From Tubulanus polymorphus (taxonomy: Eukaryota > Animalia > Nemertea), in NCBI RefSeq assembly GCF_964204645.1, contig NC_134030.1:3018778-3082777 (forward strand): a stretch of DNA of 64,000 nucleotides, written 5' to 3'. Position numbers and translations under genes: made by a program. The notes under the pieces were generated by a model that was not told where the DNA came from, did no database searches, and was given only the letters and a program-made list of their open reading frames with translations. This document shows, one piece after another, positions 1 to 64,000 of this stretch (positions are counted from its first letter, which is position 1; each line of letters opens with the position of its first letter).

Positions 1-1544
1 GCCTTGTCAACGTCTGAAATTAGAAAAGTGCGTTTAAAAATTCTGTCGGTGCTCGTGTACTGAAACTCAGCGCGGATCAATTACAATTTATATCGGGGAA
101 TAGTAAATAGCGAAAGGAGGTTTCAGTTTCATGGATCCGCGGTTAAGTTGATAACGTGGTACTTTGACGTTGCAGGTGAAATGAAACCCGGTTCGTACAA
201 ACAGGAATGTCTAAAGAGGAACCACAGCAACGTTGTAGTCAGAAGGGAATGTAATTCAACTGATGAGTTTGTGGTCTCTGCTCATAAAACTCACCGTATC
301 GCGTATTATGGAAGTGAACGTTCGCACGAACAGAATCTTGAATTGAGTCAGACAGCTCGTGTTGAAATTATGCGTATCTATATCGCTTCCACTTTCCTGA
401 ATAATCAAACGAATCGAACAAAATATTAATTTTCATTTAAAAACTTCCGATACTGTCACTTTTAATATTGTTGATTTGGTTGCTGTTTGATTTTCGGTGT
501 TCGATTTTATATTTTCGTCAAACAAACTATATACACTTTCTATACGTATTTCTGATTTCAAATCAAGCCTCTAAAATGAATCTATCTATTTGCAGAACAT
601 CACTTTCATAATAATTATAATCATGCTGCTTGGAAACTTTGGTTTCATTCAAAACACGACAAAACACTTTCATTACAAATTATCATCACTATAAAACAGA
701 CTTGACAATGAATTTTTGCCGGTCAGACAAAACCAAAATACAGACTAGTACTCGTACTTCTATAGACACCAATCAATCATGAATATTGTAAACTAATGTT
801 TCAACTGAAGAGAGATGCTTTGAGAAACTATATGAGTAATATATACATGTATATATTGAAAAATTCAACATATTAAGTACCAAATAAGAGTAGGTAATTT
901 CGTTTGGCGCGTCCATCCTATACATACCACTTACAGAAGGCTTGATAATAGAAGAAATGCGTATGAAAATGACTACGAATGGTTGCCGAAAGCTTTTCTT
1001 GGGTTTAGAGCAAGATTTCGAGCAAGATATTCATTTCAAGAAGAGAACTATAAACATCCGCGAAAGTTTTAAGAAATCTTGATAAAATGGAGTCGTTATA
1101 GAAAAAAAAAACGATTTTTTGCACAGTGCACATTCCGAATCACTTTTGCATGCAAAATGTTCCGAAAGTAATATACAAACATACACGGGTACAATAATAA
1201 TTCAGCAAAGGACAAAAATACACGAGAAAAACTTTATTTTGAATAAAAAAGAAAAAAACACGCACAGAACTTTTACAATTAAATATTGTGAACCCGCTTT
1301 GAAAAATGGTTCCAATTTGACAAATTACTCCTGACATTTGATTCAGTCAGATTGTTGTGTATTTTCGTTAGATCCAAAGTCATCGTTGTTACTAGAATGG
1401 GATACCCGTGTTACCGCTATCCCACTAGATGGTGTGTCTGGCAGTAGGACATAACATTTCCATAAAATTTCATTCAGTCAATCGTTATCTTCTTTGCGGC
1501 AGTTTTGGATAGGATTGTATTATACATGAAAATAAATTCAACAT

Positions 1545-1925
1545 TAATATCCTACTGGACACTAGCGCGCCTGGTGGATTCTCACTTGCCATAAGTGGAA
1601 TCCTAAACTGCACAGCAGCTGATGTCCTACTGCACACCTGCGTGCCTGGTATATCAACACTTGTAAAAAGGTGGAATCCACGATTACAGTAGTTGATGTC
1701 CTACTGCATTCTAGCGACACCTAGTGGATCCTCAGTTGCCACTAGTGGAATCCACAATGTTGCAGTAGTTTATGTCCTACTGCACACTAACGACACCTAG
1801 TGGATCCTCAATTGCAACAAGCGAAATCCACAATTGCTGCAGATAGTTGATGCACTAATGCACACTAGCGCACCTGGTGGATCCTCGCTTGCCACAAGTA
1901 GAATCATCAACTGCCACAGTAGCGG
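1545..1925. repeat. ~75-bp tandem repeat, about 5 diverged copies, most carrying a CTCF-like motif
   Basis: Units start near 1551, 1626, 1700, 1776 and 1853 (cctactgcacactagcgacacctagtggatcctca..gcc..aagtggaatccaca). The reverse complement contains CCACTAGGTGTCGCTA. A partial inverted copy lies at ~1421-1452. Confidence 0.8.
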
Positions 1926-2524
1926 CGTTGTCGGGTTGTTATTCACAACAGGGTTTTATGTTGGTTGTTTTGTGGTGTTTTGGTGATCGTTCATAGAGAT
2001 TAAACACCGATATTTTATTATCGTACATGTATTTACCGTGACTGATTTCGGACGCAGCAAGCCACTACTGTCACGTGATGACGGAGGTGGAAGCGGCACC
2101 TGGTGGTGATAAATTACACTCATATATGGACGAGATGATTTTGACCTAGATCGGGTAATCCGACATGTCGAAAGAAAGCTCTCTAAAGATGCAATAGCGG
2201 GGAAATGGTCTTCCAAAGTTCTACCAAATGATTGCTCAACCTCTGCTTATATTCGGATGCTGTTTTATTGGAGGATTATTTCTTTCGACACCGGTCTTTG
2301 ACACCACACCCACCTTATTTTAAACACAGCAGCACATTGCATTTTTAAATACACACAAATATAGGGTATTTTAATCAAAATAATCAAAATAATCCTTATT
2401 ACCGGATAGGTTAGTCGTAACAGCCCAATAGCGGGTTAGACTTAGCGAAATCACCGTTTAAAACCCAACATGCAAGCGAGGAGAAAAAGGTCTAGGATAT
2501 GAGGCCATATAATATCTTACTCAC

Positions 2525-5500
2525 GCTATTTGAATCGTCGTTGAGAAGTCCGTTAAGTTCGGCGCCGGCGCCAGGTAACTGTAGCGGGTCGAGATTTATA
2601 TGTCCATTCGTGGCCTGTTTATTTTTATTGTCCGCGTCGCTGTTGTTTGTGTTGTTATCGGTAACGCCCCCCTCGGCAATGAGATCTACTCGCTGTAACG
2701 CGGCCAGTTCCGTATTACGAGGTTTTCGATAAGCTTCTTGAAAGATATCACATTTGCTCATTTTGACGGCAGCGACAAGATTCGGTAACTTGTCGGCTCC
2801 GTGTTCACCGCACGCCACTTCCATACCTACAATAGAAGGAAGGCATAGTATAATAACGTACGATACATCGAACTAATCTTCACCCATCACAATCAGTACA
2901 TCATCAAACACTCAAAAACATAGAAAAATAGTGGTTTAATTAAGGCTTTCGTGATAAAATCTATCAGTTTTCCTATCATAAAATCTACTTAATGGTCGTC
3001 TCAAGGGAACTAACACAACCCTGCGAGCGAGGAAAAGCAGTTCGAGCCCTCAAAAGAGAATGCCCACCACAGCAATGTATAGATGATATCCCTTCCCGAG
3101 AGACAGATCTCCATGCTGAAAGATTGACCCGTCTGGCAGAGGACCGTCTGCAGTGCAGGCTGCTAATAAAGGATGGCAGTAGTTGGAGGGATGATGACGG
3201 TGATGATGAATGGTCATCACTGTCAATGAAATTTAATAAGTTCTCAGACTTCGTTTCGATTTTAATAAGATTTACTATAGTGGGTATAAGGTGTTGTTCT
3301 GATTATCGGGAATCTGCGAAGTAATGCGATAATTAACAATATCGGTGTTAGTTATTGATGTAGAAACTTACAGAAATCTGCAGGATTGTGATATGAAGGA
3401 CAGACTAGACATTGAGAACTGAGATACGGCACCAATCCTGCCACATTTCCTCTATAAATGCATTCACCATCCGCCAGAAAATACAACTGAAAATATATAT
3501 AATTATTTAGATTAGATACATGTTTTGCATAGTATCTAAGGTATCGTGGTTGTGGGTTAAAATTGGAATCATTTCAAGGGGTCGTTTACTCATTTTCTTT
3601 TTAACTCGAATAACCGAATGTAGAACGCCGACCAGGGTATGCTGCTGCCCGCTTGAATGGCACATAAAAAGCTCGACATGAAAACCACTTCATACTGCTC
3701 TTAAACGTAAGATGCCTTTTAAATTCACGCCTCTTCCCTCCATATAGTATGGATTTTGAAGGTATATGCATCACAGCTAGTAGAGCCACGGGAACTATGG
3801 GCTAAAAACCCGAAAATGCTTTGCTAAATCCGAGTCAGGCCTGTGCCCCTTTCGTCTCGCTGTTTTTATCGTGTATTGGAGATCGGACTAAGAAGCACTT
3901 ACATGATCGAACATTTCGAATAGTTTGGCACTGGGTTGATGTATCGTGCAAATGATTGTTCTGCCTCCTTGAGCCAACTTCTTCAACAGGGCAACACACT
4001 GAAAGCACGATGCGCTATCCAGACCACTTAAAAAGAAAAACAACGACAAATAAAATATGCGTGTTGTTCAGGAGTCACATTGTGTTTATAACCCCTAGGT
4101 TATAAATAAATAAGTGATTACCTAATTTGACATATGTCCCAAATTGACAATAAAAGATGAGAGATTATATACATTTTGGGTTTTTTTTTCCAATGTTCGC
4201 GAGGTTCCGGAAGGGAAACAATTGTTAATTGTTCACTATCATTTTTAAATCCTGTTTTCCGCATTTTGCAACGTGAAGTAGGCTTGTTAATATACAAGTT
4301 TAATCAACCAACATAGAAATGTAAACCTTACATATTTCTATGAGTTCAAATAAAGTTCTTGATACTTAAGTAGGTATCTATTCGGTACATATATTGTATT
4401 TATATCTATTTTGACAAATAGTATTTTATTTGTATACTGTTCACAATAAGAGCAATACGAAAGACACGCAATTTTATCAAAAGCTTCCGATTTCGATTGA
4501 ACTATGAATCAATAGACTTGTAGGTACTTTATTTCTGCAAAAGAAAAAACAGAACTGTTTATAAGTTTCAGATGGCAGACGTACCTGGTCGGTTCATCAA
4601 AGAACATCACCGGCGGGTTGTTCACCAGTTCTAATGCTATCGATAGGCGTTTTCTCTGTCCCCCGGAGAGATTACTGGTGTACGTATCTTTAGCCTCCGT
4701 TAAACTTAGCATATCCAATATCTCCCCCACCTGCAACCGAGCGATAAGCAACAAATTCAGCAATAATCAGGCATTTTCAGGAACAATCTCAGCTAAAACA
4801 GCTTAAAATTAAAGTTGCAGCTTTGAATTTCGGAATAATCTTGAAGACAAATATGAATGAGAAATGTAGGTGCTACTGGCGACCAGTAATACGGTGCTGA
4901 AAACACTAAAATCCCTAAGATCAAGGAGATTAGGACTAATATATGCAGCAATTATTTTCGCTAATTTAGGGTCTATACATCGTTGGATGTGAAGTACAGG
5001 TAATTATTATATGCATTGCTAGATGTTAGAATTATTCTATGGAAAATATAATGAAGTATTCAGAACAGATTAAAACAGTAAGTTGCAACTTAAAACTTCG
5101 GCGTAATCTGTAGCTGAGATCATCGCATCGATAGAATATATAGCGGGGATTATACAATCCTCGGGAACTGAGATTCGTCGTCACCGAGGTTTGGGATATC
5201 AGATGCCTAAGGGTAACTTTGATACCCAATATGTAGACATGGATAATAACCGATTGAAGTTGGTATTTACTGTTGTCTACTTACAGTATGCTTTTTATCA
5301 TCTGACGATAGTTTCTCGTCCAGTTTCAGGTTTGCTGAACACATCATCGCCTCCTGGACGCTTAAATGCGGTAACAGATGATCGTCTTGCATGATGTAAC
5401 AAGACATTTTACGGAATTTCCTCAGATTTCGCTCTTTGCCGTTCACAACTATATCGCCGTTGATGTTTTTTGTTCTGAAACGTATAGCAGATATTGATAT

Positions 5501-8500
5501 GATGCGACGACGATGTACGAACCGTTCCCTCCATCGAAACCTTTGGAGATAGCATCATATATCGCATCAGTAATGGCATACTCTTCCAGGGCTGATGTCA
5601 TGTTTCATAGTATTATTATTCATATCCACAGCTGATTGTTTTTTTCTGCTGTTGTTTTTCTTGTAGTTTTTTTTTAAATGTATGTTTGGGTTCCTATCGT
5701 CTGGTCAGTGGGTATGGAGATAATGTGCGGTGTGGATAGTGGATACAGCTTGAGACCTTAGAAGACTCTGCATGCGTCAACCTTTGGCAACATTTATTGC
5801 TTACTTAATACTAATAATGTCCTTATGGACTTCAGTATTATGTAAAAAACAAGGAGAATAAACTTCTTATATATATATACAAAAAAAAGTAATTGCTTGC
5901 TTAATGAAATAATAATATCTTTCCATATCAATAATCGATCAGTTTCGACAGAGATTCAACTACTATAAAGCCAAAAATCAAGAGCCGAGTTTCGACAATC
6001 CCAGGAAACTGAGACTTGTTGTCACTGAGGTTTGGGAAGGATCTCTAGGGGTAACTTTGATGTAGACATGGATAGGAGCGACAATATTCTATAAGGATAA
6101 AATCACGACCGTCTCGTAATATCTTACACATACGCACGATTTATACTCTTTGTACATTTTCGGGCTGTATATAGATTGTGTTTGTTTGACCCTGGGGGTA
6201 AGTTACAAATCGATGACCTTTCTTTCAACTAAACTATAACGATGAAAATACGATTGTTGTTTTCTGAAAGTTACAGTATATCGTCTATCTTTAGCCGAAC
6301 ACGATTCCGACATTTGTTAGATAAAATGACCGGCGCGGTCAGCTTAAAATACCCAAACAAGTGTGACATTTCCAGTGAAAGCCAATTTCGTGTACGCTTC
6401 TGAAAGATTTCCGTCAAAATGGGATTCAATGCCACGTCACCCGTCGTGGAGTAATTAATTTAAAAGTCTGCCTGATATTGATCGCCTTTCACCCGACTCA
6501 AAAGGAAAATGTTTCTTAATTAAACTACTGTCTGTCACACCTACTCTCCGTGCGACGTTTTGGTCCGTAATTTCGTTAATAATCGGTTTATCTACCTTTA
6601 TTATGCATCAATTTGTTCAGTGAGGAATTTGCATTCAGAAATAAACAACAATTTTCACTTCAGTTGTTTTTGTTTTCATTTATGAGCGATAGTTTACTCA
6701 GCATACGCTCGCGTAATGCTTAAAAATCCGCTCCGCGGACGCTCGGAAACGTTACAGTGACGTCATCACCTGCTCATTAGCATATCAAAATACAGTAGGT
6801 GGCGCCACGTGACGGGCCATAAAAGCCGTTTTTCAGCATTACGCGAGCGTATGCTAGGTAAACTATCGCTGATAGAAGAAAACACAAACAAATTTATGCC
6901 AGTTCATGATTTATTTCTGAATGCAAATTCCTTACTGAACAAATTGATGCATAATATTTACAGATCAACCGATTATTAACGAAATTACGGACCAAAACGT
7001 CGCACGAAGAGCATGTGTGACAGACAGTAAGATATTTTTGTATTCATTCTGTACGCGGGTGACAACATTCCGAGTTTTTTTCCGTCAGAAAAAAATATTT
7101 CGCAAAATTCTAAACGGTTAAGAATAGATGAAAGGTTATACATGTATATAGCCTATACTTACCGATATCCTGCTAGGATATTCATTAGAGATGATTTGCC
7201 GGCTCCCGATGGTCCCATTATAGCCGTCAGCTCTCCCGATAAAAATCGACCAGATATGCATTTCAGTATCTGTTTCTGGCCTACAAGTAGATATGCAAAG
7301 AGTATAGAGTTTCTTTATATGGAAAATATCGATGATGCGGCAGGGCAGAATATACAACCAAGCGCTGTAAAGAAATTACAAATACATGATAAGGATATTC
7401 GGGTAAAAATTAGATTCCAATCTGGTTTAACTCTTTCAGTCAAATATAACTCATAACTGATTTATATGGTGATCCTCGGACCCCCCAGTAAGTTCTTATT
7501 TCTAGCAGTTTGAATTTAACGACGACCAACATGATTTTTTATTTAGAGTTCAAATCCTAAAATAAATGGCCTTTTCTCTTTAGAAGTTGAAATTTTTAGT
7601 TTCATCGACATAAGGAGCCAGCTGGAAATCGATCCAATCATGACGGAATATAGATTCCCTAGCAGTCGGACAGCCAATAGTTTAAGAATGGCCATAAATC
7701 CAGTTTCTTGCGTACCACCGAATGTGGACGATACGACAAAAGGTGCCGCGTTCTAAGCCTAGAGGCCGCATTCAAATGTGAATTTCTTTCGTAAAACGGC
7801 ACGCTCAACTTTTTCCCGGAGATTCTGTACAAATAGATAATCATCGTTACAAATTACTGCAATATACACTTATGTATGTAAAAACACGGGCGTTCAGAGA
7901 TAATCATCACTTCGTGTCAACATAAAACATAATATAAACATACATTGCAATGATCATTAAACAGATGATTTCACTGCCTTCAACAAGTGTTCGTATGCAA
8001 TATCGTTATTGTTGTTATCAATCTAATTTCGTGAAGTATATACACAAACTACAATAGATCCTATACTGGAAACGATTTTGGTTTGGTTTTGTACAAAAAC
8101 AATCGCAATATCTAAAATGTGAATTGTTGAGACTAATAACAATGATAAAATCTCAATGACAATGACGTTCTGTTAAAGGTTTATATCAACTTCTGAAAAT
8201 CGGAGAGATTTTAGTCGATGTTCTTATATTTTTCTCTTCAGAAAATATAATTCTTTGAAACTCTCAAAATGGCTTTTAGTTTCTGCTAACACTAGTGATA
8301 GTGTTAATACTGTTGATGTATTTCGTGGCGAAGTCTCTGAGTTAGTCGCCCGAATGAACGACTCTATAAACTCTGACCTGAAATACGACTTTATTGAAGC
8401 CTCGTTCGTTCTGTTGTGTATGAATTCATCGATTCCCGTAGGATACGGGATGGTTACCAGGCAACGCGAATAATGAAATGACGGAGATAATACGGACGAT

Positions 8501-11500
8501 TGCTTTAGTGCACGAGCACTGAACTCCGCTCGACAACATGGCAACCGAGATCCACCAGCTTTTACCACATCAGAGATTGTGTAAAATTCAACCGCGAACA
8601 AAGCTGCCATATGGCACCAGGGTCAATTGTTACATTAATTCGCGCTTTCCAGTACGCAACATATCGAAATTGCTGAATTAAATCGACTGAAAATGTATCA
8701 AATTTTAGCATTTTTAATTTCATTCATAAACCACACGTAAATCGTGCGTCACACGTGGATAAATGATAATTCCTGTCAGACACAAACAAAGCGGATTTTG
8801 TAGCTCGTGTCAGTAGTGAAAATGTGAAAGACCAGAGTCTTTTTACCGTATACCCCTCAAACCGAAGCTTTGGTAGAAAATTATAGATATTGTCTCGTTA
8901 GTTTTGATAATACACGACGCGAGATAGCAGCTATATTTGGCATCACAATCCACCGTGTAAAACATTAGTGTAATCAAACAGAGTAGACGGAATATGAGTA
9001 TAGCAATTATACTGACACACAATTTGATATGATACAATTAGAAAACTCGATATTTGCAACAACCCGTTTAGAATTTCGGAATGATACGAGTGTTCGCTTC
9101 AATAATTCAATTCATCGTAATTTCAAAGCGATATTAGAATAATGAGTAACCCGAATAATAGCATCCAAAAACAGCAACCAGTTTCACATCACTGCACATT
9201 CAAAATTAGTTCATTTTCAGTCGTTTCGGCTATGAACATCAATCTTTCATAGAATTGTTGAACTGAAAAAAGCCGATATGTTTTTCAATTTTCACCCATT
9301 GATTATTATAGATATTTCATAGCCCGTTTATACTGGCTTCGGGTATACATTATCGGAAATATTATTATCTTATATATTTCAAGTATTGGATATTTATGAC
9401 GCCCGGTCGGGCGGGCACGAGAATATCAATACATATACAAACGCTTTTAATGCTGCAATTTTTTATGCATTCATTCAAACCCAACGACAATAAGTAGTTA
9501 GTATTTAAGTAATAATGATCGAAAGCATTAGGATTGAGTCGAGCAACGAAAGAAAAGAATATGTATATATATAATATATGGTTAGATTATGGGTAGCATA
9601 GATTTAAAGCCATCACCGAAAAGATGAACTGATTCTAGACACATTCAAACAGTGAGTTTGTATTAGACACCGTCACCGTTAAACAGAACGTGTTTGTCCT
9701 GTTCGTTATCGCACTTACCATCGTCGTCTTGGCGTTTTTTACGAAAAAACGGTAAACCTAGATTGGTGAATAAACGGTGAAAATTTACAAAACAAAAAAA
9801 AACAAAAGAAGAGAAGAAATTAACGCGAAGAGAGAAACCACGAATTACAGGACTCTCAAATCAGATCGGTATATTTACTTAATGGATGCGGAATTGATTC
9901 GTTACGTTCAAGAAAATTTTCAAATATTCACATAACAATGAATTACGACAGACCCTCATTTCATGCATCCCTTAATTAAGAAATTCTATTACAGAAATTA
10001 AATCACGTTAAATTTACAATGCGTTATTGCAAATGATAAGTCATCAGCTTTAATTTCTGCCCATAAATTCGACGATGAAATATTATAATGTCGTTGTTTG
10101 ACGTAGATCTTATGCAATTGATGTGTGTTCGTAAGAACATCACGCAAAATAAGGTTTACGACTGAAAACAATAGATTATCTATCAGAAACAGATGTTACC
10201 AGGGTGTTCCTTACAGTCACATGGCGTCTCGTGTCTTTTCTTCTTTGGTGCGTATGCACTTATCAAGGGCTCGTTACATTTGATAATGAGTCGGTCCACT
10301 CTCAGTGACCACTTTCTATAAGTAGGGATAGTGGGCATTGTTAGTGGACCAATGTGACCAAGAAATGTGACAAGCCACTGAGGTATTTAGCATTCCTTAT
10401 GGCCATTTCATTTCGATTAAATGAATTTTCCCTTTTTCTCTATTAACTCTAGTTTTATTTTTCTCCATGCCGGCACCATCCGACGGTGTTACGATTCCAG
10501 ATTTTAGATTTAAGACGCGAAGTCGCACTGGTGAAATTGGGAAGCGGGAGGTTATAGGTGATAATACCGATAATCAATGATATTAACACGATCTGAGTGG
10601 ATTCTGATTCGTGTCGACAGCGCTACGGCGCTGGAGCATGGAAGAGACTTGGAAGAGACTCTTGGTCTTGTTCAACACCAATACCACCTGATAGGTCGAA
10701 AAGATGGGCGATGCCTGGAGTCCCCGAATGATCAATTCTATTTTAGATCTCGTGATTAAAAAACAATTGCAAAAATATACCTTAATCATATTAATCTTAA
10801 TCTTGATAATTGAAAATTATTCGAAAGCAATTACTCTAGAAATTACCCGCATTGATGAATCAAGCCGGGCGATTTCTAAATGACGGTTAAAAATACGATT
10901 ATTAATTAAAATTGTTAAAACTATCTCATGTGATCGGATTTTTTCCTGTTGGTCGCGCATTGAATGTGTCGATATAGAATAAATGTGAAATCGGTTGTGA
11001 AATAGACAGCTGTTTCAATCCAGTACGCTCGCACTAAGCGTTCGTTCGTTCGTTCGTTCGTTATTGCGCTCAATACATCTCAAAATAGACGAACATTTCT
11101 ACGGTGTAAATATCATTGAGCAATCCCTCGACACGTTTGGTCTTGTTATTATTACTAACCAGGTAAAACCAATTTCCGTTCAGCGCTGGACATCGGCCAA
11201 AACCCTGCAAATCGATGCGTCGAAGCTCAATAGGTAGATGACCGTTTGGTATTTCAGATTTACGCACTATTCTAAAACAATTTATCTTATTTTCGTTCGT
11301 AAAGCATCGAATAAACTGATTGACGAACGAACGCAACAGCGAATGAATACTTGAAAAGTGAATGACAAGAACAACGTTGAGAGAATTGATATTTTACAAT
11401 GTTACTCGTTGTATGTTGCATTTGACGAGTATTTCATTACTCAGACCTCATAAATACTGTACATTTTTAAATGTTTGTATTACCAGCTTTTAGTTTTTGG

Positions 11501-14500
11501 TGACGGGAAACTCCGCGAAATATACCACTTTCGCATTGATGAGGGTGTTAGAATTACGTAAGTTTATGGTCATTGTGAGAACTTTTATATATCATTAATG
11601 GAAAAATAATGTCAAGGTTTGACATATTGCGTGTTGTATGAAAGGGTTTATCAAATTAGAGCTACGAGCATTCTATCAACAGACTGGCGTTTCTCACTGT
11701 ATCTCGATCCAGGCACCGCGAGGATTTTAAATGACCAACTGCGCCTATACAGCGCGACGGTTTTCAGCGCTGAGTCGAGTTGAATCTCTAATTTTCCAAG
11801 GATTATCTCAGCCAGCTAAATGAGTACTAATATACCCGTATATAGTTAACATCGAAAAATATAATGATCAATCATGTCGTGGACTGCGCAGATGGTGACA
11901 GCGTCTGTCGGTCGACCAGGCGGCGTTGATTCAAGTATGGGTTTATGGGGGTCAGTAATCGGTGACATATAACAACAACCGACCACTCGATAGACAAAAT
12001 CGAAAGTGGCATTCGTCAACTCTTTTTACAGTTTCTACGAATACTAGCCATTTTTTTTCTGGGATTCGAACCTGATGACACTGGATGTGTACGCTACGCG
12101 TCACTCGACTCAGTCGAACCTGATGGCATCGCGAGACTCTTCCACGGCACAAAACTGTATTCTCCACGAGGATAAAATTTTGTAGAAAATATTTGAATTT
12201 TATTTTGTCAGTTGCTTGGAGCTCCTGACCTGACTTTTCACCGCCACCACAGTCCATGCGCACTAACTTGCAAATTGCAGTTTTAAATTCCATGATTAAA
12301 ATTGAGTATACAATATGTTAGTGGAATTGATTAAGCGGCCAGATTTGCACAAATCATCAGGTCACAGTGCACGCACTATATTCTGATATATGTAGCATGT
12401 ATCAGAGATTTGCGTAGGGTAACACCTGTTACGAATGTGAATATATGATATACACTAATTAATACCATCCACGGGTATGACACAACTCGAACTTCGATAT
12501 ATGATATGATTAAGGATTTACTCTTGAACGGCTCCATCTCTAATCAACAATCCGATTATCAACCCCTGTGGACAGTCATTCATTAAACTCTAAGTCGAGA
12601 ACAACCGTTTTTACATTGGAAACTTATTGTCATTGTCATCAGTTGGTATCATCACCGAGGCTTTTAAGAACAAGGGCCATCCGGAATATCCGAATAGGGG
12701 CATCACGATGTTTGTACCGATAAATCCTCCTGCGAAATTATTTATTCTGGTTTTGGCCATCTTTTTGGCCACCTTGTAACATATTGCATGACAGAATTTT
12801 CTGATTCTAAAATCAATTTTTGTAAAATATGGAGCAATTATAGATTATCAATTATAGACCAATAACGCGCAGGAATCGATGACGTCACAGTAACGGACGT
12901 TTCTTTGAAAAAGTGATGGGAGAAAGAAAAGTGTATAGACCTTTAGACCGCGAAGCCATTATTTTTGCACTGGTCGGCCCACTCTCATCTAATACTCGCC
13001 ATACTCTTTAGAATGTTTGTCTAAGATGATTACGCAACACGCAATCTCTTGCTCGATATTGTCGCAATTAGTAATGTAAATATATATTTATTATTGAATG
13101 CTATGTGAAACTATGGAGTCTATAACGAAGAATCCGTGGTTTAACCTATCGTTTGCTAAATTTGTTTTAACGAGATTCCGCTGGAAGAATAGAAATATTT
13201 TAGATCGATGGTTGATTTCAGTTCACCCAGTCCTGGGAGTATTTGTATCCACGCTGATCTTCATCACTCTACGATCTTAGTGTACCCGGCACCTGTGGTA
13301 ACGTCAGAAACTCTTGGTGAACATTGCAGTGGAGTTTCAGAGTGCATCAAGAATTTTAAATCTTTGTGATTAGATGTAATGACGTTCAAAATTGAGTAAA
13401 TCATGCCCTATATGTGTGAATTCTATTATTGTATACAACTGACTGTTGAAAATTGGTAATAAAGAAAAAAAATTTCGAGTCGAGTTTGAAAATTGGCGTG
13501 ACGTTTTTTCCATTGCTGTGAAGGTCATCGACGCCACGTGTCTAGGTCAATACGACATTTTACAAATTGCTTGGCCTTGACGACGACAAATAATATACAT
13601 AATAATGTGACGTAATGCGCAAACGATTCTATCAGATCGATAGAATTATCATCAGTAACGATTGATATTTGTTACTGATAGAATCTCGGTTGTAATATAT
13701 TTACATCTAAGCGTGGAAACTAATTACCGAACTGGCCTTTATATATATATAGGTGCATACCGCATGGACTTTACGAGGAAGATTCTATGCTATCACGTAG
13801 AGCGCGTTTGAACGGAGGTTCGTTGCTGATTATCATTTACTCCTGTTGATCGAACGCACACAGATGTGAGATCAATTGAAGGATCTCTTCCTGTATTCAC
13901 CCAGTTTAATCATCACCTGCATCAGTTCGCCAGTACGACGCTTAGTGCAGCCGTACTAACGCGTTCTCTCCCGCATCGAAAATCGATAATGCTGCTGACT
14001 CGTCTGTCATTTTGAATAATTTATGAAAGAGACGGAGCCCCATATACCGGGACACACCGCCAGGAGAAAATATCACTGCCGCCGCATACACTCATATCTT
14101 GAATATAATGGCATGCATTACATTATCACATTGTGTTGAAATACCTCGTCGAGGTGCGCGTCTTGGGCTTCCGAACAATATCATGAAAATCATTCCGATC
14201 ATGAATTTCACGGGTTCCTAATTATTTGTATTGCAAAAGAACAGAAAATATCGACAAAAAATTTCGTAAGTTTATCCAAGTAAGAAAGAAAAGTCGATGT
14301 ATTAACGTTGTGGTAACGCAAATTCGTCATTCTCGGTAATAAGCCGTTAGTTCTAGGAGTCAGACACTTCTAGGAACTAACTGATCCTGCGTGATTATGC
14401 GGTTAGACGACGCACGATTTTGCATATTTCGACTACGATCGTGGTCTATTTTTGTCAACGTTAATTGTAGGGAAATTTCCTAAAATAGACGAAAAATGGG

Positions 14501-15329
14501 TTTGTGTACTATCCGAACTTTAGCCCGATGGCACATTATTCTATTTGGTGAATAGGGACAAAGGAAATTGCGGGTGACACGCGTCCTAAATATCCAGTCA
14601 CCTGATGAGCAAATGCTACTTTGTCTTTTTCCCACGTCACGCGTGTGGGCCGGGCCTGAACCGAATCTCTATATTACAGAGATAAATCATTCACAAACCA
14701 TTTTACGAAAACCAGATGCGCCGCTACAAAAAGTTAACAACGCTAAAAAATTCACGCCTCGCAGGCTCGATAAAAATGCCGTAAATTGGAGTAAATATTG
14801 ATTGAGTAAGCGTTGAGGTTCAATATCTTTTTTTAATAAATGAAAAGCAAACAACAGTGAATTAAACAAGTCAAAACCTTCTCCCACTGGGACTACACGA
14901 AGACAATGGAATTTAGTGAAAAACCTTCATAAAAATATTTTCAAATACTAACATTTCCCTTTTTTGGCAGATGATGATATCGAACAAAGAATTCTAACAT
15001 TTAGCATAATTACCTTTTTTGCGGCCGAGAGATACGGAATACGTTAAACCTTTGAATTCTATGTCGACCGGTCTTTTCTGAGTTCTTTGTAAGAATTTCG
15101 TTTTATTATCGCGACACAAATTGTCAATTTTCTTCAATCCGTAAGTCGGTTTACATTCGTGCAATCCATTGTTCTGAATAGTTGCTCCGGCGTCCGAATC
15201 TCTGACCGCCGCCGCCGCTCCGGGTACGATTTGTATTTCGACGCTGGGTACCGGTATAGTTTGGGCGGCTTGCGCGCCCTCCGTGTCGGCCATAGTGTTC
15301 TCCGTTTTCTGACTGTTCGAATCAACCAT
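2525..15329 (-). CDS. ABCG1: ABCG-family (ABCG1/ABCG4-like) half transporter, N-terminal nucleotide-binding part; transmembrane exons not found in the window
   Basis: Exons read manually with GT-AG ends and consistent phases: 15329-15014; 7280-7163 (Walker [19 protein letters not shown]); 5474-5285 ([20 protein letters not shown]); 4730-4585 ([28 protein letters not shown], signature and Walker B); 4026-3903 (SGLDS...[16 protein letters not shown]); 3486-3372 ([10 protein letters not shown]); 2826-2525 (MEVACGEHG plus linker). Start could be 15329 or 15293. The symbol marks the ABCG1/4 group, not proven orthology. Confidence 0.93.
5153..6075 (+). repeat. Two direct copies (~5153-5245 and ~5995-6075) of a short dispersed repeat flanking ABCG exon 3
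   Basis: acaatcc..gg.aactgaga.t.gt.gtcac.gaggtttggga...gggtaactttgat...gtagacatggata occurs in both. Confidence 0.6.
6528..7027. mobile_element. 500-bp MITE with long terminal inverted repeats and TA target-site duplication (Tc1/mariner-type)
   Basis: TA|ctgtctgtcacac...gtgcgacgttttggtccgtaatttcgttaataatcgg mirrored by ccgattattaacgaaattacggaccaaaacgtcgcac...gtgtgacagacag|TA; the inner arms are also inverted. Confidence 0.9.
7163..7280 (-). CDS. ABCG exon 2 (Walker A exon, not in the ORF track)
   Basis: tag|GC CAG AAA...GGA TAT CG|gtaagt translates [40 protein letters not shown]; phases match both neighbouring exons. Confidence 0.95.
12058..12155 (-). mobile_element. Fragment of a dispersed repeat carrying a tRNA B-box-like motif (same family at 41765-42105 and ~56155-56180)
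   Basis: gggattcgaacctgatg...tcgaacctgatggcatc...ccacggcac; the reverse complement contains GGTTCGAATCCC. Confidence 0.55.
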
Positions 15330-17319
15330 AACGATCCGCGCTAAGCATAATTACAAACGATCCACTCGCCTCGCAGCCTAGAGCTGGTATTGAGTCGATA
15401 GAGTGGCGCGCGCGCACTCACTCGCTAGCTACCGCCGCCGTATCGATGAACGAAACGGATTTTGCCTCAAACGTCAATATCTCAATAATTAAACCGTTAT
15501 AAACAATCACACGACGCCGATAGCGCGAGATATGTCGACGTTAAACCAGGGTATGTCGAAATAGTGCTGCACGTGTTGAATTTTATCGCTATTTCAAGTG
15601 ATCTCAGCTGTTTTTTAAACTATAAATAAAAAACCGCTTTGACAGCTAGGCGAACACACGTGTGCGTAATGTTTATACTTACACGACCAATGCGCCATCT
15701 ACAGGAGTATTGATGTCGAATGAAAGAAACGACCGATCGCTATCCTCACTTGCCAGGGTTTACGAATTTCGTGGTCATTTTACGAATTCTATATTTACGA
15801 AGAGAATGTATGAATTATTTCTACAATTGATTATTTTGTCGTAACAAGTTACTGTTAAAACGCCAGAAAGAAATCACGCTTTTCCTAATAGGACCGAACT
15901 ATTTCAAGTCGTAAGTCGTGTATTGCTTCGATAGTTGTAATGTCTAGTGTCACATTTGGATAATATGTGTCTCTAGTAGTAGTCAAACGGTCGTTTCACC
16001 GTAGAATTATCGGCATCTCCTGGCTGCATCCCTGCCACTTGCCACCAGCAGCAGCAACAGCAGCGACAAAGATACGGTTGTAAACAGCTCGAGTATGGTG
16101 CAGCACGCGACGGCGCAGTTTTGGATTTCACACGATAAATCAGTCAAAGGTAAGCGATTGAAATTAGAGAAATTAAATCGTCGATTACATTGACGACACG
16201 TTAAAACATTATCGAGCAATTCAATCACATCAGCGAAAAGCCTATTCGAGAATCGATATCATTTGAAATGTTTCACAGTCGAAGGCGTTATGAATTGATT
16301 GACGAGTTCGCTTTATTTATCGGGGAATCGACACACGTAATAAACACTCTTTCTTTTAATCAAGAGACCGTTCAGTCAATTTCTATCAACGATATGAATA
16401 TCAAACGACGATTTCGTTGTTTCTTGCATCGATGAGATGATCAGAGAATGTATGAGTGCACGATGAAATCGTCGAGAACTTTTACAAGTAGCAATAGATT
16501 TATCGCACATACTTTTTGACAGATTCTGAAACTACTGCAAACTTTCACATATTTTCGTGTCTTCTGATACGTGAAATGATTGCGAGTAATGATGATTAAT
16601 AATTTCACGCGTAGAATCGTAACGATACTCGTCGATGTTTCCCTGCGGGAAAACATTTGCGTGGATATCATTTCAACATCGGTGTATGATTACAAATACA
16701 CACGCGTATATACATATTTCATCTTGCGGCGAAATCAGCCGTGAAACGAAATACGTAGCAAACGATTAAAGTAGTTTATCAATATTGATACGCGAAAAAT
16801 GATCAACGTGCCGTGGAAGAAAAAGCGCCCGCAATGAAACAAAGACATTCTTTCATAATTTCTGGCGTGTGTGAACCCAGTGAACCCTGACAAATAAACG
16901 ATTATAATTTCTTAAATGATCAGTGGATCATACCTTTATAAATAAAACCAGCTCACTAGAAAACCTCGCCATCAGGTCGTCGAATCGAAGGTCGGGTCAA
17001 ATTTTTTAATGAAGGAAAATCCCCGTTTTTAATCTATGTGAATTTTTTTATCGTGGGATCTAATTCATTATTCAACGTCCGAGTGTGGCTCTTGTCTGTT
17101 TCAAAGCGAACACCGGGTTCCATTACTCAAGAAGTCAATTATTCTGGTATCAAATATCTACTGCGAGGCCTTGAAATGACCGGCACAAATAGGCAGCTGA
17201 ACTGCAGGTTTCGATTGAACGTATCTTCCGACTCAACAATTGCAAATCCGGATTACAAGCTCTCTCGCGGCAGCTTCTATCTTCTATCGGTTTTACAGAT
17301 TATGCTTTTCCGAAATAGG

Positions 17320-17525
17320 CAGGCCGTAGGGGGGGTTAACCCTCCATTTGGCTGATAGTGGTACTTATTTGATTTAAACCCCTTTCCTTCTTTACCTTGG
17401 GCACACTTTCCACGAAAGGGCACTTTCATTGACGCAAAAAGGGCAGTTTCCATGCATAAGAGGGAACCAGAAAGCGCCCTTTTATATCAAATAACCCCCA
17501 CACTTTAAATCTGGCTACGGGCCTG
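17320..17525. mobile_element. Possible degenerate MITE
   Basis: Left end caggccgtag, right end ctggctacgggcctg; no clear target-site duplication. Confidence 0.4.
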
Positions 17526-20500
17526 GCTAGAAGGGGAAATCCATAATCGGTAGAGACCAATCCAAAACCTGCCTAAAACATCGCTTTTCAAGCCATTTTA
17601 CACTGTCAAACAATTTGAAATAGACATTAGCTACTATCGTATTAGTGAAGATTGCACAGTCTGCATGAATTGGTATCGTGACTGGATAGTGAAAGCATAG
17701 ACAGATATTTGATCAATTAACTTAATTGATGTGTACGACATTAAACGCATTTATATATATGGGTACATCGGACCAATACGTGATTCAAATAATGAAATCT
17801 AGTTTTGCGTTTATACAAGTGTTAGCGCTTGTCACGAAGCAACTTCGCCGAGGAGGTTTGCAGTTTCGTGTATTTTGTCGCTACCATCCTGTTGCTGGAC
17901 CTGAATTTTTCTAATTAAGGCCGCGACACGTTTCTGCAATTGAATGATAATCCGATTTGAATAGCATTGACACGACGACGACGACGACGATATACCCGCC
18001 TAGAAATTAAACACACAAGCTTTGACTGCTTTTGAAAATCCACTAGGGATTGCACAACCATATACTACTTTATCGGGAACTGCGTTAGAAATAACACAAA
18101 TTACCAACTAATGCTTTTACATTATGTAGAGACCTATCTTCTTTGGGAATTCGTGTTTGTCCGAAATATCTCAATCGGTATCTGTTATCTGCCTCGATAT
18201 ATCGGCAAGATTCACCAGGGATTGCACCATCATTACTAGTTTATCAAAAACTGCGCCAGACATGACATAGAATATCAATTTTACATCATGACAATACTTT
18301 TTTTTTGATGGAAATTTATATCAAATATAAATTTTCCTAAAGGAAAATAAAACTTCATGATGTGAAATTTTGTCTGAGATATATTTCTCTAATTTTCTTC
18401 GAAAAAACGCCCGATAAAAAAGTTCTACGTTTCATAAACCCGGGTTATACAGTCGCGTGGGTTGAATTCGAAAATTCCAGGGTCCACGTTATAGAGGGTC
18501 TCGGGTATCTTTACAGAAAAATAGGATAGGATTATTACCTGAGTGGGAACAGCTATGATAAATTGATTGTTCGCTAAGGTGCGTGTAACATGATGATATT
18601 TCATATATAGCCAAGAAAAAGACGCACGAACTGGCGACGACGACGAGGAAATAATGAAAATCCGGAGTCTGCTTCAAACATTCGTCAGGAAATAAGGGAA
18701 ATTCTTTTTCTGTCATCTCTCGCCTACTTTTTTTTCAATAACCACCACACGCGTGCGTCAAAACAATTTTCGCAATTACCGGCTGCACCTACGTGACGAG
18801 AACCGACCGACTTACGACGTCGATTGCTTAGCTCTGATTTTGTGAATAAGTTTTCTGTTCTGCTTTAAAGTACTTAATGATAAGATAAGAACCCACTATT
18901 TACATCTCTCATACCCGATGACGATCCTTAGTCAACGGGAGAAACGTCGTGTATTTTCTATCAAATAAATTCTTGAGTTTGAACTTTGAATTCTGTTTAT
19001 ACTGGATTTTATCATCTTTTTTCATTTTAGTGGATCTTATCATCTGTTCTCCACGTTTGACTATTCTACCATACTTGATGATATTTTGTTTCTTTAGTCG
19101 AATTCGTTCTGAGTGTGGGTTTTGCTGTTTTGAACATATTCAGAATGGATAGTTTTCAATTCGATTTCAGACCTGTCCGTATTGAGGCTCGGAGCCAGTC
19201 GTGTACTCACTACTACTCAGTGAATAATTAATGGTGAACGGTGATAGCACTCATCAACTCAACACAACTGAAGATAATGACACTTTCATCTCTCGTGCAT
19301 GTCAGAAATTCCAGGCAACCGTCACAGGAAACAAAGACAATCAATCCATCTTTTCTCATTGGACGTTGAATAATTAATAGTCGCAGAATTCGTACCCGTA
19401 AACATACCACACCTTACCCGTTACAATCATCACTAGACTGACTAGATTCCTAACTAGAAAACCGATTCTCCGAAAGTGTCATCGAACTATAACTTGCTGG
19501 AAGAGTCGGGGGTTCGTCAGTTTAAACTACTTGTAATACATGCCGAACATCAAGAATGCATTACCAGTATCCACTCGTATACCCTACTCGTGACGTTCAG
19601 GCAACGACCTCAGCCGCCACTACCGGTGCAGCCCGCGGAGGGGCAGGTTAGCTTCATTTAAAGGCCCTAAGAGTACCCTACTCGTGACGTCCTAGCAACT
19701 ACCTCTGCTACAGTTTGGGCAGCCTAGTAGCAGGTCTGCTCTGCTTGGAAATCCTCCGATCCTTTGTTAGGAGACCGTGACGTGGCTTCATAAATGAAGA
19801 AAAGGCTTACCACGTCTTATCATAGCTTCTGGTAGCACCACGATGTTTAGTTCTGTGATGTCTTTACAACCATTTATTTTCATGGACTGCAGCCAATATA
19901 TAGAAGTCTCCATCCTCCTCGGTTTGTGAAGTGATCACGAATCCATTACCAGTTCCCACGAGTGTCTCATGTATAATGAATACCTACTTATAACATTTAT
20001 TACTTATTTCTGTTTTCGCCCTCAACCGTGACGTCACTCAAACTGAACAGCGGGAAAATCAATATCGCAGCCAAATCTATCGACTTTTCATGAGTTGAAT
20101 CGTTTCGCTGTAGATTCCCAGACAGTCTGATATTTTCAATTCCCCCGAGAATGAATATGGAGTTGATTTGTATATTTTTGTGGCGCCAATCAAGGGTCTG
20201 GAGGTAAACTTCTCTTCTCTCTCGAACAGGAGATTTCAATCTCGTATAGAATCATCGCGCTCTGTTGAGTAGATCTCGTCGGCACCGCGCGGGTTTATTT
20301 AATCAGCGCAATAATTCAATGAGCGATGACAAGATGCGGTAAACCGTCGCGCGCGCATTAATCCGTGAATTCACGCCCGGTGCGTTCCGAAGTCAAATTC
20401 AATTGTCTCGTTTATTGAAATAGAATTACACGAATGATAGACTGAATCTTGGTACGGCTACATTTGCCAGAATCGTAGATAAGGTTGATTCTCTGCGACC

Positions 20501-21512
20501 GCCAGCGATATCCCGTCGAGATTCACACTTTTAGAGCAAAGACTGATGGGGACTAGTTGCACACCGCCGCTAACCACAACGTAGTCGACTACGTGCACTC
20601 ATGCAACTGATCGTGTAGTGACGTAAGCAGTCCCGAATCGATGCTAAACGCCCGCCTTAACAGACATTTCTTTAAATCCTATCTCGATGAATCATTCTTG
20701 GGTCCGTCTTTTTTCGATCTGAAAATAGGGATTGTCCCTGTTATTTATTTGGTTGGTAAATTTCGTTTGATTTTTTGATTGTCCGTGTTTTAGCGGTTAT
20801 CTCCTTGAGCTAGGGGTTTATTTCTACGATGATATGTAAGGTAACGATTAGTCATCTCCAGGAATACTTGATATATATATACGTAATAATTCTAAAAAAG
20901 CTAATTTTCTCTTCTATCATTCGGTATAAACAAGTCTCGTGCAGCACTTCAAACCAAAACAACGTGATTATAGTATTTCACAGGATATACTTAAATCACT
21001 TGTGGCAAAATCTACAATTTTATCGTTACTTTGTTTACCTCGGAGGGCGTGCATTTACCAGCGTCGTATCTATTAACCGTATGATATAGACAGTGGTATA
21101 ATCTGTATATACACGAGCGCAAAACGCTTTAAATAAACTCATTAGAGCTTCAATCAAAAGCTACCACAGTCTATAAAAACACTTACCACCATCTTTAATG
21201 TATATTATTATTCCACGATACAAAATAAAAAGAGCCCGAAATTTTTCCTCGGGCTAGTATTCGATATAACGACTATACATGTAGTGCCATCGCCAGGAAA
21301 ACATCATATATTTATTTTTCGTATAAATTTTTTACAGAATTAATGAATAAACATTCTCTCTGGGCAATACATCATTCTTGGAGATGACTACTAGGATGTA
21401 GTTCGAAAGTGTTCTATAAAGACTATCATTGTCTAGAAATTAGTAGTTCTAATCAATACGATTTATTGAGCCTGAATAGAATACAAGAAATAAACCTCAT
21501 GGATTTACATTG

Positions 21513-21810
<298 letters not shown>

Positions 21811-24192
21811 ATACGCATTCATAAAAACAAAATGTATTATCACAACACGAACACTTTGTTGCATCGTGATTACCACCGTTGAGTCGAGTAGATACACAAT
21901 ATCTGAGTAAGAATAACAAGAGAAACCGAACAATAGATTCAGCCAAAAAATGAATATTTCTGAGGTGTAAAACTGGTATATATTTCGTGCGACGTCTGAT
22001 GATGGTTTTGATAGTATTAAGCCGACACGTTGCTCGGAATATATATTTCAGTTTTACCTTAGAACTATTCATTTTTTTTCTGAATTTATTGTTGATTTTC
22101 TCTTTTTATTTCCACCGCTGTCGTTATTGAAATGTAATTTTCCGATATTTAGTCCGATGAATTGTAAGGATTAGGAAATGAGGTCCGTATATATCGGTTA
22201 TTAGCGGGTGAATTCATTGCGCGTAGTTTTATGGTCGCGTAATTTGAATTATCGATAAATCGCAGTTTCGGGCGCAGACTCGATCGAAATTCAGTTAATA
22301 ACACGACGATACTCGTGATGAAGAGATAAAGCACGATCAGGTAATAGGTTTAACGGACCTCGCGTTAATGCTCGAACCAGACATCTTATACAAAATCAAA
22401 TCCCACATTAAGATAGCAAACAAATATTCATCGGACTTCCTATTTTTATACGGTATTCCTGAAGTTGACTGTCGACGCTTTGATACAAATCATTTTAGTT
22501 CAAGGAAGCAACTAAAGATTTCACTTTTTATCTTATATTTAATCATTTGGATTTTATTTTGTCGTTAAAACACGGATTCGGAATGTTAACAAAATATCTG
22601 ATATCATAAAACGATATTATCAATGAGCTGTTGAAGAAAATGATATTTCAATCTGTAGTTATCTGCAAATATCTTACATCAACCTATCGAGTAAAACTGA
22701 TGGCCACCGTTTCACGGTAAACGCGGACAAAGGGTTAAATACCGACAGTACCATCTTAAGAATTAACTTAAACATGTTTAGAAGAAAAGTAGCCACATTT
22801 AGAATAGATAATTAGGTTAAACCCTCAGGAGACTGGTTTTAACCTTATTATCTAAAAATAAAACTAGCGCTAATAAGGTATTTGATATCGACGCATTGTT
22901 TTTAATTAATGTTCAGTAAAGAGAAAGCCTATAAACGCTTTCCCCGCTGAAAACAAGCTGTTTATTTTATTAACGGCGTCAAAACAGTTTCACGCGATTG
23001 ATTAAATCTTCGCGGCACAAACCGACGACGCTTTTCGTTAAGACCCGAAAAGCTATCATGCTACGCAATAAAATATGATCATTCCGGCTCCCCGAAGCTT
23101 TCTGAAGCTTTTCTTGTTAAAATTGTCGATTCCTCGCCGACGTCCTATCTACACATTCTGATGTATCGGTTACCATGGAAACGACGCTAACAGCCCAGCA
23201 ATTTCTGGTTCTCTTGAGCGATAACCGTGATCAAATATCATTAGCGTCACGGACGGCAATGGTCGAACGCGATATCTTACGTTGAAAGGAGCATTTCGTC
23301 GCGGAGATAAGATCAAGAGCCTCTCTATATTTAAACATTAACGTTTCCTCTTTACGGCGCGGTTTATCGCCCATTTCTGTCCGTTTACGCATAAAACCGA
23401 AACCGTTTCCACCAGAGAGGAATTCACACAGCTTCTGACCATAACGTGTATATTATTTTCTCTTCTGAATCTAGTATAGTCTAAGGGGTAAATTACTACA
23501 CCGCGATGCGAGTCGTTAATTTTGATTCGCTAAGATGAGCAGTTAGTTCGCAAGTTTGTATCCAGGGTATCTCGTAGGTCTTGTTCAAGACCCTCAAATG
23601 TTTTTGAGTTGCCCTCTTCCGAATGAGCTCTTAACTTTTTATTACCTTATAACATGTATATGCTTCGTACTTGTAAATCAGCATCAGTATCAGCATATAA
23701 GTGAGTGACCGCTCTGCGATCGTGCACCGTTTTGATGGTATTAGAACTAGAGTAACCCGCAGTCTATAGGTAAATCGACTAAAGCATCTGTCACAAAGTA
23801 CCCTTCCCTTTTAGAACAATTTAAGAAATCTTCACATTGGCCCGTTTTTTGTTATTCTTCGCACGAGAATTCAAAACTTTCGGTTCTCTCGCGCGAGAAT
23901 TGTAAAAGTTTGGGGTTTTCTCGCTGTTCAGTTCATAAAGATTTTTCCAACCAAAATGTTTTTTTGAATACTCTCGCGCGAGATTTGTTTTCATCGTTCC
24001 CCTAGCTGTACAGAAATTATTTTTAGTATGGCCCGAATCAGCTACCATAGTTTTATGTCGTTCGATATATGGAAATCAAATATGAAATCTGCATTATTTC
24101 AAGCATCATTTATAAGAGAAAATAGATATACAATCGAACCGAAGGCAAAGAAGAAAAACAATTGAAAATCGGAAGATGAAATATTAGTTTAA

Positions 24193-24481
24193 CCCTTTCA
24201 GTGCGTCTACACCGCAGTGCGGTGTACGAATCAGTGATGGATTTTGCTAGTACACCGCACTGCGGTGTATTGATTTAATTAGTAATTACTAATTATCTCT
24301 CTTGAAAGATGGCAGCACCTGTCAAACATAGTAAAATATTAGTGAATAACGATACACCGCGCCGCAGTGTAGACGCACTATAGTGCTATTCCTGTTATTC
24401 AACACACTAGGGTGGAATTTTAAAGAATTTTTCAAATTATCTCCAGCACTTTAGGGTATTAATAAGTCAGCACTGAAAGGG
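24193..24481. mobile_element. 289-bp piggyBac-type MITE
   Basis: TTAA|ccctttcagtgc ... gcactgaaaggg|TTAA, with internal palindromes tacaccgcagtgcggtgta and tacaccgcactgcggtgta. Confidence 0.88.
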
Positions 24482-25065
24482 TTAAACATGAAAAGACTCT
24501 CATCTCTGCATCGACAGTAGATCTGTTTTTGACTTTTGGGTGTGTCGTGGATATCTGAATATCTATGAATCAAACGAGAATCATAACTCATACTGCTGCT
24601 GTTTATAAATATATACGTATTTTGTTTTCAAAGTATGCACCATATACGGATAGATCGATGCATGCTAGCACACCTATATAGCGCACCCTCGAATCGTATT
24701 CCAACGCGCGACCTTGAGGGGTTAAATGTAACTGAACCTACAGATATGAATATTGAACGGATTTACGTTTGTATCGTATATCGTCTGTCATCGTAAAATC
24801 AAGTGTATCAGTTAACTTCGAATCAATACATCGAAACATTAAAGCTTACTCGACTTACTCGAATCTTTACGACGCCCATTCCTCCTATAGACGTATGAAC
24901 AAATAATGCGTATATTGAGAACAGTTTGATGTTGTTTTGCGGTTTACACATTGTTGTCAGGGATCGATGTTGATTGAAGAGAGTCCTGAAGCAATCATCT
25001 CTCCGCGGGCGCTTCTTCGTCGTTCGGTAACCATGGATATAAGTCGACGCATTTCGTAGCCAAGC

Positions 25066-25365
25066 TCTCATTTCTCTCTCTCTCCCCCTCCTTCTCTCCC
25101 TCTTCTCCCCTCTTTCTCACTCTTCTCTCTCCTCTCCCTCTCTCCCTCTCTTCTCCCCTCATTCCATCTCTCTCCTCATCTCTCATTTCTCTCTCTCTCC
25201 CCCTCCTTCTCTCCCTCATCTCCCCTCTTTCTCACTCTTCTCTCTCCTCTCCCTCTCTCCCTCTCTTCTTCCCTCATTCCATCTCTCTCCTCTCATCGTT
25301 CTTCCCTCTCGTTCCCCTAATCTCCCTATCACTGGATCCTATCTCTCGCCCTCTCGCTTTTCTTC
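25066..25365. repeat. CT-rich polypyrimidine tract with an internal direct duplication
   Basis: Almost pure C/T; tcccctctttctcactcttctctctcctctccctctctccctctcttct occurs at ~25106 and ~25221. Confidence 0.9.
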
Positions 25366-28300
25366 TATCGATGAGAATAGTGATCAAGGTAAATTTGATA
25401 TAAACGCCCTGAAATATATCATTCATCCTGGAAATACCCGGTTTCGCAGTAAAGTGAGTCATGGGCTGAATGCAGTTATTCAATTTCCAATGAGTTAACC
25501 CTCGAGTCAAATGTTAAATCGAGAACTCTGGGATTGGGTCCGGTAAGTCAAAGTGGAATATCGAGTTGTTTCTTCAAACCATAAACTCACGTGATGCCCG
25601 CGCTGCTTAATCATCTTGTTCGTTGAAAGAACCGCATTTCTGCTCTTCAAAAAAAAAACCCGGGCAGTTCGGCGGAACAGTCACACGGCGCGAATCCGTG
25701 CGTAATTAGCGATATAGTGTGTACTCGATCGAATTCAGAAGGTTTGCAACCGGAATCACATGTCAATATTGAGTCGAACAGACTATAACACCGATATACG
25801 GATTGTTTGCCGAGTAAATCGCAATTACGATCTACGACAGTAACGCCTCTCGTTGCAGTACCAAGGATGTAAAATCCTTGATGAAACCCTTAAATGGCGA
25901 AATCCAATTTTCCGTCAATTTGAAGTTGCCGAGAAAAGGACGTTAAGTTTGTGCACTAAATCATTCAATTTCATTGAAACTTCTAAGAAAATCATGTTCT
26001 AGTTTTTGTGGATACATTCCGCGTATGGATAATTACAGACCTACGTTTCAATGATAATGATAACAATGATATATAGATAAAGCTGCTTCCAAAACTCGTC
26101 GATAACAACGAAAATGATCAGACTTTCAATGAACCTATGTTCTCGGATGCTGCCAAACTATAATTTGTGATGTCTTAAGGATTATCAGGACGCCGACATT
26201 CTTTGTGCAACTCGGAATGGAATCTGAAGAATTGGTCGTGAGTTAAGGCTCGGAAAATACTTAAGGAAGTCCGGAAAATAATTTCGTTTTTGCTCGAAAG
26301 TGTGTCAAAAGTCTGTGTTCGTCATGTTCGAAGAGAGAGACGAGATTACTTCCTTTAGACCTGTTCATTACAAGGACTTCGAGTTCAACTACGCGTTAAC
26401 CAGTGATTTAGCTCTGTGCTGGGGGAGTGGGGGGGGGGTGTAGACATGGATTATCGGATTGACTGATTTGACCGGTACAATATCTATCCATGTATAGGAA
26501 TGAGCAGCGACCTAATTCGACGTCATCGGTTTGTGTTGACGTCAGCCTTCTCTAATTCGATTCCGCGTAATCTCAATATAAGACGTATCAACCATTCCCT
26601 TCATCTGTCTACTTGTATAGAGTGGGCTTAAACCAGTAACCTTTTGAAAGCTACCGTGCGACACAAGAAATACCGCGCAGAAATCACTGTCATCTTCTTC
26701 TTGCAGTCGTATAGCCAGAGCTGCCAGTTCTTGATTTTCAGTATTTGTTACTATTTTATAACGAGAGATACTGATTTCATTTTTTCATGCGTACTGAAAT
26801 GTGAAAAATGTTACTGATGATCTCGTTATTGATTACTGATTACTAATTTGAATTATTTTCATTCATTCAATAAAATGTCAATGAAAGAAAATTCGATCTA
26901 TTTGACAGCACTTTTCAGAGGTTGGAAGCCCTGTATAGTTGAGATTTTAGACCAGTCTACAACCATCAGTTCTATAGCCGATCTACATAACAATAGTTTA
27001 GACCGGTCTTAATAGTTCAACGTTTCGACTTTAAGTCTTGACTAGAAAACCGGCCCCTGAACCTATCGAGGTTCAAACCTTTTTCTTGACCACCGTGTTT
27101 CTAAATCTAATTTGACCTTGGAAGTCAACATCAATTCATATAGACACGTATCATCGGAGAGAACCGAATCCCAAGATAATTTACGGACGGTTGTGCGTGT
27201 GTGACAGACCTATTATCGGTACACGGTATAAATCTAGGCGATCTGAATGACGGAATGCCGATCACGTAAAGCTGAAGGGGGAACTGATCCTTAGGGAAAA
27301 TAATCATCGCAAGCAGCCCTGGCAATCAAAAAACAAGCAACGCCTACAATATACTAGATCTTATACCTTAGACGCCATGTTGTGCAAACCGTTTTTTCGA
27401 TTGTCGAAAATGATCGAAATTATGGCCAAAAAGTTCCAACCCTTCTGACTGATTATACATTATACCAAGGCACTGCTGCAAAATAAATGCTCGGACTAGT
27501 TATCGTTCAGAGAATTCATATAAGATCAGATACATTTAGGAAAACTCGTGGGTTGTTGGAACCAAGTTACGTATGTACCAAATAGCCCATGCATCCCTTC
27601 AAAACCTACACACAATTATTGTTTTGATTTTCAGAGACAGACGCTTTTGAGAGGAAGTTTGATCAAAACATGTTTTCACTCCACAACCAACTGAGTGCAA
27701 TCTCAGGGCATTATCAGCAGTTGAGTGTTTCACAGGTTCACCCGATCCTGAGTTGTTCTACGGCGCTATATAATCCTTGTTCACTGGGTGAAGGGGAGAG
27801 CTTGGAAACCAGAAACTATGCCGTCACGGGATTCGTTTACGACATAATCGAACTAGAATGTGGCTGTTCAGAAATGCGAACATGCTCGGCGTCCCTCGTC
27901 GTTACTAAATCTCCGAATCCCATTCGGTAGCGGCATCCTCTATAAGTCCCTTGTTGTAATGATCGCTGAATCTCCGAGTCTATCGTTACTCGCTGACGTC
28001 ATTTTGTAATACGAACCGCTTTAAACGAATGGTTTCTTATGACGACGACTAAGACGACCTCAGTGAATACACCAGCACCAGCAGCACCCGCATGGCTCGT
28101 GTATTTATGCATAGACAGTAGTGCCGCGGATTGATTCCCTCCCGTGGGTGAATTACAACGATCTACTTACTCATCAGACGCCGTTAAATTGCCCATAATT
28201 CTATAAAAAGACGGTCGACGAACTTAACGACGTATAACCGTTAATTATTTTGAACTTGAGACTAATAAAATCACATCATAACGCGAACTATTTAATCATC

Positions 28301-28567
28301 GTATACCACGTCGTCGGGTAGACTGATGTTATACTGGTGGAACTCGATCAGTTCGTGCTGTAACGATATGTAGATGTATGTCTTTCCAACGGTGCCAGAA
28401 AAACCGTACGACCACCGATTGAACAACCGATATTTTCTAGCCAACTTTTTTGCAGTCATGTCCCATACCCATGATAACATCCCTTTATTCAAAACGATAA
28501 GTAGTTCGAAAAGATTCATTTAGGTGTAGTTTATTTCGACGTTTTGACTTATCCAAATTTTAATCAT

Positions 28568-28680
28568 CTGGACCCAGTTTCACAAAAGGGATTAAGGCCT
28601 CAATCGATTTAAGATGAACTGAATTGATGAAGAAATTAAATCGATTTAAGAGATAAACCTTTTTGTGAAACTGGGCCCAG
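28568..28680. mobile_element. Short palindromic element (MITE-like); similar copies at ~29035-29125, 32036-32260, 35075-35190, 47528-47625 and 58282-58355
   Basis: ctggacccagtttcacaaaagg ... cctttttgtgaaactgggcccag; other copies share the ends cagttccacagtt...aactcacaactgtggaac. Confidence 0.7.
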
Positions 28681-29987
28681 GAATACTGGATCAGATATAA
28701 TCCTGAAACCGTTACTTTGAATATAGAATAATATCAATCGTTCGCCATACGACCACGTATTTTCTATTTCAGAAACCGCAGCCACCACAAAGCTTTCGTG
28801 TGTGTGAAAATGATTGAATCTAATGAAATCGATGATGAAATGTCGTCTATACACATATTCGTTACTTTCAGATTTTTAGCTGACGAACAACTTTTTTGTA
28901 ACTGAATTATGGCCTAAGGGTCGATAGTGAGACGATGCGATTCGTACACGAGCTGAGGATATGAAACTGCAGGGTATGTGTGCGTGTGCGTGTGTGTAAA
29001 AAAGCAACACGAATAAGGATAATTCAGACCCCTACCCCGACAGTTCCACAGTTGCGAATTAAGATTCGACCCCATTTTGATTTTAACACAGAGTTAACCC
29101 TAACTCACAACTGCGAAACTGGATTCAATTGTCGACCATGATTATTTGACTCGAGCGTAAAATAGATTTTATTGCGGGACTTATTCGCCCTAATCATAGT
29201 TTCGGAAATGAGTGTAGCTGACTCCTCTGGAATCTGCGATCAGTAGTATACGACTGTGTAGATTGTATATAAAGCTTTCCTCGGTCGATGCCGTGACTCT
29301 AAACGTGTATCTGATACTGCGACGTTTGAGCGAATCAATCATTTTATTATGTTTGTTTCTGTCCAACTAATCCGTTTCGATTAACTAGAATATACAAGGC
29401 GTTCAAAGTGATATGAGCTTAAGTAAAATGCATTTACGCCCGTGTGTTACGTTTACAAATAAAGCTCAGTATGATACCAGTTGCGGATACCAACCAATAC
29501 AGGTCCCATATATTTTGATTGGATTTAGTAAAATACTAAGTAAAGATATCTTCTGCAAAAATTCTTGATCCACAGGACGATTTCACTGGAACCTTTTGCA
29601 GTGCAGCTGCACGGTGCAGCGTGATAGACATAATAATTCAATATAATGATGATGATAATTACCTTACATAGAAACCAAATTGGAAATGATAATATCAGTG
29701 ATGATAATACAAATTATAATAATTATTATTACTATTGATCCTTAAATCATAATAGTATCATAAGATTTATATTATATTATTTATTGTCAACAATATTACG
29801 CAATATATGTGTTATTTTTCAAGGCTTCAATAAAACTTCAAGTTAGTTTTCTGGTTTCTTTCTAGCAGGTGAGATACTGTGATACTGCAGTAAGGCACAA
29901 AACTGGAAACATCCGTATAAGTGGATTAGAAGTGATCGGGATCTGAGTCTATATTATATTCTATGCAGGCGTTCATCGATATGTGTC

Positions 29988-31721
29988 ATGTCAAATGTGA
30001 CGTCACCCAATACGACAGCGAATCATCCAATCACAACAAGCACCGCCAAGTCGTCATCAACGACCGTCATCGTTCAAATCGAAAAACAATACAGTTTATT
30101 CGGTTTAGGTAAGAGATAATAAAAAACGCGTGGGGAAGGCGAAACAACTGTCTTCATCACTAAGAATACAGCAGTGTACCTGCACCATAATATCATTTTG
30201 GTACGATGTGTTATTGAGATATGACCGCAATGTGCAATGTACTATCGAAAAAGCGTTTGCCGGGACGCCTGAACCCAGGGGCTCAAGAACGTTGAAACAC
30301 AATATTGAGGGAAATATAAAATTCCACACTAAGGATGCGACGAGTCCGAAATATTTCCTTTATCTATAATAATTTAATCAGATGTTTGAAGTATATCTGA
30401 AGATGACTAGTCTAAGTCCAAATGTCGAATAGATTATCATCTCAAGCAAATTATCATTTCTCAAATAATTATCATCTCTCAGACTGTTCGGTTTACCTTT
30501 GCTTATTCTTAGGGTAGGATTTTATAATATCTTTAAACAACATTAACAGTCTTTCAGCGTTTCTTAATGGTTGATATAGCGATGAATCCGTGAACGCGTT
30601 CTCAAATGTTTTGATACTTTCTCAGTTTGTATCAAAAATATTGCCCATTTTTGGTCCTTAAGTCCTGAAAAATTATTTATTTTCAGCACAAATTCATACA
30701 AACGTGTAATCTATACCACAAAAAACTTTATAAGGCGGACCAATTTATGATGTTATGTGTGGGCCATAGAGCTCAATATCTGCCTGCGATCACAACTTTC
30801 AATTAAGATTACGTAAGCTACTCGTGCCCATAATGCGGCAGGTACTACGAAATAAATCCCAGGACGTGGAACCCATGTAGATTTACTGCGTGTCGTTTCA
30901 CCTCGAAACACATCAATAGAACAGTGAACTCAAAACGACCCCATTGCTTAATTAGAATTATTGGAATATTCACTAAATCGAATGAATTTCTAATTATTTG
31001 TTGATTATTTCATGCAGGTGACAGGGCCAGCGAGGAACTGTTAAACGTTATATGGGTAACATCAGCGATAGTATTAGGAGTCGGAATAGTAATTATGGTA
31101 ATGATCGGAGCCACTCATTTTGTTCTTCGTCTACGGCGTCGAATGAAACACGACTATATCGCGGATAACGCGTCGCTCGACGATATCGGCGAATTCACCG
31201 AGCAAGGTTTGACTTTGCGTAGTATTAAGATTCAACAAGATTTCAGCGATTTCGACGTAGGCTCGGTATCTATGCAGCCTATCGATGATTTTCTAAACGA
31301 CAATATGGGCTACGAAACGGACGATATGGAGGACATGATAATGCCGGGCAGTCGGCGACCTTCGTCGACGTTCGGGACGAGTTTCCGCGATCGGAAAGGT
31401 TCGGATCGCAGCGGCGGAAATCGTACTAATAAACCGGGCATCAGGGGGGAATCTAAGAAGCATCGATCGACGAGCAAAAGTTCGGATCGTTTTACTTCAT
31501 CGGCTGGGAAGTTATTAATCACGGATAATCATCATTTGACCACGGATGATCGACATTATCGAAAGACGTCTGACGATGGCAGTTACAACGGTCGATATTT
31601 GAATCCGGCGCAGTCGCAAAAAGAACAAACAGTCGCGATAATCAGTTCGGACATGCGCAACGATACGATTCGACCTCAACCGAATCCGAATAAACCGACT
31701 CATAAGCCGGTCAGGTTTTGA
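29988..31721 (+). CDS. Uncharacterised single-pass membrane protein, ~274 aa, probably type III (no signal peptide)
   Basis: Exon 29988-30108 (MSNVTSPNTTANHPITTSTAKSSSTT..., S/T-rich with N-glycosylation sequons) ends G|gtaag. Exon 31018-31721 follows cag in matching phase 1 and encodes TM VIWVTSAIVLGVGIVIMVMIGATHFVL, then RLRRR and a long hydrophilic tail. An extra upstream coding exon cannot be excluded. Confidence 0.75.
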
Positions 31722-33729
31722 TATATCCAGTAATCGTTTAAACTGTTTTAGAATTTCGGGTTCAATCTAGGCTTCATCGTCCATGTTTTTTTTTCTTGAT
31801 AGAAACCTCTGCTGAGGAGAATGCATAATGATTTATCTATATAGGTGTCCATTTTCGATATCATAATTATCATACGTATAATATTTCCAGCGTCGGCAGC
31901 GACATTCCTCGTGAATTCAATATTTCTAACTTTCCACTTTAGAAGAGCATATTCAAGATCGAAGATCTCACAAACTGTAATTCTTTCAATCAACAAAACT
32001 ATGTAATATCTTATCAGTTCTCTTTCATATAGACATCTGGACCCGGTTCCACAGTCAAGGCTTAGACTCAAGACCAGTCTTGAAGATTCAAGATCACTTA
32101 AGTCTCGAATGTGGAACCTGCCCCTGGACCTGGTTCGGCAGTTTTGGGTTAAGTTTGAAATTTGAATTATTGTAAAGATTCATTTCCAATTATTGCACCC
32201 TAGAGTCAAATTCAAACTCACAACTGTTGAACTAGGTCAAAACTGTAGAATTGGGTCCAGTACGTAGGGTGTTAGCTTAGAAAAGGACACAAGATTGGAG
32301 TGAGGTGAATGAGAGAGGTTGGTTAAAGGAGAGAGGGAGAGAGAGAATTTATTCTATTACGATATGATGAACGTTTTTTAGATATTTCAATCTTCTTGTC
32401 ACCAACAGATATTATCAGTGTTTTATGCCTGCAAAATACAAAAGCACTTTTAAAAAGCTTGATAATTGATCTCAGTATTTAAGAAACATCATTTACTAAA
32501 AACATCATTTCTGCTTCTCGCTGTAGATAATAAGAAGTTTTTACAATTTCTCGAATTTGTCCATTGAATAAAGCATAATGTTAATTACCAGGCGTCGCAT
32601 GAAGTCAGACGTCAAACTTTTTAACAACACGACTTCTCCATACAATCTGCATGTTAACAAAATGTCAAATTGCGATGTAAAAAGAACAATATTGTAACCA
32701 TTTTTGGTCAAAGTATGATATCGACTACCAGCGCGCCACCTGGCGTGAAGATACTTTCAAGACTCAATATTCACTTACAACATAGTTAGACGTCATTCAT
32801 ATGAATAGCTATAATGTATCGCGAGGTAGGAGGTAATATCATAAACCGAATTCGTGGAACACATAGCAAACACTTCCTCTTCTGGTCAATGATGCAAACT
32901 TGACAAAATCCTGTGCAGTTGAACTCGCTCGATTCGTTATCTATCTCCCTTTTTGAGTTTCAATATCTATCTATATTCAAACCAATTCATTAAAGTGTGA
33001 GTGGTCATTTGGATAAGTTTTGAACCCAATAATCGTCCCAACTACACGCTATGACTTAAGGCGAGTTTAACTGAACTTAAAAGACGTCATGTCGCATTCG
33101 ATATGTTCAAATACAGTAAATAGATTATTATTGTTGGTATGAATCACAGACACAGAGATATTCAACAATCTATTGTTCTTCATTAGATATACAATTAATA
33201 GTTGTTTTATTATATATTATTCAAAAAATAAACCATTTGTTGAAGAGTTCTATAGTTTACGTGTTATGTAGATTGAATGCCATGGATTGAACGTCCCAAA
33301 TTCAGTCCAAAAATGTGTTTTGAAATGAATATTTCATACTAACAGAATGGTGTGATATTTTACAAATTCTGTTTACTTTCCCTTATTTGACAGTTGACGT
33401 TAACGTGGATTCATATTTCCATTTCGTAGTCCAACTGCTCATCTGTTCAAATTAAACTGCAAAAACAGTCGTTTTGAGTTACTCGTTTACAGCCCCTCAT
33501 CCAACTATTTTCTAACGTCAATATAGCTATTCTTATTTTATGATCAATTCAGCGATTGACATGGACATTGAAATGCAAGCAGTCTATACCCGGTACTCAA
33601 TCTAGACAATATGGACGTATATACTTACTATATGAACGTATTGGAGTGAAAAAAAATCGATCACTTCATCAAATCGATCACTTCAAGTCTATGTTTGGTC
33701 AGCTAACACTTGCGCTAGGCCTGTGGGTC

Positions 33730-33794
33730 CATATAACCAAGAGTCAGAACTGATGATCATGACTCGAATCAGTTGTTCTACCAAACACGTAAGT
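33730..33794 (+). promoter_or_regulatory. Putative TATA-like/Inr core promoter and non-coding exon 1 of peptide locus 1
   Basis: catataa at 33730, tcagtt at 33769, donor ccaaacac|gtaagt at 33788/33789; conserved at loci 2 and 3. Confidence 0.6.
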
Positions 33795-33832
33795 AAAAGA
33801 CATGTAGATATCACAACTTGGCGAGGCCATAA

Positions 33833-34709
33833 TGTTCGCTGTAGCGGGTCGGGTGAGACGAGTCACGACTGTTCGCTGTAGCGGGTCAGGTGAGACGAGT
33901 CCCGACTGCTCGCTGTAGCGGGTCGGGTGAGACGAGTCAGGACTGCTCGCTGTAGCGGGTCAGGTGAGACGAGTCCCGACTGCTCGCTGTAGCGGGTCGG
34001 GTGAGACGAGTCAGGACTGCTCGCTGTAGCGGGTCGGGTGAGACGAGTCAGGACTGCTCGCTGTAGCGGGTCGGGTGAGACGAGTCAGGACTGCTCGCTG
34101 TAGCGGGTCGTGTGAGACGAGTCAGGACTGCTCGCTGTAGCGGGTCGGGTGAGACGAGTCAGGACTGCTCGCTGTAGCGGGTCGGGTGAGACGAGTCAGG
34201 ACTGCTCGCTGTAGCGGGTCGGGTGAGACGAGTCAGGACTGCTCGCTGTAGCGGGTCAGTTGAGACGAGTCAGGACTGCTCGCTGTAGCGGGTCAGGTGA
34301 GACGAGTCAGGACTGCTCGCTGTAACGGGTCGGGTGAGACGAGTCAGGACTGCTCGCTGTCGGGTGAAACGAGTCTGGACTGCTCGCTGTAGCGGGTCAT
34401 GTGAGACGAGTCTGGACTGCTCGCTGTAGCGGGTCAAGTGAGACGAGTCAGGACTGCTCGCTGTAGCGGGTAAGGTGAGACGAGTCAGGACTGCTCGCTG
34501 TAGCGGAACGGGTGAAACGAGTCTGGACTGCTCGCTGTAGCGGGTCATGTGAGACGAGTCTGGACTGCTCGTTGTAGCGGGTCATGTGAGACGAGTCAGG
34601 ACTGCTCGCTGTAGCGGGTCAGTTGAGACGAGTCAGGGCTGCTCGCTGTAGCGGAACGGGTGAAACGAGTCTGGACTGCTCGCTGTAGCGGGTCAGGTGA
34701 GACGAGTCC
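33833..34709 (+). repeat. 37-bp minisatellite array 1 (~24 units) in intron 1 of peptide locus 1
   Basis: Unit gggtgagacgagtcaggactgctcgctgtagcgggtc, head-to-tail with no spacers. Confidence 0.97.
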
Positions 34710-34847
34710 TGTGATTGTATTTTGGGTTAAGCGTATAAAATGCCTGGATCTATTTGGGCCACTTGATGGTTCTTAATTGAATTTGTAATTTATTTCAATT
34801 TTCGTGTCATCAATATAGGAGCGATTTCTACAAGTATCTGCTGTACA

Positions 34848-35579
34848 ATGATCAGTAAGTATTCTAGATCCAGGTTCCAAGTTGTCACTTACCGTTAACA
34901 TTCGGGTCGAAACAGATCATTTTTATTGTTTCAACTCCAGTCTAAACAGTTAAATTTTAACTTAAGCTATGTCCTGGTAACATGTATATTATCTGAACGA
35001 TCGTTTTTTTTTGTGGTTGGATTTTTTTTTTTGTCGAGTTCGTCGTATCGTGGCTGGCTATTGCTTAGTGATCTGGATTCAGATCCACAGTTCTAAATTG
35101 AATATGACCTTTAAAGTTATATGATTGGAAATGAGCTGATTTAACTCGCTGAGTTAACAGTAACTCACAACTGTGGACCCGGGCCCCGATGGTATTTGCG
35201 AGAGTGCGCGGGGTCTTAATCGTATGGTTCTGATAGATTTAGAGGTGGTCATCTTGATGTTCCTCAGTTGCAGAACCTTGTTAAAAAGATGGACCCCGAC
35301 CAACCGGGAAACCGGTCAGTGAGGAGACCCTAATACTACTACCGCGGTGGTTGGCTCGAACATATGTAAAAGTCTACCTAAACTTATCAAAATTGTTTTA
35401 TTTCTACAAAATAGCGCACTGTCACTGTTCATCAATCGACTCTATACATTTCAGGAAACGTTTTGCGTCTTGCACTTTTTATTGCGTCTGTAATGGCCAT
35501 GGCGGTCGCTGAAAATAATGAAACACCTTTAGAGAGAATTGCTCGATGTGATCATAATGGAGCATGCAATTGTGGATAG
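34848..35579 (+). CDS. Secreted Cys-peptide precursor 1A, 43 aa: MIRNVLRLALFIASVMAMAVA-ENNETPLERIAR-CDHNGACNCG
   Basis: Coding micro-exon ATG ATC A|gtaagt (34848-34854) joined to ttcag|35455-35579; AATAAA at 35746; structure conserved in the paralogues. Confidence 0.85.
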
Positions 35580-36189
35580 ATGGAAGAATGAACCAATCTT
35601 CAATTACTGTCATTAAAAAAAAAACATCTCAGTGTTAGTTATTTCTAGAAGAAACGGTTGTATCAATGAATCCTCTGTAGAGATGTGATTCATAGAAACA
35701 GCCGTATTTTCATAAGAATGTACTGAATGTGATGACTGTAATTAGAATAAAGATGAATGAATAACATGATAAAAAATTGACGTATTGCGTTTATTTGTAC
35801 GAATGACACTCGTAGTGACATTTGCTACGATTCTATGGCGTGTTATGTTAAAATTGAATGTTTTAAGTTTATTTCACTCATCGTTCGTTTTTAAAGTTAT
35901 CAAATCATAGAAATACCAACATCCGTTGCCATTGTCACGCAGCTGAGAGCAGAGGCAGCAACTTATGATTATTGGACTTTCTTTTTTCGAGTTTTTCTTT
36001 GTCATTCGACCTAGAAATCATTCGAGCAATTATCGGCTGAATTTTTGGGAACCGGCGACTGAATGCACGGTGGGCCTTATTGATATATATTGACCTAGAG
36101 GTTGTCACCGGGTAGTTAAACGTTGATGTTGTTTTAGGGTATAATAAATGCCACCTATGATAGAAGTACATATATTACGTTTATTGCAG

Positions 36190-36335
36190 GTCACGTATTA
36201 GGCCATATTGTGCTTTATGGAGTTTTTGCGTTTCTCGCCATGGCTGTAGCCGAAGATGAAAATGCGAATCTGGATGTTACTTTAGAGAGAATTGCTCGAC
36301 GAACTTGTGATTCACGTGGACAATGTGGCAGTTAA
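36190..36335 (+). CDS. Terminal exon of precursor 1B (50 aa if spliced to 34848-34854): MISHVLGHIVLYGVFAFLAMAVA-EDENANLDVTLERIARR-TCDSRGQCGS
   Basis: ttgcag acceptor in the same phase as 1A, open frame to TAA at 36333-36335, own 3'UTR copy and AATAAA at 36500; no separate ATG micro-exon seen between 35760 and 36189. Confidence 0.75.
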
Positions 36336-36869
36336 TCGACGACACAATGAACTAATCTTCAATTACTGTCATTAAACAAACATCTTGTTAGTTATTTCTA
36401 GAAGAAACGGTTGAATCTATGAAATCCTCTGTAGAGATGTGATTCATAGAAACAGCCGTATTTTCATAAGAATGCACTGAATGTGATGACTGTAATTAGA
36501 ATAAAGATTAATATATAAAAATACAATTCAAAGTTTTGTGTTTATTTCACTCTGCGGCCTCAAAGTTATCAATCATGGCATTAACAACATCCGTTGCTAT
36601 TGTTACACAATATTGAGAGCAGGCAGCAATCTGTAAATATTAGACTTTGTTTTTGCGACAGCCACGACACTAGAATATATCAGAATGGAATGGCCTCCTG
36701 GTATCTTCCTACACCACCACCTAGTGGGCTTAGTTCTATCATGGACTCTAAAACGAAAGAGCCCATGGTTCTATTCAACTCGGGTTCAAATATACAAACA
36801 CAAGACGTTGAGTTGTATGTTTAAATATTCATCTTTATTCTCATTACGGTCACTATGTCCACTTAGAAT

Positions 36870-37042
36870 TCTAAATCATTGTTTAAAATACGGCTGTTTT
36901 TGTATGAATCCATATATTACATCATCTCTACTGAGGATGTCATTAATACAACCGTTCCTTCTAGAAATAACTACAAGACGTTTATTAGATGACAGTACGT
37001 TCGTTCCATCTATCCACATTTGCAGTCTTTTCCATTTTTTCC
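36870..37042 (-). pseudogene. Truncated relic of a type-A terminal exon (...NGKDCKCG* plus diverged 3'UTR)
   Basis: Minus strand reads aatggaaaagactgcaaatgtggatagatggaa followed by recognisable family 3'UTR; the signal/pro region is missing. Confidence 0.65.
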
Positions 37043-38071
37043 TTTTATTTTATTTTAGAAAGAAAATTAGTATATCTAAATGTGCTTAGAAGGTAACTAG
37101 ATATGTGGGCTGAGTTCCTTTCAATGTAAAGATCCTTTGGTCCGATGTGAATTTTTCAGACAGCCCAAAAATAGTCTTGAATACATTTAAACATTTTACA
37201 TTTTGTGGTGTGTGATATTTCACAAAATTTTGACATCTGGCTATAAGTGGATCATATTTCGAATTTGCAGTACGACTGAACAAACTAACCCTACAATACG
37301 TCGTTTCACGCTTCTCCGTGCGTTAAATATTCACATCATCCATCAAAACTATTAAGCTTTCCTACTGCTAAAAGTTCATATGCATTTTCGCTATATACCG
37401 ACAATAACTAGAAGCATTCCGAATAGATCATTCCAGTGAATAAGGGAAGGCCTTTTGTGATCTTTCTCGACACAAGGAAAGAAAATTATCCTCAATTCAA
37501 CTTGCCTCCATCGAATGGAAAGAAAACTCATTTTGTAACGTAGTGGTTAAAACGCCTACTTTAGATTTCGTGTCTGTGACGTCGTAAGATTGTTGTTGGA
37601 GATTGTGCGTACAACAGAAGATAATCTATAGTCGTTTACTAATTTCAAAGATTTTTCACGTAACCATCGTGTTTGACCGTCAATATATAATATAAGGTGG
37701 CATCGTCGCGAGATAGAAGTACATTGGTGGCTATAGTAATCCCCTCAATAAGGAATCACTAACGGACAATAGACAATAGACTGTGTTGCGGGAGGGGGCT
37801 AGTGACGTGATTTGAAGTAAGAAAATTAAATGTCATTCCAGGTTTCGTTCGTACAAACAAACACACAATACATTGATTTATATGTTTTATCTATTCATCT
37901 TTATTCTAATTACAGTCATCACATTCAGTGCATTCTTATAAAAATACGGCTGTTTCTATGAATCACATCTCTACAGAGGATTTCATAGATACAACCGTTT
38001 CTTCTAGAAATAACTAACACTGAGATGTTTTTTAATGACAGTAATTGAAGATTAGTTCATTGTGTCGTCGA

Positions 38072-38957
38072 TTAACTGCCACATTGTCCATTTGAATCAC
38101 AAACTCGTCGAGCAATTCTTTCCAAAGAAATATCCAGATTTTCATTTTCATCTTCATCGGCTACAGCCATGGCGACTGATGCAAAAATACCACACAGCGC
38201 AAGTCCTAATATGTGTCCTGAAATACACATAATATATGTACAGTCGAAGCCCGTTATAATCACACTATTTTAGACCAATGGTAAACATTGGCAGCTTTAT
38301 AAAGAACGGTATTTTCCATGAATTAAGGTTAGATTGAGCGAATTTGTTCCCTGAAAAGAATATTTGCGTTTAGTGAGCAATGGCAACTATTTACGTTTGA
38401 TACTTGCAGTGACAATGATCAATATCAGTAAGGCCCAGTGCGCACTCAGTCACCGGTGCACAAAAACTCCACGACCGATTTGGCCACGTATGATGGCGTT
38501 GGCTGATATCAAACTTGTTGAATGATAGTAGGGAATTATATCAAGACAGCAGACTTTATACGAACCCCAACCTTTTCAAACATATTTTATTAATAAAAAC
38601 CAAAAATAGAGCCGAACTTCGTAAATTGTGTATTTTTATTGGTAAAATTATGAGATTTTTCACTTTTCCTTAAAAATCAGACTCAAATTGTCTTTGTATT
38701 AAGACCACGAGTTTGTCAAATAAGTTAAAGTAAAGTAAAGTAAAGAATATTTTTGTCGGCCCGACACTATCGAACAGCAAAGCAAATACATCGGTCATCG
38801 TAATGGCTGCTGGGTATCCGACAAATACCCGCGCGAGGAGCGTTAGCGCTCGAGGATTTAACCAAACGTGTCATAACCTATAGCAAGCGAATGATCGAGA
38901 AAAAAATCATTCAGACCTATACATGTTTGAATACAAACTAAAATACTTACTAATCAT
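38072..38957 (-). CDS. Secreted Cys-peptide precursor 2, 50 aa: MIRHILGLALCGIFASVAMAVA-DEDENENLDISLERIARR-VCDSNGQCGS
   Basis: Micro-exon ATG ATT A|gtaagt (38957-38951) joined to ttcag|38217-38072; AATAAA at 37905-37900; overlaps ORF-track 38072..38263. Confidence 0.87.
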
Positions 38958-39130
38958 TGTTCAGCAGATTATGAAGTTGAAATCAACCTACAAATATATA
39001 AAAACGACATGAATATTATCAAATTTGCAAACATCCGGGCACTTTTTCACAAAACAAAATATTCTGTGAACGTTATGAAGCTTAAATAGCTTCCTCAACG
39101 AGATAATGCAAAGCACCAGTTGAGCAGTAC

Positions 39131-39778
39131 TGACTCATGTCACCTGACCCGCTACAGCGAGCAGTCCTGACTCGTCTCACCTGACCCGCTACAGCGAGCA
39201 GTCCTGATTCGTCTCACCCGACCCGCTACAGCGAGCAGTCCTGACTCGTCTCAACTGACCCGCTACAGGGAGCAGTCCTGACTCGTCTCACCTGACCCGC
39301 TACAGCGAGCAGTCCTGACTCGTCTCACCCGACCCGCTACAGCGAGCAGTCCTGACTCGTCTCACCTGACCCGCTACAGCGAGCAGTCCTGACTCGTCTC
39401 ACCCGACCCGTTACAGCAAGCAGTCCTGACTCGTCTCACCTGACCCGCTACAGCGAGCAGTCCAGACACGTCTCACCTGACCCGCTACAGCGAGCAGTCC
39501 TGACTCGTCTCAACTGACCCGCTTCAGCGAGCAGTCCTGACTCGTCTCAACTGACCCGCTTCAGCGAGCAGTCCTGACTCGTCTCACCCGACCCGTTACA
39601 GCGAGCAGTCCTGACTCGTCTCACCTGACCCGCTACAGCGAGCAGTCCTGACTCGTCTCAACTGACCCGCTACAGCGAGCAGTCCTGACTCGTCTCACCC
39701 GACCCGCTACAGCGAGTAGTCCTGACTCGTCTCACCCGACCCGCTACAGCGAGCAGTCCTGACTTGCTATAGCGAACA
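39131..39778 (-). repeat. 37-bp minisatellite array 2 (~17 units, inverted) in intron 1 of peptide locus 2
   Basis: Reverse complement of the array 1 unit (gacccgctacagcgagcagtcctgactcgtctcacc). Confidence 0.97.
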
Positions 39779-39814
39779 TTAAGGCCTCGCGAAGTTGATA
39801 TCTACGTGTCATTT

Positions 39815-39890
39815 ACTTACGTGTTTGGTAGAACTAACTGATTCCAGAAGTGATGATGATGATGATCAGTTCTTGCTCTTGTTTATGTGA
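39815..39890 (-). promoter_or_regulatory. Putative core promoter and non-coding exon 1 of peptide locus 2
   Basis: Minus strand cataaacaagagcaagaactgatcatc...aatcagttagttctaccaaacac|gtaagt, homologous to 33730-33794. Confidence 0.6.
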
Positions 39891-41023
39891 TATCACGGGC
39901 CCAGTGACAGCGTTGCCTGAACAAACAATGTGTTAGTTGATTGTAGAAGAGATCAATATTTCGATGGGATCTCATCGCATATGTATATGATGATATGACG
40001 TGGCAAATTTTCAAACATGTAAAAACATTTTTTTCATGACGGTTAACTACGTGTGACTTTGATAACCAAAACATACGAAAATGTATTACTGGTGTTTTAT
40101 TCTTTCGATCTTTCAAAGTTCTATTGTGTCTTACATCAACCACCATATACCAGCTACCCAACCAGATGGTGAGAAATATTTCATTTCACTCATCTCTCTT
40201 TGCTCCAGAATGAGAGAAATGTAGAAGAAATTGAACGCGGGAACCTAGCGAACCTAGCGGCTCCTCTCTCGAATCCTCAATTGCCTCAGTAGCGTTGAAG
40301 GTCCAATTTACCTGGTATAGGGAAACTCGATTCAATAGCACCGCCCCACCGAATTTGGTTTAAGAATACGTACAAGAAAAATGAGCTTTAAGAAGGAGGA
40401 CATCTGCGAGTAGAAAATTAGCATAATTGTTATAAATTCTTTCTTGGTGTCGTGAAAATAACTGTAATTTTTTGAAATGGCAATTCGGGTCACATTGGAT
40501 TAGTTAATCTACGCATTATGAATGATTCGATTTTATCATAAATGTCAATCGCCGAATTGACAGGGAATGCTGAATAATCTAGCTAGATTTACGTTGGAAA
40601 TAGTGGGATGAGGGAGCTTCAAACGAGTAACTCGAAACGATTGTTTTAGTAGTTTAATTTGAACAGTCGTGCAGTTGGACTGCGGAATGGAAATATGAAT
40701 CCATTAAATCTATAAACATGAAGTAAATGAAAATATGCAGAATATCTAAAATATCACACTAATGTCCAACTGCTCAAATGAAACTGCAAAAACACTCGTT
40801 TGGAGCTCCCACACCCAACTATTTTCTAACGTCAATATAGCTATTTTCTACTTGTCAGCGATTTACATTCAAAATAAAATAGAAGCATTCAGCAATATTT
40901 CTAATATCCAAAACCCCCTGTATACTTGTATTACAGACATGTGCTTTTGCGAAGTGACTCACCCGATATTATTGGTTAGCATACGAAATCATTTACATGA
41001 CAGCTAAGTTTGTAAATCCCTTG

Positions 41024-42266
41024 CAGGCGCGGATTCAATGGGGAGCCCAGCCGGCCCGAGCCCCCCTTTTTCAAGCTTTATTTCTCGGGTGAAGGAAGCA
41101 TATGGAATGTTACTGAAATGATTGTGAGCATCATTAAATACAGCAGTAACAGTAACCGAGTAGTATATATATGGTTATTTTAAATACTGCCACCAAACGT
41201 ATATAATCTGAAAGACACATATCTCTCTTTTGAAAAATCCTCTGGAAAACGATGGAATTTGACAACAGTTGAGCGATGGTTTCAGTAAAAGTTATGACAG
41301 CCTGCTTAGTCATAGCCATGCCGCGGCCAGGATGAGTGTTAATAGGCCTAATTTTATGATGAGCGCTGAGCGGGAACGTGTCCGCCCTAGAAGTCGTGGG
41401 CGATGTAATAGATCAATGAATGGTTTGCGGCCAGGATGTGTATTGGCGTGAGCGCGAGCAGGCGGCAATCAAACCCTGGCAAGTGAGGATGGCTGCAAAT
41501 AGTCCCAAAACATTTTCATATTCTTAATTCACAAACAGCGGGAGTAATCAGAATCGCTACATAAGTCAATGTGAAAAGATCTCTGATCTTGCGCTTATAG
41601 GTAGCCTTGCTCGTGCAGAACTGGCGCGCTTTTGGTTGCGATTTCGATTTCTCGTCCGAGTCAAGCATGACCTAAAGCGCTAATGCTAAACTGCCGTGAT
41701 GACGAGAGATAGGCTACTTACACGAAAAGGCCCCGTTTAAGAATTTTCGGAAGGCATTACAGGGGCATCCTCCCCCGGCAGGGATTCGAACCTGATGGCA
41801 TCGAGATTGCCACGGCACGAAACCCTGCCATAATCGACCGTGTGCGCAGATACAGGCGCAGTTCAGATGATGTGATTTTTAGCCAATCAGAAATCCCGTT
41901 TTATTTTAGCCCGGGTTTTCCCATTTATAGTTCATCCTTGAAATTTTCCTCAACGATTATACAACGAGCAATCTGATTGGTGCCGCCAGTTTTCGTTCGG
42001 AAAGCTGCGCATGTACCTGCGCACCCGGTCTAGTGTGGCAGGGGTTCGTGCCGTGGCTGAGTGTAGTGATGCCATCAGGTTCGAGTCCCTGCAGAGGGAG
42101 GATGTTACAGGGTCTGCTAGCCACCCTATTCACCCCCTAGATCCGCCCCTTAAACCCCTAGGAGACTTCGCATCTACGGCGCTCGTCTCGCGTCGGCGCA
42201 GGTATAGTTTAGCATTTTCTTTCAACTCAGCCCCCCACCCTATCCAGAAATCCTAGATCCGCCCTT
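41024..42266. mobile_element. Composite non-autonomous insertion containing a nested palindromic element at 41765-42105
   Basis: Outer ends caggcgcggattca / ctagatccgcccttg. Inner inverted arms catcctccc..gcagggattcgaacctgatggcatc..gccacggcacgaaaccctgcca and gtgcgcagatacaggcgcag. Confidence 0.6.
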
Positions 42267-43033
42267 GCTTGGTTTCTTTGTCAGCCGATGGCAAGTCTCA
42301 AGCATGGTTGCTTGGCAAAAAACTGTTATGTCGCGTGCAAGACCTGTGTAGGGCCAGTTATCGGGGCTAGTAAACTGTCAAACACGGAATCATTTACAAA
42401 AAGTGGGAACCACTTCTTCCACCCTGATGAGAAATAGAATTCATTTTGCTACACGGCGCAAGTTAGAATGCGAGGTAATCGGCCCCGTGACAGTCTATAC
42501 GCTATAGGGACCTATATACTTTTGCAGTATAGACCTAGATACTTTAGTAAACTTTTTTTATTCTTCCTGATTTTTCCTTTCATAAACAATACAAAAATAA
42601 ACCGTTCCGAAAAATCACCGCACAAAAACGCAAAGAAATTCGACGCCAAAAGAGTTCGTTTTGCGGACGTATTTGCGTGAAAAAACGGTATATATGTATA
42701 ATAGAATTCTATGTGTTTCGGTCAAGTACACGCACTCAGAATCTTGAATGTTACTCACGCCCTGAATTACAAGACTTTTCAACTAAGACGTGTTCTTTTA
42801 GTAGATATCACTCGATCTCCGGTTCTTTCCACAATATTGTGAAGGCTGCACAAGATTTCACAGAATGTATATTAGTGAGACAGTGCATTTTTCTGTATCT
42901 CAAACACGTGATATTATAATTTCCATTTTGCAACGGTTCAAAAACCATCAAATTGATCATTTCAGTAAACAGAGCATCGATTGATCATAATGTATTGTTT
43001 GTTCAGCTAACACTTGCGCTGGGTCTGTGGGTC

Positions 43034-43100
43034 CATATAAACACGAGAGTGAGAACTGATGATCATGACTCGAATCAGTTGTTCTACCAAACACGTAAGT
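43034..43100 (+). promoter_or_regulatory. Putative TATA/Inr promoter and non-coding exon 1 of peptide locus 3
   Basis: catataaa at 43034, tcagtt at 43075, donor acac|gtaagt at 43094/43095; nearly identical to locus 1. Confidence 0.62.
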
Positions 43101-43144
43101 AAAAGACATGTAGATATAACAAAGACTTTACGACTTAGTGAAGC

Positions 43145-43877
43145 CAGGACTGCTCGCTGTAGCGGGTCAGTTGAGACGAGTCAGGACTGCTCGCTGTAGC
43201 GGGTCAGGTGAGACGAGTCAGGACTGCTCGCTGTAGCGGGTCAGGTGAGACGTGTCTGGACTGCTCGCTGTAGCGGGTCAGTTGAGACGATTAAGGACTG
43301 CTCGCTGTAGCGGGTCAGGTGAGACGAGTCAGGACTGCTCGCTGTAACGGGTCGGGTGAGACGAGTCAGGACTGCTCGCTGAAGCGGGTCAGTTGAGACG
43401 AGTCAGGACTGCTCGCTGAAGCGGGTCAGTTGAGACGAGTCAGGACTGCTCGCTGTAGCGGGTCAGGTGAGACCTGTCTGGACTGCTCGCTGTAGCGGGT
43501 CAGGTGAGACGAGTCAGGACTGCTTGCTGTAACGGGTCGGGTGAGACGAGTCAGGACTGCTCGCTGTAGCGGGTCAGGTGAGACGAGTCAGGACTGCTCG
43601 CTGTAGCGGGTCAGGCGAGACGAGTCAGGACTGCTCGCTGTAGCGGGTCGGGTGAGACGAGTCAGGACTGCTCGCTGTTGCGGGTCAGGTGAGACGAGTC
43701 AGGACTGCTCGCTGTAGCGGGTCGGGTGAGACGAGTCAGGACTGCTCGCTGTAGCGGGTCGGGTGAGACGAGTCAGGACTGCTCGCTGTAGCGGGTCGGG
43801 TGAGACGAGTCAGGACTGCTCGCTGTAGCCGGTTAGGTGAGACGAGTCAGGACTGCTCGCTATAGCGGGTCAGGTGA
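43145..43877 (+). repeat. 37-bp minisatellite array 3 (~20 units) in intron 1 of peptide locus 3
   Basis: Same unit as array 1. Confidence 0.97.
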
Positions 43878-44101
43878 TGAAGCTGTCTGTAATGTTCACA
43901 GCCAATGATCTATTGTTGAGACAAATAGTCATATAGTCGTAGTAAAACATGTCTTATTTATAAAAACGATCTTAATTTTGATTCAGTGAATAAAATGCCT
44001 GGATCTATGCGGGCCACTTGATGGTTCTTAATTGAATTTGTAATTTATTTCAATCCTCGTATTTTCCTGTAGGTGCGATTTTTACAAGTATCTGCTGTAC
44101 A

Positions 44102-44645
44102 ATGATCAGTAAGTATTCTAGATCCAGGTTCACGGTTGTGAGTTACAGTTAACTATGAGTCCAAATAGTTCATTTTCAAAGTTCAAAAATATCTGAATGA
44201 TCGGTCGTTCGACTTTTTTTGTCGAGTGAGATGTTTGCCGTAGTGACATCGTAGCTGAGTTAAACCCGCTTTTGGCTTGGAAATCTGATATTTGCGAGAG
44301 TGTTTGATATGTTGCTCCTCAGTTGGGGAATCCCGTTAAAAAGATGTGGCCCCGACAAACCGGGAGCTCGGTCAGTGAGGAGACCCTAATACTACTGCCG
44401 CGGTGGTTGGCTCGAACATCGTAAAAGTCAACTTGGTATAAACTTATGAAAGTTGTTTTATTTTTACAAAATAGTGATCTGTCACTGTTCATCAATCGAC
44501 TCTATACATTTCAGGAAACGTTTTGCGTCTTGCACTTTTTATTGCGTCTGTAATGGCCATGGCGGTCGCTGAAAATAGTGAAAAACCGTTGGAGAGAATT
44601 GCTCGACTGGATTGTAATCATAATGGAGCATGCGATTGTGGATAG
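44102..44645 (+). CDS. Secreted Cys-peptide precursor 3, 45 aa: MIRNVLRLALFIASVMAMAVA-ENSEKPLERIAR-LDCNHNGACDCG
   Basis: Micro-exon ATG ATC A|gtaagt (44102-44108) joined to ttcag|44515-44645; AATAAA at 44816. Confidence 0.87.
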
Positions 44646-47080
44646 ATGGAACAATGAACTAATCTTCAATTATTGTCATCAAATAAACATCTGTAGTTAT
44701 TTCTAGAAGAAACGGTTGTATCAATGAGATCCTCTGTAGAGATGATGTAAGAAGTGGATTCATAGAAACAGCCGTATTTTCATAAGAATGTACTGAATGT
44801 GATGACTGTAATCAGAATAAAGATTAATGAATGATATAATTAAGAATAGACATATTGCGTTTATTTGTACGAATGACACTCGTAGTGACATTTGCTCGGA
44901 TTCTATTGCATGCGTTTCGCTGCGAAGAATAAACTTCAAGCGATTGGCTTTTCAAGAAAGCGCACGAGGAACACGAGTCAATGACATAGTTTGTAAATCA
45001 CACGATCCTTCCACAAAACACACTGCTATTTTCAGAATTATTTTTTTCGTCTTAGAATAGGGATTGTGCATTTTGTCTAATTTGTTTTGATGTGGTATCC
45101 TCAACAAACCCTGCACACCTGCCGGGAACGAAAAGGAGGTTCAGGATTCTTTTAACCATTGTACTTCATGTAGTTTCGTAGGTTCACTTATTCTTCCTAA
45201 ACTCCTCAGAATTCATATATTCGACGGATATTCGAGTTCAAAACCACGAATCGAAAAAGTAAAAATCAAACTCAACATATTTTGCATATTATCCGTATTT
45301 ATTACAATGTCTTCGAAATAAGGTTTATAATTTCAAGCTACTTTGGGATTGACCGAAACATTCAGACACCGATCATTGAAAAGCTTATATTCGCTATTCC
45401 GTGTATTAATCAGTAAGTACACTTCAGGTGAGGGTACAACAAAAAGCGATGATAGTCTCGAGAAAACGATCAACACCAAGCCAAATAAAGCGATTCCACA
45501 ATCAATCCAGTTTTTTTGATTTGTTTCAGCTCCTGTTCACACTATGTTCATCACTACCGATCGAATTCCTTCCAGAAAAGCATTATTATTTATCAATAAT
45601 CATATGGCTGTACGTAAACTGTTTCGGTATGAATTTCACAAATGGTATTTTTCTCAACGGTTTCAACTGGTGTCGACTGCATTTTCGATAGAAATTCACA
45701 CAGGACGCAATAAAAGCTGAAAATATATTCGAAAAGCGTGATTTTAAAGTTAGGAAATTACTGGCAAAAGGTCCCGAGGATATAAACGGATTGATCGCCC
45801 TCCCGCAGCGAAATCAATATCAATCAGAAACTAAATCAACGTTTATTGGAAAATTCCAAAGGGTAAGATTTATTACATTTTCATTCGCAGGTTGAAATAA
45901 TTCCTGCTGTATCCCAGGTGTTGTCCGTATGCAATCATGTCTGAAAACTATTTCATTTTTCCTGCAGAAAAATGCATTTAATATCAGGTTGGTCTTAGTT
46001 GTACACGATGGAGTGATGTTCAGAGGTTAGAGGAAGGCCCGGCGCCCATGTACATGCACTGGATGATATTTTTAGGCTTACATTTTGCGGGCCAATTCAA
46101 ATCAATGAAGGAAAAGCGAAACTATTCGTATAGTTAGTTCTATTTCTTTCTTCGAGAGGACCTACACTTATTTCATAAATAAACAGTGGACAAATTGTAC
46201 AAGATATTCGCCATTCCAACAGGTACATGTACGTACCGGGTATATACTTTGACTAATAATTTGCAGGGGAAGAAAGCTTTTTGACCGACCGTTGGTGCGC
46301 GGCCGTAATTTTCTGATGAATAATGTTCTCTTTGATGAGCGTCGTAGCCACTGACTGCGCCTAAATTGCGTATAGCTTTTATCTCTAACTTATACCTCAA
46401 CTTAACAGCGAAATTGACCCAAAAATATGTTTTTACATATACACAATCAGTGCGGCAGGGACATACAGTCATACGTGACAGTGAAATGGACATTCCATCT
46501 ATATATCAGACTACATTTGCGAACCACCAACTGATTTTTTGGTTTGTCTATTAATCAACGGAGGACTTTTTCCTGAGACAAAATCGAAAATGTATATAGT
46601 AAGAATAAGCACTGATTCTATAATGATTTTCCTATACCGAATAATAACATTCGTTTTAGAGCTTTGATTCGACAATCAATAAACATGAAAAGAGATAATT
46701 ATTTTACAACAAAATGTACTTTTCATTGTCTATGCGTGTATCAGTTTTTCCGGTGTGTTTCCATACAACTGGCGCGTCTACAAAATCGACCAGTTACAGA
46801 AAATCAGATTTTGTTTGTTTCTGGAGCGATGTCTCACGGGCGGCTGGCAACTATATCGCGGTCGAAATGTGAAACCCCATCGGGAAAAACTGCTTCCATT
46901 GAATTCGTTTACCCCTACCTAACCTTATCTGTGTATATATATATATATATATATGTACAGTACGGCAGATATCTTTTAAGATACCTAATCATTTTTAAAC
47001 CCACGTAGTTCATATGTTACTTGGAATCGTCGTGATGTTCGCTGACCATGACCGTTTTAACTTACTTTAGACACATATCT

Positions 47081-47437
47081 TTAATCTTTGATTTCACCGC
47101 TGTCGCTGTTTTCTGTCTGCGAACCGAACGGTTCCTGCGAAAACCCGAATCGCGAGCACGTGTTCATTGCGTGAACGCAGTACATTCTGGCCTGGTTTGC
47201 CACGTCTATCGAGTCGTCCATCGCGCCGCCGTCGACCCTTTTGCCGAAAAGTAAATTCGAATTGCGCTTCCCGAAGACGAGTCCCGACCCTCTTCGACTG
47301 AATTCGTTGGCGCGTTTACGACCGAACAGCAGCGAAGAGCGCTTCTCACCGAATCGAATCTTCTTTCCGCTGGAGAAATCCAGCACTAGCAACATGGCGA
47401 AAATGAAAATAACGCAAACTTTATAAGTTGACTGCAT
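47081..47437 (-). CDS. SIFamide/FFamide-type neuropeptide precursor (118 aa) yielding SSLLFa, GSGLVFa and NSNLLFa
   Basis: Acceptor ttcag at 47444-47442, then ATG at 47437. Signal peptide, three xxLxF-G peptides flanked by basic sites (KR, RKR, RR), and C-terminal CVHAMNTC matching the C-x6-C motif of SIFamide precursors. Confidence 0.88.
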   Translation of the reverse strand: MQSTYKVCVIFIFAMLLVLDFSSGKKIRFGEKRSSLLFGRKRANEFSRRGSGLVFGKRNSNLLFGKRVDGGAMDDSIDVANQARMYCVHAMNTCSRFGFSQEPFGSQTENSDSGEIKD

Positions 47438-50400
47438 GACTCTGAAAAACATAAACAGAACGACATGTTGTGAATTTCAATGCAATTCGTCTTTACGTAA
47501 AAGTTACAATAATCTAAAGAGATTTGTCAGGACCCAGTTCCACCACTTCTGTGTTCAGATTTGAATCATTAACCCATTGAAAATCTAATCTTAACTCGGA
47601 GTTAACCCACGTGGAACCGGGTCCTGACATTTTATGCATAATGAAAGACTTTTTACATCGATTTTACTTAGAAATATCGTTTAGAAAATTACTATCGTTC
47701 AAAATGATCGTTTTAAATAAGTTACTCCGAAGAAGGTTTCCATCTCTTAAACGAAAGAGAGAATCTTCTATTGCGCTCTAAGAAATTAGTTGCATTCTTA
47801 AATCCCATAGATTTGTAAATGCATGGATTAGTATCAGTATCGTTATTACTATTGTCTAGAATTTATACAGCGCCTTATTCCTAAAAAGGCGCTTAACAGA
47901 ACATAAAAAAGAAAGACATACAATCCAAATGAAATAAAACGATGAAAATAATACAGTATGAAAATAGTGAAATAGCAATTAATATAGCGATATAATTGAG
48001 GGATTTTTTTTTCTCCGCAAAAGAATACGTTACTTATTGACCCGATGTTTGTATTATCACAGCGCATATATTGAGAGAGATACATGCGCCGTAAAAATAT
48101 GGACGTTTGAACAACTAGTAATTAGCGTAATGAAGAACGCCCATCCATCTATCCAATACAACTATCAAGTGGTTTTATATAGCAACATTGAACGTGCAAT
48201 TATCCGTGTCTTACTGACGGCAATTGCTCGTATGAGATCCGTGTCTAGTGAATCTAAGTGCAAATAATTGCTGTTTCAATGTACGTACGTCGCTCTCTTA
48301 CAAACATCACCTGCGAAAAAAATACTCGAGCTTCAGTAATTGATTTATCTTATTTTCATCGCCTTTTTTTTACATCGCGTTCACAATTCTTATGGAGTTG
48401 GCCAACCGTTCGCAACGATGCCTAATAGGTCTTTGCCTGTTTGAACAAAAACATTTGGCGCGTGCTTTATTTAGCACCGGTTGACGTCGAATTTGGACTC
48501 GAGTCTGATCGTCTCCGTGTGATCGCGGTTTACAATCCCAGCAGCCATGTTCATTTCCTATTTTGGCAACCAACCAGTTAACAGAACGAGCGAGTTAAAG
48601 TTTCATTAGTTGCGGTTTGCAATGAAATACTGGTGAAAGTCTCCTGGTGATCGAATTATGTCAATGAGACATCGAATTGGCGTAAATAGGCGTTGAAATA
48701 CAAATTAGAAAACGCTGCCATGGTTTTGTTGTCGTGATTATTATTAGCACAAATAAAATGTGCGTGACACCTATAAACAGTGACGTAGCGTATAAAAGAT
48801 GGACGTAGGCAGACTAGGGACCCGTTGTGTAGTTCTATGAAATGAATTCCCCGGTGTCCATCGTCTCCGAGTTTACAAGATCGTGTATCCTTATTTATCA
48901 ACATTGAGCGTGAATTATGATACGAGACGATATGAATATGATAATTGTCTTGAATTTCTTATACTGTTTAAGAGCTGATGTGTACGGCGTATAGCAATTG
49001 TCGCGCTCTTTTTGAGAAAACATTTTATTCGGTATCAAATGCAAGGCAAGAGAAAAAGAAACGTTAAGAGTCGAGTGATCTGTGACTCGGATTCGGTTTG
49101 CCATTATATAACAGCGTATAAGGAAATTAGATACGATTCCCACAAACGGCTCGACCTTTTTTATTCAAAATCTTATCACGTTTTTAGCGATTCAACAGTT
49201 AGGTGTATACTAGTTCGGGTCGTGTTTCCTTACCGGAGTTTGTAAAAAGAAGACCAAAAGGTAGGTATATTTTGAGTAAAATGATGCGGTTTTACCGGCA
49301 CTCACGTTAGCTCGAACCAATCGTCGGATGGATATGATACTCTCCGCGTAGCTCTGTTTTTCGCTATTTCTTTCGGTGTCGGTTTTACGTGGGTTTGATG
49401 AAAATCTTTTGTCGAAAAATGACACGGCTCTACGGACTCGACCTGTAATTTCTGGTGTAGCGGGATCATTTAATAACCAAACCGGTTGGTTAGATTTTGA
49501 TTTGGATTCGATTGACCATGGATGAAACTGGGCCATGTTTATTTAAAGCCGCATTCTGAAACTGGTAAATAACACACTAATAACATTTGCATTTTTAATC
49601 ATCTTTTTTTCAAATGAAATTACTTCAGTTATTTGGGTGTATCGATGCTGATTTTGACGCCATCAAAACCGTTTACTGCGTGAGTCGATGTGCACTACGT
49701 CATCAATATCGGCGCTCAAAATATCAATTGTGAATTTTGGCATCAAATTTATAATCAGATAAATTTTTCTCTTATTTTCCATTTAATGAATTTTCATGTC
49801 TTTTTGATACCGGATTTTGATGGCAATTACGATTAGCGAGTGAGTGCGTGTGTCATCAATATTGAAACTAGACTGGTTGCCGGTCAATTCAATTCAATTG
49901 TCGGATTTAGACAAATCAAATATAATTTTCCGATCCGTGATATTATATCATTTATATCATTTCATTGATTGCCGACAGCATCAAAACAATATTTTCAAGG
50001 CCTCAATAAACTTTCTTCAAGTTATAGTATTCTTATTCAATGAAGTGATTTTCTGTTGTATCTGACCGATGTTGATTGTTCCACGCTGGTTGTTCCCTCG
50101 CAGATTGTTTATACAGACACCTTTCAAATTATTTTTGATCATCGATCGTTGCTCGTATAGATAATCGTCGTTGATTACTGATTACCCGCGTGCGCGCCGG
50201 CACTTATCCGTACTTACCGTAAGCTCTTACCCTACGCGATGAAGATGAAGCCCATCCGAAATTAGTTACAGCCAGGTGTAAACAAAACGTTCGTATATCC
50301 TCTTTTATCTACGCGTAAAAAATACGAGATGAATTTCACGTAACGTCGAAATAAAATATCTTGCGTCGAGTCGATTTTTCAATTCATAGACGCGTTGAAT

Positions 50401-51911
50401 TATGATCATTCATATCGTGAAAATAATAAATAGTTCTTAAAAACTTCTCCGAAATTTTCGGGTGACCTAAAATTTCGTATCGATATATTAAACTTTAGAT
50501 CACATGCATAAAAAAAACTTGAGAATTCACCGCATCCGCGGTAACGACGAACCGCTTAAAATGCGTCGAAGGTCCGCTTTTGAAAAATGACTTTTCAGAT
50601 ATTTAATGAAATCATAGGCTTGTCTTACGTATGAACCAACGGGTATTCATTGTCTGTTAGTATAGAACTCAATAGATGACCAGAATTGTGATTGTATTTG
50701 TGATCATAGCGTGACGTTTTTTTTCCATCGAGCACCGTTTCAAAAAAGCTCCGCGTGTTAAAGAAAACGAACTTCCCATAAAATCAGTCACGCTACGGAC
50801 CCGCAGTATTTCTATCATTTGAACTATTACTATACGGATTGTACTAATATTCCTGAAACTGACATTGACGCAATGGTATCAACAGATATATCTAAATCTG
50901 AAACTTAAAACATTTAGTTTTCTGGGATTTCCCTTTATCAAATCAGTACGTTCAAGCATTTCGTTCGTGTTATTCTAAATGTGTTTGAAGTCCAGTGTAT
51001 TAATGCGTTCGTCTCGTCGATCACAATTTGTCACTGACTACGCGCGGCCTGTCCTCAGCATTCTAAACATGTCCTCATCAGTCTTTGCTGATCGCAACAG
51101 GAACGCGTATTTGTTTGTAGCTGTCCGATGTCGTATTTTGTTTGACGACCCAATGTGACGAACGTCCATCACTGGAATTACAGTAACTCTTTGTTTTTAT
51201 ACGTCGGGTGCTAAGCGCGTAAACCTCTGAGTTAATTAGAAACTACAATCTTGACCCGATCGTTGACCTCGCCATGAGTCAACTGATCTGAGATGATCCT
51301 CGGAGAAATCCCGTCGCAGATACAATATATCATTAAGAAACCGAAACTACTCGTTTATATTCAATTATGCATTTATAAGATGGTCGCAATTTGATAAGAG
51401 GGCCGGTGTACTTTTCCATCGCTGTGCCGTAGTTTCAAGTTTGAGGCTTGAAACCGCCTTTAGTTTTTTCGCCTGCGCCACCCAACGATCTTCAAATAAC
51501 TCTCAAATAACTATCCTACATCTTAAAAGTTCTAGTTTTTTTCAACAAATAAAACCGAAATGCAATCGTTCAGATCTACGAAAATTTTATGAAAATCAAG
51601 GACAAAAAAAAAGATTTTCTTCACTAAGTTGCAAAAGTTTTTGAAAAAAAACACCATCTTCATAACCATTTGATGTTAAAATCGCAATTTCTTTAGAATA
51701 TATCAGTAGTTATAGTAGAGACTATTCAACAAACAAAACAATTAAGAATATGAAGTAAGAATCCCACATTAAAGATTTGTAGCGTGTTCAGGATTTTGTC
51801 TCGCAAGATATTTCGTCATTCGTGGAATTTCTACTTAACGTCTTTACAAACTGAGTAAAACATTCAGTTTTACCGTCAATAAAGAACGTTTATAAATAAA
51901 GTTGAACTTAC

Positions 51912-52120
51912 CTCGGTGATATTTGTTGAGAGATAAGTAATGCGAGTTTGTTCGTGTGTCTTCTGTGTTTGATTCGGAGTCGTCGGAATTACGAAGTGAC
52001 AATGATGCGCGCGCGGCTTTCACAGATAAACTCGATCACTCGATCTCTTCATGTGTCGCGTCTCTCACTAGTTTTTCCGTAACATCCACACGCTCGGCTA
52101 TACCCTATCCTATATATATA
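51912..52120 (-). promoter_or_regulatory. Candidate TATA box and non-coding first exon of the neuropeptide gene
   Basis: Minus-strand tatatatatagg at 52120-52109 and strong donor gag|gtaagt at 51912/51911; the link to the 47441 acceptor is inferred. Confidence 0.45.
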
Positions 52121-55100
52121 CACACATCAGAGTATGGTCGCATATACTTATCTAGACTTATGAGTTTAAAAACCTGGTGTCGTGTCGATGATTGACGGGT
52201 TAAGTTACACCTCCTCGCTGGTTAATTGAAAACAATACCGTCTCATCCGGGCGGCGGAACTTTTGTGCTGTTTTTCTTAATTTAATTTCCTGATTTTTGT
52301 TCTGTTTAACATCGAGCGCGTGACTGCGAAATTCATACACAAGCGACAGAAGTTGATTATTCTGTAGTGACCTCGTGGAAGATTTCGAAACAAGAAAACA
52401 ATAAATATAATTTTTCGGGTTTTCTGCTTATCAAACTTGTAATATACACATAATTAATACACAATATCAATTTTTTCATATTTATGTAAGAGAATTGTTT
52501 CGATCAGCTAATCTTCCACTTCGTATATTCTATTTTTAGGTGTATCATCATTATGGCGTTGAATTACATTTTACGATATTTTCAGTGAATACTTGCGCGG
52601 AATCAGTTATTGATAGTTACGCCCATGTTGTACGGTCGTGACTCAAGCCGGGCGTAGGTCGGCCTTGCGACGGCTTGCGACTCACGACCTATACACCCGG
52701 CTTTAAGTCCAAGAGTGGTTCATAATCTATGACTTGTCCGAAGTTGTTAGAAATAGAATCAAGATGATCTTAGATTTTGATTGATCTTATGATTGTGCGA
52801 CTGGTCACTGGTTTTACCACCTTCTCCCTGTATAGAATTGTTGCTGTCCCTCATGTTGTAATTAAGTTTTATATGATATACTTTTGGGTAATTTTTCGGC
52901 TTCTCTTTGAAAAGAAAAACCCAAAACGCCTCTGATTGGTCTGTCTACATCTTCACTATTATACAATAGTGTGATTTTTATCGTGACCAGCGGACGGCCA
53001 GAGTAAATAATCCGCATCCTTTGATGATAGCCTTTTCTTGCGTTTGACCAGTTCAGGTAGAATTAACAGTAGTTAGCCAACGTAACCGAGCGCCTACATC
53101 AAACATTTACGAAATCGTGAGATCGCCGCGAGAGCTTTGACTATTTCGGGGAATAACCTCTACACGCTGAGAACAAAATAGCTCGTACGGTTTGTAACAT
53201 ATGGAGTAGAACCAGAAAAAAAATATATGAATTCTCGTAAATGACAATACGCGATGTGCAGACCCGAGTTTGCGTTAAACTTCAAAGCAGCGATTGCGGA
53301 TTCGATGGTACTTTTCTGACAAAACCCTCTCAACCTGAGACCGATCCCGTGATATCCAGCGGTAAGACTATCGATTACCTGAATGACGACAAGAAAAATC
53401 CTTTTGTTTAGAATTCGTCTTCGAATTTGAATATCGCGAACAACGGTGTCGATCTTTCGTTGAAAACACCGAACAATGGCCTATACGACGCGAGTTCGCA
53501 TTATCAATTATTTATGTTCAACTTTTCAAGTAAAAAACGCGTTTGTTTCGTAGAATTATTCTAAGATGACGGTAAATGAAGATATTCGATATATTTACAT
53601 TTGATTCGATCGTGCCTATCCAAGGCCCGTTTCCTACTGTATTCCGAATTGAGAAGGGTGCTTTTTATTCTGCATAGAGCAGCCTTATATGACCACTGAA
53701 GTAAAAATTAATTATTTCTAACATTCCATTTTAGTCAGCGCCTCAATGGGCATAAAATGCAACTGACACAAATCCTTTTGTAGAATTGTTTAGATTGTAC
53801 GTGTATTGAATGTGACAGAAATTTAAAAGGGCAACTTCAGGGTGGAAACGGCACTTTTTTCAATCACCACTGTATTCTGGAGAATACACAGAATACGGCA
53901 TGGAACCGAACCTGCACCGGCTACGGAGTTGCTCTGAAAAATATTTGCCATCAAAACCGAATGACACGACGTGTAAAATACACACAGAGTCTATATATTC
54001 GATGTACATAATTCATAACAAGTCGAAGGTGCGGATAAATTGTGGATATTTTTATGGTCTAGATTTCGGCGATCTTTGTATATATTTGATCAATTCTCAT
54101 TCATGAAGCGTCTCGTTTTAGGCGCCGTAGACAGCGATTAGTTCGTTAAAGACAGTCTACAAATTGACCTTCGCCTGGTGGGATAGACGTCTTACATTCG
54201 CGTCCCGGAATTCTAACTCATTCTCTGCTGATGATGACTAATTGATTGTTATTTTTTGTTTGTTTTGGAATCGTTGTATCATTGATAACGAGATTCCCAA
54301 TCGTCAAAACGATGATCAGTGAATATTGATATCAATACCTCAGAAAAAAAGGATTATTCTCGGGTATTTTTAATGATATATATATACATGTATGTGTTTA
54401 TTAGATGAAATAGAACTAAATGGAGGTGATGAAGTATTCCAGTCGTGTCCCCTCGGACGGGAAGTCAACTCATTTTACGTTAGAAATCTCTTCGAAAAAT
54501 GTCTGAAAAAAGAAGCTGGAAAATAAAAAAACTGTCGGTCGGATTTTGCGAGACCCACGAGTGGCTCGAGAGAGGTTGTTTTTGTTCTTAGAATAGGGAT
54601 TGACCCTGTTATTTATTTCATAGCTAGATTTCGTTTGATTTGTTTTAATTTGATGGGTGTCCCATACAAACGCACCACACCTGCACCGGGAGCAAAACGG
54701 TCAGCGGTCGACAGAATTTACAGCGTTTACAGAATGTTTGTTTAAATCGACACATAATTGGAAATTTCAGTTCCGGTTCATTCGATCAATCTTCCAACCA
54801 ACCTGAACCGGCAAGCGAGTAAGAGGGGTTGTTCTTTTGTGCAATATAAGGCACAGGTTTCTCAAGACGTTTATCGTCAATTGTGTATGAACTTTTCGCT
54901 TCTAGAAACGATATTTATACGTCTTTATTTGATACTAACACGTAGCATCCACATGCGTTATGATATCTTCGTGTCGGCCCCCAGTAATACAAGAGAGTAT
55001 GTTCCAACCTCCGAAACCTTCAAACATTTTATCTGTGGGTATGAAATATAATACTTATAGAGAATAAGCCACTTAGAAAATTACACCTCATATTCGAGAC

Positions 55101-57859
55101 AAACGTGTGAAAAACTGCAGGGAAGGTGCGGCGAAACATTAGACTTAAAACATCAACTAACTATATTTTTGTAGCGGTAAATTTTACTGTCGAACTCGAG
55201 TATAATGATTCATCTATTGCTCACAAACTGGGAGATCAGTGACGTTTCGACTTGATTTCGAAGTTTTTGTTGAATCACAGACAGGCACTTGCCTATGGCT
55301 ATTTATCTTTTTTGGTGATGCCGGTTTTAGAGGTGTGCAGGGTTTTGTTTCCTCCGGCCGAAGTTCACGCCAAAACAGACACTATTTCTTGTTGACGGAG
55401 TGAGGCAATCAAACCCTGGCAAGGGAGGATAAGGTGTGTAACCCTAGACACTGACTGGAATGGATGATATCGTCGGGTTAATCAGTTTCTGGAGTCTGCG
55501 CCTCGCCGAGTTGACCGGATGCAATCGCGGGCTGGGCTAATAGTGGGCTAATAACATTAAATTGAAATTCATGTGCTAAGTAAGGAAATATCGTCGTACA
55601 CGAAGTGTTGATGATCGCCTGTGAATGCCCTGAAGTTTGAAAACGTCGTCCTTAAAAAATACAAACTAACTCAGAAATACTCGTTATTTACAATAAATAC
55701 AATGTACTTTATTAACAAATTTTCATATAAAAGTCATACATATATATTATACATGCATTTTAAACATTCTATCGGTATCAGAAGTTATTTCGGTGCTCAC
55801 GGATTACGAAATTTGCAGCAATCATACACATCAAAAAGGCAGTCATTTAGAATGAATTATTAGAAAAACAAATGACACATGAAATACTTTTGTTTGTTTC
55901 TAATGATATCAAAATCATTATACAATATATAACACTCTTGTTCATTACGATGCTTTATTATATTAGGATCTACGTGTGACGTCACAACACGTCACAGATA
56001 ACATTATGCAATGTAGTTATATGCAATGCTCCATAGTTAGGTTGCACGACGTCACACGCGTCACAAAGCTGTTAACCACAGTGAGTAATGAATAATAGAC
56101 GCCAATATGACGCGTACACGGTACATGAATACGTCGCTGGATAACTGGCTTACAACGCCATCAGGTTCGAATCCCGTGCAATCTTCGATTTGAGGACAAT
56201 ACTTATTCACAAAAATATACACGGATTAACTATTCAGTTTTCTGTCATGATATTGTGATTTATCGAAGTTTAATGTAAACTGAAACAAAAGGTCTTCAAA
56301 AACAACAAATCAAAATATTTTGCTCTGCAGATGCCGAAGTCAATAATCATGATTGAGGTGCAAAAATAGTCTTAAATCATAAGATCTTGTTGTGTTTAGA
56401 ATCAAGACTTGATTTCAGAATAAATCGAAGCCTTGACTGCACCCTACGGTTAAATCAATAGAATTCTAAAACTACGAGTTTAAAAACGAACCAAAAAATG
56501 ATTCAACTGATTCAACTAAGTTGATTTTACATGCTAAGTGTGTGACCTGATCGAATATTAACTTTACTTGTGATGTTTATTGCAAAAGAACCCGATAATA
56601 TAGCAATATTATTATAGAATGCTATACTATAGCCGCGATCACAAGCGGGTGATTTGGTGCGAGTGAAACTGGTCCGGACCAGGTCAAATACAGCCCCTAT
56701 TAATTGAGAAAGCGCGTTCACACGTAAATCACGCCGAGTCACTTCCAGAACCATCGTTGAACTGTGCTCAAATTCGACATTTTTTGTCATGCCAAATTAG
56801 AACAGGCCTGGGCCAACCGCTCACAAGTACCGAACGGCACCTTGCCTGTCTAATGATATGGCCCGAAATCGGCCTGGCTCAACAATGCTCGCATGATCGT
56901 GGCTTATATGATAGTAATAAACGCACACAACAGTACCGGTAAGTCAAGTAAGATAATTTACTAATAAACTCCTCAATTCTCAGCAGCAAAACAATTGATT
57001 ATTACAAGCCTTTCAACACTCTGACTAATTAAGTATCTATCAACTTACTTATAAATGTACAGCGAATGCCCCTCCCTCCTCCCCATCCCCCAGTGAGTCC
57101 TCCCCTCCCAGTTCTGAGTAATAGTTTATTTGTTCATTCAAACGTTTAACTCAACAGTCTGTCTTTGGACTGTTTAACTTGTTCCTGATGACCATGGCCC
57201 TGTTTAAAATAAATAACACCACCCCTGATATCGCATTTCCACAGGTTTCGTACAATTTGCAGTTACTTGATTTTCGATACCTTTTCCAGGATAAAACATC
57301 CGAATTTCGATAGCACTACTTAAGGCAGAATTGAAACTTTATAAAACCAAATACCCGACCTATGGTACTACTAAACTTTCGGATTTGAATCTGCGTTTGG
57401 ATTCCCTGCCGAAGGAGGATGAACTAAGCCAGGGTCCCTACAGATCAGCCATTCCTGGATTTAAGGGGTTTTCGAGAAGAAAATTTCAAATTATAAGGAA
57501 GCATCATTCATGAAATCTTCTTCTATATGATGATCATCTACATAATTAATTCGGCAGTCTATATCATTAAGACTGCTAAACTTGGTTTCTGCCGTAATTC
57601 AGTAACTGCCGAATTGGGTAAAAATATCCAGGTCCCATATTCCATTTTGAAGGCGGTTTTAAGGAATCATGTCGAAGGGACCCTGATATCCTGGATTCTA
57701 GTACGAAGCCCGTGTTTTCCATTATCGATGTTGCTTTCGAAAGCAATTCGTCGAATTCGGTCGAAGCGAAAAAACAAAGCTTTACAAATAGAGAAAGTCT
57801 TTAGCTCGTTGAAATATCACAGGATTAATATCGACTGGCGCCCCCTATGATTAATGACG

Positions 57860-60448
57860 TCATAGCACTTGGTCAGTTTCCCGCGGGTCGTGAAACTGTT
57901 GATTACCGCTGTAGTTGGAGTAATTATCATCATCCGACCGGACATCTTTAAACATCGCGGCCGGAGTCGGAGACTGGTTATTTACGTCCCAATATAGTTC
58001 CTTTCGGTAATTAGCGTTATCGTATACGTCCCCATTCGCAAGCGGACGATTGTCTAATTGTTCGTTGGTGTTGTATTCATTCTGCTGCTGCTGCTGCTGC
58101 TGCTGCTCATTGTGATTAGTGTTCAATGAATCAGCGTATGATCGTAGGTGACTGAGGAATTCAAACAGCACGCCGGATAAAGCCTGGTCGATTACAACTT
58201 GCGGTATCCAACCCTGAAATCACGAGAAACGAATGATAAATAATTTCCAAATAAGTTATTAATGATGGTAATCGAAGCCGGGATTCAGTTCCACGATTCT
58301 GAGTTCAATTTGAGTTAAGATATTGAAAATGAGCTCGGACTCGGATTGTGGACCTGTATCCGGGATGTTAAGGATTTCAATCGACTTCGACAGTTTTGAG
58401 TCATCCTTGAGTCTTCAAAAACGAACTGATTTTAACTCTAATCTAAATGAAGAACCATTATACCACGAGATGCTGACCATTCTAGCAAAATTCTGTATGG
58501 TATTTCAATAATCAACTCACAACCTTACAAAGTTAGTTTTAAATTCCGTAACCAATTCGCATTTTCAATGGCTGGTTTTAGTCATGCTGTCATTACACAC
58601 CAGATGGCGTTGAGGTAATTTCAAGTCATGCCATCATTTTAATTTTTACGGTACATACCTTCAAATCTGAACAGAGAATAAACACAAAATTCGTCCTATT
58701 CGGATCTTCAGGGTCCGGTACAAACAGGAATCCACCAGGATGGTTTTCACCGCTGAAAAAAGTAGAAAAGATGTTAAATGTAGAGAAATGTGAAACATCG
58801 CGATGATGTTTGTATCGGTTGGTGGACATACCGGACATATTGTTTTACTGGAGGTTTATCTTCGAATTCACATGATCTACTGGCTATGAAATAAACACCA
58901 TCTCGAATACTCCAACGCCTGACTTGAACAAAATCCCTGCAAATAAAATCCATCATCATATACGCGATCGGCGATAGGGGATGAGAGTGGATTAGTCAGA
59001 TTTGAAAAATCTATTTGTCCTAATATCTCAAGTTTCTGGACCTAGTTCCGCAATTCTCGGTTCAGATTGAAACAGATCCTGGACCCAGTTTAAGTCCAAA
59101 AAGGGCCATAAACATTAAAATTGGGTTTTAGTTGTAAGATTACCCATCCAACTAAGATCGTCTTAGAACTGATCTTTAGTTGTTAGATTGGATATAGAAC
59201 CAAATTGGTCCTAAGTCTAAGCCATGACTGACTAACTAGTCCCTGGTATTTATATCTATTGAGTTTAGGTTAGGCTGAGTAACTACTGTACCTGGCTGTA
59301 ACGAGGCCACCAGCAGCCTCAGCAGCAACGCTGTAAACTATATCCGTCTGTTTATCAAGCGTCTGTAAAATCTATAATAATAATAAATATACATGTACAT
59401 CAATAGTGTAGGTCATCAATAATATACATGTACATCAATAGTGTACATCAATATTATAGATGGAAGAGTGAGGAAGATGAATGAGGATAGAGGGGGATTG
59501 GGGAGTAGAGGGGGGAGGGGGAAATGATTACCTCAGCATTGATAACAGTAGGATTCCAAGTAGGAGTATTGTGTACGTCATAGAATAAATCTTCCATTAT
59601 CTTCTGTGGAGCTATATCGACTATACCCTTAAAAACAAACATTTAAAACACCATGTAATGTAAGTCATCATAAGACGTTAACATCAGATCACCTACACAC
59701 TGCAAATTCTCAAACTATGTAATATTTTTCATGGCTCCACCCCCACGAGTATCATAGGCTATATACATATTTCATTTATATACAAATCCTAGACGTAGCA
59801 CATGTTCTGAAATACATACATGTTCAGAAATACATCTCAGTTCTGAGAAAGCTGTCACTGTTAGATCGATATAAAACATCGATTAACAACCAGCAAATAA
59901 TTACAGATGCTGCTTCATACAGCTCTCATCATAATTCATCAATATTCTCATTCAATATATGAATACATTGTCTACATACAAACATACATATAACACATCA
60001 TCGTCATTAGATAGTTATCTATATTTATGACTGAACGCAAAAAATTCATAAAGACTACTTAATGAACTTAAACTGCGAGGTGTACTCGCTGAGTGGTCTC
60101 AACAATCGGGGTACACGGGTTTGAACCGGGTAGCTGCAGAGTTTCTTGGTCAAAGTTTCTTCTCTAGGCTCTGTCTCTTTTTAATCAGGATAGACAAGCC
60201 TAAAACCTGCCAATATTTTCCTGAGTGGCGCTCAGTGGATCGCGAGGGAAACCAAACTTTGAACCTGCTAATAATGCGTTATTTTTTCTGATTACCTCTA
60301 GACGGAATATTTTTCCTATTTTCGGCACGGCTTTACTGTGAACTGTGGCATTGTTTTTACTGGCTTCCAATTTCCATCCATCAACGACTGTATATAATTC
60401 CCACATAGAATCGACTGTCTTTTCAGCCATCTCCGAAAAATCCTGCTC
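57860..60448 (-). CDS. STARD3: START-domain cholesterol-transfer protein of the STARD1/STARD3 subfamily (START-domain exons)
   Basis: GT-AG exons in consistent phase: 60448-60296; 59627-59532 (WNPTV); 59371-59292 (YSVAAEAAGGLVTAR); 58936-58832 (DFVQVRRW); 58752-58659 (RGENHPGGF...DLK); 58213-57860 (GWIPQVVIDQAL). A possible further exon lies at 62541-62501. No MENTAL-domain exons were identified in the window. Confidence 0.88.
58082..58107 (-). repeat. (CAG)n encoding an 8-residue polyglutamine run in the START protein tail
   Basis: ctgctgctg... on the plus strand; EQQQQQQQQN in frame. Confidence 0.9.
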
Positions 60449-63400
60449 CTAAAATAAGAGAAAAGTGAATATAGCGGTTGGATCTACACCGGATTACTGA
60501 TTCCAAGGGCAGTATCTGAAACTATGAAAAAATTATGTTATGTCATAGGTGGATTTATTGAGGGGGCCATCTTTTTCTTGAGTTCTATATTTAGCGATTT
60601 CTAAACGAGTTGAAAGTGAGGTCAATTTTGATTTGCTGATAAAATTTCCACCCAACAGTGATAAACGAAATGTGTAAAATTAAACAATGACTTGGAAAAG
60701 TCATGAACTGACGACTAATTCATTCTGCCATAGATCAATTGTGTCGGGTTAAATGGGTTAAATATACTCGAATGTAATGCATCTACACCCTTTATTCTTT
60801 TCCTACTGAAAAGCGCTGAACAATGACGAACTCAGAGACAAATAGTCGTGAATTCACAAGCAAATAATAGTTAAATCTTTAAAAAGTAGAAATCCTTTTA
60901 AAAATACTTCACAATAGTAATTAATTCACCATCATCATTAATATTTACACGGTATTATTCCTAGCCACCAGAGAGGACACGGAGAACAAGATTAGAACCC
61001 ACTGTAAACATATTCAAATTAGTAAAACAAAAGATTTAGACATCGAGAATCAAATGGTATGACGTTTAAGGTATTGAAATTAAAAGGTTTGATGTTTCGG
61101 ACTCTAAGAGACGATCATCAGGTTTGGAGAAATAGCTTAAACAATGTGAAAACAATCCATTGCGAGTACATTGGTAATTGCAGGTTTATGAGGCGCATGA
61201 AGTTATATCATTATACCCGGTAGCTGAAATTTAGAAATTCTAAAAGATACTTTATCTAAAATCATAACCTTCAAAAGTGAACAAAAACAATGCTCTCCTT
61301 AACAATTGCTATTTAACAATTCATTTTTTCAAAATTTAATGATTTTTCGAATTAAAATTTCGTAATCGAAACTTGAGGTTGAATCAATACGTCTTTACAT
61401 GGAAATCATTCAAACACATTTTCTACAATAAATATCGAAATATAATCAAATATCGTAATCATATAAAATTCGAAACTTACAAAATTTTCTAAGTCGTATA
61501 TATTCCCCATCGTGGTGTTGTTTATTTACGATCATCACCCTCTGAACGATTAAGTTCCTTTTTAAAAATGGACTGCTCCAAATCAGACCACCATATAGTC
61601 AACGGTGTAATAGGTAAATATTTTCGCTAATTTCGCTGATTTCGTTTCGCATTAAACTCAACATTCACATTTTATTGATATCCTAATAATCTAATGATGC
61701 ACAGGTGATGCAGCGCAGCTGAAGTCTGTTTCACAAACCAGTAGAACGTTGTTAATCGATTGATAAATCGATTTTCGCGTTACATAAATATCTGTCTCCG
61801 TGAACGCGCACTAGTATAGCATGATCACATTAACAAAGCAGATGTCACGCACTAGATCGTGATTGGTTGTTTGAATTTACTATAGAGAAACTACAGGTGA
61901 TCAATGTTTTCCCAGGGAAATAAAAAAAAACAAAGCAGGAATAAATAATTCCAGCAGTGGTGCCACTTATATCGCCAGTTGAAAATTCCTCGGGTTTTTC
62001 TAGATTTCCTGATTCCCTGAGTTTTCAAGGTCAGTGGCCACTCTTACAAATGAATCAGAAAAACTATTTCTGCACTTAAGTTATAATACAAAAATAAAAG
62101 GTGTTTATTTCAATAAATGTCATAAAATTCATTTAAGCTAAGGACCCATTTTCCAAAGTTTTGAGTCCATCAGAAATCAATTAATTTTAGTAAAATAGCC
62201 CATACATTCGGACACGGAAAATAAATGATAAGATCGAAATCAACAAGAATTTAAAAGATTTAAAGAAACATTGATTAATCATGATTTAAAAGATATTTCA
62301 GGCTCTGTCTAGAGACCATTGCTAGGTGTGATTATTCAGACTCATCAAACTGCAGTCAAATCAGTGAACAGCGTTTAGTAGGTCGTAGTGAAAAATTCCA
62401 CGAATATCATCCAACAAATAGTAAAGTTTTCTAGAAATCGAAACAAAGACATTATTCTTAAACGAATTTCGAAAGTACTGAATAATTTCAAAATTCTTAC
62501 CTCGACATTTTGAATATCTATTTTGCCCGCGTTGTTATTCACTTTGAAAAACGGCAAATGAAATGTTTTTGATACGAATCCAATCATTTGAGTTTATATT
62601 GTATCACAGCGCGACAGACAGATACACCATCCGAAATCCTACACACATAACCATCGATGAAACAATGTGTAATGATGATAATATAGAAAAAAATTCCCAC
62701 ATTCAGAAAGAAAATGAGTCCTTTTTAGTTAATATTTCAACTATCTTCAAATAGTCATCTACAGGAATAATCATGTTACAACAAAATCATGAAATAACCT
62801 TATTATTTCTTTGTAACATCGATATTCCTAAAGATGACTGATATAGTCGAAACGTTGAAAACCTTTTCGAAGTGTGGGATTTTTCCTGTATTATCCTAGA
62901 CAAGCGACTTCCTTACAAACTGAGAACTTCCATTGGCTGCAGTTTATACTAGACAAAACGATATTTTCTTAACATTATATTACTCCAGTCTCTATTGTTA
63001 AGTGCATTAGGTGACAATTATTTGAAATGTCGGCACTATTGACACAAACAAAAAAATCTCTCACTTGACGAGACAATCACTTGACTCTTTAGTCTATCTA
63101 CTGCATGCAATACTAGGCACATTTCAAAGAATTGGTCCGGTCCTGTGTGGTTTAATTATTCCTTTCTTACAGACTTTCGTGTTGCGAAGGAATAAAATCT
63201 CTTTGCAAATGTTTCTATGCCATAAAAAATCCCCCGAAATAGCAATAAATGATTTAATCACCGAATTCAACTATTACTACAATAGACAAGGCTCCCCAAG
63301 TCGGATCCGATCAACTCGGATGTCTTACCCAATTACATATCATCCAACTGAGATATCACTCTCAAATCAGACAGATTTTGCATGTTCACCGAAGTCTACT

Positions 63401-64000
63401 GTATCATCCTACTCAATTATCACGTCATATTTCAAATTTTCACCATCAAAAAAATCTAAAAGTTTATCAAGACCCTTTAAACTGCACAGCATACGATATA
63501 ACCGTCTTTTTACAATTCAATTCTAGAATAAACCCGGGACAGAAGATCAAAGAGGTCAAATGAAAGTGCTACTCAAATTCACCGAAGGACCCTATATTAG
63601 ATGGATGTATAATATACATATTTCAATAGAGTGAGAGTGACGTCAATAGCTCCTTCACCGATGCACAATCCATAGATCTAAAGGAAACAATTCTATAAAG
63701 AACTGTTATAGGTACGTTCTTCAACAAGTTGCACCCAGTTATTCCTACAAATCTGACATATCTAGGGCTTCTCAACTGACATCAACGCAATGCGGAAAAA
63801 TAACGCCGTAGTTCAGCGAAAATGAAATCAGCAACCGGAAGAAAAAACAAAAAATCAGTTTAATACACCGTACACAGGTAGTCAACATTTTAACTCAATT
63901 CCTCATTGAATTTATGTTAGAAAAAATGCATTAAACTTTTATAGTTTTTCTTCTGCTGATTTCTGATTTTTTCACTAACAGCTAAACACGACCTGTCTAT

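Follow-up and report, generated by a model that had tools for sequence, protein, structure and literature searches.

Three intronic 37-bp arrays in a nemertean peptide gene cluster look like one duplicated minisatellite rather than a gene-shuffling switch

The three G-rich 37-bp tandem arrays of a peptide gene cluster have the look of a fairly unremarkable repeat and not of a switch for shuffling genes. Judged from their sequence, they most likely stem from one minisatellite that occupied intron 1 of the ancestral gene and was passed on when that gene duplicated. The account favored here, which is considered probable though well short of certain, is that of a single 37-bp minisatellite duplicated with the peptide gene, homogenized by conversion, and devoid of any programmed role.

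Position, orientation and composition of the arrays

The window, i.e., the whole 64-kb stretch of DNA that was analyzed, comes from the nemertean Tubulanus polymorphus. Tandem Repeats Finder placed array 1 at 33836-34708 on the plus strand, in intron 1 of locus 1, with 23.8 units of 37 bp and 91% matches; array 2 at 39122-39764 on the minus strand, with 17.4 copies of the reverse-complement unit and 94% matches; and array 3 at 43145-43877 on the plus strand, with 19.8 units and 93% matches. Array 2 is G-rich on the minus (sense) strand and array 3 is likewise G-rich on its sense strand. The arrays are 643-873 bp long and 3.4-9.3 kb apart, with pairs 1/2 and 2/3 inverted and pair 1/3 direct. 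A search of the 64-kb window for the unit with at most three mismatches returned 56 matches (20 plus, 17 minus, and 19 plus), all 56 inside the three arrays, against 0 expected from 100 shuffles. The GC content of the arrays is 0.61-0.62 compared with 0.38 elsewhere in the window, their sense-strand GC skew is +0.29 to +0.30 compared with -0.016 elsewhere, and a count gives 16 G and 8 C for the G-variant unit. The repeat finder, the unit search, and the count thereby bear out the arrays, orientations, and unit composition described in an earlier sequence-only reading. With head-to-tail units of 37 bp, the arrays fall within the range of a minisatellite (VNTR), which has units of about 10-100 bp in tens of copies, and the unit-variant maps show interspersed variants with turnover mostly at the array ends, as minisatellites do.

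The two mini-hairpins that had been noted in each unit exist as 4-bp palindromes with 2-nt loops, but four units fold no better than shuffled sequences (RNA z -1.0; DNA z +1.7 for the sense and +0.9 for the antisense strand). A scan of the arrays for canonical G4 motifs found none, and the arrays matched no Rfam family.

Structure of the peptide genes

At locus 1, on the plus strand, the non-coding exon 1 (33600..33788, or longer at its 5' end) is carried by an RNA contig of run X4 over at least 190 nt, ending ...ACCAAACAC, and is followed by the donor GT at 33789-33790; its homology with loci 2 and 3 begins near 33652-33692. This single 358-nt contig of an RNA-type run passes from exon 1 (190 letters, ending at 33788) to a 36-nt micro-exon (34819..34854, with the ATG at 34848-34850) and on to the peptide exon, using a GT..AG joint from 34854 to 35455. 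The loose end before 34819 in the same run is the end of locus 1 exon 1. Since exon 1 and the micro-exon adjoin in the contig, array 1, flanked by donor 33789 and acceptor 34818, lies in intron 1 and is spliced out. The coding part of the peptide exon (cassette A, 35455..35579) ends ...LERIAR-CDHNGACNCG by translation, and the contig covers 35455-35586. A fourth peptide exon, cassette B (36190..36335, plus strand, translated end ...LERIARR-TCDSRGQCGS), follows downstream of cassette A and is 91.7% identical to the locus 2 peptide exon; a unit search and self-comparison of the window found it to lack its own exon 1, array, and micro-exon, with no unit nearby.

Locus 2 lies on the minus strand. 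Alignment places the conserved part of its exon 1 at 39821..39961, with the donor after 39821; a 37-nt micro-exon (38951..38987, ending ...ACAATGATTA and followed by GTAAGT) is predicted from alignment and sequence, and the coding part of the peptide exon occupies 38072..38217 with the translated end ...LERIARR-VCDSNGQCGS. Locus 3, on the plus strand, has the conserved part of exon 1 at 42950..43094 by alignment, with the donor GT at 43095-43096, a predicted micro-exon at 44073..44108 that is identical to its locus 1 counterpart across 45 aligned nt, and a coding peptide exon part at 44515..44645 (translated end ...LERIAR-LDCNHNGACDCG) that aligns collinearly with locus 1. Paralogy of the loci extends from exon 1 through the 3' UTR, with homologous exon 1, donor, and micro-exon in all three, and between loci 1 and 3 collinearity spans about 2.2 kb. 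The first array unit follows the exon 1 donor at a distance of 46-50 nt. The placement of the arrays between the non-coding exon and the ATG micro-exon, as the sequence-only reading had it, is established by the RNA contig at locus 1 and is likely at loci 2 and 3 from the conserved donor and micro-exon.

Contigs of run X4 cover both locus 1 and locus 2, the latter over its peptide exon (38012-38195, depth 210.7); at least two of the peptide genes are transcribed. Public protein sets appear to lack these genes.

Probable common descent of the arrays

Rare unit variants are shared by the arrays in the same order, and the arrays are therefore taken to be one ancestral minisatellite. In the unit-variant maps, units 3-12 of array 2 match units 4-14 of array 3, which has one extra unit, and units 10-14 of array 1 match units 1-5 of array 2 at 184 of 185 positions. 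A block of nine units (array 2 units 3-11 and array 3 units 4-12) is identical at 330 of 333 positions, a level that shuffling the unit order of array 3 reached in 1 of 2000 trials. Array-to-array alignments extend over 550-840 bp at 89-94% identity. The array ends differ in a minisatellite-like manner: array 1 includes nine similar units in a row and a three-unit higher-order repeat, and other differences include a truncated 30-nt unit and terminal units unlike each other. Together with the homologous exon 1, donor, and micro-exon, the ordered rare variants support what had been proposed as a fallback, namely a passenger minisatellite duplicated with the gene. The observation that the G-rich strand is always the sense strand holds for all three arrays, but because the arrays share descent it counts as one evolutionary event and not three.

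A similar history is known from the primate SPANX-N genes, which have a 39-bp minisatellite at the 3' end of exon 2 that may be coding (PMC1831492). Both families have a 37-39-bp tandem unit in most members, inherited by duplication and varying in copy number by paralogue (PMC1831492), whereas the present arrays lie in a 5'-UTR intron rather than in exon 2, include inverted pairs, and contain a shared ordered block that suggests exchange.

Probable exchange between arrays, or constraint on them

Arrays 2 and 3 share a block that is more alike than its surroundings. Exon 1 identity is 95.7% between loci 1 and 3, 82.9% between loci 2 and 3, and 81.2% between loci 1 and 2, and the corresponding values for the intron after the array, before counting gaps, are 84.0%, 79.3%, and 74.1%. 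A block identical at 330 of 333 positions beside an exon 1 at 82.9% is the kind of footprint that exchange leaves, and either gene conversion between the arrays or a strong constraint on their sequence would account for it. The arrays also offer the usual substrate for exchange, being highly identical, several hundred bp long, and a few kb apart. From these comparisons, gene conversion between copies probably maintains the likeness of the arrays; the argument comes from one assembly, in which a mis-assembled or mis-polished array would mimic conversion. On the other hand, the near-identity could come from purifying selection on the array, implying a function, and an array is kept in all three paralogues though locus 2 exon 1 has diverged by about 17-19% from the others. 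Since the arrays have a single origin, they provide no independent replicates for or against either view.

Under the favored account, a 37-bp minisatellite would have resided in the first intron of the ancestral gene before duplication and would have been carried along into each copy. Its founding unit would already have been G-rich on the sense strand with a donor-like GGTGAG, features then inherited three times. Non-reciprocal exchange between arrays would have left the array 2/3 block far more alike than its flanks, and replication slippage or unequal exchange at the array ends may have produced the copy-number differences. The arrays would probably have had no programmed role.

A possible cis-acting role

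A different explanation, doubtful but the likeliest of the alternatives, is that each array is a promoter-proximal, GC-skewed intron segment that serves transcription or RNA processing, for instance by forming an R-loop, through CAGGTG, or by binding U1 snRNP at the roughly 40 GGTGAG motifs, and is conserved for that reason. The sense-strand skew and the start of the arrays 46-50 nt past the donor agree with this, as do the motifs themselves. The donor-like GGTGAG occurs 40 times in the 61 array units, every time on the sense strand and never on the antisense strand, compared with six occurrences on both strands of the other 61.7 kb, and the E-box-like CAGGTG occurs in 19 units. By the usual donor consensus, CAG/GTGAGA fits about as well as the genuine donors CAC/GTAAGT and TCA/GTAAGT. 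Moreover, array blocks are 99-100% identical where exon 1 of the paralogues is 81-83% identical, and all three loci keep an array. Against such a role, a single origin deprives the common orientation and position of independent weight, copy number (17 to 24 units) and end structure vary freely among loci, GGTGAG is missing from about one third of the units and CAGGTG from more than half, canonical G4 motifs are absent, and cassette B has no array of its own. The arrays are no special CpG islands either, since their observed/expected CpG ratio (0.97-1.13) is not above that of the window (1.26).

Donor-like motifs in a 37-bp intronic repeat have a precedent in intron 7 of human F7, which has a 37-bp VNTR with tandem silent pseudo-5' splice sites whose first unit spans the exon-intron boundary, so that the pseudo-sites are copies of the real donor (PMC1557585). 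Both cases have an intronic 37-bp minisatellite with a donor-like motif in its units and use of the upstream genuine donor (here in one RNA contig), whereas the locus 1 array begins 46 nt after the donor and its unit reads GTGAGA against the genuine GTAAGT. A donor-like motif on the sense strand is shared with F7, and the boundary-spanning first unit is not (donor at 33789, array from about 33835).

Possible recombination between arrays

The sequence-only reading had proposed that recombination between arrays joins different promoters to different peptide exons while preserving splicing. The second part is sound in logic: all three arrays lie in the same 5'-UTR intron, and an exchange within them would therefore leave splicing intact. 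As germline non-allelic homologous recombination, such exchange would yield segregating inversions (pairs 1/2 and 2/3) or deletions and duplications (pair 1/3) that swap the promoter and exon 1, unprogrammed but consequential; this is regarded as improbable. Equally long odds attach to the arrays being live recombination partners that, besides converting, undergo occasional crossovers, with flip-flop inversions and deletions in the population that hand a promoter and leader exon to other peptide exons.

As substrates, the arrays are suitable, measuring 0.65-0.88 kb with 90-94% identity in most registers at spacings of 3.4-9.3 kb, and any breakpoint in them would give a hybrid 5'-UTR intron with intact coding exons. 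The shared nine-unit block argues for past sequence exchange between arrays 2 and 3, and gene conversion and crossover have intermediates in common. In addition, a contig of runs X2/X3 (second sample) has a locus-1-type exon 1 and about 17 nt of intron followed by sequence absent from the window, which indicates some structural difference adjoining an array or in a further copy; it diverges, however, about 28 nt before the array and outside it. Exon 1, micro-exon, and peptide exon each group locus 1 with locus 3 (95.7%, 100%, and 94.1%), and this agreement between exon 1 and gene-body trees means that no promoter swap has been fixed since the duplication of loci 1 and 3. The sole spliced contig also has the reference arrangement, and reshuffling of promoters and peptide exons thus finds no example here. 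The k-mer contigs of the four runs are short and break inside the arrays, none spanning one. An apparent X4 joint on opposite strands, 34657/39154, is uninformative: it comes from an 87-nt contig of array sequence, with halves that fit arrays 1 and 2, as expected of ordinary array sequence.

The F8 intron-22 repeats and the palindrome arms of sex chromosomes are inverted duplications of unique sequence, from one to thousands of kb long and more than 99% identical. The present arrays resemble them as inverted repeats separated by a few kb, one of which lies in an intron, with probable non-reciprocal exchange and with a crossover that would invert the segment between them. They differ in being short minisatellite arrays and in being known without an inversion.

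Unlikely readings as a dispersed repeat or a switch region

That the 37-mer belongs to a dispersed repeat or transposable element which landed by chance in these introns is highly improbable. Some transposable elements commonly hold internal tandem repeats, but every copy in the 64-kb window (56 of 56) is inside the three arrays, and the homologous positions in the paralogues agree with inheritance better than with three insertions. Word depth summed over the unit in DNA run X1 came to 2099-2805, while single-copy flanks had 40-45. This suggests about 50-67 units genome-wide, compared with 61 in the window, and hence no dispersed repeat, although the figure is rough, as a summed depth does not equal a copy number. 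The sole array-flank loose end among those listed for X1 is the known array 2 flank, and metagenome and viral contigs held no exact matches to the unit.

The suggestion of switch-like regions, with programmed somatic recombination choosing the expressed peptide as in immunoglobulin class switching, is scarcely credible. Immunoglobulin switch regions are 1-12 kb long, share a single orientation, are rich in AGCT/WRCY, and undergo somatic deletional recombination by a vertebrate enzyme. The layout is indeed alike, with a non-coding first exon, G-rich tandem repeats on the non-template strand of the next intron (by skew and the locus 1 splice pattern), coding exons, and several such units clustered. 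The analogy fails, however, on orientation (array 2 runs opposite to arrays 1 and 3, and exchange in two of the three pairs would invert rather than delete), on length (every array is below 0.9 kb), and on hotspot motifs, with 0 AGCT in the 2.27 kb scanned (33835-34715, 39115-39765, and 43140-43880; 881 + 651 + 741 bases) and 0 canonical G4; cassette B moreover lacks an array. Because every gene comes with a promoter region and exon 1 of its own, expression needs no switch; run X4 contains contigs of both locus 1 and locus 2. The host is a nemertean, and the class-switching enzyme is known only in vertebrates.

Implications

If the ordinary reading is true, the cluster is a clean case of a minisatellite inherited by duplication and homogenized between inverted copies. 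Its main use would be as a warning that three arrays with matching position and orientation amount to a single event. Greater importance would attach to the cluster if array-mediated inversions swap promoters among peptide cassettes; live recombination between the arrays would then be a built-in re-wiring of expression in a young secreted-peptide family, with coding sequence and splicing untouched. Likewise, conservation of the array in other ribbon worms, if true, would point to an intronic element that aids the expression of small secreted peptides.

Three minisatellite arrays in a cluster of peptide genes

Three arrays of a 37-bp unit were delimited with Tandem Repeats Finder, one in each of three neighbouring peptide genes (loci 1, 2, and 3). 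Array 1 lies at 33836–34708 on the + strand (23.8 copies), array 2 at 39122–39764 on the − strand, as the reverse complement (17.4 copies), and array 3 at 43145–43877 on the + strand (19.8 copies), with 91–94% matches within the three. A pattern search allowing up to 3 mismatches found 56 copies of the unit in the 64-kb window, 0 being expected by chance, and 56/56 were inside the arrays. Array GC is 0.61–0.62, and GC skew on the sense strand is +0.29 to +0.30; the window has a GC of 0.38 and a skew near zero. The sequence-only reading had described three 37-bp arrays, each between a non-coding exon and a micro-exon, and a unit with 16 G and 8 C; the arrays are confirmed, and the G-variant unit has exactly that composition. 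The window also contains a 76-bp tandem repeat of 4.7 copies (1550–1905), an (AT)n tract of 294 bp (21515–21808), and a CT-rich 115-bp duplication (25065–25318), all unrelated to the 37-mer.

Upstream of each array is a conserved segment ending in ACCAAACAC/GTAAGT, and downstream a 36–37-nt segment ending in ACAATGAT(C or T)A/GTAAGT. Four sequencing runs (X1 to X4, seen as k-mer contigs) were examined, all from one study and none listed as RNA; X4 nevertheless holds a spliced contig. Some parts of the stretch are without cover in X2–X4. This 358-nt contig consists of 190 letters of locus 1 exon 1 (last base 33788), the micro-exon 34819–34854, and the peptide exon, which is entered by a GT..AG joint from 34854 to 35455. 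Since exon 1 is joined to the micro-exon, array 1 is located in intron 1 and is spliced out. From homology, the same exon and array model is predicted for loci 2 and 3.

Each peptide exon codes for a signal-like segment followed by an acidic spacer, LERIAR(R), and a short peptide at the C terminus with 2–3 cysteines (CDHNGACNCG, LDCNHNGACDCG, and VCDSNGQCGS). A fourth exon of this type, cassette B (36190–36335, +; TCDSRGQCGS), is present in locus 1 on the 3' side of that locus's own peptide exon, cassette A; no array, exon 1, or micro-exon belongs to it. The cluster, at 34819–35579 (+), 36190–36335 (+), 38072–38987 (−), and 44073–44645 (+), is predicted to encode very small secreted precursors with peptides of 10–12 residues, two of which have a final G that could mark amidation. 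The X4 contig depth over the locus 2 peptide exon is 210.7. No relative of the locus 2 precursor was found in the protein collection, and a comparison of the peptide precursor with Pfam gave no family, the sole row being DUF5936 (E 0.097), below its cut-off. Passages of PMC8557429 and PMC9415933 make no mention of the peptides, which may be listed in their supplements.

Neighbouring features

A single-exon precursor at 47081–47440 (−) contains SSLLFG-RKR, GSGLVFG-KR, and NSNLLFG-KR as repeated motifs, from which peptides of SxLxF-amide type would arise. It is 100% identical to an uncharacterised Tubulanus polymorphus protein (LOC141907183), which assigns the window to that palaeonemertean, and has no family match in Pfam. 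Halfway between the 5' ends of the divergent loci 2 and 3, an inverted pair of about 100 bp (41766–41861 and 42005–42104; 83% identity) with a tRNA-T-arm-like GGTTCGA motif lies in a GC-rich island (GC 0.46–0.53). Neither ARAGORN nor Rfam reports a tRNA there, and the pair may be degenerate tRNA-derived SINEs. The segment 33350–33584, upstream of locus 1, is 72–78% similar to 40520–40845, which is situated 0.6–0.9 kb before exon 1 of locus 2 and oriented alike with respect to the gene. Another, partial copy in the opposite orientation occupies 40767–40845, and locus 3 is without the segment.

Array origin

From exon 1 into the 3' UTR, locus 1 (33654–35842) is collinear with locus 3 (42950–44912). 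Locus 2 has exon 1, array, micro-exon, and peptide exon in common with them, with introns that are much more diverged. In unit-variant maps, rare variants follow the same order across arrays: units 3–12 of array 2 correspond to units 4–14 of array 3, which has one extra unit, and units 10–14 of array 1 correspond to units 1–5 of array 2 (184/185 identical). The array ends differ, and array 1 shows nine similar units in succession, one unit truncated to 30 nt, and a higher-order repeat of 3 units. Shared rare variants in order, together with differing ends, therefore indicate one ancestral array that was copied with the gene and reshaped later at its ends. Such an array would have resided in a peptide gene, spread by gene duplication, and acquired different ends in each copy. 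Because of this shared origin, the constant agreement of G-rich and sense strand counts as a single event. A passenger minisatellite duplicated with the gene, which the sequence-only reading had kept as its fallback, is the best reading and probably the correct one.

The cluster falls within the definition of a minisatellite. In this it resembles the 39-bp minisatellite of primate SPANX-N paralogues (PMC1831492). A general literature search turned up no paper describing arrays of this kind in genes of nemerteans. Within exon 1 of locus 1, GAGTCAGAACTG (33733–33744) agrees at 11/12 letters with GAGTCAGGACTG of the unit, the agreement being 10/12 in locus 3 and 9/12 in locus 2; this likeness could be chance or a hint at the source of the unit.

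A widely dispersed repeat is unlikely. In the DNA run X1, word depth is 40–45 in single-copy flanks and sums to 2099–2805 over the unit, suggesting roughly 50–67 units where the window holds 61; as a summed depth does not equal a copy number, the figure is a rough guide. Among the loose ends listed for X1, the single one at an array flank is the known flank of array 2. Depth in X2 and X3 is uneven, and copy number was taken from neither. Metagenome and viral contigs gave 0 exact matches to the unit, which is weak evidence as nemertean DNA is hardly to be expected in either collection.

Features of the unit

GGTGAG is present 40 times in the arrays, without exception on the sense strand, compared with 6 times in the remaining 61.7 kb. 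Within (C or G)AG/GTGAGA or CGG/GTGAGA, the motif resembles a splice donor about as closely as the genuine donors do, judged by the general donor consensus. Intron 7 of human F7 has a comparable 37-bp VNTR with pseudo-donors that are silent behind the genuine donor (PMC1557585); the present array differs in that it neither starts at a donor nor copies one. Neither a canonical G4 motif nor AGCT occurs in the arrays, and Rfam gave no match at E up to 0.1. A cis-acting role of the arrays is rather unlikely.

Of the mini-hairpins proposed earlier, the two 4-bp palindromes per unit exist with 2-nt loops; the hairpin idea was rejected because the folding of four units does not surpass that of shuffled sequence (z −1.0, +1.7, and +0.9). 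The CpG observed/expected ratio is close to 1 within the arrays and 1.26 outside them, in a genome stretch without CpG depletion, and with 1.26 for the window as a whole the arrays were rejected as CpG islands.

Proposed reshuffling of promoters and peptide exons

Non-programmed structural polymorphism through the arrays is unlikely. A joint in X2, 34701>34898 (side 28), was set aside as short and situated at the array edge. X2 and X3 contain a contig with a locus-1-type exon 1 (33692–33806) that extends some 17 nt beyond the donor and continues for at least 180 nt foreign to the window, diverging before the array and not within it. A short X1 contig matches 43082–43116 only, with foreign sequence on both sides, and the loose-end sequences have 0 matches in the window. 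Such contigs may stem from an additional copy or from an allele carrying an insertion, immediately ahead of the array. A breakpoint inside an array is invisible in short contigs because the junction would look like array sequence. The "opposite strands" joint 34657/39154 of X4 (depth 6.1, side 38) was not accepted as a sign of inversion: it is a contig of 87 nt of array sequence, one half fitting array 1 (+) and the other array 2 (−), and ordinary array sequence gives the same result.

The proposal that the arrays reshuffle promoters and peptide cassettes is not supported. Locus 1 groups with locus 3 in exon 1 (95.7%), micro-exon (100%), and peptide exon (94.1%), so no promoter swap via arrays 1/2 or 2/3 has gone to fixation after loci 1 and 3 arose by duplication, and the only spliced contig, in X4, has the reference arrangement. 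The accompanying analogy with immunoglobulin switch regions fails on orientation, length, and hotspot content, and one of the four cassettes is without an array; what the two have in common is limited to the order of non-coding exon, G-rich repeats, and coding exons. The switch enzyme system is not known outside vertebrates.

Locus 2 groups with cassette B (region 36166–36541, +), with 91.7% identity between this cassette and the peptide exon of locus 2; the cassette is inverted relative to that locus. Cassette B may serve locus 1 as an alternative last exon, or be a copy that has been truncated. Another inverted fragment, at 36796–37024 (−), resembles the 3' UTR only. The cluster has undergone rearrangement by events without array involvement.

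Probable exchange between the arrays

Units 3–11 of array 2 and units 4–12 of array 3 are identical at 330/333 positions, whereas loci 2 and 3 are 82.9% identical in exon 1 and, in the post-array intron, 79.3% before gaps and 59.3% with gaps. Random unit order already gives a mean of 321/333, and 330 was reached in 1/2000 shuffles; the signal is therefore the order of rare variants and not raw identity. The 9-unit block shows 3 substitutions where tens would be expected if it were as old as the divergence of locus 2 from the other two loci. A strongly constrained array sequence would look just the same, and errors in the assembly of the arrays are another caveat. Gene conversion between the inverted arrays 2 and 3 is the simplest explanation of the near-identical block, with a tract of about 330–370 bp confined to the array. 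The likeness to known conversion and inversion substrates is an inverted repeat pair that seemingly exchanges sequence, although no inversion is seen here. The earlier premise that these arrays can recombine thereby gains indirect support.
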